Shown here: positions 1-39,904 of the stretch, piece by piece
How positions within the stretch are numbered: position 1 is the first letter of the stretch
Layout: each line of letters opens with the position of its first letter
Origin: Patescibacteria group bacterium
GTDB taxonomy: Bacteria; Patescibacteriota; UBA1384; 2-12-FULL-50-11; DASWYB01
DNA length: 39,904 nucleotides
Reading direction: 5' to 3'
Assembly: GCA_041486955.1 (NCBI GenBank)
Contig: JBGPML010000002.1
Location: 1-39,904, forward strand
Notes under the pieces: model-generated
Told to the model about the DNA's origin: nothing
Databases searched by the model: none
The model's input: only the letters and a program-made list of their open reading frames with translations
Program-made: the position numbers and the translations under genes

Positions 1-834
1 TCATGGCGAAGTGTTGCAAAAAGCGAAGCGGCCGAAATTACGGTTATTCCTCCGTCAAAAGACGGAGTCGTTGACCCACAAGCATTTGTAGAGGCAATAA
101 AAGACACCACTGCCTTGATCGGTTGTATCTACGTCAGTAATGAGATTGGGACGGTTCAGCCGGTTGAAGCCATAGGTAAAGGGGTCGAAGCCTGGCGTTT
201 GGCTCATAAATCGATCTGGCCAGTATTCCATACCGACGCAGTTCAAGCCATTCCATACCAAAATACCCACTTTGGCCATACCCATGCTGATGCCATGACG
301 ATTTCAGGTCATAAATTTGGCGCTCTGGAAGGTGTTGGAGCGTTGATTATTAAAAAACATGTCCCAATTATGAGTGTGATAAAAGGTGGGGGACAGGAAT
401 GGGGTTATCGGGCCGGGACTGAAAATGTTTTGGGGATTGTTTCTCTGGCCACAGCTCTTGAAGCGAGCGATACCAACCGAGATGAGCTTACTCGTCATGC
501 GAGCCAACTTCAGTCTGAACTTGAATCCGAACTTAGAAAAACATTTCCTGAAGTGACCTTACTGGGGGGTAATGTGGCTCGTTCGCCTCATATTACCTAT
601 CTGTGGTGGCCGGGTATGATTGATGAAACGTTAGTTCAAAAACTCGATTTAGCTGGTGTCGCTAGTTCGAGCGGTTCTGCTTGCAGTAGCGGCGCTATGT
701 TGCCATCGTCTACTCTTCTAGCAATGGGGTATTCCGACGAAGAAGCGTTCGGTGGACTCCGACTGAGTTATGGTCGATTCACCGTATCGCAAGAGCTTCA
801 GGCGATACTTTCGATTCTCAAGTCATCAGTATAA
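1..834 (+). CDS. cysteine desulfurase (class V aminotransferase, NifS/IscS-like), 5' end outside window
   Basis: Frame 1 is open from nt 1. PLP-lysine motif SGHKF and catalytic-Cys loop SSGSACSS are present. Stop TAA at 832-834. Confidence 0.85.
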   Translation, partial: SWRSVAKSEAAEITVIPPSKDGVVDPQAFVEAIKDTTALIGCIYVSNEIGTVQPVEAIGKGVEAWRLAHKSIWPVFHTDAVQAIPYQNTHFGHTHADAMTISGHKFGALEGVGALIIKKHVPIMSVIKGGGQEWGYRAGTENVLGIVSLATALEASDTNRDELTRHASQLQSELESELRKTFPEVTLLGGNVARSPHITYLWWPGMIDETLVQKLDLAGVASSSGSACSSGAMLPSSTLLAMGYSDEEAFGGLRLSYGRFTVSQELQAILSILKSSV

Positions 835-870
835 TTTTTCATTCTTTTTCGAGCGTGCTACCATAGAACC

Positions 871-1833
871 ATGATCTGGGTCGACTGGATAATCATACTT
901 ATGGTGGCGATCGGTCTGTGGCAAGGCTTTATTCGAGGTTTTGTGTCACAGCTTTTTCTCATTGTAAGTGTTGTCGCCGCACTGTTTCTCTCATTCCTGC
1001 TCTTTCCGAAAATCGGTGGTTGGCTCGAGACCCAGCTGCATTTTCCAATTTCATATGCCAGACCGCTTGCTCTAGGAGTCGTCTTTTTCACGCTCACATT
1101 CGTGCTGCAATTTTTATCAGGGTTTGTCCAAAAGATGATTGGTCCGATGGTGAAAGCCAATATGATCAACCGAGTGGCTGGAACTGTTCTTGGGGCATTA
1201 CGGCAATTGCTGAATGTTGCTATAGCGTTAGCCATTGTGATTAGTTTACCCGTTCCGGCCGAAGTGAAAGCCAATATTGACAATTCAAAACTGGCCCCAA
1301 CGTTATTAAAATTAGCCCTTACGTTGGAAGATAAATTAGCTTCTTTGCTCCATGATGACTCACTCAAGAGTTTGAGCTATCGGATTGTTGGTACGGAGGA
1401 ATCAACCTCTACTGCCTTGAATTACACCGTTGCGGACCCAAAAATCGACACTGAGGGGGAACTCAAGATGCTGGCCCTGACCAATGCCGTGCGGCATGAT
1501 CAGAATGTTGGACTACTCATACCCAATCCTGAATTACAGGCAGTTGCTCGTGCTCACGCCAAAGATATGTTAAACAGAGGCTATTTTGCCCATGTTTCGC
1601 CCGAAGGTAAAGATGCCCTGGCTCGAATCCAAGACGCCAATATTGCGGTCTTTTCGGTTGGGGAGAATTTAGCCAGTGCCGCCACGGTTGATATTGCTGA
1701 GGGCGGGCTGTTAGCGTCGCCTGGGCATCGTAAGAATATTTTGAACCCCGATTTTAATCAGGTTGGTATTGGAGTGCTTGACGCGGGGAAGCACGGCAAA
1801 ATGGTAGTTGAAGTCTTTGCCAAACGCTATTAG
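871..1833 (+). CDS. CvpA-family membrane protein fused to a C-terminal CAP/SCP (YkwD-like) domain
   Basis: The N-terminal ~150 aa has several hydrophobic helices typical of CvpA (MIWVDWIIILMVAIGLWQGF...). The C-terminus has YFAHVSPEG...GENLA...GHRKNILNPDFNQVGIGV, typical of SCP/CAP domains. Confidence 0.75.
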   Translation: MIWVDWIIILMVAIGLWQGFIRGFVSQLFLIVSVVAALFLSFLLFPKIGGWLETQLHFPISYARPLALGVVFFTLTFVLQFLSGFVQKMIGPMVKANMINRVAGTVLGALRQLLNVAIALAIVISLPVPAEVKANIDNSKLAPTLLKLALTLEDKLASLLHDDSLKSLSYRIVGTEESTSTALNYTVADPKIDTEGELKMLALTNAVRHDQNVGLLIPNPELQAVARAHAKDMLNRGYFAHVSPEGKDALARIQDANIAVFSVGENLASAATVDIAEGGLLASPGHRKNILNPDFNQVGIGVLDAGKHGKMVVEVFAKRY

Positions 1834-1834
1834 T

Positions 1835-1958
1835 TAAGATGTTTAGGTTAGCAAATCACTGCGTTATGGTCTGCGGTCCTCGTTCTATGTACATTCAGAG
1901 TACACATCACTCCGCTTCTCGACCAAGCCTTGTGATTTATCTAACCTAAATCATCTTA
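1835..1958. repeat. palindromic element copy C1: ~68-nt conserved core nested in a 25-bp unrelated outer stem, followed by T5
   Basis: Outer arms taagatgtttaggttagcaaatcac / gtgatttatctaacctaaatcatctta are near-complementary. Core is gcgttatggtctgcggtcctcgttctatgtacattcagagtacacatcactccgcttctcgaccaagcc. T-run at 1959-1963. Confidence 0.6.
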
Positions 1959-2202
1959 TTTTTACTATGCGCTTCTCCTAAAGTATTGACATAATTGACC
2001 TATTTGTTATCCTTACAAGGTGTTCCTTAACTTTTACTCGTATGGTCGTATGCCACAAGGTACATGATCAGCGCGAGAGCAGCCACACAATCTGGGAAGG
2101 GTAAGTCTTTCTCGTTATAGAGAACTCGCGACAAACAAATTTTGCCGGGGTTCAAAAGAATCTCTTTAAAAGGTCGAAGTGCGCTGTGAATTTTAAGACA
2201 CG

Positions 2203-2784
2203 TTGGAGGCACCTATTCGTACGAACCACAACGGTTTGGTGCTTTTGGCTGGTTTGGCAGTTTTAATGAGCTGCTTGGTAATACCTTCGGCTGTTTCAGC
2301 CGCTCCAGCTAGCACGACCGCCTCAGGGGTCCGGACAAACAAGGCGATCCCCCAAAAACGCCCTCCAGTAGCGAAAGCTTCCTATTCTAGATTTAAACTA
2401 GTGTCTCTTCCGCAAGAAATTGCAGGAGACGCCCGATCGGCCGAAATTGTTGACCGCGCCAAATCACTAGTTGGATCAAGATATAGATGGGGAGGCATTA
2501 GCCGGGCAACCGGCTTTGACTGTTCAGGCTTGGTTTTGTATACCACGGGCCGCTTGGGATCACTCCCACGCAGCGCCAATGGTCTGTTCCGTGCCGTAAG
2601 TAAGTCAAAAACAATGCGTCCTGGAGATGTTGTCTTCTTTGGCCGAGGATGGGTTGGCCACACCGGTATTTATGCCGGGAATGGTCAGGTTATCCACGCT
2701 TCTACCTACAGAACCGGAGTGCGGGTTGATAATATCAACACGTTAGCGAGGTCATTAGGGTTTATGGGAGTTGGCCAGATCTAA
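2203..2784 (+). CDS. secreted NlpC/P60-family peptidoglycan endopeptidase
   Basis: Hydrophobic signal-like N-terminus ending SAVSAAP. Catalytic Cys context RYRWGGISRATGFDCSGLV and downstream GHTGIY His. The start (TTG 2203) is uncertain. Confidence 0.85.
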   Translation: MEAPIRTNHNGLVLLAGLAVLMSCLVIPSAVSAAPASTTASGVRTNKAIPQKRPPVAKASYSRFKLVSLPQEIAGDARSAEIVDRAKSLVGSRYRWGGISRATGFDCSGLVLYTTGRLGSLPRSANGLFRAVSKSKTMRPGDVVFFGRGWVGHTGIYAGNGQVIHASTYRTGVRVDNINTLARSLGFMGVGQI

Positions 2785-2790
2785 CAATTG

Positions 2791-2842
2791 AATCTAAGTT
2801 ATAACAATACCGCCGGGAGGCGGTATTGTTATAACTTAGATT
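2791..2842. repeat. perfect 24-bp inverted repeat with GGGA loop directly after the NlpC/P60 stop
   Basis: aatctaagttataacaataccgcc GGGA ggcggtattgttataacttagatt, read directly. There is no immediate T-run. Confidence 0.9.
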
Positions 2843-2952
2843 GACAGAGTTGGGCTTTTTCATCGTTGAGCTTCCGAGTCTCGCTCGATGTACATTTGAG
2901 TACACCTTACTTCGATTCTCAGCTCGCCTCGAAAAATCTCCAACTTTGTCAA
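2841..2952. repeat. palindromic element copy C2: conserved core nested in a 13-bp plus ~6-bp outer stem
   Basis: Outer arms ttgacagagttgg / ccaactttgtcaa pair fully (one G-T), then ctttttc / gaaaaat. Core is tcgttgagcttccgagtctcgctcgatgtacatttgagtacaccttacttcgattctcagctcgcc. Confidence 0.6.
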
Positions 2953-2983
2953 TCTTGGCCTGATAACCAAGTCGTCTGAGGAG

Positions 2984-3088
2984 CTATCCTAACTTTTTCA
3001 CTGAATTAGTCTCTCGGAGAGGTTTAAAAAAGACATATTGAACCTGGGGATCTGCATTCCGCCCCATAATGCATGATTCCTGATTCAT
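2984..3088 (-). CDS. possible 34-aa small ORF (MNQESCIMGRNADPQVQYVFFKPLRETNSVKKLG)
   Basis: Strong SD GAGGAGGTG lies 4 nt upstream of the ATG on the minus strand, divergent from mnmA. No similarity recognised. Below the ORF-track size cutoff. Confidence 0.25.
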   Translation of the reverse strand: MNQESCIMGRNADPQVQYVFFKPLRETNSVKKLG

Positions 3089-3109
3089 AATTCACCTCCT
3101 CAAAATAAC

Positions 3110-3138
3110 TTGTCGAAAGGGGGGATTTTTAGTAGAAT
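3110..3138 (+). promoter_or_regulatory. sigma70-like promoter TTGTCG-17-TAGAAT; -10 ends 8 nt before the mnmA ATG (leaderless-type)
   Basis: Hexamers and 17-nt spacer read directly. No SD between the -10 and ATG 3147. Confidence 0.4.
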
Positions 3139-3146
3139 ACTACCTT

Positions 3147-4214
3147 ATGGAAACGGATAAGAAATCCACTGTAGTAGTGGGAATGAGTGGAGGGGTAGAT
3201 TCATCTTTAACTGCAGCTCTGTTAATCGAACAGGGCTATGCTGTCATTGGTGTCTATATGAAAAACTGGTCTGAACCAATCGCCGGGGTTGAGCATTGTC
3301 CTTGGGTGAAGGATCAGTTTGATGCCAGACAAGTAGCTCATCAATTAGGTATTCCATTTTTTACCGTCAATTTCGAAGAATTATACAAGAAACAGGTCAT
3401 TGATAGCTTTTTTGCCGATTATTCCCGTGGCCGAACACCAAATCCCGACGTTTTATGCAATAAATTCATCAAATTCGAAGCTTTTTATAGCTATGCCCGG
3501 TCACTGGGAGCAGATTTTATTGCCACTGGTCATTATGCCCAAGTAAAAGATGGACAAATTTTAAAAGGTCTTGATACGAATAAGGATCAAACTTATTTTC
3601 TCTGGGCAATCGATAAGCAAGTTTTACCTCGTATTCTCTTCCCACTGGGAGGCATGAACAAATCTGAAGTGCGTAAACAGGCAGAAGCTCGTGGGTTGGC
3701 CACGGCGAAGAAACGTGATAGCCAGGGGATCTGTTTTATCGGTCAAGCTGACGTCCATGACTTTATCGCTCAAGAGTTAAAGCCGAAGGAGGGAAATATT
3801 ATTTCGTCCACTGGAGAAATCTTAGGCACTCATACTGGAGCCTGGTTCTATACGCTTGGTCAACGTCATGGGTTACAAAATCTGAATTGGCCAGACTCGT
3901 GTCATCGTCCACCGCTGTATGTCATTGCCACTGATATACGAGCTAACACGGTAACTGTCGGCGAAGAAAAGGCACTCTATAACAATACGTTGAAGGCTGA
4001 ATCACCGTCTTGGCTAGGAGATGAACCAAAAGCTGATGCCAAACTTCAGGCTAAAATACGATACGGTCAAACTCCGGCTGAGTGTGCTATAGTCGAAACC
4101 AGTGCCGACGGCCTGACGGTGCGTTTTGATCAACCACAGCGGGCTATTACTCCCGGGCAATCCTTGGTACTGTATGATGGTGATCGTTTAGTCGGTGGAG
4201 CAATAATCACATAA
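3147..4214 (+). CDS. mnmA: tRNA-specific 2-thiouridylase MnmA
   Basis: PP-loop VVGMSGGVDSS. Conserved NPDVLCNKFIKF, GHYA, KDQTYFL and DSQGICFIG blocks. Confidence 0.95.
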   Translation: METDKKSTVVVGMSGGVDSSLTAALLIEQGYAVIGVYMKNWSEPIAGVEHCPWVKDQFDARQVAHQLGIPFFTVNFEELYKKQVIDSFFADYSRGRTPNPDVLCNKFIKFEAFYSYARSLGADFIATGHYAQVKDGQILKGLDTNKDQTYFLWAIDKQVLPRILFPLGGMNKSEVRKQAEARGLATAKKRDSQGICFIGQADVHDFIAQELKPKEGNIISSTGEILGTHTGAWFYTLGQRHGLQNLNWPDSCHRPPLYVIATDIRANTVTVGEEKALYNNTLKAESPSWLGDEPKADAKLQAKIRYGQTPAECAIVETSADGLTVRFDQPQRAITPGQSLVLYDGDRLVGGAIIT

Positions 4215-4237
4215 TCTCTTCAAAATGGAGGAATCGA

Positions 4238-5425
4238 ATGCAGTACGATACGAAATTTAATATCAAAGCCTTCAACCTGTTTCTAGCCCTTTTATTAGTA
4301 TTCGGTGGTGGCTACTGGCTTGGGCGGTCTCAGGACAGTACAACAGGTTCGACACCCGTAGCCGTAACGCATCAAAATAGTGGTAAACCAGGATCTGTCG
4401 ATTTTAGTCTGTTTTGGGACGCCTGGAATGTTGTTTCCGATAAATACGTTAAAACACCGAACGACCAAGACCGTGTCTATGGAGCGATTTCGGGGATGGT
4501 GGCTGGCTTAGGCGACCCATTTAGCGTCTATATGAAACCAACTGAAACGACTCGTTTTAATGAAGATATCAATGGCAATTTTGAAGGTATTGGGGCAGAG
4601 CTGATTCAAAAAGACGGCTTCGTCACCGTGGTGTCTGCTCTCGATGATTCGCCAGCCGCCAAAGCTGGCCTCAAGCCTGATGATGTCATTGTCAAAATCG
4701 ACGATAAAGACACTCCAACATCTCTCGAAGATGCGGTTAAACTAATCCGCGGCCAAAAAGGGACACAAGTTAAATTAGGCATTGTCCGACACGGCAAAGC
4801 GCAAGAGTTTATCATTACTCGCGACACAGTTGAGGTCAAGAGCGTGACCTATACCCATAAAGACGACTTAGGAGTGATTAAAATCAATCAATTCACCGGT
4901 AATACTACCAAGTTACTCGATGACGCGCTGACGAAAGCGAAACAGGATAACGTTAAGGGACTCGTGCTTGACTTGCGCAACAATCCAGGCGGATTGCTCA
5001 CTGTCGCAGTTGAGGTTAGTAGCCGGTTCATGCAGCCGGGAACCGTCGTAATTGAGCGTGATAAAGCCAATAAAGAAACACCATTAAATACGGTTGATGT
5101 AACCGATAAAACCACAACGCCCATGGTTGTCCTCGTCAACAAAGGCTCAGCCAGTGCCAGTGAGATTTTTGCTGGGGCTATTCAAGATAGTGGTCGGGCG
5201 AAAATTGTTGGTGAGACCACGTTTGGTAAAGGTTCGGTTCAGTCAATCGAACCACTCAAGGACGGTTCATCAGTCCGGATTACGATTGCTGAATGGTTAA
5301 CACCTAAAAAGCGTGAGATTAACAAGGTAGGAGTTAAACCAGATATTGAAGTATCTATCACGGATGACGATGTTAAGAATTCGCGAGACCCGCAGTATGA
5401 TAAGGCCAAAGAGCTACTCAAGTAA
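4238..5425 (+). CDS. carboxy-terminal processing protease (S41 family, PDZ-containing)
   Basis: N-terminal TM, PDZ-like GIGAEL...VVSALDDSPAAKAGLKPDDVIVKID, S41 active-site block GSASASEIFAGAIQD and TFGKGSVQ. SD GGAGGA upstream. Confidence 0.9.
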   Translation: MQYDTKFNIKAFNLFLALLLVFGGGYWLGRSQDSTTGSTPVAVTHQNSGKPGSVDFSLFWDAWNVVSDKYVKTPNDQDRVYGAISGMVAGLGDPFSVYMKPTETTRFNEDINGNFEGIGAELIQKDGFVTVVSALDDSPAAKAGLKPDDVIVKIDDKDTPTSLEDAVKLIRGQKGTQVKLGIVRHGKAQEFIITRDTVEVKSVTYTHKDDLGVIKINQFTGNTTKLLDDALTKAKQDNVKGLVLDLRNNPGGLLTVAVEVSSRFMQPGTVVIERDKANKETPLNTVDVTDKTTTPMVVLVNKGSASASEIFAGAIQDSGRAKIVGETTFGKGSVQSIEPLKDGSSVRITIAEWLTPKKREINKVGVKPDIEVSITDDDVKNSRDPQYDKAKELLK

Positions 5426-5436
5426 TAGTGTTAAGG

Positions 5437-5630
5437 CGCTCGTCTCATAAGTTATCTGAAACGAGAGACAAAATCTTTCGAGCGAAAACCATGAATGAGC
5501 AAGGAAGCATAGCCAATCCGCCAGCCGGCGGAACGTTGACGAGCTCTGAATGGTTTGTGACCGAAGGAAATACCATGGGGGCAGCCGAAAGAGATGGCTC
5601 GTGGTTACTGATCAATTTATGAGATGAGTC
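5437..5630 (+). ncRNA. candidate rod-like structured RNA (~190 nt imperfect foldback); identity unknown
   Basis: 5444-5465 (ctcataagttatctgaaacgag) pairs with 5598-5623 (ctcgtggttactgatcaatttatgag). Inner helix aaaccat/atggttt plus gagc/gctc. Apical hairpin ccgcc-agcc-ggcgg at 5518-5531. Strand is assumed from the upstream gene. Confidence 0.3.
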
Positions 5631-5731
5631 CCTACACTTGCATTGCATAATACAACTACGATAAGCTAAATATAGACACAGTTATTTGTCCTGGAATTTT
5701 ACGTTTGAACATAGGACACTCTAAAGGAGGA

Positions 5732-6451
5732 ATGATGGACGCCCCAAATCAATCAGGTAATTCTACCCCCCCACCGTTACCAAATCAGCCAGCTGGCGCT
5801 ACTCCACCAGCTATGCCTTCGGCTCCGGCTATCCCTCCCACCGATATGCCACATCCAGTTGCGCCTCCGCCAGTAACCGCTCCAGCACCTCTTAAGCCTG
5901 AAGCGGAAGATCATCCACCAGCCGCTGGAGCGCCTCCAATGCCTCCACCGGCCCCAGTAACCCCACCCGCTCCCGCCAGTTTAGTTGTTCCTCCACCGCC
6001 AGGAGGAGCAACAGCTTCGGCTGATGTGACTTCTAAATCCGATATTCCACCATTATCACCTCCCCCCGCGGCAGGTGATACCACGACCCCACCTCCTCCT
6101 ATGAAAGAGGGAGGAGCGGGTGATGCGGGAATGCCTCATGCTGTTCTGCCGACTGACACTCCACCTCCACCGCCCGATGCCGCCCAAGCTGTCGCAGAAG
6201 AAGGTGCCAAACCGGAAGAAGAAAAGAAAAGCGGTGGGTTGCTGAAGATAATTATCATCGGAGTCGTCCTAATTGTTCTGGGCGGAGCGATTTATCTTAC
6301 CTCAACTTGTTCGCTGATTATCCCTGGTTTATCTGGCCTATTCGGATGTAGCACTAGCACCACCACCAGTACTGACCAAGGTTTTACGCCTTCGACCTCA
6401 GCAACTACTGATACCTCGACTCAAGATAGTACCTCTCCCACAACTCCGTAA
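5732..6451 (+). CDS. proline/alanine-rich single-pass membrane protein with Ser/Thr-rich C-terminal tail
   Basis: SD AAAGGAGG precedes ATG 5732. Long PPxP low-complexity N-terminal part, TM LLKIIIIGVVLIVLGGAIYL, then an STT-rich tail. Confidence 0.6.
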   Translation: MMDAPNQSGNSTPPPLPNQPAGATPPAMPSAPAIPPTDMPHPVAPPPVTAPAPLKPEAEDHPPAAGAPPMPPPAPVTPPAPASLVVPPPPGGATASADVTSKSDIPPLSPPPAAGDTTTPPPPMKEGGAGDAGMPHAVLPTDTPPPPPDAAQAVAEEGAKPEEEKKSGGLLKIIIIGVVLIVLGGAIYLTSTCSLIIPGLSGLFGCSTSTTTSTDQGFTPSTSATTDTSTQDSTSPTTP

Positions 6452-6515
6452 CCCTCGCATTGCTCTAACCTCCAAAAAGTGAGATACTCAATCGCAAAGA
6501 AAGACAGGAGTTAGT

Positions 6516-7079
6516 ATGCCATTGGTATGGATTATTATTGGTTTAATCGTTATTGTCGTGTTGTGGATCATTGGTGCCTACAACAGTCTCGTTCGAAATA
6601 AAATCCGGTCTGAAGAGGCTTGGAGTGATATTGATGTTCAGCTCAAACGTCGCTACGACCTGATCCCGAATCTGGTTGAGACAGTCAAAGCCTATGCCAA
6701 GCACGAAAAACAGGTGTTTGAATCGGTAACCGAAGCTCGCACCGCGGCAATGAAAGCCAAGAGTCCTGAATCGAAGCAGGAAGCTGAAAATATGCTGTCC
6801 GGAACCCTCAAGACTCTGTTTGCAGTGGCTGAAGCCTATCCGCAGCTCAAAGCCAGTGATAATTTTAAGGAACTTCAAACTGAACTCAGCGATACCGAGA
6901 ATAAAATAGAAGCCTCGCGTCGTTTTTACAACGCCAATGTCCGCGACTTCAACATCTCGCTCCACACCTTTCCTACTAGCCTGATTGCCGGTGGTCTTGG
7001 GTTCAAACCAAAAGATCTCTTCGAATCATCTGACTCAGAACGCGAAACGCCAAAAGTTAGCTTCGAAGACAAAAGCTAA
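6516..7079 (+). CDS. lemA: LemA family membrane protein
   Basis: N-terminal TM, then YNSLV...EAWSDIDVQLKRRYDLIPNLVETVK...E..V...V..AR, characteristic of LemA. SD AGGAG upstream. Confidence 0.9.
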   Translation: MPLVWIIIGLIVIVVLWIIGAYNSLVRNKIRSEEAWSDIDVQLKRRYDLIPNLVETVKAYAKHEKQVFESVTEARTAAMKAKSPESKQEAENMLSGTLKTLFAVAEAYPQLKASDNFKELQTELSDTENKIEASRRFYNANVRDFNISLHTFPTSLIAGGLGFKPKDLFESSDSERETPKVSFEDKS

Positions 7080-7102
7080 TTATCAGGACTTCGATACATG
7101 AG

Positions 7103-7128
7103 ATGCAACCTTGTTCTCAAGGTTGCAT
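7103..7128 (+). terminator. 10-bp perfect hairpin between lemA and htpX (weak terminator or attenuator)
   Basis: atgcaacctt-gttctc-aaggttgcat followed by ttgtgt. Confidence 0.4.
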
Positions 7129-7146
7129 TTGTGTATGCTATAGCCC

Positions 7147-8031
7147 ATGTATAAACAGATCGATAGTAATAAAAATAAAACAGCCCTGCTCATTGGTGCA
7201 TTTTTAGTCTTTGTCATCGGATTCGGGTGGGTTCTGTCTCGAGCCTTTGATAATCCAGCGATCCTATTCATTGCGGTAGTTTTTAGCTTTATCCAAGCTT
7301 GGGTCGGTTACTTCTACGCCGATAAGATTGCTTTGGCGGTTTCTGGCGCTCATCCGCTGGAACGAAAAGAAGCGCCCGGACTGTTTCACATTGTCGAAAA
7401 TCTGGCGATTGCGGCTGGTATTCCTGCTCCGCCGCTCTATCTGATTGATGACTCGGCGCCAAACGCCTTTGCCACTGGCCGTGACCCGAGCCACGCCGCG
7501 GTTGCTGTAACCAGTGGACTTCTTGAAAAATTGAACAAAACTGAGTTAGAAGGAGTTATTGCCCATGAACTCAGCCATGTCACCAATTATGATATCCGCC
7601 TTTCGACGATTGTCGTTGTCCTCGTTGGAATTATAGCGTTGGCTTCCGATTGGTTCTTACGCTCAATGTTTTGGGGTGGAGGACGCCGTAATCGAGATAA
7701 CGACGGCGGTAACGGCTTGTTTGTAATACTTGGCATTATTTTGGCCATTTTAGCCCCGATTGCGGCTACGTTGATACAACTAGCCGTTTCGCGCAAGCGC
7801 GAGTTTCTTGCCGACGCAAGTGGGGCCTTGCTTACCCGCTATCCAGAAGGTCTGGCCAGCGCATTAGAGAAGATCGCTCGAGATAAAGAACCCTTGGAAG
7901 TCGCCAATAAAGCCACGGCCCATATGTATTTTGAGAACCCCTTAAAAAATTACTCGGGGACTGTCAACAATCTCTTTTCCACCCATCCGCCGGTGGAGGA
8001 GCGAATCAAAGCCCTACGCGAAATGGCCTAA
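7147..8031 (+). CDS. htpX: M48-family zinc metalloprotease HtpX
   Basis: HELSHV (HExxH) motif, four hydrophobic segments, C-terminal STHPPVEERI block typical of HtpX. Confidence 0.9.
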   Translation: MYKQIDSNKNKTALLIGAFLVFVIGFGWVLSRAFDNPAILFIAVVFSFIQAWVGYFYADKIALAVSGAHPLERKEAPGLFHIVENLAIAAGIPAPPLYLIDDSAPNAFATGRDPSHAAVAVTSGLLEKLNKTELEGVIAHELSHVTNYDIRLSTIVVVLVGIIALASDWFLRSMFWGGGRRNRDNDGGNGLFVILGIILAILAPIAATLIQLAVSRKREFLADASGALLTRYPEGLASALEKIARDKEPLEVANKATAHMYFENPLKNYSGTVNNLFSTHPPVEERIKALREMA

Positions 8032-8052
8032 GACGTCGATTTGGCTGATTTC

Positions 8053-8131
8053 GGCGTTAAAACTTCCGGTGCTCGCTCGATGTACCACCACGTACACCTC
8101 GCTTTGCTCCTCGTTCTGCCTTGTAAAAACC
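8053..8131. repeat. palindromic element copy C3 (core only, more degenerate)
   Basis: ggcgttaaaacttccggtgctcgctcgatgtaccaccacgtacacctcgctttgctcctcgttctgcc shares the ...TTCCG.G.CTCGCTCGATGTAC-N6-GTACACCT...GCC core with C2. Lies between convergent htpX and the trmB-like gene. Confidence 0.5.
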
Positions 8132-8168
8132 TCAAATTATACCCTTAGATTTACGAAAGTAGCGTACT

Positions 8169-8972
8169 CTAGTTAATAAAATCAAAGCTGGGATAGATCT
8201 GTCTGTCAGGCAGTGTTTCCCGGTGAGCTGGTATCTGGTCGGAGGCTACCCAGATCAACTGAAACCAGGTTCGCAAACTATCGGCGATTTGTTTATTAAT
8301 AATCACGGTAAATGAGGCCTCTTCATCGAAATTGATGCCTTCAAGACCGGAAAAAATCACGACATGATCACCAAAGATGTCGATAGTTGATCCGGTTTCG
8401 TATTTTTTGGGTAAAAAGCGATAGTTTTTATCGAAAAGGGCTAAAAATTCACGGTTATGGAGCAGAGAATTGTCGCAAAGTAGGCGAAACTCGATTTTCT
8501 TAGCTTTTGCGTCAATCACAAATTGTTCGAAGTCAGTTTTGAGCTTGGGGTTGCTTAAGGTACCCTTGGCGCCGAGGGTATAAATAGGTTGTCCAACCCG
8601 TAACATATCGTTTAAATAATTCTTCCATCCCTCAATTCCCCGATAGATGTAGACTTCGTTGGCATGCGGCCTGCCGGTATAACGGGCCTGAAGCTGCGGC
8701 ATAATCTTGGCTAAGGCGTGCTCTTTCTCAGCCAGCATTTCTGAAAATTTATTGGGATTAACGGGTTTGTAGTGGTTTTCTTTTGGCCCGCGAATTTCAA
8801 ACACCAGACCTTTTTCGATCAGGCGATTGAGGGAATCATAAACATTGCGTCGATGGACCTTAGACTTGGTTGATATTTCGCCCACGCCAATTTCGCCCTC
8901 GGTTAAGAGAGTTTCGTAAATGCGGGCTTCGTTCTTCGCTAATCCTAATTGAGTAAATACGTCTGTATACAT
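8169..8972 (-). CDS. TrmB-family transcriptional regulator
   Basis: N-terminal winged HTH LGLAKNEARIYETLLTEGEIGVGEISTKSKVHRRNVYDSLNRLIEKGLV plus a TrmB-like C-terminal domain. Confidence 0.8.
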   Translation of the reverse strand: MYTDVFTQLGLAKNEARIYETLLTEGEIGVGEISTKSKVHRRNVYDSLNRLIEKGLVFEIRGPKENHYKPVNPNKFSEMLAEKEHALAKIMPQLQARYTGRPHANEVYIYRGIEGWKNYLNDMLRVGQPIYTLGAKGTLSNPKLKTDFEQFVIDAKAKKIEFRLLCDNSLLHNREFLALFDKNYRFLPKKYETGSTIDIFGDHVVIFSGLEGINFDEEASFTVIINKQIADSLRTWFQLIWVASDQIPAHRETLPDRQIYPSFDFIN

Positions 8973-9060
8973 TATTTTGATACGTGGTGGTATTTGCCAC
9001 TCGTTAATTGTATTTTATCATTTCTTTCGTGTCAATAAGGTTCAGGAGAAAAGGGGACAA

Positions 9061-9327
9061 ATGGACAGAGATCAAACTTGGATCGGACATCAGATCGAAG
9101 TCATGCAATGCGAACTGGAGTTTTTGCAAGGACTCTATGTCTACTACGAAACCTTAACCGTCGAGCAGATTCTCCACGACATTCACCTTCAAATGCAGGC
9201 TAAAGAGCTGCTCCTTCAGATGTGGTTAAGGAAATTACCCGTCGATCAATCGGCTAAGACAGCCAAGAAAGGGGAGGGTGATGGATCCGACGGCGATGAA
9301 AATCCAGATTGTCGGCTGGGAGAGTGA
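9061..9327 (+). CDS. hypothetical small protein (88 aa, helical, acidic C-terminus)
   Basis: ATG preceded by AGGAGAAAAGGGGA. Divergent from the TrmB-like gene. No family recognised. Confidence 0.4.
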   Translation: MDRDQTWIGHQIEVMQCELEFLQGLYVYYETLTVEQILHDIHLQMQAKELLLQMWLRKLPVDQSAKTAKKGEGDGSDGDENPDCRLGE

Positions 9328-9472
9328 GTTGCTTCTCCTTAAAAAGCTCCTGAAGGTTTGCTTGGCGGATGGGATTACTCTTGAGCTCGTTATTGAAGAT
9401 CTCAAGATGAGGATTATCGCAAAAGAGGCTCTTATCTCGGTTGGTCAACGCCATATCGGTGCAGAGCCATGA
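9281..9472 (+). CDS. hypothetical small protein (63 aa), overlaps the previous ORF
   Basis: GGGGAGG just upstream of GTG 9278 / ATG 9281 (short spacing). Leucine-rich helical sequence. Stop TGA overlaps the next ATG. Confidence 0.35.
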   Translation: MDPTAMKIQIVGWESELLLLKKLLKVCLADGITLELVIEDLKMRIIAKEALISVGQRHIGAEP

Positions 9473-9540
9473 CCCAGATGATCGCTCTCTTCGTCTATGC
9501 CGTTATAGCGTGGGTTATCTGGGTAGCGGCCAGTCAATAA
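9469..9540 (+). CDS. possible 23-aa hydrophobic peptide (MTQMIALFVYAVIAWVIWVAASQ)
   Basis: ATGA start/stop overlap with the preceding ORF. A single TM-like stretch. Followed by a strong terminator. Confidence 0.25.
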   Translation: MTQMIALFVYAVIAWVIWVAASQ

Positions 9541-9563
9541 TGAACAAGTATTTGTTATAGCTG

Positions 9564-9593
9564 AACCGTCCTCGATATGAGGGCGGTTTTTTC
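9564..9593 (+). terminator. rho-independent terminator
   Basis: 10-bp stem aaccgtcctc / gagggcggtt (one G-U), 5-nt loop, then a T6 tract. Confidence 0.7.
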
Positions 9594-9622
9594 TTGCCTT
9601 TTCAGGTTGGATTAGCTACAAT
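9594..9622 (+). promoter_or_regulatory. sigma70-like promoter TTGCCT-17-TACAAT; -10 ends 8 nt before the gatC ATG (leaderless-type)
   Basis: Hexamers and spacing read directly. No SD before ATG 9631. Confidence 0.45.
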
Positions 9623-9630
9623 CTGGGTAA

Positions 9631-9912
9631 ATGAACTCCTTAAGCCCTGAAGAAATTGGACACCTCGCCACGCTTAGTCGTCTGTCCTTAACCGAGGAAG
9701 AATCGACACATTTTGCTGAACAGTTAGGCTCAATTCTTGAGTACGCGTCTCATTTGCCTGAGATGGATGTGACGCCCGACCCAAGTCATCTTCGGGTAGA
9801 GGAGGATATCGCCCAACCTTGTGACAACCCGCATGATTTACTCCGCAATGCCATCGCTCTGGAAAACGGCTACGTTAAAGTACCGGCGATATTGGATAAA
9901 AGTGAATCATGA
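9631..9912 (+). CDS. gatC: Asp/Glu-tRNA amidotransferase subunit C
   Basis: HLATLSRLSLTEEE...L..IL.Y pattern, ~93 aa, 4-nt overlap with gatA. Confidence 0.9.
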   Translation: MNSLSPEEIGHLATLSRLSLTEEESTHFAEQLGSILEYASHLPEMDVTPDPSHLRVEEDIAQPCDNPHDLLRNAIALENGYVKVPAILDKSES

Positions 9913-11309
9913 GTGATGTGACGAAAATTTTAGATGAGCTAGCCGCTGGATCGGTAACCAGCGAATCATTGGTGATCCAATGCTTTCAAACGATCAAGTC
10001 AAAAAATGACGATATTTTTGCTTTTGTCCGAACCTATGAAGACGAAGCGATGGCAGCGGCAAAAGCCAGCGATGCTCGACGTAATGAGGGGAAACCACTC
10101 AGCCGAATTGATGGGCTGCCAATAGCGATTAAAGACAATTTTTCTTATCAAGATCATGTTACGAGCTCTGGTAGCAATATATTAAAAAACTATGAAGCAC
10201 CGTTTGATGCGACAGTAGTTGCTAAACTTAAAGAAGCGGGAGCCGACATTATTGGCCAAACCAATATGGACGAATTCGCCATGGGCTCAAGTACGGAAAA
10301 TAGCGCTTTTGGAGTTACCAAGAATCCCTTTGACGCAACGCGAGTTGCTGGTGGCTCAAGTGGCGGGGCCGCGGCCGCCGTAGCAACCGACATGGCTCCA
10401 CTCAGCTTTGGTAGCGACACCGGCGGGTCCATTCGTCAGCCGGCCGCGTTTTGCGGTGTTGTTGGGTTAAAACCAACCTATGGTGCGGTCAGCCGTTATG
10501 GCTTACATGCGTTAGCCTCTTCCCTCGATCAAATTGGCCCGTTAGCTTCGTCGGTCGATGGAGTTGAGATTGGTTATGAGGCAATACAAGGGTTTGATCC
10601 ACTTGATAGTACCTCGAAGAAAGCTGAATCAGTACCTGTCAAAGAGCACTATACAATAGGTGTGCCGAAGCAGTTCATGGCCGAGGGAACTGATTCGAGG
10701 ATTCTTAACGCGCTCAATAAAACCTTGGATAAGCTGGAAGCCGCCGGGCATACCATCAAACGTGATATTGATCTGCAGATACTCGAGCAATCAGTGGCAA
10801 TTTACTATATTATTCTGCCGGCTGAAGCCAGTGCCAACCTGGCCCGTTATGATGGTATTCGCTTCGGCTCGCACGGAAATGATGTTATTGACTCGAGAAG
10901 CCAGGGATTTGGCCCAGAAGTAAAACGACGAATAATGTTAGGAACTTACGCCTTATCGGCTGGCTATGCTGACAAATTTTACAAGCGAGCTCAATCGGCG
11001 CGGGCAAAATTAACTCAAGAGCTACTCGAAGTCCTTGAGTCAGTTGATGTATTGATCGGGCCGGTTGTGCCGGAATTGCCGTTCAAAATTGGCGCCAAGC
11101 AGAGCGATCCGTTAGCTATGTATCTGTCGGACATTTATACTATTCCGGTCAATTTAGCCGGCTTACCTGGTTTAACGATGCCTGTTACAACCACCGAAGA
11201 AGACGGCGTACAACTGCCAATCGCATTACAAATCATCGGCCGTCCCTGGAGTGAAAAACAACTCTTCTCGGTCGGTCGTATCATAGAGCATAATAAAGGA
11301 GCTTCATGA
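9909..11309 (+). CDS. gatA: Asp/Glu-tRNA amidotransferase subunit A
   Basis: Amidase signature GGSSGGAAAAVA and GSDTGGSIRQPAAFCGVVGLKPTYG. Confidence 0.95.
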   Translation: MSDVTKILDELAAGSVTSESLVIQCFQTIKSKNDDIFAFVRTYEDEAMAAAKASDARRNEGKPLSRIDGLPIAIKDNFSYQDHVTSSGSNILKNYEAPFDATVVAKLKEAGADIIGQTNMDEFAMGSSTENSAFGVTKNPFDATRVAGGSSGGAAAAVATDMAPLSFGSDTGGSIRQPAAFCGVVGLKPTYGAVSRYGLHALASSLDQIGPLASSVDGVEIGYEAIQGFDPLDSTSKKAESVPVKEHYTIGVPKQFMAEGTDSRILNALNKTLDKLEAAGHTIKRDIDLQILEQSVAIYYIILPAEASANLARYDGIRFGSHGNDVIDSRSQGFGPEVKRRIMLGTYALSAGYADKFYKRAQSARAKLTQELLEVLESVDVLIGPVVPELPFKIGAKQSDPLAMYLSDIYTIPVNLAGLPGLTMPVTTTEEDGVQLPIALQIIGRPWSEKQLFSVGRIIEHNKGAS

Positions 11310-11914
11310 GTCGAGGGATAGTAAACCAATTCGTTGCTTTAATTGTTTTAATCGGCGTATTAATCGTAGGAGCAAAACTTATGGGAAATAATAGTAATTC
11401 AACCGCTAAAACGGCTCCCGCCGCTAATAGTTCGCCAGCGCCGGGTGATAACGTGGTTATTGCCACCGATAAGGGTGATATTCATCTTGAATTGTACACA
11501 AAAGATGCGCCTAAAACCGTCGATAATTTTGAAAAATTGGCCGATCGAGGCTACTACAACGGGGTTATTTTTCACCGGGTGATTAAGGACTTTATGATTC
11601 AAACCGGCGATCCAACAGGTACGGGGCGTGGGGGCGATAGTGCCAATGGGGGCGATTTTGCTGACGAAATTAACAGCCATAAGATTGAAGTTGGCACAGT
11701 GGCTATGGCTAACAGAGGACCAAACACCAATGGATCACAATTCTTCATCGTCACCGAGCAATCCCAACCAAGTCTCGATGGGCATTATACGGTTTTTGGC
11801 CATGTGACGGACGGAATAGATGTGGTCCGCGAAATTGCGGCTGTGCCAACCGATTCTAACGATAAACCAACTGAAGACGTTAAGATGAAAACAGTTACAA
11901 TCGAAAAGAAATAA
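11306..11914 (+). CDS. cyclophilin-type peptidyl-prolyl cis-trans isomerase with N-terminal membrane anchor
   Basis: FHRVIKDFMIQTGDPTGTGRGG and MANRGPNTNGSQFFI blocks. N-terminal TM. Overlaps the gatA stop. Confidence 0.9.
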   Translation: MSRGIVNQFVALIVLIGVLIVGAKLMGNNSNSTAKTAPAANSSPAPGDNVVIATDKGDIHLELYTKDAPKTVDNFEKLADRGYYNGVIFHRVIKDFMIQTGDPTGTGRGGDSANGGDFADEINSHKIEVGTVAMANRGPNTNGSQFFIVTEQSQPSLDGHYTVFGHVTDGIDVVREIAAVPTDSNDKPTEDVKMKTVTIEKK

Positions 11915-11922
11915 GTGAGCAT

Positions 11923-12408
11923 ATGAGCCAGCAGTATGGAAGCTATAAGAAGCCGAAGCAGGACCCGATTGAAGTTCGGATTGTTTTAGGTTTATTCCGT
12001 GGTTTATGGTGGCTCATTACCTGGCCTTTTCGTGGATTTAGCCTGGGACAAATGAAAGGTCGAAAAGCGACATCCCTCGACACGCAATCGGTTGCAAAAC
12101 GTTGGTCGGATATTCAAACTTCTATTGGTCTCGGTGGCACGACCCACTTCGGTTCGGCTGTTGTCGCGGCTGACAAACTATTGGACCATGTTTTAAAACA
12201 GAAGGGCTATGCTGGAGAGACCATGGGTGAGCGGCTTAAAGCGTCCCAAGATGATGTTTCGCCTGCGGTGTATCATAATACCTGGCAGGCTCATAAGCTC
12301 CGTAATCAGCTCGTTCATGAAATCGAGAGTGAGGTTTTGAGTTATCAGGCCAAAGAGGCGATTTCGAGTTATGAACAAATGCTGAAGGAGTTGGGAGCAT
12401 TAAGATGA
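11923..12408 (+). CDS. hypothetical protein with hydrophobic N-terminus and HEPN-like (DUF4145-like) C-terminal region
   Basis: Rx4H motif in AHKLRNQLVHE within a helical C-terminal half. Translationally coupled to gatB (overlap 12405-12408). Family assignment is from memory. Confidence 0.55.
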   Translation: MSQQYGSYKKPKQDPIEVRIVLGLFRGLWWLITWPFRGFSLGQMKGRKATSLDTQSVAKRWSDIQTSIGLGGTTHFGSAVVAADKLLDHVLKQKGYAGETMGERLKASQDDVSPAVYHNTWQAHKLRNQLVHEIESEVLSYQAKEAISSYEQMLKELGALR

Positions 12409-13829
12409 GTGAATACATACCAATCATTGGCCTGGAGATTCATGCCGAACTCAAAACAAACTCAAAACTCTTTTGTCGTTGTCCCAATACCTCGAGCGAT
12501 TTAAATACTCCTCCGAACACGGCCATTTGTCCGGTTTGTGTCGGATTACCCGGGGCTTTACCAGTCTTGAATAAGCAGGCAGTCGCTTCAACGATAAAAC
12601 TTGGCCGATCACTCGGGTCGACGATTCCGCCAACCACCAAATGGGATCGTAAAAATTACTTTTATCCAGATTTACCTAAAGGCTATCAAATCAGCCAGTA
12701 CGATCAGCCATTATGCCTGGGTGGAATGCTTTCTTGGTACGACCGAACAGGCACCGAACATTCCGTTGCCTTGACACGCATTCATCTGGAAGAAGACACG
12801 GGAAAACTGGTTCATCCCGAACAAAAACCGTACTCGCTGATTGATTATAACCGGTCGAGTGTGCCACTTTTAGAACTGGTGACGGAACCAGTCATTTCTT
12901 CGGCGGAAGAAGCCCGTCAGTTTGCTGAAGAGTATCAACACCACTTGCGTGAATTAGGTATTGCCGAGGCGAGCATGGAAAAAGGTCAAATGCGTTGTGA
13001 GGCTAATATCTCGGTTGTGACTGAGTCTGAGGCAGCCGATCCCGGGCGACGGTTAAGTGGGACTAAAATTGAAGTAAAAAACCTCAATTCTTTTCGATCA
13101 CTCGAACGAGCGATTAATTTTGAGATAAAGCGTCAATCGGAAGCTTTGAATCAAGAGGATCGGTTACGTCAAGAGACGCGGGGTTGGCGTGAGGTCAAAG
13201 GAGAAACCTACAGTATGCGCGCCAAAGAGACGGCTGACGATTATCGCTATTTCCCCGAGCCTGATCTTGGACAGCTTGATTTGGATCGGGCGGAAAAGAA
13301 CGATCAAGACGGAGTGTCCCGACAAGCGGTTATAGCCCAGCTGCTTAAGGCTCAAGCTAATCCGAATTTTGTTCATATCGTTACTGATGATCCCAGGCGC
13401 TGGAGTTATATAAAACTACTCCTCAGCGACCCGAACATACACGATGAAAGTATAGCTTTATCGGTGCAATGGTTGAGTCAAGACCCGAACATTGTTCGTT
13501 TTGAACCGCAAGAAATAGTGGCAGTCATGACTGAATTATCTGCTGGGAACATTCGTACCGCGGCTCTCAAAGCCGCTCTTGCCAGTGCTGATCGGGGAGG
13601 GCTAAAGGAAGCTCTTGATCAATCACAATCTGGAGCGAGCGATATTGACTTAGGATCAGTTGTTCGTTCGGTTTTAGCCGAACATACTTCGGAGGTTGTT
13701 CGGTATAGATCTGGCGAGGTTCAATTGTTCGGGTTCTTCGTGGGGAATGTTCGTAAAATTATCGGGTACAAGGCTGATCCATCTGATATTACCGAGATCC
13801 TTAAACGTCAACTCGATCAGGCTAAGTAA
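12405..13829 (+). CDS. gatB: Asp/Glu-tRNA amidotransferase subunit B
   Basis: IGLEIHAELKT.SKLFC, CPVCVGLPGALPVLN, RIHLEEDTGK, DYNRS.VPLLE, MRCEANISV blocks. Confidence 0.95.
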   Translation: MSEYIPIIGLEIHAELKTNSKLFCRCPNTSSDLNTPPNTAICPVCVGLPGALPVLNKQAVASTIKLGRSLGSTIPPTTKWDRKNYFYPDLPKGYQISQYDQPLCLGGMLSWYDRTGTEHSVALTRIHLEEDTGKLVHPEQKPYSLIDYNRSSVPLLELVTEPVISSAEEARQFAEEYQHHLRELGIAEASMEKGQMRCEANISVVTESEAADPGRRLSGTKIEVKNLNSFRSLERAINFEIKRQSEALNQEDRLRQETRGWREVKGETYSMRAKETADDYRYFPEPDLGQLDLDRAEKNDQDGVSRQAVIAQLLKAQANPNFVHIVTDDPRRWSYIKLLLSDPNIHDESIALSVQWLSQDPNIVRFEPQEIVAVMTELSAGNIRTAALKAALASADRGGLKEALDQSQSGASDIDLGSVVRSVLAEHTSEVVRYRSGEVQLFGFFVGNVRKIIGYKADPSDITEILKRQLDQAK

Positions 13830-13869
13830 CCGAAAGAAACCCGAACATACTTTAGGAGGGTATTCATTG

Positions 13870-14256
13870 ATGAATGGTGGAACGATCATATTCGTCGGGC
13901 AAATAAGTCGAGAAGCCGAGCTGTTGCTTGCTCGTTTGAAGCATGAAGAATTTGAAGTGGTAACGGTACCTCATGCGGCGGGGTTAAGCAAGGCAATAAA
14001 ATTAGGGGGCATTCAAGCGATACTCGTTTCCAATCGCCTCAATAAACGTCAGGTGCGAGGTGTTATTCAGACCAAACGAGCAAACAACCGAACACGCTTT
14101 ATTCCAGTGATTATTATCGCCGAATATGACGAGCCGACTGAATTGCAAAAAGTCCTCGGAGTTGGTGAAATTTTCCGCCTGCATATTATACCGCTTCGTG
14201 ATGCAGTAGAACGGCTCAAATTGGCGATAAAACTGTGCCAATTGTCGGCAGGTTAG
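13870..14256 (+). CDS. stand-alone CheY-like receiver-fold protein with degenerate phospho-acceptor pocket
   Basis: SD AGGAGGG precedes ATG 13870. Alpha/beta receiver-like pattern, but IIFVGQIS replaces the acidic DD pair and ILVSNRL has Asn where the acceptor Asp is expected. Confidence 0.55.
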   Translation: MNGGTIIFVGQISREAELLLARLKHEEFEVVTVPHAAGLSKAIKLGGIQAILVSNRLNKRQVRGVIQTKRANNRTRFIPVIIIAEYDEPTELQKVLGVGEIFRLHIIPLRDAVERLKLAIKLCQLSAG

Positions 14257-14326
14257 GAAATAGATTGGAACTCGTTTGCGGAAATTCACATTCCAACGGC
14301 AATAATTTTATGGCATAATAGATGAA

Positions 14327-14845
14327 GTGACCATCAATAATTTTGTTTCACTTACCCATATAGAACGTTTCTTAGTCCGGTTTCCTAATGCCGTTTTGAC
14401 ATTACTTATTGGGTTTCTCTTTTTGCGTTTACTCCAGTGGGGCCTCGAGGTCGCTCTTCGTGCGGCTCGCGTGACGAAGCCAATGCAGGATATCCTTGTT
14501 TCAATGAGTTCGGCTGTCTTATGGATAGCCCTATTTGCCTTAGTCTTTCAGAGCATTGGTTTAAATCAAATTGCCATTGCCCTAACCAGCTCAGTTGCGG
14601 TGATCGGACTTGGCATTGCCACAGGTGCGAACAAATTAGTGTCGGATGTCGTAGCGGGGGTGTTTTTAGCCCGTAATCGCGATTTTAAAATAGGGCAACA
14701 TATCAAGATTGATCAAGTTGAGGGGGAGATTTATTCACTCGATAGCCGAAAAGTTCGCATAACAGGCAAGGATGGTCAACTCTATGTCATACCCAATACG
14801 AAATTTGACGAACAGGTTTGGGAAGTGAAGGAGACAAAAACATGA
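14327..14845 (+). CDS. small MscS-family mechanosensitive channel protein
   Basis: Three N-terminal TM helices, then FKIGQHIKIDQVEGEIYSLDSRKVRITGKDGQLYVIPN, typical of the MscS beta domain. GTG start preceded by TGgCATAAT 7 nt upstream. Confidence 0.75.
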   Translation: MTINNFVSLTHIERFLVRFPNAVLTLLIGFLFLRLLQWGLEVALRAARVTKPMQDILVSMSSAVLWIALFALVFQSIGLNQIAIALTSSVAVIGLGIATGANKLVSDVVAGVFLARNRDFKIGQHIKIDQVEGEIYSLDSRKVRITGKDGQLYVIPNTKFDEQVWEVKETKT

Positions 14846-14857
14846 GGAGATTTTGCT

Positions 14858-16018
14858 ATGGTCTCTAAATCGTTCGATTTTGAAAAACAAAAAATACTTG
14901 CGATTGGACTAGCTTCCGGCCTCTTAGCGGGAGTAGTTGGCGGTGCGGCCACAATTTTAGCTCTCTCGGTTCTTCATATTCCAGGACTTTCGCAAAAAGC
15001 CGAACAGCTATTATCAAATACAACACCTAACAAAGAAAAAATTGTCCTTGAGGAAAGCTCAGCGATCATTGATTCAGTTAAAAAAGTCAGCCCTTCGGTA
15101 GTGAGCATTACGACAAGTCGCAATGTCCAAGACTTCTTAACCGGCCAAGCGATTGAAGAAAAAGGTGGGGGAACCGGTTTTATCATCACATCCGATGGCT
15201 TAATTGTTACGAACAAGCACGTTGTCGAGAATGCTGATGCGAAATACAGCGTCTTAACCTCCGACGGTAAAACCTATGATGCAAAAATTGTTTCTCGCGA
15301 CACATATAATGACTTGGCAGTGTTACGCATTGACGCCAAGGGATTAAAACCAGTTGAGCTAGGTGACGCTAATGCTCTCAATGTTGGGCAGTGGGTGATT
15401 GCGATTGGCAATGCGCTCGGGGAGTTTCAAAATACGGTCACTGTCGGTGTCGTTTCGGCCAAGGAGCGACAAATTACTGCCGGAACCAACGGAGCTACCG
15501 AAACCCTTGATGGCTTGATTCAAACTGACGCAGCGATCAATCCGGGAAACTCGGGGGGACCACTTATTAATTTAGCCGGGCAAGTTGTCGGTATTAACAC
15601 AGCAATCGCCGGTGGCGCAGAGGGAATTGGGTTTGCGATTAGCATTGATTCAGTTAAAACCGCTCTCGATTCAGTCCAGCGAACCGGAAAAATTGTCCGT
15701 CCCTATCTCGGTGTACGCTACTTATCAATTAACAAAGAAATTGCGAGGTCAGCGAGTCTGCCGGTTGAAAAAGGTGCCTTGGTCTATCGCGGGCCGAATC
15801 CATCAGACGTGCCGGTTGTTCCTGGAAGCCCCGCCGATAAAGCCGGTATTCAAGAAAACGACATTATAACCAAGATTAATGGCCAAGAGTTGAATGAAAA
15901 TACCAGTCTCGTCAGTATTTTACAGAAATTTAAACCAGGCGATACGATTGTTTTGACTATCCTGCGTAAAGGTGAAGAAATCAAAGTTAACGTTACTCTC
16001 GAAGAGCAAAAGCAGTAA
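14858..16018 (+). CDS. htrA: HtrA/DegP-family serine protease with one PDZ domain
   Basis: Triad contexts TNKHVV, YNDLAVLRI, GNSGGPLIN. C-terminal PDZ GSPADKAGIQENDIITKINGQ. N-terminal TM. Confidence 0.9.
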   Translation: MVSKSFDFEKQKILAIGLASGLLAGVVGGAATILALSVLHIPGLSQKAEQLLSNTTPNKEKIVLEESSAIIDSVKKVSPSVVSITTSRNVQDFLTGQAIEEKGGGTGFIITSDGLIVTNKHVVENADAKYSVLTSDGKTYDAKIVSRDTYNDLAVLRIDAKGLKPVELGDANALNVGQWVIAIGNALGEFQNTVTVGVVSAKERQITAGTNGATETLDGLIQTDAAINPGNSGGPLINLAGQVVGINTAIAGGAEGIGFAISIDSVKTALDSVQRTGKIVRPYLGVRYLSINKEIARSASLPVEKGALVYRGPNPSDVPVVPGSPADKAGIQENDIITKINGQELNENTSLVSILQKFKPGDTIVLTILRKGEEIKVNVTLEEQKQ

Positions 16019-16047
16019 CAAAAGAAAGCCTCCGATGACATGGAGGC
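16018..16047 (-). terminator. hairpin gcctcc-N8-ggaggc with a T-rich tract on the minus strand (ends the prfA-prmC unit; may also serve htrA)
   Basis: On the minus strand the stem is followed by tttctttt. Located between convergent htrA and prmC. Confidence 0.5.
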
Positions 16048-16131
16048 AGGAACAAGACTAAGAATTAAAGCGTAATAAGAAAGCTGGCCTAACCATAGTC
16101 GGTTTGTTATTGGATTGCAATGGTCAGACTT

Positions 16132-17022
16132 TTAGGTCAGAAGGCTTGGTTGTTGATCGTTTCTTAAATTAATAGAAAGAATTCGGTCGTGACCGAGATA
16201 ATCTTTAAGGGTATTTATATCCGCCCCAGGAAAAAAAGGATAGGCTAAATTTCGCATTTCTTGACCTTGATCATAATCGTGTTCAAAGAGGATGAATCCG
16301 TCCGGAGCAATCAATTCTTTCGCCTGAGGTAAAAAGCGCCGATAAATATCTAACCCGTCCCTCCCACCATTAAGCGCAAGGTCAGGTTCGAAATACTTAA
16401 CATCTGGGTCAAGCAATTTGAGTAATCCAACGGGAATATAGGGCAGATTAGCCGTTAAGAGATTAATCTTTTTGACATAATCAGCTTCAATGAGTGGAGT
16501 GGCGAGATCGCCCTCCAGAAAAGTAACGTCAACATCGTAATTTTCAGCGTTCGACCGGGCAAGGTCTAACGCTGCCGCGCTATTGTCCGTGGCAATAAAA
16601 TGGTGCTGCGGGGCGTGTTTCGCTAACGCAATAGTAATTGCGCCGCTTCCAGTTCCGATTTCAGCTGCTACCTGAGGGTGCGGGTGCTGCTCCAACCAAT
16701 TAAGAGCGGCTTCGACTAAAATTTCACTTTCCGGGCGGGGAATTAAAGCCCGCGCGTCAGTTTTTAAGGTCAAGCCGTAAAATTCTTTCACCCCCAAAAT
16801 AAAGGCCATTGGTTCATTTTCGAGCCGACGAGCCAGAAGTTGATCGGCCTTTTCAATCACTTCATGGGAGAGCTCTTTTCTCGGGTGGCTTATAAGATAA
16901 ACCCGATCTTGGTTTAAGGCGTGAGCCAAGATAAGTTCAGCATCGATTGCATAGCTCGTAATACCTGCTGCCTCAAGAGCCTGTGAGGCCTTATTCCGCC
17001 ACTGTTTGATGGTTGATTTCAT
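16132..17022 (-). CDS. prmC: release-factor glutamine N5-methyltransferase PrmC (HemK)
   Basis: SAM motif EIGTGSGAI, catalytic NLPY (NPPY variant). Start taken at MKSTIKQW, overlapping the prfA 3' end by 32 nt. Confidence 0.85.
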
Positions 17023-17899
17023 GAGCAATCGTTTCTTGAAGAGCCGTGTCGCGTAATTTATGTGTAATTGCGTCGATATCACCATCAAGAATTTTATCTA
17101 AATTATGCCATGATTGGTTGATTCGGTGGTCTGTCACCCGGTCCTGTGGGAAATTATAGGTTCGGATCTTGTCGCTGCGATCGCCTGATCCAATCATGGA
17201 ACGGCGGGCATCGCCAGTTTCCTGCAGTTTTTTCTCGTCTTCAACCTGCTTAATACGGCTGCGTAGGACCTTCATGGCTTTATCGCGATTTTTTAATTGG
17301 GACCGCTCATCTTGGCAGGTCACGACAATACCGGTGGGAATGTGGGTGATTCGGACTGCGGAATCAGTTGTATTCACTCCCTGCCCACCTTTGCCGCTAG
17401 CCCGGTAGACATCAATCCGCAAATCCTGGGGGTTAATCGTGAAGTCATGCTCTTCTACTTCGGGCAAAACAACAACAGAAGCCGCGGACGTATGAATACG
17501 GCCTGATTTTTCCGTTTTAGGAATGCGTTGAACGCGATGAACGCCACCTTCCCATTTTAGGAGTGGATAGGCATTCGCTCCTTTTATTTCCGCCACCGCT
17601 AACTTAATCCCACCAAGTGGAGAATCGTTATGCTCGATTAAATCGACTCGCCAACCCTGCCTTTCAGCGTAACGGAGGTACATACGGAAGAGGGAACTGG
17701 CAAACAACTCGGCCTCTTCCCCACCGGTCCCAGCGCGTACCTCAAGAATGGCAGGTTTATTACTATCGGGCTCAGTTGCCAGCATCTGCTCTTTAACTTG
17801 ATCAAGCTCTTGGTTGACCAATTCGACAAATTCTGGGTCGTGATTAGATGCCAACATAGCTTGCAGCTCTTGATATTGACGTATCAGTTCTTGGTTCAT
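16991..17899 (-). CDS. prfA: peptide chain release factor 1 (short N-terminal domain)
   Basis: GGQ motif ([11 protein letters not shown]). RF1-type tripeptide region [18 protein letters not shown] (PxT as PKT). EVRAGTGG lies at ~residue 53. Confidence 0.9.
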
Positions 17900-17937
17900 T
17901 ACTGGCTCATTTTAACATAAGATTATAACTTCGGGTA

Positions 17938-17971
17938 TGAAAAAGCGCCTCTCACCCGAAGGTGAAAGGCG
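17938..17971 (-). terminator. rho-independent terminator with UUCG tetraloop (after HAF-like gene 1)
   Basis: Minus-strand RNA is GCGCCUUUCACC-UUCG-GGUGAGAGGCGC followed by UUUUU. Confidence 0.75.
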
Positions 17972-18001
17972 CTTGAGAGGAGGAGCGGAAACCGTAAAAG
18001 G

Positions 18002-19126
18002 TTAGCGGGGGATGAGGATGATGTCGATGCCATCGAATCCATCCCCGGGGTAGACGCTTGCTTGGATGATACCGTTCCGAATGTCCACGGGGTAGATTCC
18101 CGTGATACCGAGCTTAGTATCGATCGAGCTATCAAGGGAGATCATCGATCCGTTGGCGCGGCGTAGGAACCCAACCCCATTCTGCACGCCCACGGTATTC
18201 ATTGCGTCATCAACAGCGTTCGCCTGGGAGAGGTATCCAAGCCCGAGATCTTTGCGACCCTTGGCGGAAAACATGACCGCACGGGACATATAACCGAACA
18301 GGCTCGGTCGACGACTGTAGTCGAAGATCGTTCCGACGGCGGCGGTCCCGGCCGGGTTGATAGACGAAATCGAGACGTTCCCGAGATCGCCGACCCTCCC
18401 GTTCAGTTCCCACACATACGAATGAGTCGATCCATTGTCGTCGTAAGACTCAACCACGACCTTGCCGTTGGCCGAGATCCCGTGGGCGGTACCGTAGATA
18501 TGGTGCCCGTTGAGGATCATTTCTTCATGAGCACCACTGTTCAGGGTGGTTCGCACGATATACCCGCTATTCTCATCGCTGGGGTCGTACAATGTTCCGA
18601 CGACGATTCCGTTGTCGCTGATCAGTTCCGGGTTGAAATTCGGGTCGAAGAAGTGCAGCTCTTGACTGCCGGCACTGGTGAACAGCATTGGCACCGTTGT
18701 GCCAGGGTCAAACATCGACTCTCCCGCGAAGTGGCGGAGGCCGATGAATTGGCCTTTGCTGTTTCCTCCGGAAATTATCGTGTCGAGGGGGAACTCCCGC
18801 GTGACTTTGAACGTGCCGTTGACGACCTTGCCGATCTTGGCCTCGATAATTGGCCCAGAAACTTCGGAGGGATCTCCGGGGCCGTCAGGGTGAGTCTCGT
18901 AATAGTGCTGGGCGGCGGAGAAGTCGAACTGTGTGAGTCCGACGGTTCCATCTGCCGCGATAGCGGCGATGTAGTGGTGACTGGGGAGTGCAGCGACGTT
19001 GAATACGATGGGGCCCTGCTTGATCGCCTTTTTCGGCGGAAGCAGCCCGGGGCCGCCGGCGTGAACCGGCTGAGCCACGACCGCAAGGGTGACGACTGCA
19101 AGTGCGGCGGTAAAAACCTTCTTCAT
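18002..19126 (-). CDS. secreted repeat protein, HAF-like extracellular repeat family (paralog 1)
   Basis: Signal peptide MKKVFTAALAVVTLAVVAQPVHA. Repeated I(S/N)xxGxxVG...(H/R)S(Y/L)(V/I)W..NG..DLG units. SD AGGAGA. GC-rich relative to neighbours. Confidence 0.6.
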   Translation of the reverse strand: MKKVFTAALAVVTLAVVAQPVHAGGPGLLPPKKAIKQGPIVFNVAALPSHHYIAAIAADGTVGLTQFDFSAAQHYYETHPDGPGDPSEVSGPIIEAKIGKVVNGTFKVTREFPLDTIISGGNSKGQFIGLRHFAGESMFDPGTTVPMLFTSAGSQELHFFDPNFNPELISDNGIVVGTLYDPSDENSGYIVRTTLNSGAHEEMILNGHHIYGTAHGISANGKVVVESYDDNGSTHSYVWELNGRVGDLGNVSISSINPAGTAAVGTIFDYSRRPSLFGYMSRAVMFSAKGRKDLGLGYLSQANAVDDAMNTVGVQNGVGFLRRANGSMISLDSSIDTKLGITGIYPVDIRNGIIQASVYPGDGFDGIDIILIPR

Positions 19127-19257
19127 TCTCTATGTCTCCTGGATCGGGCGCTATGGTGAGCGCGTTGTTAAGGTATTGCGTTTAGTTGACTGCTTAACAG
19201 CTTGTCTCCTTACGCAACGATGCTAAAGACTATACCACAAAAGGAGGAGTTTGTCAA

Positions 19258-19462
19258 TCCCCTAGGGCCTAAGCTGGGTAATGTCCATCGGATATCAGCT
19301 AATTGGCCTAATAGTATATGAATAGGGATATTCCCTGATCCAGGATAAGGCCTAGGAATGCGCTTTATGGCCTTTGACTGGATGTTTTCGAGGATGGGTT
19401 TTATTAGAGCTCTTCCCTGAAAAAGGGCCCAAAAAGCCGTTTTAAAGGCATTTAGGGCCTAT
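19258..19462. repeat. cluster of six GGCC(T/C)-centred motifs (tAGGGCCTAa-like) in the spacer between the two HAF-like genes
   Basis: Occurrences at 19266, 19305, 19349, 19369, 19425 and 19456, read directly. Several are part of the near-palindrome TAGGCCTA. Confidence 0.5.
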
Positions 19463-19480
19463 TTAAGGGGTGTCTGGTAT

Positions 19481-19514
19481 GAAAAAGCGCCTCCCACCCG
19501 AAGGTGGAAGGCGG
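19481..19514 (-). terminator. rho-independent terminator, near-identical copy of 17938-17971 (after HAF-like gene 2)
   Basis: ggtatgaaaaagcgcctcCcacccgaaggtgGaaggcg versus ggtatgaaaaagcgcctcTcacccgaaggtgAaaggcg. The two differences are compensatory in the stem. Confidence 0.7.
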
Positions 19515-19533
19515 AAAACGGTGAAGCGCACGC

Positions 19534-20676
19534 CTATGGTCCTCTTGGGATGAGGACGATCTGTACGAATCGTCCGAGGCCGTCAAAAGCTGAGCCTTCA
19601 ATGAGACCCTGGTTGGTAATTCTCCAAGCATGGAGATTTGACAGACCGAGCTGGCGATCGATAGAGCTTTCCAGATTGATGATCTGGCCGTCTCTGATCA
19701 ATACCGAAGCGCCATTTTGCTCGCCGATAATCCAGCCAGCATTGTTCACGCTCCAGGCGGAGCTGTTGAAACGGAGCCCGACGATATTCTGTAGGCCGGC
19801 TGTCGAATAGCGAACAGCCATGGACATGACTCCACTTATTTCATTGCTTCCCACGAACTGGATCGTTGCCCACATCGAGCCCACAGCAGTCGTTCCAGCC
19901 GAGTTGATGGCCGCCATTTCGATCTGGCTGAACAACTCAACTGATCCATTCGCTCGCCAGATGAGGGATCGCCGCATGTAGGGGGAACTCTCTGGCTCCA
20001 GGGTGACAATCGCATCTCCATTGTCAGCAATGGAAATGGCTTGCCCATTGACCGACTGCCCGTTGATGCGTAATTCGATGGGACGCTTGCCATCGAGCGT
20101 TGAACTGAACACTCGGCCAGTCGTGACTCCGGTGATGGGTCGGAAGAAATCACCTAGGGGTGGAACTACGCCGACCATTCTCACCGGACTTAGCACCTGT
20201 GGCCGAAAATCGGGGTGAAACAACGGTAGGTCTCGGATGCCATCTGGTGAGATCAAAACCGGTACGTCGGACTCAATCGCAAATGGGGTTTGGGTCGAGA
20301 TCGAGCGAGTTCCGAGGTAGTTTCCTCGGCCATCTCCTCCACTCAGCATCGTGATGCCAGGCGGGGTTCGATACACTGTCTCAAACCCACCCTCGCGCAG
20401 TTGGAGAATGGCTGCCGAGTACTTCGCAATCGGGGGATACACAAATCTATCTCCCTGGATTCCTTCCCAGTCGAATCCAAAGCCCATCATACTTACGCCC
20501 AGCAACCCATTCTCTGAGATTCCATGGCTGTACGTCCGCCACGGGAGTTGCATGACATCGTACAAAATCTGACCTTGGCCCGGGTCCGAACGGGGTGGAT
20601 CAGGTTTGTCGCCGTACGTTAAGGCGACAGCAGCGAGCAGCAGCAAGACAATCCACGTTCCTCTTACCAGTCTCAT
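19534..20676 (-). CDS. secreted repeat protein, HAF-like extracellular repeat family (paralog 2)
   Basis: Start taken at MRLVRGTWIVLLLLAAVALTYG (GGAGAG SD). Same architecture and C-terminal ...LIPR ending as paralog 1. Motifs AINSAGTTAVG, VNNAGWIIG, ITNQGLIEG. Confidence 0.6.
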   Translation of the reverse strand: MRLVRGTWIVLLLLAAVALTYGDKPDPPRSDPGQGQILYDVMQLPWRTYSHGISENGLLGVSMMGFGFDWEGIQGDRFVYPPIAKYSAAILQLREGGFETVYRTPPGITMLSGGDGRGNYLGTRSISTQTPFAIESDVPVLISPDGIRDLPLFHPDFRPQVLSPVRMVGVVPPLGDFFRPITGVTTGRVFSSTLDGKRPIELRINGQSVNGQAISIADNGDAIVTLEPESSPYMRRSLIWRANGSVELFSQIEMAAINSAGTTAVGSMWATIQFVGSNEISGVMSMAVRYSTAGLQNIVGLRFNSSAWSVNNAGWIIGEQNGASVLIRDGQIINLESSIDRQLGLSNLHAWRITNQGLIEGSAFDGLGRFVQIVLIPRGP

Positions 20677-20846
20677 GGGACTCTCCACACAAAGCGAGAC
20701 AGCTTCGTTGACTCCTTAGTGGCAACTATCTGCCAACAGGATTGATGGTATCATTGTTACCTTATGAGGTAAATACGCTTTTTGAGTTAATGAAAAAGTG
20801 TTGTTGTGGCGTGAGTATTCTCTATAAGCTATGCATCGAATTGTCA

Positions 20847-20875
20847 TTGACAGGTTAAGAGAAATTTTGTATCAT
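20847..20875 (+). promoter_or_regulatory. sigma70-like promoter TTGACA-17-TATCAT upstream of rpmE
   Basis: Read directly. Same hexamer pair as the putative 16S promoter. Confidence 0.5.
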
Positions 20876-20897
20876 TGACCTGTTATATTTAAAAACT

Positions 20898-21137
20898 ATG
20901 CCTAAAACTTCTATTCATCCTCAATACTTCACCGACTCAAAAGTAACCTGTTCTTGCGGCGCTTCCTATACAATGGGCAGCACAAAGGACAGTTTAAAGG
21001 TTGATATTTGCAAAGAATGTCATCCTTATTATTCAGGCAATCAGAAGTTTATTGATACAGCTGGTCGAGTTGACCGATTCCGCGAAAAAGTAAAAGCGGC
21101 CGAAACTCGTAAATCTGCCAAGACACCGAAGAAATAG
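20898..21137 (+). CDS. rpmE: 50S ribosomal protein L31
   Basis: MPKTSIHPQY...CSCG...CKECHPYYSG zinc-ribbon type L31. Confidence 0.95.
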   Translation: MPKTSIHPQYFTDSKVTCSCGASYTMGSTKDSLKVDICKECHPYYSGNQKFIDTAGRVDRFREKVKAAETRKSAKTPKK

Positions 21138-21164
21138 TTGATCTGGAAAGGAATTAGTTTACGT

Positions 21165-21932
21165 ATGCATCCAATTACTCTTGAAGAACTCTACAACGTC
21201 GGTCTCCACTACGGCCACAAAAAAGAGCACTCAACACCGATGACTAAACCGTTTGTTTACTCTGTTCGTGACGGTATTTGTGTGATCGATTTAAATCAGA
21301 CGAAAGATCGATTAGAAGAAGCGTTGGAAATCTTGAAAAAAGCCGCTGCTGCCGGCGAAACGGTTCTTTTTGTTGGAACCAAGAAGCAGGCTCGTCCGAT
21401 GGTAACGGCTTTAGCTCAGGCGTTAGGTATGCCGTATGTTACCAACCGATGGCCAGGAGGTATGTTAACTAACTTTACGACGATCCGTAAGAGTCTCGAT
21501 CATCTCGAAGAGCTTGAAAAATTAGCCCAAGCACCGGAATTCGCTCAACTAAAGAAGCGAGAACAAAAACGGATACAGGATGAAATCGATAAGCTTCACC
21601 GTTCTTTTGATGGTATTAAAGATATGTCGAAATTGCCTGACGTACTATTTATTATCGACGGCCGTAACGAATCAATCGCGATTGAAGAGGCGAATCGATT
21701 AGGCGTTATGACTATCGCGACCATTGATACCAATGGCGACCCAACAAAATTAGATATGTTTATTCCTTCGAATGATGATGCTCCACGCGGCATTAAATAT
21801 ATGCTCCAACGAATAGGCGAAGCAATGAGTGAAGGATTGAACAAGCCATGGACTATTCCGGCCGAACTCGAAGTATCGACCGATATTCCTTCTACGATTA
21901 AGAAAGTGAGCACCTCGAATGGCAACACTTGA
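21165..21932 (+). CDS. rpsB: 30S ribosomal protein S2
   Basis: LYNVGLHYGHKKEH, VLFVGTKKQA, RWPGGMLTN, DTN.DP blocks. Start taken at ATG 21165. Confidence 0.93.
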   Translation: MHPITLEELYNVGLHYGHKKEHSTPMTKPFVYSVRDGICVIDLNQTKDRLEEALEILKKAAAAGETVLFVGTKKQARPMVTALAQALGMPYVTNRWPGGMLTNFTTIRKSLDHLEELEKLAQAPEFAQLKKREQKRIQDEIDKLHRSFDGIKDMSKLPDVLFIIDGRNESIAIEEANRLGVMTIATIDTNGDPTKLDMFIPSNDDAPRGIKYMLQRIGEAMSEGLNKPWTIPAELEVSTDIPSTIKKVSTSNGNT

Positions 21933-22374
21933 AGTTATTAAACAATTACGTGAAGAAACCGGTTTCGGGGTGATGGATATTAACCGGGCTCTGGAAGAGG
22001 CCAACGGAGATGTTGACGCGGCCCGCAAAATTTTGAAAGAAAAAAGCGCCATGATTGTGGCAAAAAAAGCTGATCGTACGACAAAGCAGGGATTAGTCGA
22101 AACTTACTCTCATCTTGGCCGGATTGGCGCTATGGTCGAGGTTAATTGCGAAACAGACTTTGTAGCTCGGAATGAAGATTTTAAAACGTTTGTTCATGAT
22201 TTAGTCCTTCATGTTGCATCAATGAATCCTACCGACGTCGAAGACTTGATGACTCAACCATTTTTCAAAGATGAGTCTATGACTATTCGTCAGATGGTTG
22301 ATCAACTGGTGGGTAAAATTGGCGAAAATATTCAGATTCGCCGGTTTGTTCGTTTCTCACTCGGGGAAGAGTAG
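21919..22374 (+). CDS. tsf: elongation factor Ts (short form, 151 aa)
   Basis: N-terminal UBA-like IKQLREETGFGVMDINRALEEANGDVDAARKILKEK, then VEVNCETDFVARNEDF. Overlaps the rpsB 3' end. Confidence 0.85.
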   Translation: MATLEVIKQLREETGFGVMDINRALEEANGDVDAARKILKEKSAMIVAKKADRTTKQGLVETYSHLGRIGAMVEVNCETDFVARNEDFKTFVHDLVLHVASMNPTDVEDLMTQPFFKDESMTIRQMVDQLVGKIGENIQIRRFVRFSLGEE

Positions 22375-22392
22375 GTTACATGGGGGAACTAA

Positions 22393-22419
22393 AAGCCGGT
22401 AACATGCTTACCGGCTTTT
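22393..22419 (+). terminator. rho-independent terminator after tsf
   Basis: aagccggtaa-catgc-ttaccggctt followed by tt(a)t. Confidence 0.65.
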
Positions 22420-22494
22420 ATGGTATAGTAAGGGCAAATTTTCTATGTACGGAATACCGAATGAGTCATATATCCCCCAAACGATAGGAGCCCT

Positions 22495-23049
22495 ATGGCT
22501 GACACCATGCACGATATGAAGCGGCAAATGCAGGAAGTTCTCGATCATGTAAAAACAGAATTTGGTGCGGTGCGGACCGGTCGAGCCAGTGCTTCATTGG
22601 TTGATTTATTGCCAGTTCAGTATTACGGCACCACAATGCCGCTTAAACAGCTTGCATCCATCGCGATCCCTGAACCGACTATTATTCTCATTCAGCCATG
22701 GGATCCGCAATCGATTAATGATATTGAATTAGCCATTCGTAATAGCAGTCTCGGTTTGTCGCCCGTTAATGAAGGTACGCAGTTACGCATTGTGTTGCCA
22801 CCTTTAACCGAGGAACGCCGTAATGAGCTGGTTAAAACAGTCCATCAGAAGGCAGAAGCTGGTAAAGTCGCGTTACGAAATATCCGAAAAGAAGTATGGG
22901 ATTTGGTTCAAAAACAGGTAAAATCGGGTGAACTGACAGAAGATGATCGCTATAGCTACGAAGAAGATTTAAATAAAACGATAGAACAGTTTAATCGCGA
23001 AATTGAGGGGTTAGTCGCAGAAAAAGAGAAAGAACTGCGTACTATATAA
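22495..23049 (+). CDS. frr: ribosome recycling factor
   Basis: 184 aa. RTGRASASLVD...V.YYG...PL.QLA.I, PLTEERR..L.K and DL.Q. blocks typical of RRF. Confidence 0.95.
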   Translation: MADTMHDMKRQMQEVLDHVKTEFGAVRTGRASASLVDLLPVQYYGTTMPLKQLASIAIPEPTIILIQPWDPQSINDIELAIRNSSLGLSPVNEGTQLRIVLPPLTEERRNELVKTVHQKAEAGKVALRNIRKEVWDLVQKQVKSGELTEDDRYSYEEDLNKTIEQFNREIEGLVAEKEKELRTI

Positions 23050-23056
23050 AAATGTA

Positions 23057-23091
23057 AGATCCCTCGCCACGGCCAGGGATCTTTTCTGTTT
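23057..23091 (+). terminator. terminator hairpin after frr
   Basis: agatccct-N10-agggatct followed by tttctgttt. Confidence 0.65.
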
Positions 23092-23288
23092 CATCTCTTG
23101 CGATGACGATATCTCTCTAGTCCAGCTGCGACGGCGAGTGCCCTGATCGCGAGAAGGAGGACCATTCCCCAGCCCCATTCTTGCACGAAATATCGGAGTT
23201 CAAGCCGCCAGAAAAGATAGAGCGCGAATCCCAGAAAACCCAACTCAAACCACAAGAGCGTAGTCTGAATCCACGTGAATCTTTTCAT
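23091..23288 (-). CDS. hypothetical small membrane protein (65 aa, two TM helices)
   Basis: SD AAGGGGA 4 nt before the ATG. Two hydrophobic helices and a basic C-terminus. Confidence 0.45.
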   Translation of the reverse strand: MKRFTWIQTTLLWFELGFLGFALYLFWRLELRYFVQEWGWGMVLLLAIRALAVAAGLERYRHRKR

Positions 23289-23369
23289 TGTTCCCCTTAT
23301 TATCCGAAGTTATACGACAGTCCCACGGTTTCATGCTACACTGCAAAATATATATAGTACAATAATTAT

Positions 23370-24473
23370 ATGTTTATTACCCTTATAATTTTTATATTTA
23401 TTTTAGGATTACTTGTTTTCGTCCATGAGTTCGGCCATTTTTGGGTCGCTAAACGAGTTGGCGTTAAGGTTCACGAGTTTGCCTTTGGCTTTAAACCGCG
23501 TCTTGTTTCATGGAAACGGGGAGGAACAGAATATGCCATCAATGCAATTCCGCTTGGTGGCTACGTCAAGTTAGAAGGGGAATCTGAAGATAGCGGGAAA
23601 GCAGGATCATTTTTAGCTCAAAGTGTGGGAAAACGGGCCCTCATTCTCATCGCCGGGGTGTTGATGAATCTCGTATTAGCGTGGCTGTTGCTGACAATGA
23701 GCTATATTATTGGTTCATATCCGCTCAGTATGACGTATCATAAACATCCTGGCGTGATTAACGAGGGTGGCGTTATTGTTGTTGATGTAAAACCAAATAG
23801 TCCAGCTGAAACGGCCGGAATCCAATCCGGTGATGCGATCCTTGAAATTAATGGTGAACCAATTACCGAGACACAAACTGTGACTGATCGGATTAAGGAA
23901 CTATCCGGACAGGAAATTACCGTTAAATTGCTCAGGAAAGACATGAAGTTTGATACCAAGGCGACGCCCCGGGTTAATCCGCCGATGGGGGAAGGTGCGT
24001 TGGGGATTGGGACCGGGGTGTCTATCCACTCACGTGCGTTATGGTATAAAGCCCCTTACGTTGCCCTGCTTGAACTCGGTAGTGAAATTCAGTCCGCGTT
24101 TATTGGTTTTATTGGCTTTGTGCAGCAATTGGTAGTAAAACAAGAGGTCAATAAAGACGTCAGTGGAATCGTTGGGATTGGTGCCGCGACCGGCATTGTC
24201 CGTCGGCTAGGTATTGGCCCACTTTTAGCTTTTACCGCCCTTATTAGTACCAATTTAGCGGTAATTAATATTTTGCCATTCTTACCTCTCGATGGTGGCC
24301 ACCTTTTGTTTGTCGGTCTTGAAGCGCTACGTCGAAAACCCGTAGCTCAAATGTACCGCCAGTGGTTTTCTATGGCTGGACTTGCAGCGATTATGTTGCT
24401 TTTCGTTATTGTGACCTATCAAGACGTGCTAAATTTTGCTCTCGTTGATCGAATCAAACAGCTCTTTTCCTAG
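23370..24473 (+). CDS. rseP: RIP site-2 zinc metalloprotease RseP (M50 family) with PDZ
   Basis: HEFGHFWVAK (HExxH), PDZ NSPAETAGIQSGDAILEINGE, LPFLPLDGGH motif. A -10-like TACAAT ends 6 nt before the ATG. Confidence 0.9.
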   Translation: MFITLIIFIFILGLLVFVHEFGHFWVAKRVGVKVHEFAFGFKPRLVSWKRGGTEYAINAIPLGGYVKLEGESEDSGKAGSFLAQSVGKRALILIAGVLMNLVLAWLLLTMSYIIGSYPLSMTYHKHPGVINEGGVIVVDVKPNSPAETAGIQSGDAILEINGEPITETQTVTDRIKELSGQEITVKLLRKDMKFDTKATPRVNPPMGEGALGIGTGVSIHSRALWYKAPYVALLELGSEIQSAFIGFIGFVQQLVVKQEVNKDVSGIVGIGAATGIVRRLGIGPLLAFTALISTNLAVINILPFLPLDGGHLLFVGLEALRRKPVAQMYRQWFSMAGLAAIMLLFVIVTYQDVLNFALVDRIKQLFS

Positions 24474-25447
24474 TCTGTGTCTTGCTTCAATTGTTGGCAG
24501 AGAAGCGACAAAGCTTCCTGGTTATTGGTGATAAGGTCTTTGGACAAATTTTTTAATGTCTCAATATTCTCTGGCGATGTATTATCAAACGAACTGCTCT
24601 CAGGTGTCAGGGTAGGTTGAAACCGATAATATCGATTGGCCATCGTGTTGCCAGTCGGGAGTAATTGCCATAACTGTTGATCGACAGCACTACTAATACC
24701 ATCGAGCACAACACTAAAAACCGGGCGAGCCCACTGGGCTACCCCCCATCCCTTTGCCTGATGGTAGAGAATTGGTTGGGTTAGTTCACCTGTGCCGAGC
24801 GAGACAATCATAAAATCTTCTTCCGAGGGAAACATTTTTCTGGCTTCGGCATAGGCACATAAGGCCGGATTATTGGCAAAAACTCCACCGTCCACAAAAC
24901 TGTAAAAGTCAGATCGCGCAATATCTTGAACACGTGCTGGTTCGAAGAATGTCGGTGCAGCCGTGGTTGAGTAAACGACATCTTTCATAAAAAAGTTATT
25001 CTTGTCGTCTCCTTTCGCTGACTCGCTGCGGAAGAAGTAGGCCGTTCGCTTTTCTATTTCATAGGCTGTAATTAAAACCGGAGTTATAGCCTGATCAAGT
25101 CGCGTTTCACCATAATAACCTTCCATGATTTCATGGAGTCCGGCGGAGGAAAACTTTTCCTCGAATAGGATGTCAACGGGATTGAATTTTTGTGATAGGG
25201 TTCGTGAAAAGATTCTTGGACAGTTCTTTTCATATAAAATGGCTCCGGCCGCAGCTGAATCTTGTGGATTACCGTTGGCATCTGGTTTCACAAAGCCAAG
25301 GGCTAAATTACCTCCGGTGGAACTTCCTGCTATCAAATCAAATAAACGGGCGATTGGTTTCCCCGTCATGGCCTCGATCTCAGCTAAAATTAATGCAGGA
25401 ATAATCCCGCGTACTCCACCGCCGTCTATCGAAAGAATTTTTATCAT
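24470..25447 (-). CDS. patatin-like phospholipase
   Basis: Oxyanion GGGVRG, nucleophile GSSTGG (GxSxG), DGG(V) catalytic Asp motif. The start could be GTG at 25474 instead of ATG 25447. Confidence 0.85.
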   Translation of the reverse strand: MIKILSIDGGGVRGIIPALILAEIEAMTGKPIARLFDLIAGSSTGGNLALGFVKPDANGNPQDSAAAGAILYEKNCPRIFSRTLSQKFNPVDILFEEKFSSAGLHEIMEGYYGETRLDQAITPVLITAYEIEKRTAYFFRSESAKGDDKNNFFMKDVVYSTTAAPTFFEPARVQDIARSDFYSFVDGGVFANNPALCAYAEARKMFPSEEDFMIVSLGTGELTQPILYHQAKGWGVAQWARPVFSVVLDGISSAVDQQLWQLLPTGNTMANRYYRFQPTLTPESSSFDNTSPENIETLKNLSKDLITNNQEALSLLCQQLKQDTD

Positions 25448-25510
25448 TGTACCTAGAGTATATGTTAATTCCACACCTGTCGTAAAGAGATTCTGCTGGG
25501 CATCGTTTGG

Positions 25511-25539
25511 TTTACATTTAACCTGCCATCGAGTAATAT
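25511..25539 (+). promoter_or_regulatory. possible promoter TTTACA-17-TAATAT upstream of proS
   Basis: Read directly; no experimental support. Confidence 0.35.
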
Positions 25540-25563
25540 TCGGATAGACTAGTAAATATAACT

Positions 25564-26790
25564 ATGCGTTTATCGACCTATAATTTTAAGACCCGACGAG
25601 AGACTCCCCAAGATGCTGATTCAGCCAACGCAGCTCTATTAAGTCGTGGGCGATTTATCGAGAGAGGGATGACCGGGGTGTACAACTTTTTGCCTATGGG
25701 CTGGGTCGTAATGGAAAATATTATGTCGATCATCCGTAAGCACATGAATAGCACCGGTGCCTACGAAGGCCGCTTTACGACCTTGCAAGACAAACAGTTG
25801 TGGGATCGGGCTGGCCGTTGGGAGTCGGGTAAAGACATCATGTACCAATTTAAAGACCACGGAGAGAGAGAAGTTGGCCTTGGATTCACACATGAAGAGG
25901 TATTTGTTGATCTATTATCACGACAACCGCTATCATATGCTGATTTTCCGTATAAAGTATATCAATTTCAAACCAAGTTTCGGTTTGAAGCGAGACCAAA
26001 GTCTGGTTTGCTCCGCGGACGAGAATTTCTGATGAAAGATCTCTATAGCGCTCATGCCACCGACGAAGAGTTGAAAACGTATTACGATCAAGTCAAAGAG
26101 GCCTATCATACTATTTTTACCGAGCTAGGGATTCCGGTCATCGAAACGCTCGCATCAGGCGGCGTATTTACGGATAATTTTAGTCATGAGTTTCAAACCA
26201 TCTCACCGATTGGTGAGGATGAAGTTTACATCTGCGATCAATGTAAAATGGGCATAAATAAAGAGGTTATAGAAAAAGTCGGGCACAAGTGTCCTAATTG
26301 CGGCGGCACTCAATTTTCCATTGAAAAGACGATAGAAGTCGGCAATACATTTGATTTAGGCACGTATTATAGCGAAAAAATGGCGGTAACCTATGCCGAC
26401 TCAGAAGACGTACAAAAGCCGTTCTGGCTCGCCAGTTACGGTATTGGTATAAGTCGGGCGATGGGGACCATAGTTGAGCTGCATCATGACGACAAGGGCA
26501 TTATTTGGCCTGAATCTGTCGCACCCGCGTCGGTTCACCTCGTTGGATTGACCGAACGAGCCGAAGCAGTGTATCAACAGCTCATTGAAGCTGGAATTTT
26601 GGTGATATATGATGACCGAGCGTTAAGTGCTGGAGAAAAATTTGCCGATGCTGATTTGCTAGGCATGCCAGTACGAATAACCGTTGGCGCCAAAACTCCT
26701 GAAGGTCAGGTAGAATGGAAAAATCGTGATGGTGAAAGATCCGATAATATGACGCTCGAAACCGCCATAAATAAATTGAAGGAGGATTAA
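25564..26790 (+). CDS. proS: prolyl-tRNA synthetase, bacterial-type core lacking the INS editing domain, with a Cys4 ribbon in its place
   Basis: YQFQTKFRFEARPKSGLLRGREFLMKDLYS (motif 2), SHEFQ, EVGNTFDLGTYYS, SYGIGISR (motif 3), C-terminal anticodon-binding domain. CDQC...CPNC at residues ~224-246. Confidence 0.9.
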   Translation: MRLSTYNFKTRRETPQDADSANAALLSRGRFIERGMTGVYNFLPMGWVVMENIMSIIRKHMNSTGAYEGRFTTLQDKQLWDRAGRWESGKDIMYQFKDHGEREVGLGFTHEEVFVDLLSRQPLSYADFPYKVYQFQTKFRFEARPKSGLLRGREFLMKDLYSAHATDEELKTYYDQVKEAYHTIFTELGIPVIETLASGGVFTDNFSHEFQTISPIGEDEVYICDQCKMGINKEVIEKVGHKCPNCGGTQFSIEKTIEVGNTFDLGTYYSEKMAVTYADSEDVQKPFWLASYGIGISRAMGTIVELHHDDKGIIWPESVAPASVHLVGLTERAEAVYQQLIEAGILVIYDDRALSAGEKFADADLLGMPVRITVGAKTPEGQVEWKNRDGERSDNMTLETAINKLKED

Positions 26791-27587
26791 TGTCCGAAAC
26801 TTTGACTCCTTTACCGCCAGAGGCTGAAGAGTTCCATGCCCCAACATCCGATGAACGTCGTGAATATGCTCCCCCACAAGAAATTATTCGTCGACCAGAG
26901 CCATTAACCTCTCGAGACTACGAACTATTGCAATCATTGAGCCAGCGGCCAATTGAAGATATGACTGCGGCTGAAGTTGATATGTTCGAACTATTACTTA
27001 AACTTCAAGATCATGCCTTCCGAGACGATCTCACCGGTCTCCAGAATCGTAAGGCTTTTAATCGTGAAGTCGAGCGTGAACGAGTCAAACCCAGAGAGCA
27101 AACCCAAGATACCCATATATTTGTCATTGATATCAATAATTTTAAACAATTCAATACCCGTTATGGCCACCTTGGCGGCGACGTCGTATTGCAGCACATA
27201 GCTGCTCATATCGGACAAATAGTTGGGGAGACCCTCCGACAAAGTGATGTCGCGCTTCGTTATGCCGGTGATGAATTTTGTGTCATTGCCCAAACATCAC
27301 ACCCAGATATTCTAGCTTCTAGATTATATGAAGCAGTTGCCAATAATCCGGTCGAAATAGAAGGTCAACTAGTTAATTTGACCATTTCAATTGGTTATTC
27401 CAAACGAGAAGACGACGATTCTGATCTTCGAACGACCTTTGGTCGGGCGGATGATGCCCTATTAAATATTGCTAAGGCGAAAAAAGGTCACGATGAGCCA
27501 ACGATCGGTTATTACGGAGAGGAACTAGACGAGCAATATAAACCAAAAGTACCTCCGCCAGACGTGCTTGAAAACATGGGCGGATAG
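26790..27587 (+). CDS. GGDEF-domain protein (AGDEF active-site variant, RxxD I-site present)
   Basis: D..TGL.NR..F, RYGHLGGDVVL, LRQSDVALRYAGDEFCVI. RQSD lies 5 residues upstream of AGDEF. The start shares a base with the proS stop. Confidence 0.85.
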   Translation: MSETLTPLPPEAEEFHAPTSDERREYAPPQEIIRRPEPLTSRDYELLQSLSQRPIEDMTAAEVDMFELLLKLQDHAFRDDLTGLQNRKAFNREVERERVKPREQTQDTHIFVIDINNFKQFNTRYGHLGGDVVLQHIAAHIGQIVGETLRQSDVALRYAGDEFCVIAQTSHPDILASRLYEAVANNPVEIEGQLVNLTISIGYSKREDDDSDLRTTFGRADDALLNIAKAKKGHDEPTIGYYGEELDEQYKPKVPPPDVLENMGG

Positions 27588-27605
27588 GAAGGATTACGGA
27601 GGGAA

Positions 27606-28355
27606 ATGAAACGAATTGTCATTGGTAATTGGAAAATGAATCTCACTCTGGCTGAGGCAATTGTTCTGGGTCAGAGTTGTGCTCGTATTGCCGAATCACA
27701 CCATAATTTGACTATCGTTATTGCGCCATCTCTACCATGGCTCGTCCCGCTTCATGACGTGCTTCGAATCAAGCCTTCCAATTTCTATATTGCCAGCCAG
27801 TCAGTTAGTCGGGAAGACGATGGTGCGTACACCGGTGATGTTTCGGCTCATCAGTTAAAAGGAGTTGTAACGTACTCCCTTGTTGGCCATTCTGAACGCC
27901 GTCGGTTTCATCATGAAACTGGTTCTGCCATTTCTGATCAAGTGAAGCAGTTATTGCAGAATCGGATCACTCCAGTCGTCTGTTTTGGGGAGATGAAACA
28001 ATCACCGCAAGCAAATGTTTCCAACCAAATAACAGTCGATTTAAAGCACGATTTAGCTGGACTGACTCACGATCAAGTCAAAGAGTGTATCTTTGCCTAT
28101 GAGCCGCTCTGGGCGATCGGGACGGGCAATCCGGCGACGCCCGTTTATGCTGGAAAAGTTATTAACCATGTAAAAACCTGGTCTCAAGAACAATATGGCG
28201 AAGCCCTTTCGGTACTATACGGCGGAAGTGTGACGGAAAAGAATGCGGAAGCATTGGGGATTACTCAATCGATCGATGGTCTCCTTGTTGGTGGCGCTTC
28301 ACTTGAGGCGAAGCGATTTAAGGCAATTTGTAGTGTATTCCACCCACATGTATGA
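27606..28355 (+). CDS. tpiA: triosephosphate isomerase
   Basis: GNWKMN, VGHSERR, AYEPLWAIGTG, YGGSV motifs. Confidence 0.93.
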   Translation: MKRIVIGNWKMNLTLAEAIVLGQSCARIAESHHNLTIVIAPSLPWLVPLHDVLRIKPSNFYIASQSVSREDDGAYTGDVSAHQLKGVVTYSLVGHSERRRFHHETGSAISDQVKQLLQNRITPVVCFGEMKQSPQANVSNQITVDLKHDLAGLTHDQVKECIFAYEPLWAIGTGNPATPVYAGKVINHVKTWSQEQYGEALSVLYGGSVTEKNAEALGITQSIDGLLVGGASLEAKRFKAICSVFHPHV

Positions 28356-28414
28356 TGAAAATACGTGATAACGTAACTAATCAATTTTGATATTTGAACC
28401 ATACAGGAGGGTGC

Positions 28415-29449
28415 ATGGGCAAAATTGCCATTAATGGTTTTGGACGTATCGGACGAGTGGCGTATCGAGTGTTATTTGAACGTGGGTTACATAAATCGGT
28501 TGTCGCCGTGAATGATCTTACGGACTCACCAACGCTCGCTCATCTATTGTCCTACGACTCTAACTACGGCAAGATGAAAGCCAAAGTTGGATCGAAAGTT
28601 TACGATAATCAACCACCATATACCGGGGCCATTACAACCGATGACCACGCTTTTTATGTATTATCGGTCAAAGAGCCGAGTGAATTGCCATGGAAACAGC
28701 TCGGAATAGATGTCGTCATCGAATCAACCGGGCGATTTACTAACGCTGAAGGGATGCAAAAACACATCACCGCTGGTGCCAAGCGGGTATTACTCTCCGC
28801 TCCGGCTGAGGATGACGCCATTACAACAGTTGTCAAAGGCATTAATAACGAAGCGCTCAATAAAAATGTTGTGTTAGCCGCCAATGCTTCGTGTACTACC
28901 AACTGTATCGCACCCGTCGCCGCTGTTATTGTCGAAAAGTTTGGTGTGGAAAAAGCTATGATGACGACAATTCATTCCTATACCGCTGACCAGGTACTTC
29001 AGGATGGTCCGCATAAAGATTTGCGCCGAGCCCGGTCGGCGGCAATAAATATGGTCCCGACATCAACCGGGGCAACCATTGCGGCCGCTAAAGTCATTCC
29101 TGAATTGGAGGGCCTCTTTCAGGGTTTATCAATTCGTGTGCCAACTCCTGTTGGGTCGTTGTCTGATTTTACTTTCGTCACGAAAAAAGACACGACTATT
29201 GAAGAGGTGAATGCTGCACTCAAAGAAGCCAGTCAATCGGATCGATTCAAAGATTTGCTCGAAGTGACCGATGAACCTCTCGTATCGTGTGATATCGTCG
29301 GCTCACCAGCATCATCAATCGTGGATAGTGCTCTTACTCAGGTAGTAGGCGGGAATCTCGTTAAAGTTGTCGCTTGGTATGACAATGAATGGGGCTATGC
29401 ACATCGACTTATCGATCAAGTTGAAACAATGCTTACTCTCGACGCTTAA
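28415..29449 (+). CDS. gap: glyceraldehyde-3-phosphate dehydrogenase
   Basis: INGFGRIGR, NASCTTNC catalytic Cys, WYDNEWGY. SD AGGAGGG before ATG 28415. Confidence 0.95.
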   Translation: MGKIAINGFGRIGRVAYRVLFERGLHKSVVAVNDLTDSPTLAHLLSYDSNYGKMKAKVGSKVYDNQPPYTGAITTDDHAFYVLSVKEPSELPWKQLGIDVVIESTGRFTNAEGMQKHITAGAKRVLLSAPAEDDAITTVVKGINNEALNKNVVLAANASCTTNCIAPVAAVIVEKFGVEKAMMTTIHSYTADQVLQDGPHKDLRRARSAAINMVPTSTGATIAAAKVIPELEGLFQGLSIRVPTPVGSLSDFTFVTKKDTTIEEVNAALKEASQSDRFKDLLEVTDEPLVSCDIVGSPASSIVDSALTQVVGGNLVKVVAWYDNEWGYAHRLIDQVETMLTLDA

Positions 29450-29479
29450 TCCCGTCAGAGGGTTGGTAGAGAGGCGTCT

Positions 29480-30718
29480 ATGACAACGCGACCGATCATC
29501 ATCATTGGAGGGGGATTTGCCGGACTACGTGCGGCTCTTGATCTAGATAGACGCTATGGTCATGATTTAACCACGCCAATTTTTTTAATTGATGCCTCGC
29601 CAGATCATATTTACACCCCAAGTCTGTATGATATTGTCTCAACGCGTATTCCCCGAATTGCGACGATACCTTTTGAGTCTATATTAGAAAATACACATAT
29701 TCGCTTCATTCAAGAGCGGGTCGTCGTCGTTGATATTGATGCCAAGCAGGTTACGACAGAACGACGTCGATTGAAGTATGAAGATTTAGTCATTGCTATT
29801 GGCAGCCTGACGAGGCCGATTGAAACAAAGCATGATGAAACGGAAGATATTCTCAGTTGTCAAACAATTGAAGATGTTTTAGCGATTCGGACGAGAATTG
29901 AAGACTGTTTTGTCCGAGCCAGCCAACATCCCAACGCTCCATGTCATAATCACTTTTTTATTGCCGGAGGCGGGCTGACAGGAGTCGAATTTGCTGCCGG
30001 GTTAAACCAATATATTAAATCGTCCGCCGAACGTCATGGGGTTTCGGCTAAAGGAGTCATGGTTACGGTCTTAGAAGCTGGCGATCGGCTTGTGCCATCG
30101 CTTTCGCCTAAAGTCAGTCGTATGGTTCAAGCGATGCTCAAAAAAGAGGGTGTCACGGTATGTCTCAATACAAAAATGACCTGGAAAAACTATAAGCAGC
30201 TCAAAGTTGACGGTGAATCACTGCCACTTAAAACTGTTATTTGGACGGTTGGCTCTAAACCAGGTCGTTTAGTCTCAACGATTAAGGGACTCCGTCATGA
30301 CGAAGAAGGCAGAGTGCTTGTCGATGGCAGCCTACAAGCCGCCGGAGCTCCGAGAGTGTGGATTGCTGGTGATGCCGCTTCTGTTATAAATAGTGGTTTA
30401 GCTGATACGGCCGTCGATCATGGACGCCATATTGCCAAGGCAATTGAAGCGGTACGAGATGTTCAAGTGGCTCCCGGCTACCATCCTCATGAGCCGGCGG
30501 TAATTGTGACGCTCTCGTCACATTATGGTATTGCCGCTTCCGAAAAACGTATAGTCGACAGTACTCTGGTGGTATGGTATAAACGGATTAAAACCCTTCA
30601 GTATTTTAGCTCGATCGTGCCAATGATTTATGCGCTTCGGATATGGCTCGGAAGAGGGAGAGTGCTCAAAGAAGGTGGAAAGTTGTGTTATAAAACCGTA
30701 CCTTTGAAAGGAAGTTAA
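29480..30718 (+). CDS. FAD-dependent pyridine nucleotide-disulfide oxidoreductase (type II NADH dehydrogenase-like)
   Basis: IIIIGGGFAGLRAA and IAGGGLTGVEFA dinucleotide folds, WIAGDAA motif. Hydrophobic C-terminal tail. Confidence 0.7.
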   Translation: MTTRPIIIIGGGFAGLRAALDLDRRYGHDLTTPIFLIDASPDHIYTPSLYDIVSTRIPRIATIPFESILENTHIRFIQERVVVVDIDAKQVTTERRRLKYEDLVIAIGSLTRPIETKHDETEDILSCQTIEDVLAIRTRIEDCFVRASQHPNAPCHNHFFIAGGGLTGVEFAAGLNQYIKSSAERHGVSAKGVMVTVLEAGDRLVPSLSPKVSRMVQAMLKKEGVTVCLNTKMTWKNYKQLKVDGESLPLKTVIWTVGSKPGRLVSTIKGLRHDEEGRVLVDGSLQAAGAPRVWIAGDAASVINSGLADTAVDHGRHIAKAIEAVRDVQVAPGYHPHEPAVIVTLSSHYGIAASEKRIVDSTLVVWYKRIKTLQYFSSIVPMIYALRIWLGRGRVLKEGGKLCYKTVPLKGS

Positions 30719-30719
30719 C

Positions 30720-31739
30720 ATGATTCACACCCGTGCCCCGTACCGGATATTTGATTGCGGCGGTTGGACGGACACATCATTTATGCCAGGAGGGAACGGA
30801 GCGTGTTGTAATATAGCGGTTGATTTATGTGTTCGGATTGAATATAAACCTAACGATTCTAAAATGCTCTATGTCGAGCATAGAACGAGTGGAAAGACTG
30901 AAAGTATAAATTTACCTTTTGTTCCGAACAAAAAGAACAAACCGGAAACATTAGCCGAAGCAGCGGTTGCTGCCTTGAAACTTGATGCAATTCACGGGGG
31001 TAATATTGTTGTTGAATCTGATGTACCGCAGGGATCTGGTCTCGGTGGCTCTGCCAGTTATGGTGTGGCCCTCTTAGCTGCGCTTCGTCCCGAACTTCTG
31101 GAAGATAAGCATGCACTCGCGGAATTAGCCCAAGAATTGGAAACAAAATGGCTGGGTAATTCTTGCGGTACCCAAGACCAGATGGCAGCGAGTTTTGGTG
31201 GGATTTCCTATTCTGAAATCAACTACCCATTGTTTACCCACGAAGCAATTAATTGTTCTCCTTCATTTGCTAAGAGACTGCATGACAGTTTAATCCTTAT
31301 CTATACCGGCGAATCTCATTTTTCTTCCGATATGCATCAAACGGTTATCTCGGAATTGGAAAAAGAAAACCCGAAAGTCGTTGATGCATTTCATCGATTA
31401 AAATCGTGTGCCGATGAGGCCGCCGATGCTCTCAGGCAGGCTGACCTTACACGATATAAAGAAATGTTAAATGCCAATTGGCAAGCTCAGAAAGATTTAC
31501 ATCCAAATATCACAACCGGCGCAATTGAGGAAGTATATGAAACGATCAAAGCCATTGATCCGTCGTTAGCATTTAAAGGTAGCGGAGCCGGTGGAGGTGG
31601 GTCGGTTGGTGTGCTTGTTGAGCCGAAGCTAAAAAGCGACATTGTTCACACACTCGAAACGAAATTTCCAGCCATGAAAGTATGGAGTGATCTACATATC
31701 GACATGAATGGCGCCGTCTTGCTTCCTCACACCAGCTAA
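30720..31739 (+). CDS. GHMP-family sugar kinase (HddA/fucokinase-like)
   Basis: RAPYRIFDCGGWTD, PQGSGLGGSASYGVA (GHMP motif II), GTQDQ, GSGAGGGGS. Confidence 0.7.
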   Translation: MIHTRAPYRIFDCGGWTDTSFMPGGNGACCNIAVDLCVRIEYKPNDSKMLYVEHRTSGKTESINLPFVPNKKNKPETLAEAAVAALKLDAIHGGNIVVESDVPQGSGLGGSASYGVALLAALRPELLEDKHALAELAQELETKWLGNSCGTQDQMAASFGGISYSEINYPLFTHEAINCSPSFAKRLHDSLILIYTGESHFSSDMHQTVISELEKENPKVVDAFHRLKSCADEAADALRQADLTRYKEMLNANWQAQKDLHPNITTGAIEEVYETIKAIDPSLAFKGSGAGGGGSVGVLVEPKLKSDIVHTLETKFPAMKVWSDLHIDMNGAVLLPHTS

Positions 31740-31758
31740 TAAATTGAGGGAAGGATAT

Positions 31759-32895
31759 ATGGCATTAAAGCAGCTTAAAGATCTCACACTGGCCAAAAAA
31801 CGTGTTCTCATCCGGTTTGATGGTGATGTGCCGGTCGAAAAAGGAAAGATTACTGACGATTACCGCCTAAAAGCAGTAATTCCAACAGTTGAATACTGTT
31901 TGAAGCAAGGAGCCGAACTCATTTTAATGGGCCATCGAGGCAGACCGGATGGAAAATCCGATCCTGAGCTGTCTAATCAAATAGTTGCCGACTATTTTAC
32001 TGATACATTGGGGCAATCAGTCTATTTTGCCAAGGATTTTAGGCACACACTTCCCAAAAGCCAAATTACGGTCCTGGAGAATCTTCGTTTTAATAAAGGT
32101 GAAGAAGCGAATGATTCGCGATTTGCCAAACAACTAGCCAGTTTTGGTGATGTTTATGTCAACGATGCCTTTGCGGTTAGTCATCGAGCCCACGCTTCGG
32201 TAGTTGGTGTTCCCAAATTATTGCCGCATGCGGCGGGATTCCAGCTCGCCGAAGAAGTAATACAACTAACTCCGTTAAAAGATCATGCCGATGAACCGTA
32301 TATCGTTGTGCTCGGAGGGGCGAAAGCCAGTGATAAATCGCCTATAATTGCTGATTTAATTAATCGGTCGGATGCAATTATCATTGGTGGGTTAGTGGCC
32401 GTAACTTATTTAGCCGCCATGGGCAAACGGGTCGGAACTCACAAAATTGAAACCGACGAAGTAACTCTAGCCCGTAAAATCATTCGCCAAGCCAAAGAGG
32501 CAGATGTGCCTATAATTATCCCAATTGATTTTGTCAATCAAAAGAGCGAGAGCAAAAAAATAAGTGAATTTGCTCACTCTGACACTATGCTTGATATTGG
32601 ATCAGAAACCATCAGGCTTTTTGCCAAAGAGATAGATCGAGCCAATACCCTTTTCTGGAATGGCGCGATGGGTAAGTTTGAAGATCCAAAGTTTTCAAAA
32701 GGAACGGTTGAAGTCGGACGGGCCATCAAAGCCAGTGATGCTGATATTAAAATCGGAAGCGGTGGGGATACCGTTGGTGCGATTCACCAACATAAACTCG
32801 AAAAAGGCTTTACTTATATATCGACCGGCGGGGGAGCTACACTAGAGTTTATCGCCGGAAAAGAATTACCAGGTATTGAAGCTCTGGAAAAATAA
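31759..32895 (+). CDS. pgk: phosphoglycerate kinase
   Basis: RFDGDVP, ILMGHRGRP, ENLRFNKGEE, VNDAFAVSHRAHAS, WNGAMG.FE, STGGGA. SD GAGGGAAGGA before ATG 31759. Confidence 0.95.
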   Translation: MALKQLKDLTLAKKRVLIRFDGDVPVEKGKITDDYRLKAVIPTVEYCLKQGAELILMGHRGRPDGKSDPELSNQIVADYFTDTLGQSVYFAKDFRHTLPKSQITVLENLRFNKGEEANDSRFAKQLASFGDVYVNDAFAVSHRAHASVVGVPKLLPHAAGFQLAEEVIQLTPLKDHADEPYIVVLGGAKASDKSPIIADLINRSDAIIIGGLVAVTYLAAMGKRVGTHKIETDEVTLARKIIRQAKEADVPIIIPIDFVNQKSESKKISEFAHSDTMLDIGSETIRLFAKEIDRANTLFWNGAMGKFEDPKFSKGTVEVGRAIKASDADIKIGSGGDTVGAIHQHKLEKGFTYISTGGGATLEFIAGKELPGIEALEK

Positions 32896-32955
32896 GGCCC
32901 TAGTTTGGCCATAGTTACCTTGTCTTGAAGCTGTTTTTCAGGTATAGTTACAAAT

Positions 32956-34167
32956 ATGAAATCAAAGATTGAGAAACTCCCAAACGCTCGTGTGAAAATT
33001 CAAATCACTGCCGATTCAGCGGATTTAGCTCATGAGACAGAGCATACGTTAGCTCACACGACGGCCCATGCGGTAGTTAAAGGGTTTCGTCCTGGTAAAG
33101 CCCCAAAACCGCTCTTAGTCCAAACAGTTGGTAAGGGACGGATTTTGAGTGAGCTTGTTGATCATTCTCTGCCGGAACTCTTACAGCAAGTCGTTGAAAA
33201 AGAAAATATAATTGTAATTGAAGCGCCAAAGTACAGTTTGGATAAATTGCCTGAATTAAATGGCGATGGCTCGCTAAAAGAAGATTCAGTTTTGGAATTT
33301 ACGGCCGAAGCTGATTATGCGCCCGACGTACAAGTTGGTGACTATAATAAAATAAAGATTAAGCCACCAAAGCAAGAAGATGTGACCGATAAAATGATTG
33401 GCGATATTTTACATGATTTAGCTGAGCGTCGAGCCACATTTGCTAAGGTTGATCGAGCGGCCAAAGAAGGCGATCGAGTCGAGATTAGCTTTACTGGTAA
33501 GCGGAATGGAATTCCGGAGGAACGATTGGGCAGTACCAATCACCCGATAATTTTGGGTTCAAATACAATGATTCCTGGCTTTGAGGATGAGCTTGTTGGT
33601 GAAAAAGCTGGGCAAACCCATAACTTTGAAATTGCTTTTCCGAAAGATTATCATGCCAAAGATTTAGCTGACGAAAAGGTAGTCTTTGAAGTGACGATTC
33701 ACAATGTAGACGAAAAGAAGTTACCGGAAATAAATGATGCCTTAGCGGTTGAATTTGGCCATAAGAAACTTGATGAGCTTAAGGAAGCGATTAAACAAGA
33801 GCGTGAATTTGCGGCCGCTCAAAAAGTTAAAGAAGAAACCGAATCGGCGACGCTCGAAGCGTTTCAAAAGCTGGTTAAGCTGGAAGTGCCAAACAGTTTG
33901 GTTGAGCGAGAAATTGACCGTCAGGTTGATACGCTCCGCGAACAAACACAGGCTTATGGCCTAACTTTCGATAATTATTTAAAACACATTAAGAAAACAG
34001 AAGAAGAGTTGCATACAGACATGCGTCCAAATTCAGAAAAAGCGGTGATTATTGGCCTTGGGCTTGGCGAAGTCGTGAAGCGCGAAAAGATTGAAGACGA
34101 AAACCCTGGTGTCGCTGCCATTGCTAAATTAGTCGAAATTGCGACAGGTGAGTCGACAAAAAAATAA
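32956..34167 (+). CDS. tig: trigger factor
   Basis: N-terminal ribosome-binding region with GFRPGKAP, central FKBP-like GKRNG...IPGFEDELVG, helical C-terminal domain. Confidence 0.85.
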   Translation: MKSKIEKLPNARVKIQITADSADLAHETEHTLAHTTAHAVVKGFRPGKAPKPLLVQTVGKGRILSELVDHSLPELLQQVVEKENIIVIEAPKYSLDKLPELNGDGSLKEDSVLEFTAEADYAPDVQVGDYNKIKIKPPKQEDVTDKMIGDILHDLAERRATFAKVDRAAKEGDRVEISFTGKRNGIPEERLGSTNHPIILGSNTMIPGFEDELVGEKAGQTHNFEIAFPKDYHAKDLADEKVVFEVTIHNVDEKKLPEINDALAVEFGHKKLDELKEAIKQEREFAAAQKVKEETESATLEAFQKLVKLEVPNSLVEREIDRQVDTLREQTQAYGLTFDNYLKHIKKTEEELHTDMRPNSEKAVIIGLGLGEVVKREKIEDENPGVAAIAKLVEIATGESTKK

Positions 34168-34220
34168 ATTTCGATACTATAAATAGACGTCAATCAGAAA
34201 AATGCTAAGGGAGGGCGAAG

Positions 34221-34376
34221 ATGGAGCCGCTTAGTGTCTCGCCAGTTAACTGGCGGTGGGAGCTCGAACGGATTGGGATTTTCCTGATCTGTTTAGTCCT
34301 TATAGTCCTGACCAGTATTGAATTAGCTTTTCTATTTATTCCTTACCATCTTCGGTTGATTGATCGACAAAGATGA
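34221..34376 (+). CDS. possible 51-aa small membrane protein
   Basis: SD GGGAGGG 5 nt before the ATG. Central TM IGIFLICLVLIVLTSIELAFLFI. Followed by a terminator. Below the ORF-track cutoff. Confidence 0.3.
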   Translation: MEPLSVSPVNWRWELERIGIFLICLVLIVLTSIELAFLFIPYHLRLIDRQR

Positions 34377-34380
34377 CTCA

Positions 34381-34416
34381 TTGGGCATCAGTGACTCTAC
34401 TGCGCTGCCCAATTTT
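34381..34416 (+). terminator. hairpin ttgggca-N18-tgcccaa followed by TTTT
   Basis: Read directly. Sits just before the clpP promoter. Confidence 0.55.
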
Positions 34417-34432
34417 CATATGTAAAGAAGAC

Positions 34433-34461
34433 TTGACATTTTGAGTTGTCGTACGTATAAA
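34433..34461 (+). promoter_or_regulatory. sigma70-like promoter TTGACA-17-TATAAA for clpP
   Basis: Consensus -35, 17-nt spacer, near-consensus -10. SD AAGGAG then ATG 34495. Confidence 0.6.
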
Positions 34462-34494
34462 TAAAGTTAATAGAATTATTTTGTAAGGAGTTAT

Positions 34495-35190
34495 ATGAAC
34501 CCCAAAAATCAATTTGGCTCTGCCAATGCAGAGCATCTGGGCAAATCGCTTCCGCAAAGTGTCGGCTCCGCCGAGTTATATAAATCTTTGCGTAATCAAA
34601 TTTTAGTTCCGACTGTGCTTGAAAAAACACAGTTTGGCGAGCGTGCCTATGATATTTATTCACGCCTGCTTAAAGATCGAATTATATTTATTGGAACAGG
34701 TATCGACGACCATGTTGCCAATTTAGTTATGGCTCAATTGCTGTTTTTAGATGCTGAAGATCCCAAGAAAGATATCCAACTTTATATCAATAGCCCGGGT
34801 GGGTCAGTCTCTGCCGGTTTAGCGGTTTACGACACGATGAATTACGTTAAAGCTGACGTATCTACTATATGTATGGGCATGGCCGCTTCAATGGGAGCCT
34901 TCCTTTTAGCCGGCGGACAAAAAGGCAAGCGATTTGCCTTACCTAACTCCCGCGTTATGATCCATCAGGTTATGGGTGGAGTGGAAGGTCAAGCGACTGA
35001 TATTGAAATTACAGCTCGAGAAATTTTGAAACTTAAGAAACTACTAAATGAAGAGTTGGCGAAGAATACGGGTCAATCATTCGATAAAGTGTCTGCAGAC
35101 ACAGAGCGGGACTACTGGCTCGAGTCCAAAGCAGCAAAAGAATACGGCCTCATCGATGACGTCATTGGACAAAACGAAATCGCTAAGTAA
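34495..35190 (+). CDS. clpP: ATP-dependent Clp protease proteolytic subunit
   Basis: [29 protein letters not shown] (Ser), MIHQ (His). ~30-aa N-terminal extension. Confidence 0.95.
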
Positions 35191-35202
35191 ATAATAAAAA
35201 AA

Positions 35203-35227
35203 CCGAGCTTCGTCGCTCGGGTTTTTT
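35203..35227 (+). terminator. rho-independent terminator after clpP
   Basis: ccgagc-ttcgtc-gctcgg followed by T6, with an A-run upstream. Confidence 0.8.
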
Positions 35228-35242
35228 AAATAGAGAATACTG

Positions 35243-35271
35243 TTGACAACAGGTTTGGATTTCGGTATCAT
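35243..35271 (+). promoter_or_regulatory. sigma70-like promoter TTGACA-17-TATCAT upstream of 16S rRNA
   Basis: Read directly, ~260 nt upstream of the mature 16S 5' end. Confidence 0.55.
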
Positions 35272-35385
35272 TACTTTTAGATCAAGAGCCGACAATATCG
35301 GAAAATTTTGAAGTCTTTTAAAAATTTAATCCACCAAACCGCGCAACTATTAGCAGGAAATTCCGCCCCCCGGCGGAACCGAGTT

Positions 35386-35402
35386 TGTGCGGTTGTAAGA
35401 AA
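35386..35402 (+). other. 5' strand of the 16S processing stem
   Basis: tgtgcggttgtaagaaa is the perfect 17-nt complement of 37155-37171. Confidence 0.7.
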
Positions 35403-35527
35403 TGAGTCGTTTTTGAAAATAGCGACTCAGTGCAATATAAATAATTATTTTCAAACGGCCCTCCCTAGCTTGCTGCGAAGGGGGGTAACAAAGAACTCAA
35501 ACCTCCTACCGGAGGGTCCATAGTTCT

Positions 35528-37075
<1,548 letters not shown>

Positions 37076-37154
37076 TAAAAGGAATAGTCTCGAACATTTT
37101 TTGTGCGAGACCAGGTCGAACCTGCGTTGAAAGACGTATGGTTTAGCACGTTAG

Positions 37155-37171
37155 TTTCTTACAACCGCACA
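37155..37171 (+). other. 3' strand of the 16S processing stem
   Basis: tttcttacaaccgcaca is complementary to 35386-35402. Confidence 0.7.
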
Positions 37172-37205
37172 GTCTCTGTTAAAAACTCTTGGTTTGGCCA
37201 ATAAC

Positions 37206-37273
37206 GGCGTTAGTGTTTCCGAGTCTCCTTCAACGTACCTTAAGTACGTCTCAGTACGATTCTCAACACCGCC
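37206..37273. repeat. palindromic element copy C4, just 3' of the 16S processing stem
   Basis: ggcgttagtgtttccgagtctccttcaacgtaccttaagtacgtctcagtacgattctcaacaccgcc aligns with the C2 core. A T6 run follows at 37295-37300. Confidence 0.5.
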
Positions 37274-37488
37274 TTGTTCTTGTCTCAAACTAAGAGTTTT
37301 TTATTTGGATTTACCTCAAAGCAATGACATATTGGGGCACCGGATAACTGCATTTTTTGTTCTCATTCCAAATATCTGTGCTTTGAAGGTTTTATATAGT
37401 TCCAATTTGTCGTTAGCTATTGCCCAATTTGTTGGGGTTTTTTATAATGAATAAAATCCCATACGACCAAATGAGGAGGATGCCGATC

Positions 37489-37689
37489 ATGAGAGTTTGG
37501 GCAAAAGCAGAGAGTGGAAATGGCCGGACCCGATGCGAAGAGCTTCAGCTTCGGAATCCGCACGACACCGACGCCGTTCAAGAGCAGGTTCGGAACCACT
37601 TCGAGGTCTACGGCCCAGAATTCACGGCTGGATGTGCCTTCAGGTTAGAGGGGCTTCCGGGCAGTATTCCTATGGTGTTCTCCCGGTAA
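37489..37689 (+). CDS. hypothetical 66-aa protein in GC-rich insert
   Basis: GAGGAGG lies 9 nt before ATG 37489. No family recognised. GC-rich DNA inflates ORF length, so the call is weak. Confidence 0.3.
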   Translation: MRVWAKAESGNGRTRCEELQLRNPHDTDAVQEQVRNHFEVYGPEFTAGCAFRLEGLPGSIPMVFSR

Positions 37690-37794
37690 ACCGGGATCTG
37701 CGAGTCGCTGACATTTTTCAAGAGGTCGTCGCGCATTCGCGGCAAGGACCAGGCGGGACATCTCCTTGAATAGGGGGAGCTCTGTCTCGCTCCC

Positions 37795-37868
37795 GCCTCC
37801 GTAGCGCAGTGGGATAGCGCGCTTGGGGCAAATCCAAGAGGTCGGCGGTTCGAGTCCGTCCGGAGGCC
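37795..37868 (+). tRNA. tRNA-like gene, non-canonical anticodon loop GGCAAAU (anticodon CAA if read conventionally, G at position 33), short variable arm, no encoded CCA
   Basis: Hand-folded cloverleaf: gcctccg/cggaggc acceptor, gcgc D-stem, cttgg/ccaag anticodon stem, ggcgg-ttcgagt-ccgtc T-arm, discriminator C. Confidence 0.55.
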
Positions 37869-37893
37869 TTGGGGATACGGGGTAGTGGAAATA

Positions 37894-37924
37894 GCGGTCG
37901 GGCAGAGCCCGGCCGCATTTTTTT
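37894..37924 (+). terminator. strong rho-independent terminator after the first tRNA-like gene
   Basis: gcggtcggg-cagag-cccggccgc, then a, then T7. Confidence 0.75.
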
Positions 37925-37989
37925 ATTGCTAAATAATATATTTTTGAGTAACAATAGTAACAGAGTCATCTTCGAGGAAGGAGGGAAAG

Positions 37990-38238
37990 ATGCCAACTCT
38001 GACACCAGCAAGAGAGCTGGAAGAATCACCGACCACAACGCTCCCCGACTTACCGGTAGTGCCAGGTTGGGAGAACCTGGTCGATGAAGCAACGCGAATG
38101 TGTCGACTCATCGATCAACATCTCGACTTCGAGGAGCGGGGCCGGCGGCTGCTGCCCGGGCAGCGCTTCATGCCGATTGGACTGTGCCCGCAACAGCGGG
38201 TGGGAATGACCACAGATCTTAAGGCCTTATGTGGGTAG
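37990..38238 (+). CDS. hypothetical 82-aa protein in GC-rich insert
   Basis: SD AGGAAGGAGGG 4 nt before the ATG. Followed by an 8-bp hairpin ggcgcaac-tcga-gttgcgcc. No family recognised. Confidence 0.35.
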   Translation: MPTLTPARELEESPTTTLPDLPVVPGWENLVDEATRMCRLIDQHLDFEERGRRLLPGQRFMPIGLCPQQRVGMTTDLKALCG

Positions 38239-38265
38239 TGAACGGCGCAACTCGAGTTGCGCCGT

Positions 38266-38338
38266 ACCCCCGTAGCTCAATTGGCAGAGCATTGGGCCGT
38301 TAACCCAAAGGTTGGTGGTTCGAATCCACCCGGGGGTG
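38266..38338 (+). tRNA. tRNA-Asn(GUU)-like gene with C instead of U at position 33, no encoded CCA
   Basis: Hand-folded cloverleaf: acccccg/cgggggt acceptor, gctc-aattggca-gagc D-arm, ttggg-CCGTTAA-cccaa anticodon arm, ggtgg-ttcgaat-ccacc T-arm, discriminator G. Confidence 0.6.
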
Positions 38339-38396
38339 TTTCAGCTTTTCCGGCGGCCGCCCTGGCGCCATTTGACACTTGAAGGGGGTGAAGCAT

Positions 38397-38420
38397 AAGC
38401 CAGCTCAGTGAGCTGGCTTT
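38397..38420 (+). terminator. 9-bp hairpin aagccagct-cagtg-agctggctt (weak T tail)
   Basis: Read directly, at the right edge of the GC-rich insert. Confidence 0.4.
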
Positions 38421-38424
38421 AGAC

Positions 38425-38453
38425 TTGTGAAAAGGTGTAATATTTAGTACAAT
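38425..38453 (+). promoter_or_regulatory. possible promoter TTGTGA-17-TACAAT upstream of tRNA-Ile
   Basis: Read directly, ~165 nt upstream of the tRNA. Confidence 0.3.
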
Positions 38454-38616
38454 TTACAGAGTAATAACGTTCGTTTGTTCTCCTGGGGCATATCTCGCAA
38501 GGGGATTCCCTTCGGTCATCCCACAGGGACTTCCTCTAGTCGTAGCTTATTTGTCCGCTGGCTGGAGGAAGAGCACGTCGACTGTAAATTAAAACTTCAT
38601 TCATAATTCTTCCTGG

Positions 38617-38693
38617 GGGCGTATAGCTCAGCTGGTTAGAGCGCGTCACTGATAATGACGAGGTCCATGGTTCGAGTCCATGTACGCCCACCA
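38617..38693 (+). tRNA. tRNA-Ile (anticodon GAU), CCA encoded
   Basis: gggcgta/tacgccc acceptor, cgtca-CTGATAA-tgacg anticodon arm, catgg-ttcgagt-ccatg T-arm. Flanked by complementary ttcttcctgg / ccaggaagga. Confidence 0.95.
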
Positions 38694-38733
38694 GGAAGGA
38701 ATAAGAAAAAGAGTTTTAATTTCCCGCTACGCG

Positions 38734-38790
38734 GATAAGGACGGGGTCCATGGTCCGCCAACTGGCGGAGAGTCCATGTACACCCACTGG
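38734..38790 (+). pseudogene. degenerate duplicate of the tRNA-Ile 3' half (anticodon loop to 3' end) with a ~15-nt hairpin inserted in the T-loop
   Basis: gataaGgacgGggtccatggt[ccgccaactggcgga]gagtccatgtacAcccacTgg versus the tRNA's gataatgacgaggtccatggttcgagtccatgtacgcccaccagg. Flank similarity continues to ~38803. Confidence 0.5.
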
Positions 38791-38815
38791 GAGAACATAG
38801 GAAAGAATTTAATTG

Positions 38816-39259
38816 ATGAAACCAGGCTCAGATTATATTGGTATTGGAGCAGGAGGAGCTATTGTGAATGAGAATGGCGAGCTCTTTTTAGCGCTACGGA
38901 GCAAAAATGTCCGAAATGAACCTGAATTTTGGGAATTTCCGGGTGGTGGTGTGGAATTTGGCGAAACGCTTGAATCAGCCCTAAAGCGGGAAATGAAAGA
39001 AGAGTATAGGGTTGATATTGAAATTATCGAACTCATCGGCGTGAGCGACTCGGTTTTGCCAAAAGAGAAACAGCACTGGGTATCACCAGGATATTTATGT
39101 AAAATAGTTAAGGGTGACCCTCAAATAGTTGAGCCTGAAAAATGCGAGGAAATCGGCTGGTTTTCTTTGTCAGAAATAGAAAATCTTCCATTAAATACGC
39201 CCACTCGATTTGAGTTAATGATTATTAAAAAAAGATACCCCGAAGGAATCAAAATATGA
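38816..39259 (+). CDS. NUDIX hydrolase
   Basis: Nudix box GGGVEFGETLESALKREMKEEYRVD (Gx5Ex7REUxEExGU). The start could be TTG 38813. Confidence 0.85.
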   Translation: MKPGSDYIGIGAGGAIVNENGELFLALRSKNVRNEPEFWEFPGGGVEFGETLESALKREMKEEYRVDIEIIELIGVSDSVLPKEKQHWVSPGYLCKIVKGDPQIVEPEKCEEIGWFSLSEIENLPLNTPTRFELMIIKKRYPEGIKI

Positions 39260-39759
39260 TTGCTACTTCTCACGTAATAATTGGCGGCGCTGTCGGTACT
39301 GCCGTTGGTGTTGCCACAGGAAGTCTCACAGCCGCGCTTGTGGCCGGGGTGGTGTCTCATTTAGTCTGCGACCTCATTCCCCATATTGATCATCCCCCCG
39401 CTCCATTTATTGATGGCGAATTGCAATGGACAAAAGGAGTTTATATTTTTGCGATTACCGACAGTGCGATTGCCGGACTGGTAACCCTGTTTTTCTGGTT
39501 TTCTTTTTTTAGTTTTCCGTTAATCACGCCATTTATTATGGGGGCAATTGGCGGATATTTGCCTGACTTTGTTGATAACGTGCCATTTTGGAATACAAAA
39601 ACTCGTCAGTTACCTGGCTTGCGCGAGTTTCATGAACTTCATGACGATATTCACGCGATCTGGAAACCATATTTCCCCATGCCGAAAAACTGGTTAATCG
39701 GGATTTCAACCCAGATTACTCTGGCTGGTGCCAGTTTGCTTTATCTGCTTAAGCCTTGA
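39256..39759 (+). CDS. membrane protein, YdjM/DUF457-like putative metal-dependent hydrolase
   Basis: SH..IGG near the N-terminus, H..CDLIPHIDHP, several TM helices. Overlaps the NUDIX stop (ATGA). Family assignment from memory. Confidence 0.55.
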   Translation: MIATSHVIIGGAVGTAVGVATGSLTAALVAGVVSHLVCDLIPHIDHPPAPFIDGELQWTKGVYIFAITDSAIAGLVTLFFWFSFFSFPLITPFIMGAIGGYLPDFVDNVPFWNTKTRQLPGLREFHELHDDIHAIWKPYFPMPKNWLIGISTQITLAGASLLYLLKP

Positions 39760-39784
39760 AAAAACGTCTGAATTTAGGTATAAT
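39756..39784 (+). promoter_or_regulatory. sigma70-like promoter TTGAAA-17-TATAAT upstream of tRNA-Ala
   Basis: Read directly. The -35 overlaps the stop codon of the preceding CDS. Confidence 0.55.
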
Positions 39785-39828
39785 TAGTCTGTTTTAGACG
39801 GGTTAAATAATCCGTCTGATAGCATTAT

Positions 39829-39904
39829 GGGCCATTAGCTCAGTTGGTAGAGCAACTCCTTTGCAAGGAGAAGGTCCGCGGTTCGAATCCGCGATGGTCC
39901 ACCA
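39829..39904 (+). tRNA. tRNA-Ala (anticodon UGC), CCA encoded
   Basis: G3:U70 pair in acceptor gggccat/atggtcc, loop TTTGCAA, cgcgg-ttcgaat-ccgcg T-arm. Ends at the window edge. Confidence 0.95.

Follow-up and report, generated by a model that had tools for sequence, protein, structure and literature searches.

A GC-rich, apparently acquired block in a Patescibacteria group genome carries two intact tRNA genes that lack U33

U33 is regarded as all but invariant, and tRNAs that lack it tend to be written off as pseudogenes. In the eukaryotic tRNA-Ser(CAG) of Candida (CTG clade), G33 directly precedes a Leu anticodon, and the body is not that of tRNA-Leu but plainly of Ser type, with a long variable arm and G73; G33 is reported to lower both decoding and leucylation (PMC5041475, PMC1991585, PMC11415595). 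The tRNA-ProX of Streptomyces and Kitasatospora, which is co-encoded with ProRSx, combines an anticodon-body misfit with A33, A34, A15-A48 and G21 (PMC11415595). C33 initiator tRNAs, both eukaryotic and bacterial, have a CC-NNN-AA loop frame, three G-C pairs at 29-31/39-41, a weak or mismatched 1:72 pair, the anticodon CAU, A73 and A11-U24 (PMC5041475). Some phages encode supernumerary, foreign tRNAs whose anticodon-loop mutations evade tRNA-targeting defences (PMC10264068, in which position 33 is unmentioned). C33 also occurs in tRNA-Asn(GUU) genes of Actinomycetota and of viral tRNA clusters, which carry U1-A72.

The locus described here lies in a window of 39,904 nucleotides, the whole stretch of DNA analysed, from a Patescibacteria group bacterium (contig JBGPML010000002.1, assembly GCA_041486955.1). 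A GC-rich block in this window carries two tRNA genes, tRNA1 with G33 and tRNA2 with C33 (Table 1). tRNA1 resembles the Candida tRNA in that G33 directly precedes a Leu anticodon and the body is not tRNA-Leu, a likeness of design and not of homology; it is a type-I molecule with anticodon CAA, C73 and no identity set, whereas the Candida tRNA is plainly a Ser tRNA. With tRNA-ProX it has in common a putative high-GC bacterial origin, the absence of U33 and the anticodon-body misfit, but it carries G33, C34, G15-C48 and A21, and the block holds no synthetase. By analogy, the G33/A33 dual-identity (mistranslating) tRNAs appear to be its closest counterparts. tRNA2 matches the C33 tRNA-Asn(GUU) genes in its Asn-type D arm, the loop C32 C33 GUU A37 A38 and G73; it differs from them in A1-U72 (A1xC72 in one strain), in the three G-C pairs that close its anticodon stem and in following a small ORF in a foreign block. 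It shares with the C33 initiators the loop frame, the three G-C pairs and a weak or mismatched 1:72 pair, but it has GUU, G73, C11-G24 and an Asn-type body; among the initiator criteria of CAU, a 1x72 mismatch and A11-U24, only the mismatch is found, in one strain, alongside the three G-C pairs. Both block tRNAs are like the defence-evading phage tRNAs in being putatively supernumerary and foreign and in departing from the norm only in the anticodon loop, but the block has no phage context. The G33/A33 precedents, the A1-U72 pair of tRNA2 and the contrast between a conserved ORF2 and an orphan ORF1 were left out of the preliminary description of this DNA.

Table 1. Features of the block and its margins (window positions)
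Feature	Position	Strand	Details
Promoter-like site TTGCCC-17-TATAAT	37420-37448	+	10/12 matches; in host-type AT-rich DNA, upstream of ORF1
ORF1, 66 aa	37489-37689	+	SD GGAGG at 37475-37479, 9 nt upstream
GC-rich hairpin	37752-37791	+	From a fold of 37740-37880; ends 3 nt before tRNA1
tRNA1	37795-37868	+	Type-I cloverleaf; ARAGORN tRNA-Leu(caa); Rfam RF00005, 52.7 bits
Intrinsic terminator of unit 1	37894-37924	+	Stem 37894-37916, 10 bp with 9 G-C, then T7; z = -4.85
AT-rich spacer separating the two GC-rich units	37917-37989	+	29% GC; holds the ORF2 SD GGAGGG at 37980-37985
ORF2, 82 aa	37990-38238	+	SD GGAGGG, 4 nt upstream
Perfect 12-bp palindromic hairpin	38242-38265	+	Between the ORF2 stop and the first base of tRNA2
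tRNA2	38265/38266-38338/38339	+	ARAGORN tRNA-Asn(gtt); Rfam RF00005, 70.7 bits
11-bp hairpin with weak U tract	38397-38419	+	Probable 3' boundary of unit 2 and the block

The block spans window positions 37456-38420 and contains 56-68% G+C, as compared to 39-43% in its flanks, which bears out the earlier description of a GC-rich insert. By part, the G+C fraction is 0.56 in the ORF1 region, 0.60 in the spacer between ORF1 and tRNA1, 0.68 in tRNA1 and 0.59 in both ORF2 and tRNA2; outside, it is 0.39 in the upstream spacer (37075-37455) and 0.43 at 38421-38616. The third codon positions of ORF2 are likewise GC-rich (GC3 of 0.61 versus 0.34-0.44 in nine host genes). Two units follow one layout, in which an SD-led small ORF is succeeded by a hairpin, a CCA-less tRNA gene and a terminator or terminal hairpin. 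The ORFs and hairpins that had been proposed were reproduced, as was the strong terminator ascribed to the first tRNA. A small hairpin with a T-run (37423-37436) overlaps the promoter-like site upstream of ORF1, and promoter prediction in the AT-rich spacer gave no convincing promoter for unit 2. The block had been placed in an rRNA spacer. It does lie downstream of the 16S gene; however, no 23S gene is found within about 8 kb after the site, which is therefore not a classical 16S-23S spacer. Among plasmid-borne full-length 16S genes, the best matches to this 16S reach about 76% identity. A partial duplicate of tRNA-Ile is located close to the block. Neither the block nor its immediate surroundings contain a phage gene or an integrase. 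The block also lacks a synthetase gene, the nearest being that of a 408-aa ProRS 11 kb upstream in host-type DNA, and the host DNA encodes GatA and GatB.

Three independent assemblies contain the block, each with at most 3 differences from the window, and an assembly chimera, raised earlier as a possible refutation, is thereby ruled out. GCA_041499095.1 covers both junctions, GCA_041496685.1 has it from shortly before tRNA1 to past the downstream junction, and a Logan assembly contig reaches from about 600 nt upstream of the block to beyond tRNA2. All three strain differences in ORF2 are synonymous, fall at third positions and lie inside its most conserved motif, a pattern suggesting that ORF2 is under purifying selection. 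One strain has three substitutions in tRNA2 (U17, A26 and terminal position 72) that spare the internal stems; in GCA_041496685.1 the 1:72 pair is broken (A1xC72). Because SNPs are tightly clustered everywhere in these assemblies, the cluster in tRNA2 was rejected as a sign of either selection or decay.

The two ORFs differ in their histories. ORF2 is a real gene, a member of a conserved family of about 88 aa whose alignment has 39 invariant columns. Its homologues fall into 16 clusters (58-71% identity), come exclusively from soil-type contigs with a GC content of 63-69% and are chromosomal, adjoining IscA-like and LipA genes. None was found in 185,579 genomes or in viral contigs. One of the soil-type contigs carries a neighbouring gene labelled Armatimonadota; the 85-aa family that neighbours the ORF2 homologues has 102 clusters, one of them with that label. 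Searches of Pfam, PHROG and NCBIfam returned no domain match for ORF2; its AlphaFold model consists of two helices (pLDDT 72) and has no match in the PDB at E below 2. ORF1, by comparison, has no homologue among 5.8 billion proteins. It is an orphan and may be what is left, in degraded form, of the 85-aa gene found ahead of ORF2 homologues at other loci. Profile comparison with this syntenic family (hhalign) gave a motif match of 13-16 residues only, at a probability of 1.75%, and a tblastn search for a frameshifted remnant found nothing convincing. At the homologous loci elsewhere, no tRNA was found near the ORF1-like and ORF2 genes. The confinement of the ORF2 family to high-GC soil contigs, where no tRNA follows it, indicates that the block was acquired horizontally and is a mosaic. 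The different origin argued earlier from the missing CCA ends gains from this distribution and from the foreign codon composition.

Both tRNA genes fold into cloverleaves in which all stems are paired and U8, A14, G18G19, A21, G53-C61, T54-A58 and C56 are present, and both exceed the RF00005 gathering score of 29. The report of two good cloverleaves without U33 was thus upheld by ARAGORN and Rfam. Neither gene shows the broken stems, lost tertiary nucleotides or low score of a pseudogene, and an earlier suggestion that they are decaying does not fit. They depart from the canonical elongator at position 33. A search for anticodon-arm/T-arm patterns with a nucleotide other than T at 33 gave 2 matches in the window versus 0 in 100 shuffles, and no alternative register places U at this position in either gene. 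Neither encodes CCA (TTGGGG follows tRNA1 and TTTCAG follows tRNA2), whereas the neighbouring tRNA-Ile and tRNA-Ala both end in CACCA, as had been noted. Minus-strand tRNAs were considered and rejected; the reverse complements have U33 but no T-loop or D-loop signatures, and their match to an antisense-tRNA family is below threshold. Complementarity of the anticodon arms to nearby sequences was dismissed as noise, the pairs concerned being among 34 of similar kind.

The anticodon loop of tRNA1 is GGCAAAT (G32 G33 C34 A35 A36 A37 U38) between 5-bp stems. The molecule has G1-C72, C73, G15-C48, A21 and a variable loop of 5 nt; it thus lacks both the long variable arm of a type II tRNA-Leu(CAA), as had been pointed out, and A73. 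The body does not disclose another identity. Comparison with 384 collected tRNAs was ambiguous (57 matches to Val and Met, 56 to Thr, 55 to Pro, Arg, Ile and Asn), as were BLAST searches against phages, plasmids and E. coli, in which the best full-length match was 75% to a phage tRNA-Thr. The body also lacks an anticodon-independent identity set, having neither G3.U70 nor a long variable arm nor an encoded G-1, and the D arm (GCGC/GCGC) presumably resembles that of tRNA-Pro. We found no relative of tRNA1 in 185,579 genomes or in viral contigs; its anticodon arm has 14 exact matches in viral contigs, none inside a tRNA, and its loop-plus-T-arm pattern has none there. tRNA1 thus reads as an intact tRNA whose amino-acid identity cannot be recognised from its body, and because it has no relative at all, nothing shows selection on it. 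In the predicted structure, G32.U38 closes the loop and leaves a GCAAA pentaloop. With G33 and a loop closed in this way, tRNA1 should decode UUG poorly, and its role, if any, would be marginal or outside normal translation.

tRNA2 is more readily classified. Its anticodon loop, CCGTTAA (C32 C33 G34 U35 U36 A37 A38), lies between 5-bp stems with GGG/CCC at the anticodon-stem base. Its GUU anticodon and its discriminator G73, the latter already remarked on, are those of tRNA-Asn, and alignment with five tRNA-Asn genes shows an Asn-type body (D arm GCUC/GAGC with C11-G24, 8-nt D loop without 20A, variable loop AGGUU). Asn is the nearest isotype, and tRNA2 is 80-86% identical to phage tRNA-Asn. 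The first pair is atypical, being A1-U72 versus U1-A72 in the five aligned genes. U1-A72 is a determinant for GatCAB amidation, and A1-U72 was not among the variants assayed there (PMC1635274). tRNA2 departs from this determinant of the GatCAB route both in the window and in GCA_041496685.1.

The preliminary description named regulatory or decoy mimics and pseudogenes among the possible readings of these genes. Absence of U33 does not by itself point to either, as C33 recurs in tRNA genes that are conserved across species. In two Actinomycetota genomes, tRNA-Asn(GUU) with loop CCGTTAA occupies a syntenic chromosomal site; these two genes, the only relatives checked for it, encode no CCA. Among viral contigs, 14 carry the same tRNA-Asn loop, which in 13 of these belongs to a tRNA cluster, and at least 120 carry its U33 counterpart. 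C33 is kept in tRNA-Val(GAC) across five Salimicrobium species and eight Lachnospiraceae genomes, and in about 20 bacterial initiator tRNA genes. These counts come from a pattern-restricted search and are not true frequencies per isotype. The recurrence suggests that C33 is compatible with function. Given these genes, the likeliest reading of tRNA2 is as a usable Asn tRNA that belongs to a rare, naturally recurring C33 subtype, despite A1-U72; with GUU and G73, tRNA2 is probably chargeable and able to read AAC and AAU.

The explanation we favour, to which we give about an even chance, is that 37456-38420 was acquired horizontally from a high-GC bacterium and became fixed in the species as two small transcription units, with tRNA2 a C33 tRNA-Asn and tRNA1 intact. 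Each tRNA would be cotranscribed with its ORF. A cut by RNase P at the tRNA 5' end would free the tRNA and leave the ORF mRNA with a protective 3' hairpin, and CCA would be added post-transcriptionally. We infer the expression, processing, charging and decoding of both tRNAs from their sequences. Against this explanation stand the atypical A1-U72 of tRNA2 in a host with GatA and GatB, the lack of any relative of tRNA1 and the want of a good predicted promoter for unit 2. Because homologous loci have no tRNA, the linkage of ORF and tRNA is confined to this species and may have arisen by accident. The tRNA-like structures might, for that matter, serve as elements of mRNA processing or stability (RNase P punctuation, 3' tRNA-like ends) and not as decoders, with loss of U33 being neutral. 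The architecture is present twice, an ORF and a stable hairpin immediately precede each tRNA, and the 27 nt from the ORF2 stop to tRNA2 consist entirely of hairpin with no predicted promoter. Yet ORF2 homologues manage without a tRNA, and tRNA2 retains Asn features (GUU, G73, the Asn-type D arm) that a processing signal would not need; we regard this reading as quite improbable. It is rather unlikely that the tRNA genes are inert passengers, brought in with the foreign DNA, unused by the host (unexpressed, uncharged or ribosome-excluded) and not yet decayed. The composition of the block has not ameliorated, which suggests recent arrival, and if the transfer was recent, intact tRNA structure is uninformative about function in this host. 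ORF1 as an orphan or remnant, tRNA1 without relatives, the broken 1:72 pair in the strain with three tRNA2 substitutions and the tRNA-free ORF2 loci are also consistent with disuse. However, both cloverleaves are flawless except at position 33, or 32-33, and inactivation at random would seldom strike one shared position in the two genes while sparing all others; the adjoining ORF2 appears to be under selection, and the tRNA2 substitutions neither touch internal stems nor, given the general clustering of SNPs, signify decay.

A role in mistranslation would make tRNA1, and perhaps tRNA2, a dual-identity and deliberately weak decoder, one that delivers an amino acid other than Leu to UUG with low efficiency because G33 damps decoding. 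Natural mistranslating tRNAs do carry G33 or A33 (PMC11415595, PMC1991585, PMC5041475), tRNA1 has G33 directly before a Leu anticodon and a body that is type I, carries C73 and shows neither LeuRS hallmark, and its soil-type high-GC origin recalls tRNA-ProX. UUG accounts for 0 of the 16 Leu codons of ORF1 and ORF2 versus 16% in host genes, a difference that is not significant (P ~0.06). The probability of this role is nonetheless low. The anticodon-independent identity set, a dedicated synthetase (the host-type ProRS being 11 kb away) and the tRNA-ProX signature (A33, A34, A15-A48, G21) are all absent, and tRNA1 is a single-species orphan. Phage or mobile-element tRNAs had been suggested earlier; that the two genes are such tRNAs, with anticodon-loop changes that shield them against anticodon nucleases, is very improbable. 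Nucleases that cut at 32/33 are known (PMC11724271), phage tRNAs with altered loops escape tRNA-targeting defences (PMC10264068), tRNA clusters of viral contigs repeatedly include C33 tRNA-Asn genes, and the nearby tRNA-Ile duplicate points to past integration events. Direct support is lacking, however, as the block and its surroundings hold no integrase or phage gene, ORF2 relatives are chromosomal (near IscA-like and LipA genes) and absent from viral contigs, and the tRNA1 loop occurs in no viral-contig tRNA. There is an equally slim chance that the block encodes purpose-built non-U33 tRNAs, each forming a unit with a small protein, in which tRNA1 would be a dual-identity tRNA that inserts a non-Leu residue at UUG at a deliberately low rate or acts as an amino-acid donor outside the ribosome, and tRNA2 would combine an Asn anticodon with initiator-like P-site features (weak or mismatched 1:72, three G-C pairs, C33).

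If neither tRNA is used, the locus would amount to no more than a recent transfer into a region downstream of 16S that is prone to rearrangement. Should tRNA1 prove to be charged, bacteria would have a counterpart to the Candida G33 tRNA, and regulated codon ambiguity a new example, acquired horizontally. C33 is stably kept in several bacterial tRNA lineages, including tRNA-Asn, tRNA-Val(GAC) and initiators, and annotation pipelines should therefore keep such genes.

Downstream of the 16S rRNA gene, whose last nucleotide is 37074, come host-type spacer of 39% G+C (37075-37455) and then the block, a GC-rich stretch at 37456-38420 that holds two ORF-hairpin-tRNA units. G+C content along the block is 56% in ORF1, 60% between ORF1 and tRNA1 (anticodon CAA), 68% in tRNA1, 59% in both ORF2 and tRNA2 (anticodon GUU), and 57% from there to 38420, past which it returns to 43%. 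The two units are separated by 73 nt of spacer (37917-37989) in which G+C is just 29%. Past the 16S gene, four tRNAs are called by both ARAGORN and Rfam, two canonical and two odd. The preliminary description had reported two U33-less cloverleaves in GC-rich DNA, each preceded by a small SD-led ORF and a hairpin, with a terminator after the first; all of these elements were recovered, all stems pair, and the jump in composition was measured. As it also stated, CCA is encoded in tRNA-Ile and tRNA-Ala and is absent after both odd genes. Its placement of the block in an rRNA spacer did not hold: the 23S gene is not next and was not found within about 8 kb after the 16S gene. The region has the form of a broken-up rRNA operon, in the window (35527-39904) as in contig L002 (11916-20249), with the order 16S, block, tRNA-Ile, NUDIX hydrolase, membrane protein, tRNA-Ala and further protein genes. 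About 30 nt beyond the real tRNA-Ile gene, its 3' two-thirds recur in degenerate form (38725-38804), a hairpin replacing the T loop, and complementary stretches of about 20-24 nt border tRNA-Ile itself on its two sides (38586-38722). The partial copy and the complementary flanks suggest that this tRNA was once a site of integration or rearrangement. Elsewhere in the window, ProRS (25564-26790) is only 408 aa long and aligns to bacterial-type models in two separate segments, an indication that the editing (INS) domain is missing.

Features of the block and the neighboring canonical tRNA genes
Feature	Position	Remarks
Promoter-like site	upstream of ORF1	prediction
ORF1	37489-37689	66 aa, strong SD
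Hairpin	37752-37791	runs directly into tRNA1
tRNA1	37795-37868	ARAGORN and Rfam
Strong terminator	3' of tRNA1	prediction
ORF2	37990-38238	82 aa, strong SD
Hairpin	38242-38265	runs directly into tRNA2
tRNA2	38266-38338	ARAGORN and Rfam
11-bp hairpin	38397-38419	end of block
tRNA-Ile(GAU)	38617-38693	canonical, CCA encoded (ARAGORN, Rfam)
tRNA-Ala(UGC)	39829-39904	canonical, CCA encoded (ARAGORN, Rfam)

The block was sought elsewhere by exact protein sequence look-up, and three sources were recovered. GCA_041499095.1 carries it with both junctions, the contig of GCA_041496685.1 begins shortly before tRNA1 and spans the downstream junction, and a Logan contig of SRR35968830 has its start about 600 nt ahead of the block and continues beyond tRNA2 into the spacer that follows. 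Each of the three has three differences from the window. With the block recurring in three sources and its junctions spanned, the assembly chimera considered in the preliminary description is ruled out. Two assemblies differ by three third-position synonymous changes, G/C to A/T, all in the best-conserved motif of ORF2; the third (GCA_041496685.1) differs by U17C, A26G and U72C in tRNA2, outside the internal stems. SNPs are tightly clustered all through these assemblies, so the clustering itself is not used as evidence. That all three ORF2 differences are synonymous is modest evidence for purifying selection. If mutation runs from G/C to A/T, as expected in the host, we infer the strain order GCA_041496685.1, window, GCA_041499095.1, under which a C72-to-U change would have restored the A1-U72 pair of tRNA2.

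tRNA1 reads GCCUCCG-UA-GCGC-AGUGGGAUA-GCGC-G-CUUGG-GGCAAAU-CCAAG-AGGUC-GGCGG-UUCGAGU-CCGUC-CGGAGGC-C and tRNA2 reads ACCCCCG-UA-GCUC-AAUUGGCA-GAGC-A-UUGGG-CCGUUAA-CCCAA-AGGUU-GGUGG-UUCGAAU-CCACC-CGGGGGU-G. Their stems are fully paired, and both have U8, A14, G18G19, A21, the 15-48 pair, G53-C61, U54-A58 and C56. tRNA1 has G33 and tRNA2 has C33; shifting the register does not produce U33 in either. Judged by its body and identity elements, tRNA2 is a tRNA-Asn: it has the GUU anticodon, G73, an Asn-type D arm and a variable loop reading AGGUU, and shows 80-86% identity to phage tRNA-Asn. It departs from the Asn type in C33, in three G-C pairs that close the anticodon stem, and in A1-U72, where the alignment shows U1-A72 in the five other tRNA-Asn genes. 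GatA and GatB are encoded by the host, which thus uses tRNA-dependent amidation for Asn and/or Gln; between gatA (9909-11309) and gatB (12405-13829) lie a peptidyl-prolyl isomerase-like ORF (11306-11914) and an unknown ORF (11923-12408). U1-A72 is the determinant for Asp-tRNA-Asn amidation; the authors of that work, whose variants did not include A1-U72, consider that weak pairing may be what counts (PMC1635274). The weak 1:72 pair, GGG/CCC and C33 are hallmarks of initiator tRNAs; however, the GUU anticodon, G73 and C11-G24 do not fit, so this apparent likeness is a lead, not a claim.

A tRNA-Leu identity was rejected for tRNA1 because it has no long arm and carries C73. No anticodon-independent identity set was found in it: G3.U70 is missing, as is the long arm, and C rather than G stands at -1 opposite C73. 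Similarity searches single out no isotype. At minimum energy tRNA1 is predicted to fold as a cloverleaf whose anticodon stem is closed by G32.U38, with a GCAAA pentaloop left over, and this closed loop should further impair codon reading. Candida tRNA-Ser(CAG) likewise has G33 beside a Leu anticodon on a foreign body, and there G33 lowers decoding and leucylation (PMC1991585). tRNA-ProX of soil Actinomycetes, which has A33, is a looser parallel (PMC11415595). tRNA1 lacks the defining features of both and is a so far unique, new variant among U33-less tRNAs whose anticodon mismatches the body.

Eukaryotic initiators with C33 and Candida tRNA-Ser(CAG) with G33 are the classical exceptions to U33 (PMC5041475), and natural mistranslating tRNAs bear G33 or A33 (PMC11415595). 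Scanning with a pattern that fits the anticodon-arm/T-arm segments of both tRNAs and excludes T at position 33 gave hits in more than 120 metagenome contigs and, among 185,579 genomes, in 54 tRNA genes. Of these 54, 21 are C33 initiator tRNAs of bacteria (loop CCCAUAA/C), found in Nocardia, Mycolicibacterium, Micromonospora, Planctomycetota, Acidobacteria, several candidate-phyla lineages and others. Another 23 are C33 tRNA-Val(GAC), conserved in five Salimicrobium species (L146, L151, L155, L180, L194) and eight Lachnospiraceae genomes (among them L157, L169, L171, L174, L189, L191, L193); their loops are UCGACAA or UCGACAU, and they occur in several phyla (also L148, L152, L165 and others). 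Two are tRNA-Asn(GUU) genes without CCA whose loop, CCGUUAA, is identical to that of tRNA2. Both lie at a syntenic site on the chromosome, ahead of the same glycosyltransferase, one in a Thermoleophilia genome, downstream of dnaG and a sigma factor, and the other in an Actinomycetes MAG. A second pair of scans, using an Asn-type D arm and viral contigs, found C33 tRNA-Asn in 14 viral contigs of 40-67% G+C, 13 of them within tRNA clusters; the U33 counterpart occurs in at least 120 viral contigs among the matches listed. From the genome and viral scans, C33 is rare but recurs, and several clades clearly maintain it, and tRNA2 takes its place as a new member of a rare natural C33 tRNA-Asn subtype. 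The preliminary description was right that both tRNAs are non-canonical but overstated the anomaly of C33. The tRNA1 loop GGCAAAU was not found in the genome scan, whose pattern would catch it on this stem, nor in viral contigs on any stem, nor among the tRNAs of those viral contigs in which the tRNA1 arm sequence turns up by chance.

Other unusual tRNAs surfaced in these searches. Genes with G33 or A33 (loops UGAAUAG, UGGAUAG, UGUAUAG, UAAAUAG) occur in Enterococcus dongliensis, E. hailinensis and metagenome contigs (L154, 4416-4488; L161, 6505-6577; L179, 2854-2926; also L063, L084, L085); with Ile-type NAU anticodons and G3.U70 and G2.U71 in the acceptor stem, they could be Ala-identity tRNAs. 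Two contigs from viral genomes of >100 kb (L019, 885-973; L021, 11130-11218) encode a type-II tRNA with a long variable arm, G73 and encoded CCA that shares the tRNA2 anticodon arm, including C33 and GUU; its body looks Ser-like and its anticodon Asn.

Homologues of ORF2 form 16 clusters (58-71% identity, about 88 aa) with 39 invariant columns concentrated in LIDRHLDYEERGRRLLPNERLMPIGLCPEQRV. All lie on short contigs of 63-69% G+C, after an 85-aa gene or paralogue. Where the contig reaches far enough downstream, an IscA-like gene and lipoyl synthase are nearby, immediately beside it in some contigs and roughly 2.5 kb off in one. No tRNA was found at these loci, and pattern-based scans did not find the family in the 185,579 species-representative genomes or in viral contigs. 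The 85-aa family comprises 102 clusters, one from a MAG labelled Armatimonadota (L206). The conserved two-gene locus (85-aa and 86-88-aa proteins) is seen in soil contigs L022, L023, L202 and L203, adjacent or close to IscA-like and LipA genes; only the 85-aa gene accompanies these genes in L204-L206, and L001 has only the ORF2-like gene. ORF1 stands in place of the 85-aa gene and shares with that family only a motif of 13-16 residues; it is an orphan, possibly a remnant of the 85-aa gene. ORF2 is predicted to be a two-helix protein, for which neither a family assignment nor a structural match was found. Because GC3 is 0.61 in ORF2 versus 0.34-0.44 in host genes, ORF2 relatives reside on GC-rich contigs without tRNAs, and ORF1 is an orphan, the block is, on compositional and comparative grounds, foreign and mosaic, as though a terminator, an AT-rich spacer and a pair of tRNA genes had been put into or beside a two-gene locus. 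The interpretation in the preliminary description is partly right, standing as to foreign origin and non-canonical tRNAs, and not as to the degree of the C33 anomaly.

What the units do can be read in several ways. It is rather unlikely that they are inert passengers of a recent transfer. We consider it improbable that tRNA1 is a dual-identity, mistranslating tRNA, and just as improbable that both tRNAs are purely processing or stability elements; a phage origin with evasion of nucleases is slightly less probable still.

We give about an even chance to a horizontally acquired pair of ORF-hairpin-tRNA transcription units. The sequence and the comparisons show the anatomy, the origin and the precedents, whereas expression, processing and charging are inferred. 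Each tRNA would be co-transcribed with its ORF and freed by RNase P, cleavage would leave the ORF mRNA with a 3' hairpin, and CCA would be added later to the freed tRNA. tRNA2 would then be a C33-type Asn tRNA in use by this organism, and tRNA1 a poor decoder whose role may be marginal or non-canonical.
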